From: Octopus sinensis
Lineage: Eukaryota
Length of the DNA stretch: 64,000 nt
NCBI RefSeq assembly: GCF_006345805.1
Contig: NC_043006.1
Location: 82,212,001-82,276,000 of the forward strand
Direction of reading: 5' to 3'
Part shown: positions 1 through 64,000 of the stretch, one piece after another
How the letters are laid out: each line of letters begins with the position of its first letter
Position numbering within the stretch: the stretch's first letter is position 1
Translations under genes and position numbers: made by a program
The notes under the pieces: model-generated
The model's input: only the letters and a program-made list of their open reading frames with translations
The model's database searches: none
What the model was told of the DNA's origin: nothing

Positions 1-600
1 TAACTGTCAATATTTATCGTTGGGATTAATTGATTGACACAGCAACGCTTCGGGATGCTGAAAATTGAAGTCTTGTAATTCAAAAGAGCATATCTGCTGG
101 AATTCTGAGTGGAATTCTGGTATTAATTGCATCCTTTTCTTCAACCCACCAACTGAGAAGAATGTTAGTCCTTATGACATGTAGCATAAGCTTCTTAGCC
201 ATTAATCTTGTGCCATTGCATAGCTGCAGTAGGTCTAAATTACGCAACATTCTTATTAAGGATAATTTTCTTTGACTGAGGTCTGAGTGGTGGTTGTCTG
301 GAGGCTTTAAGAAACTTTAAAATTTTGCAGGAAAGTACCGTATTTTAACATGTATAAGGAACCTCCTAATTTTGGGGGCTTAAAATTTAGAAAAAAGGTT
401 TTGTAAGGGATTATAATATTATCCATGTATGAGAAACGCCCATATTTTTTAAACCTAATTTTTGACAAAAACGGATTCCTTATACACGTTAAAATACGGT
501 AAATTACAATTTCCTAATCCACACCAGTGTCTGTGGGTATGACTGTTTCCTGGAAGTGCCTGCAAAGGCTACCATTGATGTTGGCTACAATAGTTTTTAA
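1..600 (-). pseudogene. Helitron PIF1-like helicase relic, interrupted by a MITE
   Basis: Minus strand reads MLRNLDLLQLCNGTRLMAKKL...TRIPLRIPADMLF, matching the Helitron helicase motif LRNL..LCNGTRL...PRIPL.P.D; has stops and frameshifts. Confidence 0.75.
338..499. mobile_element. Tc1/mariner (pogo/Tigger-like) MITE
   Basis: 24-bp TIR ccgtattttaacRtgtataaggaa with 1 mismatch; TA on both sides (336-337, 500-501). Confidence 0.85.
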
Positions 601-712
601 TGTAAAAGTAATACTCTTTCAGTAACGCTGCGGTGGACTGGCGTCCCGTCCAGCTTGGAGGAACACAGAAACCGGAAACCGGGCCCATGAACCTGGTCGA
701 CGTTTATCGTTT

Positions 713-1004
713 TGTGGAGGCGCAGTGGCCCAGTGGTTAGAGCAGCGGACTCGCGGTTGGGAGATCGCGGTTTCGGTTCCCGGACCGGGCGTTGTGTGTG
801 TTTATTGAGCGAAAACACTTAAAAAAGCTCCACGAGGCTCCGGCAGGGGGTGATGGTGACCCCTGTTGTACTCTTTCGCCACAACTTTTTCTCACTCTCT
901 CTTCCTGTTTCTTGAGTAACGCTGCGATGGCCTGGCGTCCCGTCCAGCTGGGGGAAACAGGGCCCATGAGCTTGGCTAGGCTTGAAAAGGGCGAGAAAAA
1001 AAAA
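713..1004 (+). mobile_element. tRNA-derived SINE family 1, tail A
   Basis: A box tggcccagtgg, B box gtttcggttcc, A-rich end; near-identical copy at 15584; a separate tail fragment lies at about 620-697. Confidence 0.85.
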
Positions 1005-1730
1005 CCCTTTCACACAGTGACTTGTGTGTTAGTTAATGATGTTGCCGCTAGATATGAATTATCCAAAGTGACCGTGAAATTAATTATGGAAATTTAGTAG
1101 CGATTCTCTCCTAAAAGGAAAACATTTCTTCGTGATAGTTCTTTGAACTTGCGTTCACAAGATTTAACTTTTGTGTGGTTGCTGCTGAAAAGACGCGTCA
1201 GCTACTGAAGGCAACGTATCAGCTGATATTAATTAATTTAATCGGAAAATCGGGAAGTAAAAATTCATTGGAAGGAGTTCAAATTACGATCACGAAGAAA
1301 TGTAGTTTTCCTTTTTGAACCATTTACTACACATGAAAAATGAAAAAAATATATATAAAAAGACAAGCAATTATAAATTAAAGGAAAACTGAAGAAATGT
1401 GGTTTTAAATAGAAATACAATTGAAAGATGGAAGAAAGAAGCCAATGAAATTATATACGAATTACAGTTAACATCTTTATACTCAAATTTAAACAACAAA
1501 ATATCGTGAAAAATAAAAGTAAACATTATGTTTTGTTAAATCTTTAATTAACTTTAATTAATAATCACAATAAATTTTTGTCGGTCGTGTTTTCAGCAGA
1601 TTTGGTAATTTTCTTTTCTTCAGAAATTCAAACTCTTCAATAGTTGTTTGTTTGCAACACCGCTTTTCCTTTTCTTCATAAACTTACCGATAACATGTCA
1701 AGAAGTTCTACAAATTTGTCATAACATTTG

Positions 1731-2049
1731 TGTTGGATTGGCCAAAAAGTCCGTTAATTTTTTTAAAGCGAAATTAAGATACGACTTTCAAACACGAAGC
1801 AATTTACCGTTTAAAAAGAGTATACGGTGTCGATAATATTCACTTTCGTTCTCCATTTTCAGAGTGATTCCAAGCACGTAAAATACAACCAGTCTTATCA
1901 CAAATTCACGTAGAACTGCGTTGAAGTATTAAATATCTAATGAGTGTTAGATACTTGATACTTCAAGGGAAAAAGTGAAGTTAGCTATTTATCAGTGTTG
2001 AAGTTTAGTATAGGCAAAATTCGAGCGAACTTTTTAGTCAACCCACTAT
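1731..2049. mobile_element. Degenerate mariner-like MITE
   Basis: Imperfect inverted ends ttggattggccaaaaagtccg and cgaactttttagtcaaccca. Confidence 0.45.
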
Positions 2050-3649
2050 TTCACTCTTCATTTGAATCTTGAGATGCAAAAATGTTATCGCTTTTTAAAA
2101 AAAAATGTAATTAAAAGTCTCTTCAATTCCTTTTGAACTCAAGTTTGTACGAGAAAAGTTTCTTCTATTCATCGCTTGTTTTTCGTTACCACTTTTGAAA
2201 GTTGCCATTCCGAACAACTTTTCAGTGTGCATTTCGAGTAAATCTGCTGATTTTGTCATTTACGTAGTTCAATCAGAATCTTTAACTGATCGCTGACCTG
2301 TGTTATCGCGGATAAATTCGTGATAAGCGCAACACAGTTCACAGTTGAGTGTACCGTGTTATCCAGGATCAGTATTGAGTGAATCAGCGATAAATGAGAA
2401 TAGATGTACCCAATCTAAAATCATGGATTACATGGAAAAATGCGGGCACGAAAAGTAATATTCTTGAGATTATAAACCTGGAAAAGTACAGGACAAGTTA
2501 TTACAGCGAGTTAACGTTTCTGCTAACTCACCGCGCTGTGACGTAAGCATTCATTTTAGAAATATATTCTTATCTTAACATTATTGCTTGGGGCGTTACT
2601 TGATGCTTCCTCACTGACAATAAATTTCATGACATTTCACCTCATAACTTTTTTCTACTAATTTTTATTCTATGAGACTAACGATTCAGAATTCCTCATC
2701 CATTTTTCTATCATTTAAGCCTAAGAAAAGTATACTTTTATTTTAAAATAAAAAAATTTATGTTAATTGAAGATGAATAGGTGCCTTATTGCCCATCTTT
2801 AGACCTCACATATCTTTATGTAACTTCTTTTCTACTGAACCAAATCTCAAACTATTTATGCCAAAGTATAGCTGAGCAGTGTCCTCTTTAAAACTGTTAA
2901 CAGTTTGCAATTTAGTTGAGAATTGATGTAGTGGTGAAGCTTGGAAGCTGCTGCGATTGACGAAATGGTGGGCTTAAGAATATATTCAACCACTACCGTG
3001 GTTGAATGATATATTAATAAAATAAGCAACCTTGCCTGCTTGCTTATCTGCAATGTTACACAGCCAAACTGGCGCATAATAGGAAAATACTATGAATTAA
3101 GTTTCCCCTGAAATGTTAATACAAACGGAATAAAACAAGTTTCGCGTAAATCGGACCACTAGTTATTGAGATATTCGGGGTATAAGTACCCAAAACGGTG
3201 CATAATGGGAAAATATTCCGAATATAACTTCATCTGAAAGGGAAGAAACTCTAACTTTTCATTTAGACACAGTGACTTAACAACGAAAAAGTACGATTTG
3301 TTTTTTTTACAATAACTATTTCTATTTTCGCTTTTGTTAAACATAATATTTTAATCATTTAGAATTATTTTTAAGTGGGTGTGATCTCAAAAATTTAAGT
3401 TGTTTGTACAGTATTTATATTTTAGCTTCCTTTAAACAGACAATAATTTAATGGTTTTTTTAAAAAATTATTTTCAAGTGAATACCATTACAAAATTTTA
3501 GGGGGCGTATTTAAAAAATATTTTAAAGTGAAAATAACTTTAGAAATACGGTAAATATTTCGTAAAAGACTCGTACGTAACCTCGGTGTGAATTAATTTT
3601 TTTTCCATAGGTATTTTTCGAGTGTATTCAACGTATCTCACCTCCAAAG

Positions 3650-3760
3650 ATTTGGCTGATATTCCTAGCACGCCCTGCTACCATGTAGCAGCTATTTGCG
3701 ATAAAGGACCCGAAATACCTGTTACGTGGTAGCAGGGCGTGCAAGAAATAGCAGCAAAAT
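3650..3760. repeat. Imperfect hairpin with 48-bp arms
   Basis: gcacgccctgctacca and tggtagcagggcgtgc at the core; about 15-bp spacer. Confidence 0.8.
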
Positions 3761-4425
3761 CTATTCTTTTCTGGGGAAAGGCGCTGTTTACGCGTGATTT
3801 CGATGTCATATCTGTTGAAGACATGCGAAATAACCTGGAAAAGAAAAAAAAAGCTTACGAAACAAAATTCCGTTGTTGGGAAACTCAGACTTTCCCGATG
3901 ACCTAACGGGTCACGGGTAGTCTTGTAAAAGAATAATTGTTGACTGCATTCACATACGAGTACGGATGACAGTAGACTTTTTGATAAAAATTTAGAAACG
4001 GCAACGAAATAGTGACAAATGTGAATAGTTGATGAGTATGTGATAGAGATGTTGCTGGTGATTGTTGTGATGGTAATGGATGCGACAGTTGCAAAGGTTA
4101 ACTCTATTTCTATGTCTAACTACGTGGTAAAGTATGAGAAATGATTATATTAAAGGCAAACAACAAAAATTATAATAACAGAAGAAAAGAAATATCGCAA
4201 ACTAGTGAGAGAAAATCTGATCTATACTTTTATAAGTTATGTGCAGAAGTTAAATACATAAAAATGCTTGTTTAACTTGGGCATATGTAGATGCGTGTAA
4301 GTTGCTAAAAGTATTAAGTTATGGTTTCGATTCTTGGTCGAAGCGTTTTTAAACATGAACGTTATATCTCAGTTTAATATTTTTTTTTTCTAATATAAAA
4401 ACCTTATATCGTTATCTCAGCAAAT

Positions 4426-4657
4426 TATTGTTGTTGTTGCTGCTTGTTTGTTGAGCGAAGCGGTTTTCGTCCTCTTGGGAGAAGTCCGAAACGTGGTCCT
4501 TTGCTATTCGTAAGACCCGCAGAAGAGAAAGCAGGTCAACACCCGACACCGAGAGCATCGACGGATGGATGAATGCGCATCCAGGCTCAATGGTTGCGTA
4601 GGAAGTCGGGGACAAGAAACAGGAAGAAAGAGTGTGAGAAAGTTGGGGCGAAGTAGA
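4426..4657 (-). mobile_element. 5'-truncated SINE family 1, tail D
   Basis: Reverse strand begins with the end of the family-1 core (ttcgccccaactttctcacactctttcttcctgtttctt), then a different tail ending in (CAA)n. Confidence 0.65.
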
Positions 4658-4729
4658 TGTAGAAATTATTAAACAATTTTAATATAAAATATTCATTTTT
4701 ATATTGACGTATAAAGTGTAAGGATAGAG

Positions 4730-5052
4730 GCCCCATTCTGTCATGAATGACCATGGCATTGCACATAGGAAGTTACCCTCCAAGGCACAAGTCCGGGAAA
4801 GGTTGTTTATGGAAGACCAGTAGTCGCCCATGCATACCAGCCCCCAGCCACCATGCCACTGATGTTATCTAAGCGAAAGGCAAAGGCCGATAATACAGCT
4901 TGGCACCACGAAATGTATTTCATTTCTACAGCTGATTGAACTGGAGCAAAGTGAAATAAAGTGTCCTGCTCAAGAACACAAAACACCGCACGGTCAAGGA
5001 ATCGAACTCACTACTTCATAATTGTGAGTCCGACGTTCTAACCACTGAGCCA
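4730..5052 (-). mobile_element. tRNA-derived SINE family 2, tail E
   Basis: Reverse strand has A box tggctcagtgg, B box gagttcgattcc and core cactttatttcac..tgctccagt..actcagctg-like sequence. Confidence 0.75.
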
Positions 5053-5099
5053 TAATTAAAAGTTAATGGCCACAAAGAACATAGGTTATTGTGCATGGA

Positions 5100-5420
5100 T
5101 GGAAATAAGGAAAATGCTTTTATGGATTGATAGTAAAGAAGTGAAAACCAATGCAAAATTGAAAAAGGAAAAAAACAGAGATTCGTACTTTTACGAATCT
5201 CTGTTTTCTCTATCCAAAATTCTATTTTGGAATTTATGGAAGTAACTTTCTTCGGAGACTTATATTGTCTTTGAATGCTCGAAAGGAGGAATAGATAGAC
5301 AGCCGACAACTGATGAAGGGTCGTTCTTTGTTTACTTGTCCTGTTTTCCATCTTTTCCTTTCCTTGTTTGCATATTTAACTCGTTTGTTTTCGTACTTCA
5401 TGTTGTTTACACAGAATTTA
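5100..5420 (+). mobile_element. Non-coding repeat (putative Penelope-like family P) ending in (TA)n
   Basis: Similar to 30620-30800 and to the reverse complement of 33090-33400; contains CGAAA...CTGATGAAGGG. Confidence 0.45.
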
Positions 5421-5442
5421 TATATATATTATTTATATTATT

Positions 5443-5800
5443 ATAGGCATAGGAGTGGCTGTGTGGTAAGTAGCTTGCTTACCAGCCACATGGTTCCGGG
5501 TTAAGTCCCACTGCGTGGCACCTTCGGCAAGTGTCTTCTACTATAGCCCCGGGCCGACCAAAGCCTTGTGAGTGGATTTGGTAGACGGAAACTGAAAGAA
5601 GCCCGTCGTATATATGTATATATGTATGTGTGTGTATATGTTTGTATGTCTGTGTTTGTCCCCCCAACATCGCTTGACAACCGATGCTGGTGTGTTTACG
5701 TCCCCGCAACTTAGCGGTTTGGCAAAAGAGATCGATAGATTTACTCGACTAAAGGCGGTGCTCCCGCATGGCCACATGACTGAAACAAGTAAAAGAGTAA
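5443..5800 (+). mobile_element. SINE family 3 (internal microsatellite, LINE-like tail)
   Basis: Head gtggctgtgtggtaag...gggttaagtcc, internal (TA/TG)n, tail ggcggtgctcc.gcatggcc...actgaaacaagtaaaaga; more than 10 copies in the window. Confidence 0.9.
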
Positions 5801-5845
5801 TTATTATTTAATTGAACGCCACGCATCCATTTCCAAGTATATATA

Positions 5846-5950
<105 letters not shown>

Positions 5951-5983
5951 TATATATATATCTTCAATAATAATAATAACTAC

Positions 5984-6627
5984 TACATTTCTTAACTCTT
6001 TGGATCCTCCTGGAATACCCTCTCACAAACTGACATTGAAGAAAGGATTTACAATCATGCTTTTGAGATATCTGATTCTCCCAAAGCTGTGCAATGGAAC
6101 AAGACTGATTATCAGGCAAATCCATTCACATCTTTTAAAAGCAACAATCCTCACTGGACAAGGAAAGGGAGAAAATGTGCTTATTTCAAGAATTACACTG
6201 ACTCCAGCAGACATGCCCTTTAAATTCAAGAGTCTTCACTCTCCAGTAAGAGTTAGTTTTGTAATGTCAATTAACAAGAGTCAGGGACAATCACTCAAAA
6301 TTGTTGGACTTCACCTCAGGCAGCAGTGCTTTTTTCCCATGGTCAGCTCCTATGTTGGTTGTTCCAGAACTGGAAATGGCAACAATCTCTTTATACTCAC
6401 ACCAAATGGTAAAATTAGGAATATTGTTTATCCTGCTGCTTTACATTGACCTCCAAATGTCACAATGATACGAAATTCTCCAAATGTGATACTTTGTGAT
6501 GTAAATCTGAGGTGATAGGATATCAATAAATGCTTTAGTATTTCTCTTTAGTTTTGGGCCACAGGCCCAATTAGCCCTGTGCAGGAGCTAGCCTCAAAGT
6601 CTGCACGGAGTGTGAATTTTAAGTTAG
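5984..6627 (+). mobile_element. Helitron 3' part with helicase C-terminus
   Basis: ORF 6000-6449 has PPGIPSHKLTLK, KLCNGTRL and SINKSQGQSL (PIF1 motifs); subterminal hairpin gtgcag...ctgcac. Confidence 0.9.
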
Positions 6628-6631
6628 TATG

Positions 6632-6707
<76 letters not shown>

Positions 6708-6819
6708 ATTTAGGAATAGTCATTTTGCCAGTTTAGCCAATAAAAACACACCCACTATATATTTGGTGTTACTTTGCTTCAGCGTCATTCACTTTTTACA
6801 TTAATCTTAATCTTATTTC

Positions 6820-6863
6820 GGCCAGAGTTCTTTCGTCACACTCCTGTGACCTCATCAGTGGTC
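6820..6863 (-). ncRNA. Minimal type-I hammerhead ribozyme motif
   Basis: gacca CUGAUGA g GUCAC aggagu GUGAC GAAA gaacUC uggcc. Confidence 0.7.
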
Positions 6864-7120
6864 CTTTACTTTCTTCTTTCTTATTTGCCTGTCTCTCCTT
6901 ACTAACAGTCAGCCATTTTGTATTTTGTATTCCTATTATATGTGTATATAAACAGGAGATACAAATATTACAGGCACTCCCCCCCACACACTAACTAAAT
7001 ATAAACACACATAGAGGTATACGCATGCGCAAATGAAGACACATACAATAGGAATACAAAATGCAAAATGGCTGACCGTTAGTAGGGAGAAACACGCAAA
7101 TAAGAAAGAAGAAAGCAAAG

Positions 7121-7164
7121 GACCACTGATGAGGTCACAGGAGTGTGACGAAAGAACTCTAGTC
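7121..7164 (+). ncRNA. Minimal type-I hammerhead ribozyme motif
   Basis: gacca CUGAUGA g GUCAC aggagu GUGAC GAAA gaacUC uaguc. Confidence 0.7.
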
Positions 7165-7332
7165 GAAATAAGATTAAGATTAATGTAAAAAGTGAATGAC
7201 GCTGAAGCAAAGTAACACCAAATATATAGTGGGTGTGTCTTTATTGGCTAAACTGGCAAAATGACTATTCCTAAATACAACAATATCTGTTTCAACACAC
7301 GATTTCATATAAAAAATCTTGCAAAACAAATA

Positions 7333-7394
<62 letters not shown>

Positions 7395-7572
7395 TTTACT
7401 CTTTTACTTGTTTCAATCATTTGACTGCGGCCAAGCTGGACCACCATCGAGATAATCGACCCCAGGACTTATTCTTTGTAAGCCTAGTACTTATTGCATC
7501 GATCTCTTTTGCCGAACCGAACACCATCGGTTGTCAAGCGATGTTAGGGCACAAACACACACACACACACAC

Positions 7573-7652
<80 letters not shown>

Positions 7653-7800
7653 TACGACAGGCTTCTTTCAGTTTCTGCCTACCAAATCCACTCACAAGGC
7701 TTTGGTCGGCCCGAGGCTATAGTAGAAGACACTTGCCGAAAGTGCCACGAAGTGGGAATGGATCCGGAACCATGTGGCTGGTAAGCAAGCTACTTACCAC

Positions 7801-7801
<1 letters not shown>
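7395..7801 (-). mobile_element. SINE family 3
   Basis: Reverse complement of the 5443 family with internal (CA)n(TA)n. Confidence 0.85.
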
Positions 7802-7835
<34 letters not shown>

Positions 7836-7916
7836 CACACACGCACGCACATAAACACACACACACACACACACACACGCACAAACATATACACACACAC
7901 ACACAAACACATGCAG

Positions 7917-9086
7917 TAGGGTGCGTAAAATATTTGAGGACAAGTTTATGCTTATAAAAAAACAGCTATATAATAACAGATAATAACTTTATTTATCACA
8001 AAATGCTATGAGGATAAAAATAAACCTTCTTTTCTATAATGTTATTTAATAAAGCTACCCTCAGCTTCAGCAACTGCTTCTATAGGAGATCTAAATCATG
8101 TACATGCTCGAATCAAGTGGTTCTGGTCCATTTCGGACATTACTCTGACTGTGGCAGCTTTTAAAGAATCTTTGCTGTTATGGGCATGTTCATTGACCTC
8201 TCTCTCAACAACGCTCCACATGTAATAATCCAATGGTTTGAGAAATTAGGAGGTTATGTGATCATGAAAAATTTCAGCCATGCATTCCTGTGTTACTGGA
8301 GCCATGTGTGATAGTGCAGAGCCTTACTGAAACACATATGCCCTTCCATTGCATACATTGTCTATCCAAGACTTAACAATTATTTCCAGGACCTCAATGT
8401 AGACAACCCCTAAAACCATGACATTTACATGAAATTTTGTGTGCATAACACTTGGAACTTCAGAAGGATCTGCACATAACCATCTGTCATTTCTTCTGTT
8501 AACTTTTTGATTTTGGTCGAAGTTTTTCTCGTTTGAGAAAAATCAAATCACATCTTCTGGATTTTTCAGTTTGTTTAAGAGCCTTTTAGATCCGTTGTAG
8601 TGACTTTCTTTTGCTTTTTCTGATAAATTGTCCTTTCCTCATTATATAAAACTTATATCTGATATCTTCGTGGACAACTTTTCTGACTGTTCCTTCTGAC
8701 ACATGGAGATTTTTTGCAATTGGCCTCATACACTTTCTGGGATTGTAATCAACGGTCTGTTGAACTTGCTGGATAAATTCAAGTATTCTGATGATTTCAG
8801 AGTGTTTAGAATGCTTTTTATGCTTTGATACTAGTGATACATTTCCATCTTCAGTCTCTAGCTACTTACAAACTTTGTAGACGAAAGATCTGGCAACTTT
8901 TAAAAATCGAGATATTTCTAAATATCTATACTCAGCCTTTATAACCACAATGACAGCATGCCTCTTCACTTCTTGAGTAAGCTGAGGGTCTGCCATTATT
9001 ATTTTCTGAAACAAAGATATACTGAGTAAGCCAAAAATACAGCAATGACCCAAAAAGGTATGTCTTCAAATACCTTACGCACCCTG
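7917..9086 (-). mobile_element. Tc1/mariner-superfamily transposon (maT/DD37D-like) with dead transposase
   Basis: About 26-bp imperfect TIRs (agggtgcgtaa..tatttga.gaca); reads MADPQLTQEVKRHAVIV, FFSNEKNF and KPLDYYMWSVVERE with stops. Confidence 0.85.
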
Positions 9087-9097
9087 AATATATATAT

Positions 9098-9151
<54 letters not shown>

Positions 9152-9159
9152 AAAATGAG

Positions 9160-10700
9160 AAGTTTAAACAAATCATTGTTGCTTTCCCGTACTTTCCCAT
9201 CTAGGCCTCGGGTACTTTCATTGTTCGTGTTTTGTTTTTGAAGACCATACACAGCGGTGACAGATCCTTTGTAGCACATGTTACACATATTTAAATGCAT
9301 AGAATAGGTGAGAGAGTTCGACATTCATGCGTGAGTCAAGGTCGTTTAGCGACAGTGATCGGTAAAGTATGACCCAATTGTTGTCAATCTGAACTTCCTC
9401 GTCGTTTCTCAGTTGGTATCTTGGTTAGAAGTTCTTCATCTTCGGACTTACTCCTTTTGTACATTGGGTTAGCATCTTCACTAGTTTATTTTCTATCAGT
9501 TTTCCTGGATATCTATCTAAATATTTCATATTATCCGTGCAAGGAGTTATAGCGGCACAAACAGCCAGCGCCATATTGGATGACATCTCGCGGCAGCCAT
9601 TGCCATCTCCGAGACTGGAGCGATACCTCACCTGCATCCATTTGCCATGCGCGAGATAACAACGAGGCTCGCGATGGGAACGATGTAGACGGAAAATCGA
9701 TTCAGTTCTGTCTTTTCTCTTTTGGCGCCATTAGACAGCAGCATTGGCTGAACACCAGCACAGGCAGCGCTTTCTGCCTGTCTATCTCCAGAGGCAATGC
9801 GCCCACACTATTCGGAGCTTAAGATGGTAGCTGTGAGCAGCACCCTTCACCTTTCCTGTAACTAAACCAGTTGTAAATAGCATTTATGCTTGAAGTCTTT
9901 TATCTTCGCCTGCCGAAAGCCTGAACTTCATAAAGAACAAGAAAAAGATGATGGAAGAAGATGATATTCCGCGGATATCATAAACCTTGCCTTCCATTAC
10001 TAAAGAGTTTAGGCATTTAGGAATCCACATATATCATGAACCATTGTTCTTTTTGATAGTATCAAATATGGAGTTGGTCACTTATAAAGCCTGAGAGCTC
10101 TATTGGTATAACTGAGCGTATTTGATTGGGCTGCATTTTTGTTTTTGGCTAGATTAGATTATTTACATGAGGAAAGCCTCCTTTCCGCCATATCTATCAG
10201 TGTGGAGGCGCAATGGCCCAGTGGTTAGGGCAGCGGACTCGCGGTCGTAGGATCGCGGTTTCGATTCCCAGACCAGGAGTTGTGAGTGTTTATTGAGCGA
10301 AAACACCTAAAGCTCCACGATGCTCTAGCAGTGGGTGGTGGCGATCCCTGCTGTGCTCTTTCGCCACAACTTTCTCTCGCCCTTTCTTCTGTTGGCCTGC
10401 TCGCTTAGCCTGCGGGATGGCGCCATTTGAAGGCTAAAACAGCGCGAAGCGCATTGTGACCAGCGATGTGTAGCAACATCTGATGGCCTGGTCGATCACG
10501 GTGATCACGGTGATATCTATCAGTATCAAAGATATTCTTCCTCGCTACGAGAGGTATTACTTTGATGAGGTGTTTATGGAGAACTCTAACCAATAATTCC
10601 TGTCAGAACGCCGTACACTGTCCTGGGGAAAACTCTTTACTCACCTCTTTCTAAGCAGGATTACTTGATGGAAGTTACAAAAAGACCTGACATCCAGAAA
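9160..10700 (-). pseudogene. Helitron Rep (HUH endonuclease) relic split by insertions
   Basis: Decayed motifs in the expected order: GLFVT..NPA*KEV...PGQ, WRKGGFPHVNNLI (cf. EWQKRGLPHAHIL), IDNNWVILY (cf. DNRWVVPY), MNVE, YKGSVTAVYGL. Confidence 0.75.
10202..10512 (+). mobile_element. SINE family 1, tail B
   Basis: Same head and core as 713; 12-bp TSD atatctatcagt at 10190-10201 and 10513-10524. Confidence 0.9.
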
Positions 10701-11410
10701 TTCTCCCGTGTGAATGATCTTGAGATCATTCACACATATATATCATTAAAATTGTTTCGAAGTATGCTTAATTCTTCTGTCGACTTTTTTTGTTGGTACT
10801 ATCTCTCAGATGACTGTATGAGTCAAAAACGTATCTTTATTTATTAACTTATTCATCTATTTATTTTGATGTACATGGCAATTGCATAATAATGAAATGA
10901 ATCATGACATAGTTGCAAGTGGCTGGAGTATTATTAGAAAATAGGAAATACAAATAGTCTGATTAAAAATCTGGGCACGACGGAAATTGTTTACGCTCTG
11001 ACTAAACGAAATTTCAGAGTGAAACCCATTTTGGCATGTACATAGATAAGCGAAAACTGAGTAGATAGAGATCATATGATCTCGGTCTCACTCACCCTCT
11101 TCATATTGTCACGAAGTTTTAGGACAACGTCTCTTTTCCCCCATATTCCTAGTAACGCGTTATCAAAACGATCACAAAGCAAATTAATGCACTGAATAAA
11201 TAAGGAAGTCATTGTAGTTGCTTACCGGCATCAGTGACTTATTTGAAATCCACAGAAAGAGCAAAATGCAATGCATAGGTAATATTTCTTTTGACATAAT
11301 CGTTTGTGCTATTCTTGGTGACCTGAATAGTATGCTGTGCGTGACGTTGCTCTCTCATTTGTGTATGTATGTATGTATGTATGTATGTATGTTTATTATA
11401 TATGTATGGA

Positions 11411-11467
<57 letters not shown>

Positions 11468-11881
11468 TAGTTATTTCGATCTTGAAAGGATGGACTTGGT
11501 GCAAACTTAACTGTATCTATTATTATTATTATTATTATTATTAATATTAATAGTAATTTTTATTAACTTTCATAGCTTTAGAATTTTATGAACTGAACCA
11601 TGGTTTTAATTATTATTTTTCATCTCCCTATGTGTTAGTTTTTTTTTAAAAACTATTAGCCAAATATGTATAATATCGGTACTTATTAATATTAATATAT
11701 ACACTGATATATATTTTGTTTTATTTTGTTCTGTTTACCTTCCTTTATTGTACCAATGAGTATTATATTATATAAGTGTAGCATTATGATGTATAAGTTT
11801 TTATATTTTACATTTTTATATTTTTATATTTATATGTATATGGTTATATAATATTTTTCACAATTATAACAAATTTAATTT

Positions 11882-11997
11882 AATTCTCTGAAGAGGCCGT
11901 GGGGCATCCTTGTTAATGCCTCATTTATACCTGCCTTTATGGCTTAGAGGTTAAATGAGGTATGACTGCCCTCACTGCCGAAACAGCTGTCAGTTTT
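11882..11997 (+). ncRNA. Hammerhead ribozyme motif with long stem II
   Basis: CUGAAGA GGC.GUGGGGCA...UGCCC.CAC.GCC GAAA CAGCUG UC; stem III palindrome ACAGCUGU; stem I weak. Confidence 0.7.
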
Positions 11998-12182
11998 GAT
12001 TTAATTGCATATATATTTGAAATTTTTTACTTATATCTCTTTATCTTTTTACTATTACTGTATATCTCATTTTGCATAATGCCTTTACTCATATGTAATG
12101 GTGTATTAAAGTATTGATTGGGTATCATCGGATAGTTGATGTTTTATTGATTAAGTAGATTTTCTCATTCTCTAATTTTGTA

Positions 12183-12235
<53 letters not shown>

Positions 12236-12274
12236 ACATACATACATACATACATACATACATACATACATACA

Positions 12275-12307
<33 letters not shown>

Positions 12308-12324
12308 GTATATGTATGCATGTG

Positions 12325-13840
12325 TCTATACATATAATGTTGTAACCTCTGTCTGTCTGTTTGTTATCGAACTCCTCCTTGGGCTTGAGAGATAGACCCT
12401 CATAACCATATATATTCTGAAACTACATTAACCAGGTTACTTTTATAAGTATATTTCATTTTGATCATGCTCCCCACTGAAAAATTTTTGCAATTGATTT
12501 AAATGAAATTTGAACTATAGGTAAATGAACAGAAATTATGCCTATTTCCAAAATATCAGCAAATTTCAATAATATTAAGAAATCCTAATGGGGGCTAAAC
12601 CCCAATTTATTGCAAATTTTGGAAGCCCATAACTTTAGTACTTGAACCTCTATTATCACGGGGGTTTTCTATTATTTAACGTAAAACAACAAAATTACCT
12701 CTCGTTTATAGAAAAATTCTACAAATTTACATATTTTATCTATGACAAAACATCACTAGAGTTATGGCAAAAAAGTTATTAATGAACACCTCTTCTTTTT
12801 TAACATTTTCTTTTTCTTAATTTTTCTTGAGACACCCATTATGCCACGGAAAAGGAAGTCCACTTAATCAAATATTCCACATGCACAAAGGGTGAAGCTT
12901 TGTCGCCAATCTGAAAGTTGTGATGCAAGGGAAGAACGACTTTCTAGGCAAAACCAAAGTCAAAGAGTGTCTCGCCAATCTGAAAGATGTGGTGCAAGGG
13001 ACGAACGACTTTCTAGACAGAGGCAAACAAATGAAACCTTCGGTGAGCGTCAAGAAAGACAGGAGCAAGATTTATTTCGCCATACAGTTGCAAGGAGAAA
13101 TGAATCTGAAGAAGAGAGAGACCAGCGTTTGATTGCTGATAGAAACAGGTATAAAAATTTAAGACAACGCGAGATTCAAAATGCTAAAGGTTCTGCATTA
13201 CTGTATGACAAAAATGACCCATGTAACAAGGTTGCAATTAGAGAAATGACCAAACTCCGTCAGTGTAGTGCTATGAAATTTACTGGAGAATCACCAGGAA
13301 TGTTTTGTGGAAATGGAATGGTTACACTGGATCCATTTCCACTGCTGCCTCAGTTATTTCAAGAACTGTTCACTGGGGAAAGTCAATTCAGCGAACACTT
13401 TTTGTCATGGCTCAGCGAGAACAAACTTTCTGTTTGCTATGACCAGTTTTGGTCACAAAGATGCATCTGTCCAAGGTTAGAATCCATCTTTAAGAATCCA
13501 AGGTCAAATTTACCATCAACTTCGAGAAAATAAGAGTTTCAAGGGAGAACATGCTCGGCGTTTTAATACACCAACAGGGGCTGAAGCTGCAATTTTAATG
13601 TCAAATAAACCTACAGAAACAGGGATATTGTTCTTTAGTTGAAACAAGGTAGTTTGAGAATTGCAGAGTTACATCGATCCCGTGATCCCTCGATGTATCC
13701 ATTGTTTCTTCCATATGGAACAGACGGCTACCACATATATTTGCATGCGAAAAATTACCACCGAGGAACCGTGAAATATCACGATTTGAGGATTTCGCGA
13801 CTCACCAATTATGCTACTTAATCCGGAGCAACGCCGCTAG
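12325..13840 (+). mobile_element. Internally deleted Helitron with RepHel N-terminus
   Basis: 5' TCTATACATATAA; MPRKRKS start at 12841; RQSE..AR.ERL repeats; CSAMKFTGESPGMFCGNG zinc-finger relic; ends gagcaacgccgCTAG followed by T. Confidence 0.85.
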
Positions 13841-13877
13841 TGTATGATATAAAAGTACGATTGGTATATATATATTC

Positions 13878-13931
<54 letters not shown>

Positions 13932-13972
13932 GAAAGAATGGAGTCGAACGACGATTTAACAAAATTCCTTTA

Positions 13973-14055
13973 TTCTCGACATATGTTTCGAAGACTGCAT
14001 ATTCTCAATTCCGAAGGAATAAAGGGTGCATTATGCCGCCTTCTCATCAGGAAAA
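13973..14055 (-). ncRNA. Type-I hammerhead ribozyme motif
   Basis: uuuuc CUGAUGA GAAGGC.GCAUA...UAUGC.GUCUUC GAAA CAUAUG UC gagaa; element flanked by (TA)n on both sides. Confidence 0.85.
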
Positions 14056-14152
14056 ACAAGGAACTTATGTCAGCATCATGATGAACAAAAACTTTTAGAT
14101 GACTGCCCACACGGAGTCCATAGTGATAATCATATAATCATATAACCATAAT

Positions 14153-14214
<62 letters not shown>

Positions 14215-15088
14215 ATGTATGTATGTATGTATGTATGTATGTATGTATGTATGTATATATATATATGTATATGTATATATGTATATGTATATATATGTAT
14301 ATATATATATATGTGTGTGTGTGTGAGTGTGTTTATGCATGTATTCTTGCATGACCGCCTGTATGCACGTATTTTAGTAAAACTTTTTAGTGAAAATTAT
14401 ATCAAATCGACACTTAGCTGTTACCTATTGAACGTCTATGAATAGTGACGATAAGAGAAAATATAACATAAAGTATTGTATTTTAGACACTGAATAGAAA
14501 TGTGTTGTTTTGTAGAGTATAAAAGGAAAAGCTGACGTCAGCAAGGTTTGAAATCAACAAAAAGCTGGAACAAATATCCACAGCGCCTCACACACACACA
14601 CATACACGCACGCACACACATACACACACACACACATACACACACACAAGCACACACACATAAGCAAACACACACTTACACGTACGCACACACACACGCC
14701 CACACATACGCCCGCACGAATACATACACGCAAACACACTCACACACATGCACATATGATATATAATTGTCAAAGAGGACAACAGACTTTAAGGCTAGCA
14801 AAACATACAATATTATTATTGTATACGACTTAAGTGTTTTTGTAGTATATTACTTACGTTAATTATCCTTTGGTATTATGCAATTTGTGTTCTGTTTTAA
14901 ACATTATCCTTTTGTATCTTTTTTAAAAGCGTTCATCCATTGTAGTGAGTGATTATTCATTTGATTCATATTAAATACTACACATGCGGCGTGTATATTT
15001 TTCATAGGTGCGCTGTATAATGTATTTGTAACGGTATATTGGACAATATTAAAGGAGATGCATGCAACTGCAGCAACGAATACAAAAG

Positions 15089-15089
15089 C

Positions 15090-15173
<84 letters not shown>

Positions 15174-15217
15174 AATAATGATGATGATGATGATGATGAT
15201 GATAATAATAATAATAA
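15089..15217. repeat. (AAT)n/(GAT)n microsatellite
   Basis: Direct reading. Confidence 0.95.
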
Positions 15218-15583
15218 TCTATATATACTATAATGGAGAAAACTGCTTATTAATTAGGTATGTAACAATTACTAAAAGTACTTAACGAAAGCAATTATTA
15301 TTATTGGTTGACTGTCTGGAAATATTTTTATAAATTCATGTTCGAAGAAATTTCCAATAATTTTGATTTCTCAAGTTTCTTGAATTTTTTAACTCCAATT
15401 TCTCGCAAATTGAAATATTCATTGCCATTCACTGCGTCCAATTCACAAATTTAAATATTCATTGCTTTCACTGTGGAGTATTCTATTCTCATTTGCAAAG
15501 TCTCTCACTTTCTCTTTTAAGTTTTCATTCGCTATTTGGAAAACCGACAGTTTATTCTATTAATGTATACGTAATTTATTATT

Positions 15584-15888
15584 TGTGGAGGCGTCATGGC
15601 CCAGTGGTTAGGGCAGCGCACTCGCGGTCGGAGGATCGCGGTTTCGATTCCCACACCGGGTGTTGTGTGTGTTTATTGAGCGAAAACATCTAAAGCTCGA
15701 AGAGGCAGGGGGTGGTAGCGACCCCTGTTGTACTCTTTCGTCCCAACTTTTTCTCACTCTTTCTTCCTGTTTCTTGAGTAACGCTGCGATGGACTGGCGT
15801 CCCGTCCCTGGGGGTAACACACACGCCACAGAAACCGGGAAACCGGGCCTATGAGCCTGGCTAAGCTTGAAAAGGACGCATAAAAAAA
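15584..15888 (+). mobile_element. SINE family 1, tail A
   Basis: Highly similar to 713-1004. Confidence 0.9.
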
Positions 15889-16069
15889 GTAAATTTACTA
15901 TTTATTGAATGAAAATTTTTAAAACACCCGTATAATTTTTTAACACAGGATAGCTGTGAGAAGAGCCTAGAAAGTTGAGTAATTACTATTAGAAGACGAG
16001 GAGAAAAAGAAAGTTACCGACAAGTACTCGAAACTTGCACCTTATTCACAGTTTCCAATCACTCTGTAC

Positions 16070-16470
16070 TTATTTCTTTACTACATTGTCTATCCAAGGG
16101 GCTAAACATAGAGAGGACATACAAGGACAGACAAACGGATTAAGTCGATTATATCTGGTACTTATTTAATCGACCCCGAAAGGATGAAAGGCAAAGTCGA
16201 CCTCGGTGGAATTTGAACTCAAAACGTAGTGGTAGACGAAATACCTATTTCTTTACTACCCACAAGGGGCTAAACACAGAGAGGACAGACAAACGGATTA
16301 AGTCGATTATATCGACTCCAGTGCGTAAGGGGTACTTAATTTATCGACCCTGAAGGGGATGAAAGGCAAAGTCGACCTCGGCGGAATTTGAACTCAGAAC
16401 GTAACGGCAGACGAAATACGGCTACGCATTTCGCCCAGCGTGCTAATGATTCTGCCAGATCGCCGCCTTA
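16070..16470 (-). mobile_element. SINE family 4, two adjacent copies
   Basis: cgacccYgaaRggatgaaaggcaaagtcgacctcgg present twice; matches 19653 and 40331. Confidence 0.85.
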
Positions 16471-16779
16471 AATACTCTGTACCACTAAGCCAATATATAC
16501 ACAAATAAGTTGCCCGGGCGACTTCAACAGTGACACACTCGCGCACATATATAGATACACAAACATACAAATGAAAGGCAATGAATGTGTGTGTGTGTAT
16601 ACTGGTAGAATGTGTTACATAAAACATCTTTTTCTCTTGGCTTTCTTGAGAAAATTCTGTAGTTTGTAAGCTATTTGTTGTTTAATTTCTTGCATTTCGG
16701 CAATATCAACCCATCAATGGGTTGATATTGAGGTGAATACAATTACTCCGAGTCTTTGTCAATAACAATTATTTGTTGT

Positions 16780-17686
<907 letters not shown>

Positions 17687-18099
17687 GAGTGTGTGTTTGC
17701 GTAATGAAATGAAATAATAAACGGAAACCAGAAAATCAAATGCAACGGACCTGCTATTGTGATAATCTCTCTTTTTTTATAAAGATCTCGTTTCAAGTCG
17801 TATTGTTTCTTCTATTGATATTTTGTATATTCACTTCCTTGGTTTTTTTTCTTTTGTTGTTTGTTTTTCTTTTCTTTTTTTTTCAAAAACACATTGCAAT
17901 AAAGCAATTACATCGTAGAAGAATCATATAAAAACTGTTATATTCACCTTTTTTTGTGTGTTTTTAGATTACTAAAATGGTTCTTCTACGGTTTAATTGC
18001 CTTAGATTCAACATAACGATTTCATATCAAGTCACCCGCCAGACAACTACAACACCGAAATTAAGAAAGGAGAAAAAATGCATTTAGCTTGTATAAGAT

Positions 18100-18146
<47 letters not shown>

Positions 18147-18155
18147 GCGTGTGTG

Positions 18156-18188
<33 letters not shown>

Positions 18189-18289
18189 CTTTGGAAGAAA
18201 GGATTGGGAAATAACGATAACACAAAAGAGATGAATTAAGTTAAGGATGCCAGGCAATAGAAAACCTTATTATAAGTGCTTAATTATCG

Positions 18290-18638
18290 TTTGTTATTGT
18301 TGTTAATGATAATGATGGTGTTGCTGGATGATAATGGCGACAACTACGATGATTGTGATGGTGATGATGGTAACTATCATGATTACGACAGCTATGATGA
18401 TGATGATGGCTATGATGACTACGACTGCTATGACGATGACGACGACGATGATGAAGAGGAGAACGGCGACGGCAACGTTGATGATGATGATGATGATGAT
18501 GATGATGACGATGACGACAATCGAAGGTCATGTTGGTGGTGGTGGTGGTGGTGGTGGTGATGATGATGATGATGATGATGATGATCACGATAATGATGAT
18601 CGAAGTTGTTATGTTGGCGGTGGTGGTGGTGGTGGTGG

Positions 18639-18672
<34 letters not shown>

Positions 18673-18700
18673 ATTGTTATGATGATGATGAAGATGATGG

Positions 18701-18743
<43 letters not shown>

Positions 18744-18997
18744 CACGATGATGGTGATGACTACGACGGCGACAACGATGACGACACTGCTGCTGTTGCT
18801 GCTGCTGATGAGGATGATGATGATGACGATGATCATGATGACAACGATGGAGACGGTGACAAAGAGGACGATGAAGATGACAATGACGTCAATGATGATG
18901 ACGATGACGATTATGAGGCGACGACGGCGATGAGGATGATGATTATGCCGAGGAGGAAGATGACAATAATGACAATGTCGACAAAGATGATGATGGC
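18290..18997. repeat. Degenerate (GAT/GAC/GGT)n trinucleotide region
   Basis: Direct reading; source of the poly-D and poly-M pseudo-ORFs. Confidence 0.95.
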
Positions 18998-19149
18998 GTA
19001 TTTTACTTCCTGCCAGCCCTTAATCCAGCAGATTTATGCTTAAAAGTATTCCAACTATGAACCACCCCGTCTTTCTCTATATCAGCCATTACGCTGTCCG
19101 ATGTGGGTTTTCCGATCGTTTTTTCTTTTCTCTATTTTTAGAAATAGAA

Positions 19150-19344
19150 TAGAGGCGTAGGAGTGGCCGTGTGGTAAGTAGCTTGTTTACCAACCACATG
19201 GTTCCGGGTTCAGTCCCATTGCGTGGCACTTTGGACAAGTGTCTTCTACTATAGCCTCGGGTCGACCAAAGCCTTGTGAGTGGATGTGGTAGACGGAAAC
19301 TGAAAGAAGCCCGACGTTATATAATATGTATATATTATTATATA

Positions 19345-19376
<32 letters not shown>

Positions 19377-19545
19377 TGGGTGTGGGTGGTGTGTGTGTGT
19401 GTTGTGTTGTGTGTGTCTGTCCTGTCTGTCTGTCTGTCTGTTTGTCCCCCCAACATCGATTGACAACCGTTGCTGGTGGTTTACGTCATCGTTTCTTAGC
19501 GGTTCGGCAAAAGAGTCCGATACAATAAGTACTAGGCTTACTAGG
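19150..19545 (+). mobile_element. SINE family 3
   Basis: Matches 5443; 3' tail missing. Confidence 0.85.
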
Positions 19546-19652
19546 CTCTCTTTTCCTTTCCTATCCACAGGTCTTAATAAGTAGTATCAATCAACATATA
19601 CCCAGTATATACGATGATTCATATACCCTGTACCACTTATACAACATTAACT

Positions 19653-19885
19653 TATTTCTTTACTACCCACAAGGGGCTAAACACAGAGGGGACAAACAAG
19701 GACAGACAAACGGATTAAGTCGATTACATCGACCCCAGTGCGTAACTGGTACTTAATTTATCGACCCCGAAAGGGTGAAAGGCAAAGTCGACCTCGGCGG
19801 AATTTGAACTCAGAACGTAACAGCAGACGAAATACCACAAAGCATTTCGCCCAGCGTGCTAACGTTTCTGCCAGCTCGCCGCCTT
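19653..19885 (-). mobile_element. SINE family 4
   Basis: Full copy; 13-bp TSD tacaacattRact with 1 mismatch. Confidence 0.9.
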
Positions 19886-20606
19886 TACAACATTGACTAA
19901 CTGAATGTACATTCCTGATGTGGTAAACAAAATATTTGGAAACCCTGATGAAACTTATAGTGATTATTGTCAATACGCGCAACCTCAAAGTCTCCTTGAT
20001 ATGAGAACAACTACAAAAGAAGGGTTATATCAACCACCCAACACTCTATTTGAGAAGTAGTTACTTTTACATCTAGATTCATAAATGAGTTAGATAAAAG
20101 TGGATGCACCTATGACTGCAATGAAATCAGAAAATCGAATCTGTAAATTATCAATAATCTTTAAGAGGTTTTTTTTATATACATTTATTGATTGGAATTA
20201 AATGTGATTGCAGTCTCCAAGTGCAATCTATTATTTGAAAGTAAAAACGTTGAACATTTTCATGTATATCTGAGATTTCCACGACATCGATTGTTTAAGC
20301 ATTTATCGAACTCACCAACTGTGAAATAATTTCGATTTCTCTTTGAAGTTCGTGATTAAAATTATTAATCAATGTTGATATCACGTTCAAAAAATGATTA
20401 ACCGGCTAGCCATGATTGATTACTAAATTCATCACGAGAATTCACCACGGTGTTATGAAAAACAAAATGACTTCGAGAAACACCTCTTCAAATCTACAAG
20501 TTTTTTCCCCCTTCCTGTGGCCAACACAGTGTCCACGTTCTCTAAAGGGACCTTAATTATCCTTTCTTGCAGAGGCTTTGCTTGAGTGGAGTCATGTCCA
20601 TCGTTA

Positions 20607-20643
<37 letters not shown>

Positions 20644-21574
20644 GTCACTGGACGGCACTGCCCTTTCACTATTCAAAGGTGCGCCCTCAGATTCTGAAAA
20701 TACAGTTTACACAAATCGTCCTACAATACATTTCTTGAAGTCTGACTAACATGCCCATCGCCAAGGAGGCGCCCTGGACGGCACTGCACTCACTATTCAA
20801 TGGTGCCCCTTCGAATTTAGAAAATACAGTTTACAAAATTCTTCTTGCAATACAAATTGGTGCCTATCCAGAATATTCTGAAGCACCTCTAGGCATCAAA
20901 GTCTGGCGACGGACCCTCGTAGAGTTTTATTTTTATTTTAAAAATCACGTTTATGATGTGTTTATATTTAATAACTTGTTATTGATGATGTGGTGACTTA
21001 TAAAAGATGGAAAAGCTTCGTACTTCTTACAAAGACTACCAACTTTTTTCTATCATTACTGGAATACCGTCAGTTGTAATTGAAACTCATTTTTTAAAGG
21101 GGTATCTTCGAAGTCGATCATTTAATTCTTTTCACCACACTATGGTAAAAAAAGAAAAAGAAATCCATCAGTGAAAAATAGCTTTTTAACTCTACAATCT
21201 TATGATGTCTTCACATTTAATAAGTCTGAAATATAAAACTTACTGGTGAATGGTATAATGGTAACATGCGAAGACTAACAATAGCCATTATTCTTTCTAT
21301 CATTGCTGGAGCACCATTCGTTGTGAATGAAACCAATTATTAAAGTGGTGCATCATTTTCACGAGGAAAATTCTTGGAAGTTTGATCAATACCTTCAAAA
21401 TGCGTTTTCGATTTTTGAGGAAAGTGATAAAAAATTATCTTTTATATTTGAGAAAATCATACAAAAAAGAGGGTAAAAAAAGATAATTTGGGAAACGCCA
21501 ACAATACCAGTAGATTCATCAAAATGCAAGCTAAAAGAATCTGCATTTTACCAAATGAAATTTTATTGTTCTGT

Positions 21575-21860
21575 AGGCGCAGGCATGGCTGTAAGATTAA
21601 GATATTTGCTTTGCAACCACCTGGTTTCAGATGCAATCCTATTTCGCGGTACCTTGATGGAGTGTCTTCTACTAAGACCGCAGGTTTACCAATACATTGT
21701 GAGTAAATTTAGAGTTTACGTCCTCGTAACTTAGCAAAAAGAGTTTCAGAGGATAAGTACAAGACTTAAAACAAGTACTGGGCCGATCTGTTAACTAACC
21801 CCTTCAAAGCGGCGTCTCAGCGTGGCTGCAATCCAATGACTTAAACAAGTAAAAGATAAA
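21575..21860 (+). mobile_element. Old, diverged SINE family 3 copy
   Basis: Head ggcgcaggcatggctgt and tail ggcgtctcagcgtggctgcaatccaatgacttaaacaagtaaaaga. Confidence 0.65.
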
Positions 21861-22550
21861 ATAAAATAAGATAAAATAAGATAAAATAGAAAAGTATTTT
21901 TGAACTACGTGTAACTGCATTCTTCTAAAATGGCATAGATTTTATTGCTGTATCAGCGATTCTTTTTTAACAAACAAAACCGTGTTAGTCTCAACCACAT
22001 ATTCTTTCCTCGTTTCCTCATTAACGAAAGGTGTTTTCTTTTTGGCAACAACTTTTATGACAATGAAAGATGCCGTTGTAAGCGCACTTGATTTAGAAAT
22101 AAATTACATTTTATTCTATATGTATAATTAATTTTTTCTCTTTTTGCTTTTGCATACTAGCCAACTTATTTTCCATTGCTTTGCTTTAACCTTCCTTAAA
22201 GTCCTGTTGGCCAGAATATTCAGCAATAATCATCCTTGTTGATTGATTAACTTAATTCGATTTTGTGCTTAAATAATGTTTCCTGGCAACAAGCCTTTGT
22301 CGTTCATTTTTTTGTGATAGGCGGTAGTATAGTTACGAGTTCAAGCGTTGGCTTCGCTTCTACGTGGTTCTGAGTCCGACTCATGATGCAATATCTTAGG
22401 TAAGTGGTTTCTTACCAAAGCTGCCAGTTAACTAATGTTTTCACAAAAGAATCAGTGGAATTTGGTAGCGTAAACCTCCAAAAGCCTGTCATATATAAAA
22501 GCACACGAACACACACACACACATACACATACACATACATGCTTATCACG

Positions 22551-22582
<32 letters not shown>

Positions 22583-22673
22583 GATATATTATTATATATA
22601 TATATATGCATAGATATATGCATATACATATGTTGTGTGTGCCTGTGTATGTGTTCCTGTGGTTGTGTGTTGT

Positions 22674-22705
<32 letters not shown>

Positions 22706-22734
22706 ATATATATATAGTATGTATGTATATATAT

Positions 22735-23050
22735 CGGGCCGACCAAAGCCTTGTGAGTGGATTTAGTAGACGGAAACTGAAAGAAGCCCGTCGTACGTGT
22801 GTGTGTGCGCGCGCACGTGTGTGTGTGTGTTTGCGTGCGTGTGTGTATATTTGTGTATCTGTGTTTGTCCCACAATCGCTTGACAACCGATGTTGGTGTT
22901 TTTACGTCCCCCGTAACATAGCGGTTCGGCAAAAGTGACCGATAGAATAAGTATTAGGCTTACAAAGATTAAGTTCTGGGGTCGATTTGGTCGACTAAAG
23001 GTGGTGCTCCAGCATGGCCGCAGTCAAATGACTGAATCAAATAAAAGAAT
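22735..23050 (+). mobile_element. SINE family 3, 5'-truncated
   Basis: Matches 5443 from cgggccgaccaaagcc onward. Confidence 0.85.
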
Positions 23051-23121
23051 AACAGAATATGCACAAACATGCACACATATAGTGCATACATACATTTATA
23101 CATACATATGTATGTATATAC

Positions 23122-23160
<39 letters not shown>

Positions 23161-23542
23161 AGAGAGAGTGAGAGATGAAAGGCTTTTGTACGCACACGCG
23201 TACATACATGCATACGTCTGTATGTATTTATGTTCACCGGTTTAAACCTGTGCTGTGTCCTCTTCACGTCAAAGCGTGACTTTGCAATTCGATAAATAGA
23301 ATCAATAAAATGAATATCATCCACGTAAACACTAGAATCTATACAATCGACAAAAAAATTACACGCACATACAAGAGAAAAGAATACAAACGAACGAAGT
23401 GCATTATTTGAGGCGTTGTCCTAGCAAATCCACCATCTAATAAATGAAGTCAGAATAATTGAATAACAGAATAAAAGAATAAAAGAATAAAAGAATATGG
23501 AAACAAACAACAAGCATTTCAATGAACACGGGATGAATATCA

Positions 23543-23619
<77 letters not shown>

Positions 23620-24007
23620 TGTGTGTGTGTGCGTGTGTGTGTGTCATTTATTTTTTCATCTTTTACTTGTTTCAGTTATTAGGTGGCGGTCATGGCTGGA
23701 GTACCGCCTTGAAGAATTTTAAGTCGAACGAATCGACACCCCCATTACTTATTTTAAAGCCTTGTACTTATTCTATCGGTACTCTTTTGCCGAACTGCTA
23801 TAGAACACAACGTACAACTCTGTCCAAGAATCGAACTCATGATCCAGGGACCGAAAGTGGAGCATCCAAGCCACTGGGCCACTGTGAATTTCTTGTATAA
23901 GGTATGGGTTCAGAGAATCATGTGGCTCCCACAGAAAGCCTTTTTTACGGACTTGGCTAAGAGTCCATTTAGCAATCCAGTACAGAGAAGTATCGCCATA
24001 ATTTACT

Positions 24008-24176
24008 GGTGATCTGATGAGCTAACTTTCTCTATTTGCATTGATTTGTGAACATACAACTGTATTGTATAATGCCGAGTATGCATATTAATGTAAGCGT
24101 GTAAGTATAACTTCTTTCACACTCAACCCACTGAAGTTAATATTCCATGAAGGAAGTTGCGAAACGGCTGTAAACC
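24008..24176 (+). ncRNA. Candidate hammerhead with a very long (about 140 nt) stem II region
   Basis: CUGAUGA GC.AACUUUC ... GGAAGUUGC GAAA CGGCUG UA; near-palindromic stem III. Confidence 0.5.
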
Positions 24177-24335
24177 TACATTTTCCTCCGATGCTTCCCG
24201 ACTTTCATGATATATTTATGTGTGTGTGAGTGCGTGTGAGAGTGTGGGTGTACTGTGGACGTGTGTGTGTATGTATGTATGTATGTATGTATGTATGTAT
24301 GTATGTATGTATGTATGTATGTATGTATGTTGTAT

Positions 24336-24692
24336 GTATGTGCAAGACCCTGCTTAAGTAAAGCTGGACTCAAGAGTCATCTTCGTAGTCATAAAGCGAG
24401 ACAGATGAGTGACAATCTGGCCACTGGTGGTAGTGTAACACACCATACTAATCATATCTGTCGGGCATGTGGAAGAGAGTGTAATTCGGCAGGAGGACTT
24501 AAACGACATGCAAAGGTACATGAAGCCCAGTTACAACTACAGCCGGCCATTACCGGTAAAGGTTTTAGTTGCCAATTCTGTACAAGACATTGTAGATCTT
24601 TAGCTGGGCTAATAAGTCACATTCGATCACAGCACCAATAACAGTTAAGCTTCGTGCAGTGGCCATACTCGATAACGAGGGGGCAGCCATCA
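24336..24692 (+). mobile_element. 3' end of an RTE-like LINE with three C2H2 fingers, inside (TGTA)n
   Basis: CARPCLSKAGLKSH, CRACGRECNSAGGLKRH and CQFCTRHCRSLAGLISH, stop at 24641, short 3' UTR; similar fingers follow the RTE RT relic at 52400. Confidence 0.7.
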
Positions 24693-25801
24693 TGTATGTA
24701 TGTATGTATGTATGTATGTATGTATGTATGTATGTATGTATGTATGTATGTATGTATGCGTGTATATATGTATGTATACATACATACATGTATGTGTGTG
24801 TCTTAAACATTACCAACACCAGAAACACCAGTTTCCCAGATCCAGCATTTGATTATGTTGCAAATACATATGTCTTTTTTATTTTTTAACTAGTTCCAAT
24901 ATATTTTATCGGAAATCAATTTTCCGTCTGTAGTTCAAACATGTAACATTTACTTCTGTAAAAAAAAAAAAGGAAAAAAAGACCAAAAAAAAAACTATTA
25001 CATTAAAAACAAATTAAGATAGATTAAGAATTCAGAGTAAATTATTTTCCCATGAATAACCAACAAAAATCTGTAAAAATCATGTCGCCAAGCTATGTTA
25101 CAAAATTTTATCAACTCACATAGTACGCACACGCGCACAAACGTACACATATATGTGTTTATGCTTATGTGTGTGTGTGTGTATCTGTGTATGTTCTGTG
25201 TGCGTGTACGCGCATATAACATGTAGCTTTTATAATCTGAGATGGATCGTTGAGTCACAATCAAGAGCCAACGGAGTGACAAATCGGGGTGGTGTAGGGA
25301 AGAGGGTGGAGAATAATTAAAGAAAATTTTTTTGTCAAAATACGGTCATTCGAGAAATGCGTATCTGTCTATCTGTCTATCTATGTCTCTATCTATCTAG
25401 CTTGTTGTTGATCAATCGATCGACCTATCGATATATCGAACAATCTGTCTAGCTGGTGAGGGAGCGAGCGAGGTACTTGCATATTATTCTCTTCCCATCT
25501 GTCTCTCTCCCTCTCTCTCTGTATATATAAGAGAGTGAGTGAGTGTGTGTGTGTGCGTATATCTATCTATCTATCTATCTATCTATAAAATCTTTATAAG
25601 AATTTATCAAGTACTTAGGGCAAAAAACCTCATAAGGGAAAAATTTATTATTCCCTATAAATATATTTATATATGACCTTAATATAAATAATATATATAT
25701 ATATATATATAGGGAGAATTCACAAAAAAAACAAAAGACGAAGACAGGTGGTGTAGACAATAAACAGATGTATTAGCTTAACCCTCGGGAAGTGAAAAAA
25801 A

Positions 25802-25837
25802 TTTTTAACATTTCGAGCCTACGCTCTTCCACAGAAA
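25802..25837 (-). ncRNA. Degenerate minimal hammerhead
   Basis: CUGuGGA a GAGC guag GCUC GAAA ugUU; related to 56441; the core A is substituted, so probably inactive. Confidence 0.45.
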
Positions 25838-25899
25838 GAAACAGGGGGAGAAAATAAAGAATGTGTAGTGGCTAGCGATTTATCATGGCGAATATTCGT

Positions 25900-26258
25900 T
25901 TATTCTGTTGCTTGTTTCAGTTATTTGATTGCAGCCATGCTGAAACACCACCTTTAGTCCCACAAATCAACCGCAGGACTTATTCTTTGTAAGCCTAGTA
26001 CTTATTCTATCGGTCTCGGTTGCCGAACCGCTAAGTTACGAGGACATAAACACACCAACATCGATTGTCAAGCGATGGTAGGAGGGGGACAAGCGCAGAC
26101 ACACAAACATACCAAATCCAAATCCACTCACAAGGCTTTGGTCGGCCTGAGGAAATAGTAGAAGTCACTCGCCAAAGGTATCACGTAGTGGGACTGAACC
26201 CAGAACCATGTGGTTGGGACCAGCTAATTACCACAAAGCCACCTCCTGCGCCTGCTCC
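25900..26258 (-). mobile_element. SINE family 3
   Basis: Reverse complement of the 5443 family. Confidence 0.8.
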
Positions 26259-26294
26259 TATATATATCTATACACACACACATACATACATACA

Positions 26295-26371
<77 letters not shown>

Positions 26372-26539
26372 CTGAGAGAGAGAGAGCAATAAGAAAATGG
26401 AGGGGATCAATAGCTGGTACATCAACTTTTAGACATAATATTATGTTAACTTATTTATTTACTAAACTGACAATTCACGCAGTGGGACTGAACCCCGAAT
26501 CGTGTGGTTGGTAAGCCAGCTAATTACCACAAAGCTACC

Positions 26540-26676
26540 TGGTACTTATTCAATCGACCCTGAAAGGGATGAAAGGCAAAGTCGACCTCGGCGGAATTTG
26601 AACTCAGAACGTAGCGGCAGACGAAATACCGCAAAGCATTTCGCCCGGCTTGCTAACGATTCTGCCAGCTCACTGC
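26540..26676 (-). mobile_element. SINE family 4, partial
   Basis: Matches the head and core of 19653. Confidence 0.8.
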
Positions 26677-27400
26677 CCTGCCTGTAGTAATTATTATAGT
26701 CATAGTAATTACGGTGGGGTTTCATTGATATTTATATATTTCAGTTGTGAAGGTGTCATCGATGTAACACTACAGTCGTGTTGTACAAGACTTCTTTATC
26801 CTTACCACGATGGCTTGGTACTGGTGGTATTTAGGAAGTGACTGGTGAATGTGATCTGATTGGTTGCTTAATTTATTGTTGTGCTATATTGCAACATAAA
26901 ATGAAGTCAGGTCATTCTAAACAACATTTCTGCATTTGGAGAATCCAGGATTTTAATTATTCCGGCAGAAAATAAGATTCACAAAAGCATGGTTAGTGTG
27001 GATGTCTCAGTTGCTATAACAAGCGTCATTTTCGTTTTTTTGCTTTAATACCTCAAAATGTTGTTATTTAAAAAAAAAAAAAACTAAATCATAAAAAAAT
27101 AAAATGGAATAGAAAATATCCGTGAAACTAAGTTGTTAAACTGAAATAAAGTAAAGTTATGATGACATTACAGTATCATTTTTCACTTTATATTCAAGCT
27201 GCTACTTTTGCATAAAGAAACATCATATTGGTCGTGTGGTTAATACTACTTTCGCATCAATGTGGCCGTGGGTTCATTCGCACTAGTCTTCTACAATAGC
27301 CTCGAACCGACTTAAGCGTCGTGAGCAGATTAGGTAGGGTAGACGGAAAGCCTACTAAGTGTGTGTGAGTGTATGTATATATGTATATATTGTATATATA

Positions 27401-27464
<64 letters not shown>

Positions 27465-27468
<4 letters not shown>

Positions 27469-28095
27469 TATAAATAAAATAAAACATATGCATATATATA
27501 AACATATGTGTACGTACCTACCTCTACATGTACATATACACGCATATATGAGTACAGGACACCAAAAGGACGTCGAACACAATGAGAAACGAAAACATAG
27601 ACACAAACCAAAGAAACTGGACATTTTTTTAAACAACAACAAAAATAGAGTACAGGACAATTAACACAAAGAAAAAACCCCTTCTTCAGTCGCTATGGTT
27701 TCATCTACTCTACGTTTGGAAGGATAAAAGCGAGACGTAACTTCGACAAGAAACTTTCCTTCCTGCGAAAAGCAAATCAATTAAAATTCCGAGATCTTTT
27801 CGCAGAGGGGTAAAAAATGGTAACAAAAACAGGACAGTAACGACAGTACAAATTCTAAACAGTAAAAGACAGGACAAGGAAAAACAAGATAGGAAGGGCT
27901 GTTAACGCCGAACGAAAAAAAGTATTGCGAACGCGAATTTTTTTATGAACGAAGAGAGGAGCAAAAAGAATTGTCGTCCATACCTTGAGAGGGCCAGGCC
28001 AGAAAGACAGCAGCGGAAGTCTCGTCGCGGTCAACGACGGGAGGGGGGAGGGGAGCAAGAGAAAGGGAGAGAAGAAGGGGAATGGCTGCGAGAAA

Positions 28096-28097
<2 letters not shown>
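27465..28097 (-). mobile_element. Non-coding repeat family P between (TA)n tracts
   Basis: Collinear with 33085-33680 over about 600 bp. Confidence 0.7.
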
Positions 28098-28134
<37 letters not shown>

Positions 28135-28137
<3 letters not shown>

Positions 28138-28540
28138 CTCTTTTACTCTTTTACTTGTTTCAGTCATTTGACTGCGGCCATGCTGGAGCACCGCCTTTAG
28201 TCGAGCAACTCGACCCCGGGACTTATTCTTTGTAAGCCCAGTACTTATTCTATCGGTCTCTTTTGCCGAACCGCTAAGTGACGGGGACGTAAACACACCA
28301 GCATCGGTTGTCAAGCGATGGTGGGGGGGGACAAACACAGATACACAAACATATACACACACCTACATATATATATACATATATACGACAGGCTTCTTTC
28401 AGTTTCTGTCTACCAAATCCACTTACAAGGCATTGGTCGGCCCGAGGCTATAGCAGAAGACACTTGCCCAAGATGCCACGCAGTGGGACTGAACCCTGAA
28501 CCATGTGGTTGGTTAGCAAGCTACTTACCACACAGCCACG
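28135..28540 (-). mobile_element. SINE family 3
   Basis: Reverse complement of the 5443 family. Confidence 0.9.
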
Positions 28541-28717
28541 TGTGTGTGTTTCTTTTTGTATTAATGGTACTCCGTTACAACTTGAAACTGATAAACGGTA
28601 AAAGATATGATGAAAGTGAAACACATCCCTATGATATGGATTTCTTCAAAGTAATCATTGTGTGCGTGTGAATAAAATATAGTATAGTGTGTGTGTATAT
28701 GTATGTATGTATATCTA

Positions 28718-28820
<103 letters not shown>

Positions 28821-28823
28821 CTA

Positions 28824-28864
<41 letters not shown>

Positions 28865-28872
28865 TTATATAT

Positions 28873-28908
<36 letters not shown>

Positions 28909-29426
28909 ATAAACCTTACATAAATAAATAACGTGAAATACACGAAGGGACGAACAAAAAGACAAACGGGTCATTCAAAGCCTTCATTCTTCAGTCAGAA
29001 ACTGATCCCTCATCGCAGATTTCGGCTGTTTATTCTGAGATCCGCTCTGAATCAGCCAGCCACAGAAGGAAAGAATGCAACGCAACAGAGACGAACATGA
29101 AACGAAAAATCTTTTTTGGGAGACAGTAACGGTTAAAAACATGGATGACACAGGCGCCCTACGGCTTTGAGACAAAAAGAGAGACACAAAAACAATATCA
29201 GCAAGCGTGAAAAAATAATTACCTTTTCGGTGATAAGACACGTTGAACACGCGGCCGATGGAAACAGATGGCTGAGGCAGCAAGTCGCAAGAGGGTAAGA
29301 GAGAGAAGGGGGTAAGAGAGAGAGGGGACCAAGGAGGGTGGAAGGCGGGACAGAAGCAGTGACCGAGAGAGAGAGGGAGAGAAGGAATCAGAGAAGAAGC
29401 AGTGACCAAGAGAGAGAGAGGGAGAG

Positions 29427-29519
<93 letters not shown>

Positions 29520-29523
29520 CGGA

Positions 29524-30580
29524 ACAGGAACGTAACGGACGACAATAAAAACATATGGACAGATGGATGTTATAAGGACGGACAGGAAAACCAGGACAGA
29601 AGATTCGGATTTCTATTCTTCAGTCAAGCTTCCAATTATCACTACAGTTTCGGCCTGTTACACTTGAGACTGTTCAAAATTGGTAGGCCCCAAAAATCTA
29701 AGCTAAGGGCATTAAATTTTTGGAAGAAAGCGGGCAAATATGTGCGACAACACGGACAAAAAGAAAAAAGAGAAAACGGAGAAAATGTTACACGATTACA
29801 AATACAAAGAACAAGAATAACAAAAGCTGTCTTTCGACTAAAAGGACAAGTTAAGCTGACGTGTGAGGTGGAAGCCTTGCGGCAACAAACATAGATGAAA
29901 GTCAGGGGACAGGAAAATAAGGTGTTGTGCGAGGGGCGGTCGAGCCAAGAGAGAACGATCCTGCTTGTCACGTGGGAGGAACAGAGAGAAGTAGGGAGCA
30001 GAGAGATTGAAGAATTAGAGGAGGAACTAGAGAGAAGGGGTGGGGGAAGGTATAAGGGTGACAACAGAAGAAAATAGAGAGACCAAAGAAAGAGAATGCC
30101 AAAAAAGTATGAGAGAGGGGGAGCAAGAAAAGAAAAGTAGAAAGAAAGAGAATGCGAAGAAAATGAGAGAAGGGAAGCGAGAAAAAGAAAAGAGGAAAGA
30201 AAGAACTCGTACAGAATATAGATATATACTTACTTACAAGCTGAGTAAATGGTGTTCGTACGCCGCTACATGTATATATAAATATAAAAAAAAACATTAC
30301 AGGAACGTAACAGACGACAATGAAAACATACGGACCGATGGACGATGCATGGACGGACAGGAAAACCAGGACAGAAGATTCGTGGCTTTCTATTCATCAG
30401 TCAAGCTTCCAGTTATCACTACAGTTTCGGCCTGTTACACTAGAGACTGTTCAAAATTGGTAGGCTCTAAAAATCTAAGCTAAGTGCATTAAATCTTTGG
30501 AAGAAAGCGGGTGAATATGTACGACAACACGGACAAAAAAAAACAAGAAAATGGAGAAAATGTTACACGATTGCAAATAC
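29524..30580 (-). repeat. Partial tandem duplication (about 775-bp period) of a family-P-like element
   Basis: 29524-29805 repeated at 30299-30580; an inverted related fragment follows at 30620-30800. Confidence 0.8.
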
Positions 30581-30899
30581 ATATGTATGTATGTATGTGC
30601 GTATGTATGCACACGCATACTCTGAACACTCATATTGTCGTTGAATGCACGAAATGAGGAGTAGATAGACAGGTCGTTTCTCTGCGTTTACTTGTCCTGT
30701 TTTCCATTTTTTCTCTCGTTGTTTACGTATTGAATTCGTTTGTCTACGTATTTCATGTTGTTTACACAATTGGTGACGTCCTGTACCCATATAGGCATAT
30801 AATACATACATACATATATGCGTGTGTGTGTATGTATGTATGTCTGTATGTATATATAATATATATATATATATAATAATATATATATATTATATATAC

Positions 30900-30933
<34 letters not shown>

Positions 30934-31078
30934 CTATAATATATATATATTATATATATATGTGTGTGTATATATACATACATACATTATATACTACATA
31001 TATATACAAATATATATATTATATAATAAATATGTATATATATGTATATATATATATGCATATATATTACACCATATA

Positions 31079-31152
<74 letters not shown>

Positions 31153-31191
31153 ATAACAAAGTGAAGTTGTAAGGTATCGCACGAGTGGAAT

Positions 31192-31560
31192 TATATATGA
31201 AAGTAGGTTTGAAAATGCAATTTTAAAAGATGTTTATTCACTTGACCGGTTTCACTTTTTTAGAAAAAGATCGTCAAAAGTAACATGAAAGCTTTGTTGT
31301 GTTGGTACTGGTTGCCAAAAGTATTACAATACATATATACATTCTTTGATAATAATAAGGACATGTTAAAAACTGTTTTTAACATGCCTTATTATTATCA
31401 AAGAATGTATATATGTATTGTAATACTTTGTGGCAACCAGTACCTAACACAACAAAGCTTTTACATGTTACTTTTGACAATCTTTTTCTAAAAAAGTGAA
31501 ACCGGTCAAGTGAAATAAACATCTTTTAAAATTGCATTTTCAAACCTAGTTTCATATATA
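31192..31560. repeat. Near-perfect palindrome (about 180-bp arms, 1-nt spacer at 31374) among (TA)n tracts
   Basis: catgttaaaaac-t-gtttttaacatg at the centre, with symmetry extending to the ends. Confidence 0.95.
31240..31281 (-). ncRNA. Hammerhead variant (UUGACGA core)
   Basis: acuu UUGACGA ucuuuuucuaaaaaagu GAAA CCGG UC aagu; perfect 4-bp stem I; the mirror copy at 31470-31511 (+) has UUGACAA. Confidence 0.55.
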
Positions 31561-32471
31561 TATATACATATATATATCGGGTTTTCCATCCAAATCATGA
31601 TTAACTCACTGTCCGTATAACACTAAATGTTTGACGTCAGTCGCCAGCGTGTGACTCTAACAAACAAGCCTTCGATCAGAAAGAGCGCTTCAGACCGCAG
31701 GCTTATTTCACTCAAAACAGGGATTGGGTCTATCAAAGACTCTACTGAAATAATTCTTTGTTTCATTACATTTATGTTTCAAAATCATGATCATCATCGT
31801 AGTATTAACGTCCACTTTTCCATGCTTGCATGTGTCAGACGGAATTCTTGGAGATAGAGTTTCCACGGCAGGAGCCCTTCTCGTCGCTAACCTTCACTTA
31901 TTTCCAAGCCAAGTAGTTTTCCCATGACTGGACATGTTTCTCGAAATATTGAAGAACTAAGGATACTGCTTGTATAACAGTGGCACTCGTTTACAACTGC
32001 CATGCAATGTTATGGATAGGAGACGCAAACACATACCTCCATACAAACATACATACATATATACATACATTTATACATAATACATACATACATCACTGGA
32101 ACTGTAAAAATCTGTAAAACTTTCCAGAAGTTTATCATTCAAGTATATACAAGCATGTCCAAACATGCAACTATGTGTATGAGGATATATATATGAAATA
32201 ATACTTACAAATCTGCACATATACACGCATACATATAAAAATATCCTGTTGATGCTGAAATTCCAGTGAAGGAGCATTGGATCTGGGTTAGAAACCGGCC
32301 CTTTCTCTATTGGCAAGTAATATTGAAATAAAACTGAATAATGCTCCAGCATGGCCGAAGTCAAATAACTGAAACGAATAAAAGAATACATACATGCATG
32401 CATGCATGCATGCATACATACATACATACATACACAAACACACGCGCACGCACATAAAACATACATACATA

Positions 32472-33047
32472 CAATACCATCCGCAAAAAGACTGTCCTGG
32501 AATAGACTTAGAAAACCCCTCTATTATGGAATACATTCATAAACACCAAGAAATATTGGTGGAATATTTCCGTCAAAACGTCTGTTAAATGTAAATATAA
32601 CAAGCCGGATACTGATTTTTGGGGGGACCGAGGGGCAAAGGTATGTACCATCATAGAAGCCAGCTACCCTGCAGATATAAATATCTCCTTGGAAATCAAA
32701 GAAAAGGAGGATATCTATGGACAATTGCTTCGAAACCTCCAGTTTCTATATTCAGACTATGAATTCATGTTCATACCAATAATAATTGGAACACGAGGTT
32801 TTGTTCGTAAGTGCCTAAAGGAGAATCTGGATAAACTGGGATTTTCAGAAAGAAAAATCGACCGGCTGATTCGTACATTACAAGAGCAATCTCTGAGTGG
32901 AACAGTAAAAATATGCAAGACTTTTCTCAAGTCCCAAATGTGAGTTTGTCTGTGTTAACTACATCCCAAAGATGGAGCCTTGTATCTTTGTTGGAAACCG
33001 GCTCCTTCCTCATGGAAGATTTATAATAATTAAAAAAATAGAAGAGA
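32472..33047 (+). mobile_element. R4/Dong-like LINE 3' end with restriction-like endonuclease, inside (CATA)n
   Basis: NKPD...KVCTIIEASYPADINISLEIKEKEDIYGQL...FIPIIIGTRG...SGTVKICKTFL; related 3' UTR stubs at about 32245 and 34625. Confidence 0.8.
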
Positions 33048-33084
33048 CATACATACATACATACATACATACATACATAACAAA

Positions 33085-33813
<729 letters not shown>

Positions 33814-34760
33814 TAGGGTAGAAGAAAAGGAAACCAGAAAGAATGAAGGCTGAGAAAGGGAGGGGGAAATACATACATGTACATTTATAAACGACGAACT
33901 TTTTTCAGTTTCCTTTTAACTGAATATACTCATACGGCCTTGGTCGTTCAGGAGCTATCGTAGAAGACACTTGATCAAGTTTCCACGCAGTGAGACTGAA
34001 CTCAAAACCACACGGTTGAGAAGGGCGCTTCTGAATCACACAGTCACACCGGCGTCGTGAAATGAATTATTCTAAACAGACTGCTTTTCCTCAAAACACT
34101 TTTCTTTTAGTTGTAATTTTAAAAAGATATGTAATTCTAAATATTTCTTTTATATTTAGTTTTTCTGCTTATTAATTCTGCTGGAATATTTGTAATTGAA
34201 AAAAAAAATATTATTATAATTCATTACTATAACTTCGTTTGGTTTTCTCGTGGTTTTGATTATTTAATTAAAAAATACATCTTTTAAAGAATTTGGGCAT
34301 ATTAAATTAGGTACTTAAAATTATATAAATATTCTTTCACAATAACTGCTGTCAATATAGTTAGTGCAAAAGCATCGATATCATACATCGGTATTAAAAA
34401 TTCCAGTGTTTTAACACCTTTTATACATACATACATACATACATACATACATACATACATACATACATACATACATACATACATACATACATACATACAC
34501 ACACATACATACATACATACATACATACATACATACATACATACATACATACATACACATACACACATACATACATACATACATACATACATACATACAT
34601 ACATGCATACATACATACATACATTCCTGCGATGAAGTTTTGTAACCTTATTAGAAACCTCTTTCTTCCTCACAAGATTTCAAATAATCAAAAATAGAAG
34701 AGAGCGTACATTCATACACACATACGTATATGTGTGTATAGGTGTGTTTATATGTGTATG

Positions 34761-34855
<95 letters not shown>

Positions 34856-34949
34856 ATGTCCATGACTTGACCAATATGGTGATTAAGTGTCTTTATGATC
34901 GAGAAGTGTCTTTCAAAGTCGCAGAGTATACTAAACTGAAGAAATAAGC

Positions 34950-35270
34950 ATTTCGTCGGTTTTGGTGACGTGGGTTCTAGTTGATCGGATCAACGGAACA
35001 GCTTGCTCGTGAAATTAACGTGCAAGTAGCTGAGCATTCCACAGATACACGTACCCTTGACGTAGTTCTCGGGGATATTCTGTGCGACACAGAATATGAC
35101 AAGGCTGACACTTTGAATAGCAGGTACAACTCATTTTTGCCAGCTGAGTGGATTGGAATAATGTGAAATAAAGTATATTGCTTAAGGACACAACACGCAG
35201 CCGGGAATCGAAATCGCGGCAATACGATCTTCAGCCGAATACCGTAAGCACTAAATCCCGCGCTTTCATG
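34950..35270 (-). mobile_element. SINE family 2, tail C
   Basis: Family-2 core ccactcagctggcaaaaatgagt joined to the same tail as 58916 (atatccccgagaactacgt.aagggtac). Confidence 0.8.
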
Positions 35271-35361
35271 GCAGAAGATCCTAAAACTTAAGATATTGAA
35301 AAACAAGCTTAATTCACAGCCTTCATCGCATCGTGTGTATTTCTTGGAGTTTGTTATAAGA

Positions 35362-35492
35362 CTTACAAACCACATGGTTCCGGGTTCAGTCCCACTGCTT
35401 GGTACCTTGGGCAAGTGTCTTCTACTATAGTCTCGGGCCGACCAAAGCCCTGTGAATAGATTTGGTAGACGGAAACTGAAAGAAGCCCATCG

Positions 35493-35539
<47 letters not shown>

Positions 35540-35927
35540 TTGTGTGTCTGTGTTTCCATCCCCCAACATCGCTTGACAACTGATGCTGGTGTGTTTACGT
35601 CCCCGTAACTTAGCGGTTCGGCAAAAAGAGACTGATAGAATAAGTAACAGGCTTACAAATAATAAGTCCTGGGGTCGATTTCCTCTACTAAAGGCGGTGC
35701 TCCAGCATGGCCGCAGTCAATGACTGAAACAAGTAAAAGAGTAAAAGAGGAAAAGAGAATGGCGCAGGCGTGGCAAGAAACTTGCTTCCCAACCACATGG
35801 TTCCGGGTTCAGTTCCACTGCGTGGCACTATGGGCAAGTGTCTTCTACTATAGCCTCGGGCCAACCAAAGTTTTGTGACTGGATTTGGTAGATGGAAACT
35901 GAAAGACGCCTGTCGTATATCTGTGTA

Positions 35928-35970
<43 letters not shown>

Positions 35971-36199
35971 GTGTATATATTTGTGTGCTTGTGTCTGTAT
36001 TTGTCCCTGTTTAACAACCGATGCCGGTGTGTTTACGTCCCCGTAGTTTAGCGGCTCAGCAAAAGAGACCGACAGAATAAGTGCCAGGCTTACAAAGAAT
36101 AAGTCCAGGAGTCGATTTCTTCGACTAAAAGGCAGTGCTCCAGCATGGCCACAGTCAAATGACTGAAACAAGTAAAACAATAAAAAAATAAACAAAGAA
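35362..36199 (+). mobile_element. Two head-to-tail SINE family 3 copies
   Basis: Copies at about 35362-35750 and 35760-36199, bracketed by tgttataaga at 35352 and 36200. Confidence 0.85.
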
Positions 36200-36877
36200 T
36201 GTTATAAGATATCTTGTGAATAAAGGTGGGTTAATTTGGGTTTGAAACGCTATCAGTTATAGTAAAGTGCTGTTTGCTCCCCACATATCCGATAATGGTT
36301 CAAAAAAGCTAAAAAAAATGAAAAATTGCTTAGAAGAATTATGGAGAAATTTAACGCTTATAGCTTGTTTATTCTTTGGGAGAAGAAAACGTTTTGCTTT
36401 TGTTGTTTGCCAGTCATTCAGCACTGGAACAAGAAAATAGATTTTAATATTGGAAAGTACTAGTAAAGCTTAGCACCCATGGAAATGCAAAATCACATGG
36501 ATACTGCTTCTTTTCAATGTAAGGAAATAAGAAGGAATCCTTTTAGAAAACAGCGGAATTAATAACATTAAGCTTGAAGCTTAAATTGCATCAGAAAGAA
36601 AAAATGGCGAGATGTTCTCTATAGAATTATCCTATTGTATAGAATGTTTAGCATGTCAAATCTTGCATCGTATGGTCATGATGTTTTACGACACAAATAT
36701 TGACACCGGTCATAGTAATAAATTATTTATATATTTTTTAAGTCCTTTATTTGAAAAGTACAAACAGTAAAAAAAAATAAACATTCTAATTTAAGTAAAC
36801 AAAACTATGAGAAAATATACGAAATTACGCTAATGAATTATGATAATAGTTTTCAATTATAGATATTTGATCAACCT

Positions 36878-37085
36878 AAGGCGGAGAGTTGGCAGAATCG
36901 TTAGGACGCTGGGCAAACTGCTTTACGTTCTGAGTTCCGTCTTTACGTTCTGAGTTCGAATTCCGCTGGAGACGACTTTTGCTTTTCGTCCTTTCGAGAT
37001 AGATAAAATAAGTACCAGATAAACACTGGTGTCGATGCGTTTGACTTATCCCTGCCCCGAAATTGCTGGCCTTGTGTCAAAATTT
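36878..37085 (+). mobile_element. Diverged SINE family 4
   Basis: aaggcggagagttggcagaatcgttagg head with a diverged core. Confidence 0.7.
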
Positions 37086-37659
37086 AAAATCAAAATTGAC
37101 CGAGGAATTCCATACAGAAGAAGAGGGGAAATAATTTTGGAAATTTCATTTTAGGGCAAGGAATTAAAATTGTTGGCAAACTTTGACTCTGTTATGTAAC
37201 AACATATTGGTAATACGGAAAAAATAAATTTGGAAAAATATATTTATTCCAGGCATTGTCTGATTACTTCTGACTGACAAGACGCAGCATTTTGAAACAC
37301 AGGTATCCCAGAATCCCTCGTAAAAATGAATCAAGTGTGTTATGAAAATATAATCGTCCAGGAAAAGAAACTATTCTCCTGTGGCATACACAATAGCGAA
37401 TCTATTGGAACCTATTAAGAATAATTATACACAAGTCATCATTTTGAGTCTCGCTGTTCACCATGCATATAACGATTTATTATTGGTTGACAGATATTTG
37501 CACGGGTCAGCAAACAGTTTTGTTTGCCGAAATTATGAACAAGACCGCCGGCTCTTGTTTGATATATTCACTGTCATATGACGATAATATTTATTTCCAT
37601 TGGTAGAGAACGAATGTATTCAGTTGATGGCAGTTGGAGAAGGCGTAATTAGCATATAA

Positions 37660-38035
37660 CATTCATAAGGCCAAATATTTTGACCTTATGTTTGATCAAG
37701 CGTATCGAAAGCGAATGACAGAACGATAGTTATGTTGATATTGATTTTAAAGAGAAGGCAGTGTTTATAAAAGAGTATATTCCTCTTTAATTTATCCAAC
37801 TGCAACTAATGGCTGTTGTAAACAGAGGAAGTAAGTTTGGAATAATCTGTAAACGACAAAATACTGAAAGAAGACCGTAAACTTCAGTGCTATGACAATG
37901 TTGAAGGAATGGCTGGTTATGAAAATGGCGTTCAACAGAGATTTAATGAGAAACATTACAAAGCTATTTTTGTAAATTGCGATAATTATTCTTTCGATTT
38001 GGTTGGTGTCCCTGCTGCTAACCGCGATGCGTTAT
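37660..38035 (+). pseudogene. hAT (Tip100/ZMYM1-like) transposase relic
   Basis: AKYFDLMFD and QCYDNVEGMAGYENGVQQRFNEKHYKAIFVNCDNYSFDLVG (cf. YDNA.NM.G...GVQ...A.FV.C..H.LNLV). Confidence 0.7.
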
Positions 38036-38130
38036 GGTAACCTTCTTCGATGCAATTTAGCTTTATTCATTATTTTTCTACCCTGGTGGCAAAAACTGAA
38101 AGACGCCAAACCAATAACAGTTACATTATT

Positions 38131-38398
38131 TACATTATTTACATTTGACGGATATTTGTCCTCATCTTTTTTGTTGGTAACTCAACATTTCGGCTGATGT
38201 ACTCTCCAGCCTTCATCAGGTGTCCTGGGGGAATTTCGAACCTGGGTTCTCATTCCTAAGGTATTTTTCTGATGCTATTATTGTTGTTGTTGTTGTTGTA
38301 TGCTCACGGGCAAATGGTGTAGTGGTTAAGAGCGCGAGCTACTGGCCCCAAGATTCCGAGTTCGATTCCAGGCAGTGACCTGAATAATAGTAATAATG

Positions 38399-38494
<96 letters not shown>

Positions 38495-38650
38495 CAACAA
38501 CAACAACATCGGAATAATACCTTAGGAATGAGAGCCCAGGTTTGAAATTCCCCCAGGACGCCTGATGAAGGCGGGAGAGTACATCAACCAAAGCGTTTAG
38601 TTAACAACAAAAAAGATGAGGACGAATATCCGTCAAATGTAAATAATGTA
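38131..38650. repeat. Inverted repeat of a hammerhead-bearing element with a tRNA-like head in the spacer
   Basis: About 38131-38299 is the reverse complement of about 38482-38650; A box at 38315-38325 and B box at 38358-38369. Confidence 0.85.
38179..38223 (-). ncRNA. Minimal hammerhead motif
   Basis: acac CUGAUGA a GGCUG gagaguacau CAGCC GAAA ugUU gagu; the plus-strand mate at 38558-38602 has lost GAAA. Confidence 0.6.
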
Positions 38651-38765
38651 CATAATTCCTCATCTCTCAAATATAGAACTGCAATAACAATTAAATCTGA
38701 ATCTGAAACTCTATTGAGTTTCTGTTCATAAATATTTTGATATCGTTGCGAAATTTCGCAAAATA

Positions 38766-39271
38766 TCTATATATATAAAACTCTAGTTGTGTGAGTGTCT
38801 GTCCCCTTCGATTTAGATTCCTAACTCCTCCCACATTTTGCGGTGCAGTTTAACCAAATTCGGGTATCTTATAGTCGTGATTCATATCGAGCCCGTCTGA
38901 CTATTAGCGCGCGTCAACGATGAGTCTACGATTTTAAAAATAATTTAACATCATTTTTTATTCCATTTTAATGCATAAAATGCATCGTGTGTCGATGGCG
39001 GCGGAGTTGGCGTCCACGCTCACAGCTGCACCTGTTTGCTTCTCCCCCTTCCCTCCCTCGTGAAGCTGTGGGGAAGGGAGTGTAAAGAAATCAACGTCGT
39101 AATGCGTTGTGAAGGAAACCAGCGTTCTTTTAGAACAACGACTTCATGGCTTGAAGACACCAAAACAAAAATGGCTAAGAAAGCCCGAATTTATAAGGGA
39201 AGTAACTCTCTAAAAATGCTTATATAGTTATTTCCCTTACAAACCCGAGCAACGCCGGGCGATACTGCTAG
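38766..39271 (+). mobile_element. Non-autonomous Helitron
   Basis: A|TCTATATATATAAAA ... cccgagcaacgccggg hairpin, CTAG|T. Confidence 0.9.
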
Positions 39272-39469
39272 TAACTAATAAAATTCTAACTACTGATATA
39301 TAGCTGATGCACAACTGAATCAAATTTTGGATTTAAATTTCTTGGTTTTGTCTGAATTTTGGAATAAAATTATTACTCAGATTGACCGTGTTAACGATGA
39401 TTCCGAGATCATACCATGAAATTTCATGACACTGCTTGTGACTAAAGGGATTTTAAGACATTTTAGGTA

Positions 39470-39984
39470 TCGTAAATCCTCGAGTATAGTCAGCCCTTGA
39501 GTATAATACGCAGGGGATTTTTAGGGGGCTGTACCTCTGAAAAACCTAAACCTTGTGTATAATACGCACCCCTTCTCTAACTTGAGTCAAGGAGGTCTAT
39601 ATAACGTCCTTGGTTAGTAAAAATGTATACGGTAACATCCTTTATTATTATTGTATATATAACACAATGCAAACGTGTAGCTTTTTCGTGCATTTTGTTT
39701 GCAGAAAATAAAGAAATAGCAGTAATAACAGTTATAATGTTTAATAAATGTTGCTTACTGCAAGTCATGGATGATTCTTTTATGACTTCATTGCTTTCAG
39801 GCTTAGCTTAAGGTATTTTCGCGCCCGACATCACAAAATGCGTCTGAATAAACATTGCTGGACAACAAATAGAGACATTGCTTAGAAAATAATTTTCAAT
39901 TTTAACCTCGTATATAGTACGCACTAGGAATTTTGACCTTCAAATTTTAGGAAAAAAGTGCGCATTATACACGAAGATTTACGG
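39470..39984. mobile_element. pogo/Tigger-like MITE
   Basis: TIR YcgtaaatcYtcgWgtata with TA flanks. Confidence 0.75.
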
Positions 39985-40330
39985 TAATTGAGAAACATTG
40001 ACCATTGACCCCTAACCCTAACCATCTGAAATTGAGTTGAAGTTATGCGATGAATGAAATATTGAAGCAAGAAGACGTACCAGAAAGAAGAAACAAGAGA
40101 CTGCTTAAAACCCCAACAGTGTATGATAAATAGTGAAAGAAGAAACGATTAGTCTCCCTGCCACGTGCCTCCACTGATTTTCCAGATATTCTTCTACAAC
40201 CGTACGGGGATAGATTGGACTGTCGCGAGAGTGCAATATGCCCATACTGCCATGATGCATCCCATGCAATATATATGCAATTTATCACTGCATGTCGGAG
40301 TGTGTACTGCGGTCGCTACTTAGGAAGATA

Positions 40331-40568
40331 AAGGCGGCGTGTTGGCAGAGACGTTAGCACGCCGGGCGAAATACTTAGTGGCATTTCGTCTGTCTTTATG
40401 TTCTGAGTTCAAATTCTGCCGAGGTCGACTTTGCCTTTCAACCTTTCGGGGTCGATTAAGTAAGTACCAGTTACGCACTGGAGTCGATATAATCGAACTA
40501 ATCCGTTTGTCTGTCCATGTTTGTCCTCTCTGTGTTTAGCCCCTTGTGAGAAGTAAAGAAATAGGTAT
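40331..40568 (+). mobile_element. SINE family 4
   Basis: 11-bp TSD ttaggaagata; core gcctttcaacctttcggggtcgattaagtaagtacc resembles the Meta-domain. Confidence 0.9.
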
Positions 40569-43026
40569 TTAGGAAGATACGGTATAACTGAAGAGATGGC
40601 AGGGTTGTATCGCATAACAGATTATTGGAGAGAGAGAGAAAGGGAAAGGGAAGGAGAGAGAGAGACAGAGAGAAAGGGGTGGGAGAGAGAGAATAATACA
40701 TTTCTCCCATGTTAAAAGTTATCGAGGAGATCGCAAGAGACTATATGAAAACATGATATTAAGTATTGAATAAATTTCTGCATGCTACGACTTGGGAGCA
40801 ACCTTGAACTAGCTGCGTTCAATACAGCATAAGTCATTCGGATGGATACGTAACCTGTTACTTCTTGAAAAGAATCGAATCCAACACATATCAGTTCATT
40901 CACAGACCATGTTGCCTTTTCGGTGAGCCTCTATTTCGGTTGAGCTGTCAATTAAGTAAGCAATTTCGTCTGGCAACCGCCCCTTTACGATAAAATTACA
41001 GCTAATGGCCACTTGACAGCTGATTAAAGGAACTTCTTCCGTTTTTTTTGTTTTTTTTTTTTTTCCTCTTTGAAAAACAAATTCGAGAATTTTATTGAAG
41101 TCACGTGATATTCTTGACCGCGAAAGATTTATTATAAAAGGAAAAGTTATTGACAACAAACTAGAAATAATTTCAAAAACGACAGGAACATCTGTCTGTC
41201 TGTCTGTCTCTCTCTCTCCCTCCTTTCTCTTTCTTTCTCTCTCTCCCCTCTCTCTTTCTTTCTCTCTCTCCCTTCTCTTTGTGTGTGTGCGTATACATGT
41301 ATGTATGTTTGTATGTATGTATGTATGTATGTATGTATGTATGTATGTATGTATGTATGTATGTATGTATGTATGTATGTATGTACTAGAAGAAAATAAC
41401 TATCGATTAACTTTCTCATAAACAATTACACTGGAGCCGTGGTGCTCCACTTATAAACTGTAGCGAATGAAAAAGATACTATTAAAATGCGAACTTTTCA
41501 TTATGTTCTTCATAACTACACATCTTGATTTTATGACTAACAATAACAAAACTAGAGAAAAACAATAACATTTTGTGCCTCATTAATCGGACATATAGAT
41601 ATCAAAGTAAAATGTAAGGTGAACAATAATCATACATTACTTCAACTATGTCTCTCGAAATAACTAAGACGAATGGAGACGTTTGTAAGGTCCTAAGCTA
41701 CATACTCTCTAGAGGAAATTAATTTTTTTCCTACAGAACTAAAAGCGTTAACGAAGAAATATCGCTGCCAATGAAGCTGTATTAACCACAAAGTAGCCTT
41801 TATGAACAAGTTGGGCGAAAGAGAATGAGATGAAGTAAAGTATGTCAATAAAATGAACCATTTATCGAGAAATCTTAAATAAGTTTTGGTCTAAGATTTA
41901 AGACGTAAAGAGAAGTTTCTGTTGTTATTTACCATTGATTATAATGAGACAGGAATATTGTACCAACACCAACAATAAAACATACACCATAGACAATGGA
42001 AACTTTTACTAAAGCTACCAGAAAACTGTATTAGGGAAAAACCTTATGAATAGGCTTGATAGTTGGTTAATAGTGCAAGATCTTAACTTCAAATTATCAA
42101 CGTGTGCGAGCTTACGGTTTCTTGCGTTCCCCATCACTTGCAGCCAGGCGCGCAAACATAGAGAATGTAAGACTCTATTATTTTTCCTTCACCCCACCCA
42201 TCTTGACATTTTAACCCCGAAGGTCTCTGCCAAAACTTTGGATACTCCATTTCCCCACGGTAATTTCACCACTCTCTTTTTGTTGCCTTTTCTAAATAAC
42301 ACAAGTCATGCTGACGCAGATCACCACCAGTTTTCAAGAACGAAAGCACTCATTTGACAATAAATAAATAAATGAATAAATAAATAAAATAAAATGAATT
42401 ATTGACATATCACTCGTATATGGATAATTTTTGTCGAAAATAAAGCAGTTACACAGATGACAATCAAAAGAATTATATAATCAATTTTTTCCCAAAAGAT
42501 TGTGAATAGGGGTTTTAAACAGTCGACAATGCATACAGTAAAAGCAGCATACATTTGTGAATCTTAATTCATGCACAGACAACACGTTTCGGTTTATAAC
42601 ATTAATAAAAATTCTATTTACATAACGCGCTTATTGGAAATACTACGTTTGTATTAGTTTATTGAATAATCTGCGTGTCGTGTAAATAGAGCTATTAACA
42701 TATATAACCTGGTGAAAAGAGATAATTTGGGTTTTTATCCAGCTAAATCCCGAATCGAATATTGTAACCATTGGTGGTTCCGTTCAAACAGTTATAATGA
42801 CCAGCTGTTCGGAATGGTGGATGTCAGATAAAAAAGAAGCTACGAGACCGATTTGCGTTGTGTTTATATAACCGAGATGGCAGATGAATGGACTCTGGTT
42901 GGTTAATAAAACCGGGGAACTACGAAAACGATCCTTGTTTCATGAGGACCTGAATAGAACCACTACGGCTTTACGCAAGCTGTCTCAATTTCATAAAACC
43001 CATGCCAAGCCCGACAACATAGTAAC

Positions 43027-43209
43027 GGCGATCCTTCGGTATACGTACCGTAAGTACCGGAAGTGGCTTTGTTTACATTTCTGAAGATAACAGAAACCCT
43101 TTTCTCCCCCCCTAACCCTAACCCCCCCTCCCATATATATATATATATATAAAAAAAACACTTTCTTGAAATGTATCCAGTACTTCGGTACTTATACCGA
43201 AGTTACGCC
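43027..43209. mobile_element. Small TIR element with internal (CCCTAA)n
   Basis: About 30-bp inverted ends ggcg...cttcggtata.gtaccg; ccctaaccctaacc near 43110. Confidence 0.7.
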
Positions 43210-43319
43210 CATAGTAACTGACGAGTGATCAAATGGAGAGAGCACAAAAGTATAGATATTTAACGAACAGCCTTGCCTATTTACAACTTTAATTTATCGG
43301 CGTTCTAGTGCATCAATGG

Positions 43320-43560
43320 ATGCGTGTGGCCTAGAGGTTAGGGTGCTGGGCTAATGATCGTAAGATTGTGGTTTCAATTCCCGGATAAGTCGATGCGTTG
43401 TGATTTTAGAAAAAACACTTCATTTCAAGTTGCTCCAATCCACTCAGCTGGCAAAAATGAGTAATCCTGCGACAGGTCGGCATCCTGTCGAGCGCGTAAA
43501 TATATATACGCGACGGAAACCGGGAAACCGGTCCTTACGAATCCATAAAGCTCGAAAAAT
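43320..43560 (+). mobile_element. SINE family 2, tail A
   Basis: tRNA-like head, family-2 core, tail cctgcgac.gg..ggcatcc.gtc...gaaaccgggaaaccgg; weaker copy at about 49100-49310. Confidence 0.75.
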
Positions 43561-44247
43561 GTTTTGAAACAGATATAATTTTAATTAATTAAAGTGATCG
43601 TTCTCATCACATTAAGTTAACTTTCACTTCTCAAATCAATAAAGCAGCATTATTTGAAGTCAGAATATAAAATAAGAAGCAAAGTGTCAGGGAGCCTTAT
43701 GACAGCATAGTTTTATTATTAAAAAAAATACCTGATTCAATATAATATCACCCTTCATCACTGGTTTCACTACATTCGGGAAATATATCAGTTGTCAAAG
43801 TTTTTGTCGTTGAAAGACTCACAAAGACTTACTCATTCATCCTTAGACTTGTAACCGAAATAGCAACGTTTCGATGCTATGAATATATCGGAAGTGCTAT
43901 TCCAATGAAACAGTCAGTTTCTCTGCTTCTCTAAATAGTAACGCTAAGCTTATTGTACTAAAGTCGAGTGGTTTAAATGCTGTGGTCTATAGCAACAACA
44001 AACGCTCTTGTGACATAATTTCAGTCTAAAGACCCGAATTGGAAATATGTACAATGCTGAGGAATAGCTGGATTTAATAACGTTTTCGGCTGATATAAGA
44101 AGGAATTTAGCCAAAAGAAAAGTTCATGCTTGATTGAAGAAAATGGAAAAACTACTTTCCAAATACAAAACATTCACATCAATTCTCTCCCCACCTCTCT
44201 CTCTCTCTCACTCTCTCTCTCACTCTCTCTCTCCCTCCCACCCCCTC

Positions 44248-44322
<75 letters not shown>

Positions 44323-44543
44323 GTCTGTCTGTCTATCTATCTAGCTAGCTAGCTTTTTTCTTCCAAATTATGAGTCTTAAAAGTACTTCGGTATTATCGA
44401 AAATGCACCATATGAAGATACAATGAGTAAAGTTAGAATAACCAAACAATCTTACATGAATTAATGTACTTAATATGGCTTGGATATTTCCTTTTACAAT
44501 GAAATATGTGTGTGTATACATATGTATATATTATATATATATA

Positions 44544-44598
<55 letters not shown>

Positions 44599-44606
44599 AT
44601 ATACAC

Positions 44607-44800
44607 ATCAATGCAAGTACTGATATTAACATTCTAGATACTTGACTGGCCTGTAAAGGAAATCCGTTTCTTTATTGAAGCTCTCAAGTGGAAGCTTCCA
44701 CAGAAAAGTGATATTGTCAGACTTTATCTCAGAAGAAAAGGAGGAGTAAGAGGTTTATGATCAGTCCATATATCCTCTGAGTGTCACATGACATCACTCA
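44607..44800 (+). pseudogene. R4/Dong-like LINE internal fragment
   Basis: KSDIVRLYLRRKGGVRGL (cf. K.D.DRLYLPR.EGGRGL). Confidence 0.55.
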
Positions 44801-45186
44801 CACTTTACATACTGCACGACAACAGCCAAAAATAAATACATCGACCGACTGCTGAAAAGTGTGGAGATCTTTGTCCAAAGAGAGGGCAAACTTCGTAGTA
44901 GATTCAGTTTCTCGGAATATGTTTCAAGCGATTCTATGAACTGCCGAACATATTGACCTTAACAAATACTCAAAGAAATAATCTACTTACCAGCATAAGG
45001 TTATGAATGGACATGTTTCTTGGAAACTTGAGAACTATACGAATATCAACTGTGAATACAACTTTGCTTGCACGAGCCAGCGGGAGAGTCTGTGCGTGAT
45101 CACTCAACCCGCTAGAAATAGAAGCTAAATCACTATTAAAGCACACACTACACCTTAAAAGCAGAAAAGACAAACCGGATAATACG

Positions 45187-45230
<44 letters not shown>

Positions 45231-45292
45231 TATATATATATGCATACATGCATATACATATACACATACATATACACATACATGTATATATG

Positions 45293-45327
<35 letters not shown>

Positions 45328-45329
45328 TA

Positions 45330-45385
<56 letters not shown>

Positions 45386-45404
45386 ATGTATGTATGTATG
45401 TATG

Positions 45405-45780
45405 TATGTATATAAAGCTGAAGTGTCTGTGTGTGGCAGGTTTGGTAGCCTTCAACTAACACTATCTCCTCCGAGACCCTGCGGCGCAAGTTGACTAAAA
45501 TTGAGAGTATGATAGAAGAAGGCTTGCTCTTCATTCCGTAGAAGATAAAATTCAAATCGGACCATGTTAAGACCAAAAATTATTTACATCAAAAAGGTGC
45601 TTTTTTCTATGAAAATCCCTATTTTTTACGATATTTTGACTGCTATGTCGCCATTTTTCAGTGTATTTCAACCAGAAAAATGTTCACTTAAAGAGAATAA
45701 CAAGCTACATAATGCAAAATAATTTTCAAAAATTCCAATCGTAAAGGGTCGAAACAAGCAACGCCGGGCAATACTGCTAG
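45405..45780 (+). mobile_element. Non-autonomous Helitron
   Basis: Ends agcaacgccgggcaatactgCTAG|T like 39271; similar 5' motif. Confidence 0.8.
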
Positions 45781-46288
45781 TATATATATATATATATATA
45801 TATACATATTATAAAGGATGGGATGGGCTGGATTGCCTTTGATTATCGGTTTGATTAATCTTGACTGGTCTGAGGCTTAACAACTACAACAACAAAAGCA
45901 ATAACAATCCCTGTTGAACACGATACCGTTGCAGCACATGGCATTCATGCTTTTGCAATCTGAGGGAAAGGGACAACAAAATACTGTTAAGACCCAACAG
46001 ATGAGACCAAAAATGTCGATTATGAAACAAATCAGTTGAAAACATTAAGCGTGATCGGCAGCTGCCCCGAATTGTCGTAACGATAATTACTTTCTTATTG
46101 TAGCAGAGCGTTATTGCTAAATCAATGAGCAATATTATCCGTAAAAGGGTTTGTCCTGAATAAAAAAAGAGAGAGAAAGAGAATAACTTCTAGTGTCGTG
46201 TACGCGCTTTGATATAAAGAATATTGATGAATCATCATTCCTCGTAAGATTTTTGCTAAATGCTGTAATAATAATAATAATAATAATA

Positions 46289-46349
<61 letters not shown>

Positions 46350-46489
46350 GGAGGAGGATTTCTTTTATTTGCCACCAGGGCGAAGGATGAGAGGGACAAT
46401 ACCAAGACAAACATAAAGTGTGCGGGTTTACATATAATGAAATGGTAAAATTAAAAGTATACACGATATACATTAGAATATGATACTAG

Positions 46490-47580
46490 AAAAAGAGGGG
46501 AAGGAGAAAAATGTTGGAGAAAGACCTCGTCCTTGGTATTGAGGGTGAGCTTGAATAGTGGGGTTCCTTGATTATCCCTAGAGGTTCTTCTGTATAAGAA
46601 ATAGACTTGCTAGTTCGTCTTCGTCGACGCCTAGGATCACCCCGAGGACGCTGTCGCACTTCCCCGCTACTAATCCTCTGTAAATAGCTAAAGTGGAACA
46701 TCCACCGATCCTATTGCTCGACTTATAGAGGACAGTGAACGTCTGACGACATTCTAAGTGCCAGGTGCTCCAATCTCAGCCTATCTTTTACCCAGGACTG
46801 CAGCTCCGTCAAGGAGACGAGCTGCGGAAAGGCGTATTTCACAAACGGAGCCTCCATACGTTCACCTAGAAATCGCTGCAGGTGACGTAATTTGAGTGCG
46901 TGTCTGCGCATTAAAAGCCATTGCATGTCTAAGCCTCCACGCAAAGGAAGCTAGCAGCAGACCGACTGCTCGACTATTGGAACGCGTCCTTTCCATGGCA
47001 CGACGGTCAGAAATAATAGCAGAGGCAATGTAGGCATTCGCCACCTCTGTCCGACCTTTCAGAGATAACTTCCTCTCTGCCAAGACACCTGCCAAGAAGC
47101 TGCCAACAAAATCTAGCATGAAAACATAGAATTTGTAGGGCAGACCATCCAAACCAGGCGATTTGCGACTTGTGCAATCGCTCATCGCCTCCCGTATTTC
47201 AGAGGCTGTAATCGGCTTTTCGCAGAATCTCGCGTCCGTCACTGAGAGCCGTTGTAGGTCGTCTAGATACGAGGTATAGATCACTACCGTCGTTGACCCA
47301 TCACCCTCTTCAAATAGCCGCCCAAAGTGCTGCTGGAAAGCCGCACACATCTGCACAAAACCGACTAGTACACGTCCGTCCTGAACCGTCAAAGACTTGA
47401 TCGTGGTTTTGTTTCCACGTCGCCTCTCTACCGTTCAGGCCCATCGGACGGCTTTAGTCCCTTCGTGATTTAGCGCACGGGCCTTAACTATAACATCGCA
47501 CCCTCCGTGTTTCGCCTCAAAGAAATGGCCAAGAATCATTACCGCCGCTATCACGTCGATCTCAATGCCTTTACTAATAG
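46490..47580 (-). pseudogene. L1/Tx1-clade LINE ORF2 relic, internally deleted
   Basis: PITASEIREAM...KSPGLDGLPYKFY; RKLSLKGRTEVAN; GGLDM. Confidence 0.75.
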
Positions 47581-49053
47581 CAGTTCAGTACAATGGCAGT
47601 GCAGTACATGCTACAATGTTTAAATAACATAGCAACTTATTCGCAATCAGTATATTATTTAAACCAAAATCATCAGCCTTTTCTTCAGGCATTATGGAAA
47701 TATTGGAAGGGAAAAAAATTCGACTGCAAAGAACAGTCTCGATCCAAACATTTTATTCTTTTTAATAGAACATACGTACATGTATGAGTGCATGCATACA
47801 AACGTACAAGCACATTAACATATGGAAGCATATATACCTACATATATACATACATGCAAACCTACATATTTTACTTATTATATTTTAATGTACTTGGTTA
47901 TGCTTCTAAATATCTAAGAATCTTTAGAGCTAGAGTATTTGAGGCAAAGAAAGAGACCATCTAATGCCTATTTTGCAAAATTAAATCTATAAGAGGAAAA
48001 GTGAAAATATGCAAAACATTTTGTTTATATTCTTGGAAATTTATTCAGAACGGAAGTCTGTCACAGAATTAGAAATAAGTCTGAGATTTGGCAACATCAT
48101 AAAAAAAAAATATGTAAAGTAATGTAGAGATATTTTACATATTTTCATTGTTGCTTTTGTCTGAAAAACCGAATTTTTTCAAGATTACAAGCATGATAAA
48201 ATATAGAAGTAATTTTGCATATTTTCACTGTCCATTTTACAGATAAGCAAGATTACAGTTTAAACGTATCAGATCTTTTTTTTTAAAGTTAAAGGAAAAA
48301 AAAACCAAGTAGCCAATAGCTTAAATTTAAATAAATATATATATATATTGGTATTTAGGCAAATGCCTGTCAAGAATCTACGCAGAGGTTTGGGAGAGAT
48401 GCGGAGAACACATACCTAACCCCTTGCCATGCAAGCCAGAATAAAGGCAGAGAGAAGATGAGTGTCTGTAGAAAACAGACATCTCATCTCTCGCCAACAA
48501 TCCCAAGTCTTTCCTTTGCTGAATCCAGCTGGAAATGAAAGGGAATTCTTCTTCACATTTGCAATCAACTCTTCCCGGCATCTCGTATCTAATTTCTCAT
48601 TACTATGTCTTATGCCGCGGCATACTGGTGTGCCACGAGACGATGCTACGTGTGCCGCAGTGTAACCTGAATATAATTTTTTTTCCCTATACTTTTAGTT
48701 ACATTTCTAGTTCAGGTGTGCCGCCGAATTTTGAACAGAATATAAGTGTACCGTAAGTATAAGGCTCTATTCTAATCTCGATACATTCTCTACCAACAGT
48801 TATTAGAAGTTTATATTCAATTGATCTCTTGTTCAATAGATTTTACAGTAAAAATATGCAATTACAAACGTGTCTATTCATTATGATATAATACGCATCC
48901 GAAATACTACGAAATAACAACACACTAGTGAATATATCAATAAAAAACACCTTTTTAAAACATGTGGCAAGACAAAACCAAAACGTAAAACACGGGCCAA
49001 CAACAAAACATATTTTTCTATTTTGGCCTTTTACACATGTCAACATGTGATAT

Positions 49054-49104
<51 letters not shown>

Positions 49105-49680
49105 GCTGTTGCACTCGTGCGCGTAGGCTCGAGGTTTCGATTCTTGAACTGGGGGATGCATTGTGTTCTTCACGTTGCACCAGTTCAGTTAGCTGGCGAA
49201 AATGAGTAATCCTGCAACTGACCACAAGAGTGGAGGAAGAGTGGAATATACGTCACAGAATCCGTCAAACCGGCCTTATGAGCCTATGGCTTGGAAAGGA
49301 CCTTTAATTTTATTTATCTATCTTTTCTTTAATTTTTTGATAATTGCTCTGCTCTTATATCGCTATATACAACTGATTTGGAAATCCTTTTTAATCCTTT
49401 ATTATTTTCACCTTGAATTTTATGTAACATCAAATATTACTCCGTGCTTTTACAAAAGGAAACTAGGAAACAAATTCATGTATCTTCAGTTTGTTTTTGT
49501 CAATCCGAGCAAATCTGATGAAGTGGAGAATGTCTTCGGTTTTTAAAGCACTTACGTTGACACATAAAAAACAAATAAGGACGAATACAATCTTTCATAA
49601 AAGGAGATTTTAATATATGCCTGGAAGGAAATCTGTTCTTGCTATACATACATACATACATACATACATACATACATACA

Positions 49681-49713
<33 letters not shown>

Positions 49714-49761
49714 GTATATATATGTATATGTGTATATATATATATATTATATATATATATG

Positions 49762-49892
<131 letters not shown>

Positions 49893-49924
49893 TAATATAT
49901 ATATATGTATATATGTATATATAA

Positions 49925-51349
49925 AAGTATGTAAGAGGGTCCTAGCAAGGCCACTGCGGTCTCTCTTTCAGAGCTTCCTTGCAACTGGCAAACTTCCAAG
50001 AAAACTGAAGGAAGGTAAAATATGCCCTATTCATAAAGGAGGTAGCAGAGCGGAGGTCAAGAACTACAGACCTATCTCTCTCGACATATCTCGACTTTGC
50101 AAAGTCCTTTGATAAAGTCGATCATGGAATGATATGTCACAAACTGCGTGATCTTGGCATAGTTGGAAAATTGGGAGAATGGCTGCATGACTTTCTGAAG
50201 AATAGAAGTCAGGTGGCCACTTCCATTAACACGCAAATAGTGAGCGGTGTTCCGCAGGGCACTGTTTTGGGACCACTACTGTTCATAATGGCCCTCTCAG
50301 ACATGCCCTCAGCCACGCAAATAGCCACGATCACAAGTTATGCAGATGATACAAAAGTTTCACAGGCAATACAGAACCCTGAAGACACTAAGCACCTGCA
50401 ATGTGAGCTGGACGAAATATACAAGTGGGCTGAAAAGAATAGCATGCAGTTCAATGCTGAAAAGTTTCAAGCTTTATACTATCAGCATGCAAAACTGAAT
50501 GCAATACCCAATGAATACACTGGACCGGAGGATTGCAATCCCAGAGGCACAATCAGTGCGTGACCGGGTATTCACATGAGTGATGACGCGACTTTCATGT
50601 ACATGTTGCTAAACTGGCAATGAAATGTAGACGGCTGGCTGGATGGATTCTTAGAACCTTTAGAACAAGAGAACAATAAACCATGATGGTCCTCTGGAAG
50701 ATACTTGTCCTAAGCCACTTTGACTATTGCTCTCAGCTATGGTCACCATCCAGTGTCAAGTTGATCACAGAACTTGAGGCGATACAACGAAGCTACACGA
50801 AGAAGATAGCCTCTGTGCAGCATATGAGCTACTGGGAAAGACTCAAGAGATTAAAGCTCTATTCCCTGGAGCGTAGGCGAGAAAGATATGCCATAATATA
50901 TATCTGGAAGATCCTTGAAGGACTTGTCCCAAACTTTGGCATCGAGAGTCACACAAATGCCAGAACCGGGCGCCACTGCGTAGTACCAATTACTCTAAAT
51001 TTGCCATCAAGATGTAGGACAAGATACTGTGATAGCCTGGGCTTCAGAGGCCCACAGCTCTTCAATATCCTCCCGAAGAACCTGAGGGACTTGCATGGTG
51101 TAGATGCGGATGTCTTTAAAGTAGGACTGGATCTCTTCCTGTCAGGTGTCCCGGATGAACCAACTTCACGGCAGGAGGTGCAGATGAGGGCAGCTGCATC
51201 GAACTCTCTCATGCATCAGATGGCGTTTGCTAAAAAGCACCGTGAGGTAAATAAAATCGTGTAGCAAACCAAATGGCGGTGCCCCAGCATGGCCACAGCT
51301 CATTAGCTGAAACTGGAAAAATCAAAATCAAAATCAAAATCAAAAAATC
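49925..51349 (+). mobile_element. 5'-truncated CR1/L2-group LINE
   Basis: NYRPISL, SGVPQGTVLGPLLF, YADDTK, DYCSQLWSP and SLERRRERY motifs, frameshifted; (ATCAAA)n tail. Confidence 0.92.
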
Positions 51350-51656
51350 AATATATAAATATATATATAATATATAATTAATTAATAAGGGTGAGAGAAT
51401 TAGATACTAATTAATAGTATATCTATTCTACACCAAGTGGCCTAGTGCTCGAGAGAAACCTGGATTATATATAATTTTATAATATATTATAATATTTTTA
51501 CAAAATAAATATAAGAGAGTGGTCACTATATGGCTCACTCTAGCACCAGTTAATCCAATAGGTTTCAACAACAAAAATACATGTTTCCCATGAAAGTCAG
51601 TACGATTGTTAGCTCACACGAACAGGGCAAATAAAAAATAACAAAAATACAGATTA

Positions 51657-51736
51657 TTTGGGACAATTGTTTCGCTATTAATGAATTAAATGTAATTTTA
51701 CTTACAAAAAAATCCACTTGTAGCTCCTCAGCCAAA
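51657..51736 (-). ncRNA. Canonical type-I hammerhead ribozyme
   Basis: uuugg CUGAGGA GCUA...UAGC GAAA CAAUUG UC ccaaa; all three stems intact. Confidence 0.88.
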
Positions 51737-52186
51737 ACTATCTGGATGAAATCCACTCAATCACACGCCAGATTTTATCATAACGATAAATACGCGTGTG
51801 GTTCAATTGATTACATCCGACGTTAAATCCAAATGCCCCAACTAACAGCGCGCCAAATTTTCACGGAAAACAAATACAGCATTTAGAAATAAATGCAGCA
51901 TAATTATATTAATTAATAAGGGGAGAGAATTAGATACTAATTTAATAGTATATCTATTCTACACCAAGTGGCCTAGTGCTCCGAGAAACCTGGATTATTA
52001 TAATATTTTATAATATATTATAATATTTTTACAAAATAAATATAAGAGAGTGGTCACTATATGGCTCACTCTAGCACCAGTTAATCCAATAGGTTTCAAC
52101 CACAAAAATACATGTTTCCATGAAAGTCAGTACGATTGTTAGCTCACACGAACAGGGCAAATAAAAAATAACAAAAATACAGATTA

Positions 52187-52268
52187 TTTTGGGACAATTG
52201 TTTCGCTATTAATGAATTAAATGTAATTTTACTTACAAAAAAATCCACTTGTAGCTCCTCAGCCAAAA
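52187..52268 (-). ncRNA. Canonical type-I hammerhead ribozyme, second copy
   Basis: uuuugg CUGAGGA GCUA...UAGC GAAA CAAUUG UC ccaaaa. Confidence 0.88.
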
Positions 52269-52399
52269 CTATCTGGATTAAATCCACTCAATCACACGCC
52301 AGATTTTATCATAACGATAAATACGCGTGTGGTTCAATTGATTACATCCGACGTTATAATTCAAATGCCCCAACTAACAGCGCCAATAATCTGTATTTT

Positions 52400-53640
52400 T
52401 GCCAAGAGGACTTACTGAAGTGATTCATGATTGTTGCCACGTGATGCCTTTATATGACTTTTAAGCCCGGCCAAGCTTTTGCACATTTTATTATGTACTA
52501 GACAATTATGCTGGCTGGCAGGAGAAACAGGTGCCACCATAAGCACTCTCTTAACATGTCTTTTTAGACCTTCAACTGAAAGGCACATTTTACACACGTT
52601 CTGTTATGAATTTTAATAGCTACATCATTTTTTTATCATGGGTCGATTTCTATGAGAATTTTGATGGCTCACCAAGCCTGCACGACTCAAGCACCTCCGA
52701 CCTCAAACCACACACAAAAAAGCAACACTCTCTCACTCTCCAGAGGTTCCCTCCCCCCTTCTAAGCCCCTTCCTAATTCTGTCATACTTCACTCTCTCCC
52801 TCTCAAACTTTGAACAACCATCATGCACTATCTTCCTCCATTTATCACGGTCTTGTGCCTCCCATCTACTAATTACCAGCTGCAATTCCTGTCTCTATTA
52901 GAGCATTTTTAAAGCAATCCTTAAACCTTAGATTAGGCTTATGCGCCGGTCTCCTGCCATTTTCCAGCTCACCCTACAATAGTTGCTTGGGCAGTCGCTC
53001 ATCACTCATCCTTACCAAATGTCCCCCCCACCTCAAACGTCTTTGCAAAATCATTGACTCTATACTTCTACTGTCACTCCTCTCAAGCACCTCCTCATTA
53101 CTAATGGCTATTTTCCAGTTTAACCCCCCAAATTTTTCTCAAACAGTATTGAGAAATCGTCCCAATTGCCTCACGTGCCTACGGTAAACAACCCCTGCCT
53201 CACTTCCATATTACAAAGATGGGAGGACGCATGTGTTATATACCTTAAATTTAATTTGTGAAGACATATCATGTTGTTTCCACAGACGCCTATCAAGCCT
53301 ACCAAAAGCACTACTAGCCCTGCTGATTTTGTATGAAATTTCATCATCAAGACCAGCAGTGCTCAAGCTTTGACCATTCACGGTTATAAAAGGTTCTACA
53401 TACATCTTGGGGGGAGCGGGCTGGTCATTATAACAGTTTTTTTAGATTGATTGTTAGACCCAATGCTGCACATGCTGCAGAAATCGCATTCGCCATATGA
53501 TGCATATCTTTCTGAGAATGTGCCAACAAATCACAATCATCTGCATACAGAAACTCAACAAGGTGAGAATGCAGAACCTTCGTTTTGGCACAGAGCCTTT
53601 TAAAATTGGACAGTTTTCATGTTGTCCTACATTTTATATA
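52400..53640 (-). pseudogene. RTE-clade LINE relic
   Basis: DDEISYKISRASSAFGRLDRRLW...KFKVYNTCVLPSL*YGSE, followed by decayed C2H2 fingers. Confidence 0.85.
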
Positions 53641-53651
53641 GACCCCTTCAG

Positions 53652-53691
<40 letters not shown>

Positions 53692-53721
53692 TGTGTGTGT
53701 TTGTATGTATAACATACATAA

Positions 53722-53783
<62 letters not shown>

Positions 53784-53806
53784 TTATGTATGTATTTATA
53801 TGTGTG

Positions 53807-53841
<35 letters not shown>

Positions 53842-53854
53842 GTATACATATGTA

Positions 53855-53909
<55 letters not shown>

Positions 53910-53926
53910 ATATATATATAATATAT

Positions 53927-53986
<60 letters not shown>

Positions 53987-53987
<1 letters not shown>

Positions 53988-54826
53988 AGCAGAATTGCCC
54001 GGCGTTGCTCGGGGCTGAATTGCTTGAAAGTACTGTTAATGATTGCACTGAATTATGATGATTATTCAGGCAAATATTGATATAAGTTTACGGTGGGAGA
54101 TAAGGACTTAACGATCAAACGTGTGCCATTGCATTGTTTTGGGGGAACCAATTTCTGATGAGCATTATAGGGGCACCAACTTTAAGTTTGAGAAAGTGTG
54201 GTGGTAGTCCGGGATGCTCAAAGGAATTGAGTACCTCTATTGGATAGTTGATGATGTCCTCTGGTCCGGAGTTGTATCGATAGACTGATATACATAGACT
54301 TCCCCAGGAATGAGTTTTAGCATTTCATCATTAATATGGTGAACAGTTTTTTCCTCGGGGCCAGTATAGCCTTTTTGCCAATCCCATCCATATTCTGATA
54401 ATTAGCTTGTAGATCTGGGAACACTGCATCTCTGAGATCAGAAGGCGTCTAACAATGGTACAAATGGAATCGATGGCAATATTACCATTTTCATCCCCTG
54501 GTATTTTGCCTTCGCCAAGTGCAAGGAGGGTGTGAGGAAATGCTGCTGATGTGATATTACGTCGCATATGAGCACGCATATTGGTGTGAAGTTTGAGAGT
54601 TACTTCCCTTTATTTAAAAAAATATGCATTAAAATGAAAAAAAATGATGGTAAATTATTTGTAAAATCATAGACTCATCGTAGACGCGCGCTAATACACA
54701 GAAGTGCTCGACATGAATCACGACTATAAGATACCCGGTTTTGGCTAAACTGCATCGCAAAATGTGGGAGTAGTTAGGAATCTAAATCGGAGTAGACAGA
54801 CACACAACCTTTCTTTTATATATAAA
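53987..54826 (-). mobile_element. Helitron with helicase fragment
   Basis: Same termini as 38766; internal LHTNMRAH and [32 protein letters not shown]. Confidence 0.88.
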
Positions 54827-54830
54827 TATT

Positions 54831-55808
54831 TTCGTCCTAAAAAACTTTGTATGGATTGAATGGTTACCTCTATGGAAATATATACACACACATTATACAT
54901 ACATGTGTGTATAGATGAATATATAAATACATTTAAATATCTATATAAACTTTTGGGCGATCTTTGTGCTACTTAGAGATAACTTTAGATCTTATTTTCG
55001 TCCTAAAAAACTTTGTGCGGAGTGAAAGGTTACCTGTATGGAAATATATCACACACCATATACATACATCTGTGTATAGATGAATATATAAATACATTTA
55101 ATATCTATATACACTTTTGGGCGATCTTTCTGCTACTTGGATATAGGTCTTATATTCGTCCTAAAAAACTTTGTATGGAGTGAAAGGTTACCTGTATGAA
55201 AATATATACACACACATTATACATACATCTGTGTATAGATGAATATATAAATACATTTAAATATCTATATACACTTTTGGGCGATCTTTCTGCTACTTGG
55301 ATATAGGTCTTATATTCGTCCTAAAACACTTTGTATGGAGTGAAAGGTTACTCTATGGAAATATATACACACACATTATACATACATCTGTGTATAGATG
55401 AAATATAAATACATTTAATATCTATATACACTTTCGGGCGATGTTTCTGCTACTTGGATATAGGTCTTATATTCGTCCTAAAAAACTTTGTATGGAGTGA
55501 AAGGTTACCTGTATGGAATATATACACACACATTATACATACATCTGTGTATAGATGAATATATAAATACATTTAAATATCTATATACACTTTCAGGCGA
55601 TCTTTCTGCTACTTGGATATAGGTCTTATATTCGTCCTAAAAAACTTTGTATGGAGTGAAAGGTTACCTCTATGGAAATATATACACACACATTATACAT
55701 ACATCTGTGTATAGATGGATATATAAATACATTTAAATATCTATATACACTTTTGGGCGATCTTTCTGCTACTTGGATATAGGTCTTATATTCGTCCTAA
55801 AAAACTTT
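54831..55808. repeat. About 160-bp tandem repeat, about 6.1 copies
   Basis: ttcgtcctaaaa recurs at 54831, 54997, 55155, 55315, 55472, 55631 and 55791. Confidence 0.95.
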
Positions 55809-56279
55809 CCTGTCACACACTCACGCACACGCACACACACACACACACACGCACCCTCACACACACACACGCACACACACACACACACACACACTCACAC
55901 ACACGCACGTTAGCTGACAATTTTATTTATATATGTGTGTAAAGAGGAAGTGTCTATGTGTGTAAAGAGGAAGTGGGAGGCAGAGTGAAAGAGTCACTCA
56001 CTACAGAAAGTGAATTACTTTCATTTTATTCGTTGCACACTGTGTGTGTGCGTTTGCGTGTGGTGTAAACCACACTAAGAGAAGCATTTGACTCATACAC
56101 CAGAATGTGAGTTTTCTGTAAATTTTGCTTAATTGGGGTTGAAATTTTAAAAAGTGGACCTGGCAAAACCCGATGCATTCTACTCTTAAAAATGCTAGGT
56201 AAATTGTAATTGAAGAAATCCTATATTGTAGATTCTATAAGTGACAAAGGGAGGCAGATAAAATCTGCCTTTTATAATA

Positions 56280-56331
<52 letters not shown>

Positions 56332-56440
56332 TATATATTCTTCACCCATTTCCTTCCGGCCATTCAAAATGTGACCGCGTATGTACCGTAGGCGATTTTT
56401 TTCCCTCCGTCTTCCCTTCTCTGGATCTTTCCTTTCCTAT

Positions 56441-56475
56441 GTTTCTGACGAAGAGCTCCGCTCGAAACGTAAAAT
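56441..56475 (+). ncRNA. Minimal hammerhead ribozyme motif
   Basis: guuu CUGACGA a GAGC ucc GCUC GAAA CG UA aaau; the host element of about 235 bp is flanked by (TA)n on both sides. Confidence 0.75.
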
Positions 56476-56570
56476 CCTCCTTCTTCCCTTCCTTCCTGAG
56501 CGTCCAATAATACTATATTGTTCCACGTCCTCGCGTTGTTGTGTTTTCTCTTGTGTTTTCATGTTTGGAT

Positions 56571-56620
<50 letters not shown>

Positions 56621-56621
<1 letters not shown>

Positions 56622-57744
56622 GAAAGATAGAAGTCAGGTGGTAGTAGCCACTTCCATTAACACGCAAATAGTGAGCGGTGTTCCGCAGGGACCACTACTG
56701 TTCATAATGGCCCTCTCAGACTGCCTTCAGCCACGCAGAGAGCCAAGTTATGCAGATGATACAAAAGTTTCACAGGCAATACAGAACCCTGAGGACACTA
56801 AACGCCTGCAATGTGAGCTGGACAAAATATACAAGTGGGCTGAAAAAGAAGCATGCAGTTCAATGCTGAAAAGTTTCAAGCTTTATGCTATCAGCATGCA
56901 AAACTGAATGCAATACCCAATGAATACACTGGACCCGGAGGAATTGCAATCCCAGAGGCACAATCAGTGCGTGACCTGGGTATTTACATGAATGATGACG
57001 CAACCTTTCGTGTATATGTTGCTAAATTGGCAATGAAATGTAGACGACTGGCCGGATGGATTCTTAGAACCTTTAGAACAAGAGAACAAGAAACCATGAT
57101 GGTCCTCTGGAGGACACTTGTCCTAAGCCACTTTGACTATTGCTCTCAGCTATGGTCACCATCCAGTGTCAAGCTGATCACAGAACTTGAGGCGATCCAA
57201 CGTAGCTACACGAAGAAGATAGCCTCTGTGCAGTATATAAGCTACTGGGAAAGACTCAAGAGATTAAAACTCTATTCCTTGGAGCGTAGGCGAGAAAGAT
57301 ATGCCATAATATACATCTGGAAGATCCTGGAAGGACTTGTCCCAAACTTTGGCATCGAGAGTTACACAAATGCCAGAACTGGGCGCCACTGCGTGGTGCC
57401 GAGGTCTCCAAATTTGCCATCAAGATGTAGGACAAGATACTGTGATAGCCTGGGCTTCAGAGGCCCACAGCTCTTCAATATCCTCCCGAAGAACCTAAGA
57501 GACCTGCATGGGGTGGATGTAGATGTCTTTAAAATGAAACTGGATCTCTTCTTGTCAGGTATCCCAGATGAACCAACTTCACGGCAGGAGGTGCAGATGA
57601 GGGCAGCTGCATCGAACTCTCTCATGCGCCAAATGGCAGTTGCTAAAAAGCATTCGTGAAGTAAAACCATGTAGCAACACCAAATGGCGGTGCCCCAGCA
57701 TGGCCACAGCTCGTGAGCTGAAACTAGAATCAATCAATCAATCA
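56621..57744 (+). mobile_element. 5'-truncated CR1/L2-group LINE, second copy
   Basis: Closely similar to 49925-51349; ORF 56853-57659; (ATCA)n tail; sits within (TA)n. Confidence 0.92.
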
Positions 57745-57906
57745 TATATATATATATATATATATATATGTTATATATATGTATGTATGTGTGTGTATGT
57801 ATATATATATAACTTATGAACAGGAATATCAACAAATTATTCGTTTAAATTAGCTATGCGGCGTTGTTACTCTCGTGAACGAATAATTTGTTGATATTCC
57901 TGTTTA

Positions 57907-57990
57907 TTACCTGATGAGGGGGCCATTGCAGAAATGCACCTTAACTCGTAATCGAACCGCGACAGTGAACACCCGAAATGGCCATAGATG
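57907..57990 (+). ncRNA. Hammerhead motif preceded by a 27-bp inverted repeat
   Basis: CUGAUGA GGG...CCC GAAA UGGCCA UA; palindromic stem III, weak stem I; IR at 57819-57845 and 57878-57904. Confidence 0.6.
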
Positions 57991-58915
57991 CGTTTAATTA
58001 GATTTTGTAGAGCTCTTTTACTCTCCTGCACTCCAACTTACCATAGATTTTATGAAATGAACTTTTTTGGCTTTTATATTTTTTGTTTGAGGGGGCGTAA
58101 GAAAAATCTTTTTAGTCAATTGTATATACCTTCTATACGTTCTATACATCTATATTTTCATTTGCATATATATTTTTACCTTCTATGTTTTTTTTTATAT
58201 ATGTGTTCTTTATTTGTTGAAAGGTCATGGTAATATTTATATATGATCAAATGTTTGAAGGTGTGGTGTTATGTATAAAGTCGTTGACTTGAATTTGATG
58301 TTTGTTCTCTGATCAATGCTTTTTATCTCTATCTTAATTACATTTGAGCACTTCTTTTTTGCAGTCATATAAACCCTTTTGTCTCCATAAAAAGAGGCAA
58401 AAATTATCTCTTGTCATATATACATACATACATACACACACACACAAACACACACATATATATATACATGCATGCATAAATATATGTATATATATGTATA
58501 TGTATGTATGCATGTATGTATGTATGTATGTATGTATGGATGTATGTATGTATGTATGTATGTATGTATGTATGTATGTGTGTATGTGTGTGTGTATGTG
58601 AGCGTGCGTGCGTATGTATGTATGTATATATATATATATATATATATATAAAACGACATTCAAACTCTAAGACCAATATAAATTCCTTTAGTATGACCTA
58701 AATTTTCCTGGACGACAACTAACCACTGTCCTGCTGTGGTCAAAATTTCAATTTTGGCTATTTTTAGAACAGAAATCCAAAGACAATAAAGCTAACACGC
58801 ACACATTTATAAAAAAAGACACATAAAGCAATTCAGCTTCAAGACAAAAGTGCTGACGCACACTCACACACACGCAGAAAACGCATGCTGCTGTCTCAGT
58901 CCATGTCTATAATGA

Positions 58916-59285
58916 GCCCAGTGGTTAGAGCAGCGGACTCGCGGTCGTAGGATCGCGGTTTCGATTCCCAGACCGGGCGTTGTGAGTGTTTATTGAGCGA
59001 AAACACCTAAAGCTCCACGAGGCTCCGGCAGGGATGGTGGGGATCCCTGCTGTACTATTTCACCACAACTTTCTCTCACTCTTACTTCCTGTTTCTGTTG
59101 TACCTGTATTTCAAAGGACCGGCCTTGTCACTCTCTGTGTCACGCTGAATATCCCCGAGAACTACGTTAAGGGTACACGTGTCTGTGGAGTGCTCAGCCA
59201 CTTACACGTTAATTTCACGAGCAGGCTATTCCGTTGATTCGGATCAACCGGAACCCTCATCGTCGTAACCGACGGAGTGCTTCCA
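58916..59285 (+). mobile_element. SINE family 1, tail C
   Basis: Family-1 head and core; 9-bp TSD ctataatga. Confidence 0.9.
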
Positions 59286-59334
59286 CTATAATGAACACTC
59301 AGTCTATTAAGGTGTTAAGAAATATGTCGATTTT

Positions 59335-59423
59335 AACCCTGAAGAGATCTCTAGCTTTCAAATTCATTATGCAATTATTAATTGTAAAATGAATGAAGGT
59401 AGATATTGAAACGATCGTAGGCC
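59335..59423 (+). ncRNA. Hammerhead motif with long stem II
   Basis: cc CUGAAGA GAU.UCUA...AUUCAUU...AAUGAAU...UAGA.AUU GAAA CGAUCG UA gg. Confidence 0.65.
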
Positions 59424-59491
59424 TTATGTAATCGACAGTTATGTAAATAAATTCAATTTACTGTATTCAAACTCTCCATTTTCTTTATGTT

Positions 59492-59530
<39 letters not shown>

Positions 59531-59618
59531 TATAATATATATATATTATATATATATATATTATATATTATATATATATATATATGTGTGTATATATATA
59601 TACGTATATATTTATATC

Positions 59619-59652
<34 letters not shown>

Positions 59653-60108
59653 TATATATATACGTATATAAATATATTTATGAGTGTGTGTGTTTGCATG
59701 CGAAAGTGTGTATGTGTATATGTATGTATGCATGTATGCATGTATGTATGTACGTACGTATGTATGTATTATATGTGTGTACTTATAATGCATATACACC
59801 CATATTCATATGCATACACACAAACTTATATATATACATATATATATATAGTCATACCTACATACATACATACATACATACATACACACATATACATATT
59901 TAAAGACTGAAGCTTCCTGGATCGTTACTCTGATTTTCCAAGCGATTACAGAAATGAAGCTGCTAAAATATTAATAAACAGCGTCGAAAGAGAATTAGTG
60001 ATAAATATTTGATTCTTGCAATAACAACAAGAAAAACTTACAAAATGCATCACACATTAATCAATTCATTTATCATGTGCAAAGCACGCGATATGTTCAC
60101 ATACATGC

Positions 60109-60527
60109 GATATTTTCGGTTTGACCAGCAGTTTTTTAAGATAATTTCCACGTAACTAAACACTTTTAAACTTCGTATACTGGTAGAATGTGTTTATAAA
60201 ACATCTTTTTCTCTTGGCTTTATTGAGAAAATTCTATAGTTTGTAACATATTTGTTGTTTTTTTTTCTTCAATTTCTGCAATTTCAACCAATCAAAAAAA
60301 ACATTCTGTGCCGTATGAATATGTCCCTCGTTTAAGAAACAGATTGGGTTTATTTACATTTGTGAAGAAAAAAAGATACCCTCCCCCCCCCACCCCTAAC
60401 CCTAACCCTAACTAACCCTAACCCTAAAACAGATCGAAATGCAATAGATTGATACTGGGGTCATAATTATGGGTGACAATTTCATATGACACCGCTAGAA
60501 AAAACTGCCGTTCAAACCGAAAAGATC
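60109..60527. mobile_element. TIR element with internal (CCCTAA)n
   Basis: About 29-bp inverted ends gat.ttttcggtttga.c.gcagtttttt; telomere-type repeats at 60393-60426; partial copy at about 16600-16720. Confidence 0.75.
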
Positions 60528-61215
60528 CAAAACATGCGATACTTTTGTGTCTTCAGTGTCGTACGTATAAAACATACAAAACAAGAACGGGGACAATTAT
60601 CAATAGCTTTAGTGAAAGTTTTTTTCTTTTTCATCAAAATATGTTCGCCTTTCAGGATATGACAAATCCATAATATGGAAATGTGGAAACAAACTAGTGG
60701 GTAGTTGTAAATTCCTCAATAAATAGCAACGGAAGTGTCTACATGAATTTAATCCCAATTTTTTTGTTCAAAATTGCAAAGGGCTATAATAGGATGTAAT
60801 ACATTTTCTAGACTAAAAAACACGTGTCATTGAAACATTAATTCAAGGAGACATGTGTTCTACATTCGACTGTATAGTTTTATAATCATTAATATCATCA
60901 TCCTTTCAATTCCAGATATATTCGGTCAATGAAGTGACGAAGCGTCTTTCTGAGCGTCTTAATGTGTAAATATATTGGAGAATGTTTTTAACACGTTGAC
61001 TGCCAACTACGAGTTATCTCGTAGTTGGCAATCTATACAATTTTGCCAGGTACGATCATACTCGTGGAGGTCTATTTTATTGTAACGCCTAAAATGAACT
61101 GGCGTCTGGAACTAACATTGTGAGTGTGTTGTGGAAACACTAAAGACACGCTTTATTTGCCCAATGATACGAGTTAACTCATACATGGCACCTGCCAGGA
61201 AATATATTTGGAAAA

Positions 61216-61286
<71 letters not shown>

Positions 61287-61373
61287 TATATATATATATG
61301 GACATGCACAAATTCTGTAAGTTCAAGACCTTTCATCGGATCTCCAGGAATCGAACTTTCTTCAATGCAGTTA

Positions 61374-62631
61374 CGAGGGGCGTTCAATAAGTAATGCCCC
61401 TGACCCACTTCCCATAGCAGTAGAGCCACGACACTTGGCACAGTTATTAGTCTTTTCCTACATAGGAACTACTCAGAGTTATGCATTTCACCCATCGTTT
61501 GATACAGCTCTGGAGACCGTTTTTGTAGAAGACCCCCAGCTTGGTCCTCCAACCACGACGTGACTTCAGAAATCAAGGCTGCATCATCTGAGAAACGCTT
61601 TCCTTTCAAAATCAACTTCATGGCTGGGAAGAGGTGAAAATCAGAGGGTGCAAGGGGAGGAGTTCATAGCTGCACGCCTGTGCTTCTGATCTGGCGACAC
61701 GCGAGTTGTGGACCGGAGCGTTGTCCTGCAGGAGGAGGATGCCATTGCTGATCTTGCCCCGCATCTTGATTTTGATAGCTTCTCTTAATTTCCTCAAAAG
61801 TGAAGCATAATAGGCTCCTGTAATTGTGGTACCCTTTGCCAGGAAATCTGTCATCACTACTCCGTCCTGGTCCCAGAAGACTGTGAGCATAACCTTGTCA
61901 GCGGAGGGCTGCACCCTTGCCTTCTTTGGAGGAGGTGAGTCACGGTGCTTTCACTGCATTGACTGGGCTTTAGTCTATGGATCATAGTGATGGACCCAGG
62001 TTTTATCCTGTGTGATCAGTCTTTTGAAAAATTTTGACTCGTCTTCTTGGCACATCTCCAAATTCATCCTCGAGCACTCGATGCGTTCTTGCTTCTGGAA
62101 AGGTGTGAGCAACCTAGAAATCCATCTGGCAGACACCTTTTGCATATGCAAATGGTCATGAATGATAGTTTCCACAGACCCGGTACTAATCTTGACCTTA
62201 TGGGCTATTTGGCGAATAGTTATGCGTTGACCTTCCGAAATGGCAGCCTCAACTTGACGGACAGACGTCTCATCAACGGCAGAAGGGGGCGACCAGATCT
62301 GGGAGCTGTTTCCACAGAGTTCCGACTATGTTTGAATTCACAATGCCAGCGTTTTACAAGGTCATATGATGGAGCATCATCACCATAAGTTACTTTCATT
62401 TCATCAAAAGTCTCCCGTGGTGTGCGTCCTTTCAAATACAAAAACCAGATCACTGCTCGACACTCAACAGGCTCCATTTCACACTTGACTCAGTTCAAAC
62501 ACCTGTAAATCAGAAACCACAATTAGTTCGCCACCTAATCTATAGAGGTATAAATAAGTGCACATGCAAAGTTTTAGCTAGATCAAACAACTGCAAGTGG
62601 GTCAGGGGCATTACTTATTGAACGCCCCTCG
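61374..62631 (-). mobile_element. Full-length mariner (DD34D type) with frameshifted transposase
   Basis: Perfect 37-bp TIRs cgaggggcgttcaataagtaatgcccctgacccactt; TA TSD; WISRLLT, LITQDKTWVHHYDP, KVMLTVFWD and LLQDNAPVH motifs. Confidence 0.95.
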
Positions 62632-62691
62632 TAAACTCACACCCTCATTTGTATCTACCCCTTTTGATGTTTGGGAATCTCTGATGTTTTT

Positions 62692-62775
62692 TCGGCTGAC
62701 GAGTACGAGCCATCTATATTTACTGCATTTTTTGTAGCTTATTAAAGATGTCCTCGTACGAAACAATTGTACCGA
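62692..62775 (+). ncRNA. Canonical type-I hammerhead ribozyme
   Basis: ucgg CUGACGA GUACGAG...CUCGUAC GAAA CAAUUG UA ccga; all stems perfect. Confidence 0.9.
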
Positions 62776-63094
62776 TATTTTAATCCATTCTTGTTGCTTT
62801 TTTCCTGTTTGTAATCACCCCACTTGTCGTATGGTTAACGCCATATAGATTTCCGATGCATCCTAGTTAAGGACCATATTCATATGAATTCATTAGAATT
62901 CACTTGAATCTCAATTACTTAAACCGTAGATATATATATATATATATATAACGTTATATAATTAGGGCAAATTATTTTACTGAGCCCTAATTATATAACG
63001 TAATATTTTGAATATACCTTGAATGGTCCTTTTACATACTGAACACTACTTGGTGAAATTAATTAATAATTAATTGATTTTACCCTTTTATTAT

Positions 63095-63136
<42 letters not shown>

Positions 63137-63364
63137 ATTTCGTTATTTTTTCTTCTTTTTGCCAATGTGAGTTATAAATATTGCTGTCTGTGGAGTTATA
63201 TTGTAGTTAAAAGAATTAGCTATTTTAACTGTTATTTCTAAATTTTCGGTATGTGTGAAGCAATTTTTTTGCTAGACCCTTAATTACACACACCACACAC
63301 ACACACAACACCACACACATATATATATATATAATATATATATATATATATTATATATATATAT

Positions 63365-63407
<43 letters not shown>

Positions 63408-63689
63408 GCATAAGAAAAGATATATTTTCTTTATCATTTATTGCAATTTTTTACATTTGGGTTTAAATAGCATATAAAAGTTTAATTCCTCTAAATTGAA
63501 ATACATAACAACGAGAAAAATTGAGCGTAAAGTGAAAAAATGAATGTAAAAAAATAGATACAGAAAGATTACGGAAAAATATTTTGTTATTGCAGCTTAC
63601 GATTGGAACCAATTTTCATTCCTTTTCTAGCTAATTTGAAATAAAAGAAAACATGTTTATTCAAAGAATTATCGATGGAATGTCAAATT

Positions 63690-64000
63690 ATTCTGTATGG
63701 AATGCCTTGAACCATTTTTATACACACAAAACTGATTTCTCTGGGAATGCAGCACAAGCGTACCTAGTTTCTTTACGAAGTTTCTTTCGTCTACACAACC
63801 ATCATGGTTTGGTTGGCCTTTCTTTTCCATGGGTAGAATTGCTTCCAAGTAGTGGAAACTTTCTACTGCTGGAACTGGAGTTTCTTTCCGTATATGTTCA
63901 CCAAGCAAATACAGCACTACATTAGCTCTAAACTTTTCAAAATTCGTTTGCGTGTTTTCTACTTTGCAATACACCTTGTGGGTATTATGGATGAGAATTT
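63690..64000 (-). pseudogene. piggyBac transposase C-terminal relic
   Basis: FRANVVLYLL...HYLEAILPMEKK, then in a shifted frame RKETRYACAAFPEKSVLCV*KWFKAFH (decayed Cys-rich domain). Confidence 0.65.

Follow-up and report, generated by a model that had tools for sequence, protein, structure and literature searches.

The closest described systems are the animal non-LTR retrozymes, which self-cleave, form circles and are closed by a host ligase (PMC7229834), and the Penelope-like elements (PLEs), for which partial tandems, inverted copies truncated at the 5' end and a one-sided tail have been reported (PMC8557442, PMC3846280). Copying of animal retrozymes from circular RNA by PLEs has been proposed on the basis of co-occurrence and of pLTR similarity (PMC7229834; bioRxiv 10.64898/2026.07.22.740005), the second of these sources also arguing for a retrozyme-PLE link, and the origin of the inverted repeats of PLEs was termed undefined (PMC8557442). 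A purified PLE was found to cut both strands of AT-rich DNA and to start at two internal sites bounding the tail; uncleaved RNA was its dominant substrate, and hammerhead mutants left insertion unaffected (PMC11167929). A dimeric fold via stem III has been described for the type I hammerheads of metazoans (PMC4209133), and hammerheads or retrozymes are not mentioned in the accessible part of PMC13282606.

Anatomy of the window locus

The window, that is, the whole 64-kb stretch of Octopus sinensis DNA that was analysed, is a microsatellite-rich part of a 2.72 Gb genome. It carries four hammerhead motifs, and only the interval 51377-52383 has two in tandem. Comparison of the window with itself gave a direct repeat in that interval with a period of 531 and 97% identity, which agrees with the near-identical direct duplication of the preliminary description; the insertion amounts to 1.9 units, and the supposed tandem dimer was found to consist of one full unit, preceded by a 5'-partial and followed by a 3'-partial one. 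The locus contains:

51377..52383, minus strand: main arm of the insertion, with unit positions 345-535, a full unit and positions 1-287; 5'-truncated, with its 3' end at fixed site B
52180..52275, minus strand: hammerhead 1, type I, with a stem I of 7+5 bp, CUGAGGA at 52262-52256, a long-loop stem II, GAAACAAUUGUC and a predicted cut at 52193/52192
51650..51744, minus strand: hammerhead 2, with an intact core, a predicted cut at 51662/51661 and one A absent at 51660, in the 3' strand of stem I
51662..52192, minus strand: cut-to-cut monomer, 531 nt as assembled, 32% GC, no ORF, predicted closed branched fold
51377..51501, minus strand: 126-nt 'tail' between the fixed 3' ends A and B; A (51502) is read through here and B (51377) is the insertion end
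52033 and 51908, minus strand: internal copies of sites A and B, respectively
52385..52401, plus strand: inverted piece of 17 nt at the 5' junction, matching unit positions 5-21, which follow closely on the cut site
51350..51376, no strand assigned: TA-rich target tract fused to end B
52402..53300, minus strand: upstream flank, a decayed LINE-like 3' fragment
50009..51345, plus strand: downstream flank, a separate LINE fragment with an RT domain (RVT_1, E 1.2e-17), outside the element

Each period holds one type I core on the minus strand, with CUGAGGA at 52262 and 51731, a GCUA/UAGC stem II with a long structured loop, and GAAACAAUUGUC with the palindromic ACAAUUGU. The stem II of both hammerheads and the two predicted cuts, 531 nt apart, stand as first described, and stem I of hammerhead 1 was found to have 7 bp plus a 5-bp extension in place of the 5-6 bp given earlier. 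Stems I and II of hammerhead 1 were predicted with probabilities of 0.99-1.0. The claim of a complete hammerhead in each unit held for both cores and failed at stem I of hammerhead 2, in which one A is deleted and the predicted probability as assembled is 0.06 (0.15 for stem II); values of 0.98-1.0 were predicted for its counterparts in 3/3 other family loci over the same span. Hammerhead 2 as assembled is predicted not to fold. Compared with a natural 535-nt copy, the window unit has four single-base deletions, and the length of 531 may be partly an assembly error: it is correct as a spacing in this assembly, whereas the family mode is 534-535 nt (67/160 units). The longest ATG frame in the circularised unit has 19 aa in sense and 26 aa in antisense, in keeping with the earlier statement that no credible ORF is present, and the whole 64-kb window gave no Rfam matches at the gathering threshold.

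For comparison with the 17-nt inverted piece, the best match was of 6-10 nt in 32 other single-arm loci and was longer only in three loci with short A arms. The upstream flank, which we take to be RTE-like, is cut about 35 nt before the microsatellite tail seen in most of 11 other copies; with these last ~35 nt and the tail absent, target DNA was lost on the upstream side. Because the first hammerhead-bearing unit is 5'-truncated, release of a monomer would need transcription starting upstream of 52262. The locus had also been put forward as the best candidate for an active one, which may hold among the window's four hammerhead motifs and does not hold genome-wide: at least two perfect hammerheads on one arm were found in 41/58 family loci, and the window locus has one. 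It is an ordinary, somewhat damaged copy, and nothing singles it out as the active locus.

The window locus and the locus L031, 22 kb apart, share two substitutions (unit 449A and 42T; window 52279, 52151 and 51621) that are absent from the other 56 loci, through sibling insertion, conversion or polishing cross-talk. A 565-nt contig in run X5, a run whose RNA nature is a guess, covers the unit (window 51826-52374); its length equals 535 + 30 and resembles a closed graph cycle at word size 31, and it was set aside as evidence because a DNA array yields the same length.

The three helices of the hammerhead pair in 93% of cells in 11 related sequences (relatedness uncontrolled, structure drawn from the window copy), with two-sided changes at 10/13 pairs; the paired percentage was reached by 0/500 shuffles, and slid controls gave 31-44%. 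In these sequences, the hammerhead pairing exceeds chance. For stem III, a hairpin was predicted to be unstable (+2.4 kcal/mol), whereas two copies would form a stable 8-bp duplex (-6.4 kcal/mol), in agreement with the suggestion that its palindrome permits a double hammerhead and with the dimeric fold of PMC4209133. The monomer was predicted to fold closed, with its ends held by stem I (z of -4.35 for the linear form), and in circular form the window unit scored z = -5.6 and a 535-nt copy z = -8.1; fold energy fails to pick the strand (z of -5.6 in sense versus -5.4 in antisense). The preliminary reading as retrozyme-like, with a possible circRNA, is supported at the level of the family by its tandem non-coding units, type I hammerhead, closed predicted fold and dimer-type stem III. 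The motif TTTGGCGCGC, at window 51848-51857 on the minus strand and followed by TTTGAA in family copies, presumably resembles an E2F/CHR cell-cycle promoter element; it precedes the hammerhead, and the 5' partial unit of the window insertion has lost it by truncation.

Family size and insertion anatomy

The unit gave 231 matches, mostly 95-99% identical, in the 40 places scored of 1030 candidates. Exact junctions with TA numbered 582 for end B (unit 287) and 252 for end A (unit 161), and read-through B sites numbered 954, with reversed controls giving 0 in every case. One hammerhead variant has 345 exact copies in the genome, and a less strict hammerhead pattern that keeps this stem III gave 4965 matches versus 14 in the control, a set that takes in relatives at 62-90% identity. 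The family is dispersed and multicopy, ranges from monomers to multimers, and consists of non-coding units of 32% GC in head-to-tail arrays with no LTR organisation. Judged from genomic sequence, it is a young, high-copy, non-coding hammerhead repeat family (a non-LTR retrozyme) with at least 582 insertions.

Insertions were scored in 58 loci picked blind to their ends (40 of the 1030 candidates, with a bias towards long arrays, and 18 from listings) and in end-found samples that consisted of the first 30 of the 582 B junctions and the first 30 of the 252 A junctions and partly overlap the 58 loci; local duplicates (L243, L246 and L108) were removed before counting. In the 58 loci, 5' ends are scattered and 3' ends lie at A or B, 126 nt apart, with (TA)4 next to 43/47 B ends and 43/44 A ends (86/91 in total). 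Head-to-head inverted doublets were found in 38/58 loci, and 36 of these were A+B, none A+A and none B+B; of the two others, one has an odd end and one runs into an N gap. All doublets counted from the end-found samples, in which one end is fixed by the search, were also A+B (21/21). The same pairing was found in a 73%-identical relative (L251) and in two loci of a second family, whose ends lie ~36 and ~157 nt past the cut; end spacing is 115-125 nt in the relative and the second-family loci.

The arms mostly meet at a few-base overlap or filler, and symmetric doublets meet at palindromes. Neither arm is contained in the other in 18/57 A+B doublets, and in six the arms have no common sequence, as would be expected if each arm was primed separately. 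These non-contained arms speak against a general origin of the inversions by fold-back copying of a completed arm, which was rejected, although later deletion could blur the pattern. Symmetry was seen in 7/21 short doublets, five of them starting at unit 17-60, a post hoc observation on small numbers at junctions that favour palindromes. A third 3' end at unit 35, as in the second family, gave 0 exact matches with one pattern, and 5' ends could not be shown to be over-represented at the cut site. The flanks are mostly (TA)n, in which a target site duplication is unreadable, and at the window locus target DNA was lost. The 5' truncation, partial tandems and inverted 5'-truncated copies of the PLE type are all present, and mobilisation of this type is very probable. 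This insertion anatomy, absent from the preliminary description, is the main signal.

Like the animal non-LTR retrozymes (PMC7229834; bioRxiv 10.64898/2026.07.22.740005), the family is built of non-coding, low-GC units in tandem, every one of which carries a type I hammerhead, and has a dimer-dependent stem III, a highly structured monomer and PLEs in the same genome; its unit of 535 nt compares with 170-400 in PMC7229834 and lies inside the range of 51-972 in bioRxiv 10.64898/2026.07.22.740005. For retrozymes, the accessible text of these sources describes neither twin fixed 3' ends nor a preference for (TA)n targets nor inverted doublets. The family differs further in that no extended pLTR homology was found for it in the PLE-bearing loci examined. 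Its hammerhead topology is type I in tandem units, and the type III hammerhead in LTRs by which plant LTR retrozymes are recognised is absent. In twin priming of L1, two primings give a head-to-head inversion; the family would share both traits and differs in that its start sites are both fixed in the RNA and its arms usually cover the same template region, which would call for displacement or for another RNA molecule from that source.

Endonuclease-bearing PLEs (Neptune, Poseidon and Naiad; PMC8557442, PMC3846280, PMC11167929) share with the family 5' truncation, partial tandems, an inverted 5'-truncated copy, a tail at one end, microsatellite or AT-rich targets, and a hammerhead with a palindromic stem III upstream of the 3' ends; unlike them, the family has no ORF, a tail of 126 and not 30-40 nt, and up to 17 units per arm. 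The non-autonomous PLEs of Chlamys, such as MRC1 (PMC8557442), are likewise non-coding, multicopy, head-to-tail and, as the family very probably is, PLE-mobilised. Their 3' ends are similar to those of their autonomous partner, and their clade has no canonical hammerheads (PMC8557442), whereas in the family the hammerhead is conserved and similarity to a partner extends over at most 10 nt. On the DNA level, the family has the features of a non-LTR retrozyme and behaves as a non-autonomous PLE. The family itself, its 126-nt tail, the A+B rule and the sharing of haplotypes between arms were not found in the open literature, taken without subscription papers, Repbase/Dfam and bioRxiv supplements.

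Template, mechanism and alternatives

When the two arms of each doublet were compared, 39 doublets gave differences at 8 marker sites in all, versus a mean of 196 (minimum 129) in 2000 random pairings, and units diverge by 0.5-0.6% inside a locus versus 1.8% between loci, with 36 haplotypes in the 58 loci. Twenty variants are fixed in one locus and absent from the rest, being 'private' only among these 58 of hundreds of loci. Across 39 loci, 123 variants occur in all or all but one of the units, whereas 112 are confined to a single unit and 18 are shared by a subset; single-unit variants seldom recur between loci (7/105). Cut sites are crossed by 89/94 arms in the set chosen blind to ends and by 19/29 and 14/28 arms in the end-found samples; arms of 13 and 17 units exist, and up to 17 cut sites are crossed. 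The cut-site junction is exact in 222/263 cases versus 174/211 at a control span, and thus no scars of template jumps are seen. Repeated single-unit bottlenecks together with scarless multimers would make a circle the simplest template, and a circular RNA is considered the probable template for the family on these variant patterns. The 18 subset variants (for example, one in 4/12 units of L035, and in L066 a mirrored occurrence on the two arms) are hard to reconcile with one homogeneous circle unless later conversion, multimeric templates or polishing errors are assumed, and arm-to-arm conversion in inverted repeats could also homogenise the arms. Variants common to units five positions apart were seen in L035, L041 and L054, for which multimeric templates or assembly effects could account.

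The reading preferred here, with a probability of about 0.6, is that the family of the window insertion was mobilised in trans by a PLE RT and GIY-YIG endonuclease, probably from circular monomer RNA. Arrays would be transcribed, paired hammerheads would excise a monomer whose fold holds the ends together, and a host ligase would close it to a circle. The PLE protein would cut both strands of (TA)n, and each of the two DNA ends would prime reverse transcription on one RNA source, one end at site A and the other at site B. The RT would circle the template repeatedly, copying up to 17 units, and short microhomology would join the resulting two cDNAs head to head. Failure or resection of one side would leave a single 5'-truncated arm, as in the window. 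The use of uncleaved RNA by a PLE in vitro counts against a circular template, and the 126-nt tail, compared with 30-40 nt in published PLEs and ~40 nt in PLE families A and E of this genome, counts against the preferred reading, as does the negative search for extended pLTR homology in 88 PLE-bearing loci.

The same PLE-driven insertion could also use a long uncleaved multimeric array transcript as template, the hammerhead being slow or protein-gated and circles uninvolved in copying. This possibility is doubtful, although it would explain the scarless crossing of cut sites equally well and would accommodate the subset variants and their mirroring on both arms; uncleaved RNA was accepted by a PLE in vitro (PMC11167929), poor cleavage is known from minimal hammerheads of PLEs (PMC4209133) and 8/9 frog retrozyme dimers were uncleaved (bioRxiv 10.64898/2026.07.22.740005). 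From such a template, arrays could only shorten in each round, yet the 13- and 17-unit arms exist, the 36 homogeneous haplotypes would require repeated single-unit bottlenecks, and the rarity with which single-unit variants recur also speaks against it. Local turnover of some kind is indicated by subset variants with gradients (L236), as would be expected if the units were remnant terminal repeats of an autonomous PLE that expanded locally as a satellite by unequal crossing-over, the scenario of bioRxiv 10.64898/2026.07.22.740005; this is improbable, given that both doublet arms hold several units of one haplotype with exact A or B ends, that hundreds of young loci are dispersed and that no ORF-bearing copy was found in 88 PLE loci. 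It is highly improbable that the duplication at the window locus is an assembly artefact: single-base indels are frequent at the locus, which differs from the natural copy by 10 small indels and 6 substitutions, and no contig spans it among the contigs of four runs, but the insertion ends at site B like hundreds of others, and its pieces differ by substitutions, two of which are also present in the neighbouring L031.

Mobilisation in trans from a circle can be carried further, and tentatively, to a scheme in which two PLE RTs would copy one 535-nt ribozyme circle at once, each primed by one end of the (TA)n break and each locked to A or B, and in which PLE family E, with only the end motif CACCCTTAT in common, would supply the enzyme to a superfamily that numbers thousands of elements in the genome. 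If true, this rule alone would account for the arrays of retrozymes, the inverted repeats of PLEs and their one-sided tail. The family leaves countable footprints, namely the near-strict rule of one end each, one haplotype per insertion and scarless multi-unit arms; together with intact candidate enzymes in the same genome and the published in vitro assay (PMC11167929), these make two questions directly testable, whether PLEs copy animal retrozymes, whose life cycle is unproven, from circular RNA and how the inverted repeats of PLEs arise.

Candidate PLE partners and neighbouring repeats

The genome holds 5029 GIY-YIG candidates, of which 150 were scored, and RT + GIY-YIG ORFs of 775-789 aa. 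Families A (781 aa), B (775 aa) and E (784 aa) have an RT plus a C-terminal GIY-YIG, and 11/13 listed copies of family E are without stops. Copies of families A and E have two alternative end points ~40 nt apart, both joined to (TA)n, and among 12 loci examined for family E, 4/4 inverted ones combine a proximal and a distal end. The distal end of family E and site B have TCACCCTTAT in common, a 10-mer with p = 0.034 by shuffling, among AT-rich ends and noticed post hoc, and similar motifs occur at the B-type ends of seven relative loci. A CX4CxxC motif precedes the nuclease in family E and resembles that of Neptune/Nematis (PMC8557442). Given the p value of the shared 10-mer, family E is only a lead as the candidate enzyme partner.

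No extended homology of the unit to a pLTR was found in 88 PLE-bearing loci (50 + 20 + 18, with 150/5029 GIY-YIG candidates scored), no PLE ORF was found attached to family arms, and the unit has no RT/GIY-YIG ORF such as defines an autonomous PLE. An autonomous parent was also sought by DNA homology, and the matches in L107, L108, L115 and L251 were rejected as separate insertions of the family or its relatives. Hammerhead-like cores with UUGAnAA replacing CUGAnGA are present in families E and A (L272-L282 and L105), as is an upstream ORF of 437-479 aa, with no Pfam match for E and one weak sub-threshold match for A.

Several other repeats were observed in the window. At 62696-62770 on the plus strand lies a hammerhead with the same ACAAUUGU stem III, which belongs to the second large family (3256 candidates); that family has 3' ends ~36 and ~157 nt past the cut and a tail that is 68% like unit positions 176-293, and this hammerhead adjoins a fragment that we take to be mariner-like. 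A single hammerhead with the stem III ACAUAUGU is located at 13930-14150 on the minus strand, with (TA)n on either side, and an inverted doublet of the same family was found in L103. The interval 6698-7286, between TA tracts, is an inverted doublet with 248-nt arms (96%) that has CUGAUGA...GAAA without a palindromic stem III. One LINE fragment is present twice, at 50009-51345 and 56644-57768, 6.4 kb apart and ~95% identical, and a 160-bp tandem repeat of 6.1 copies with 94% matches occupies 54827-55808.
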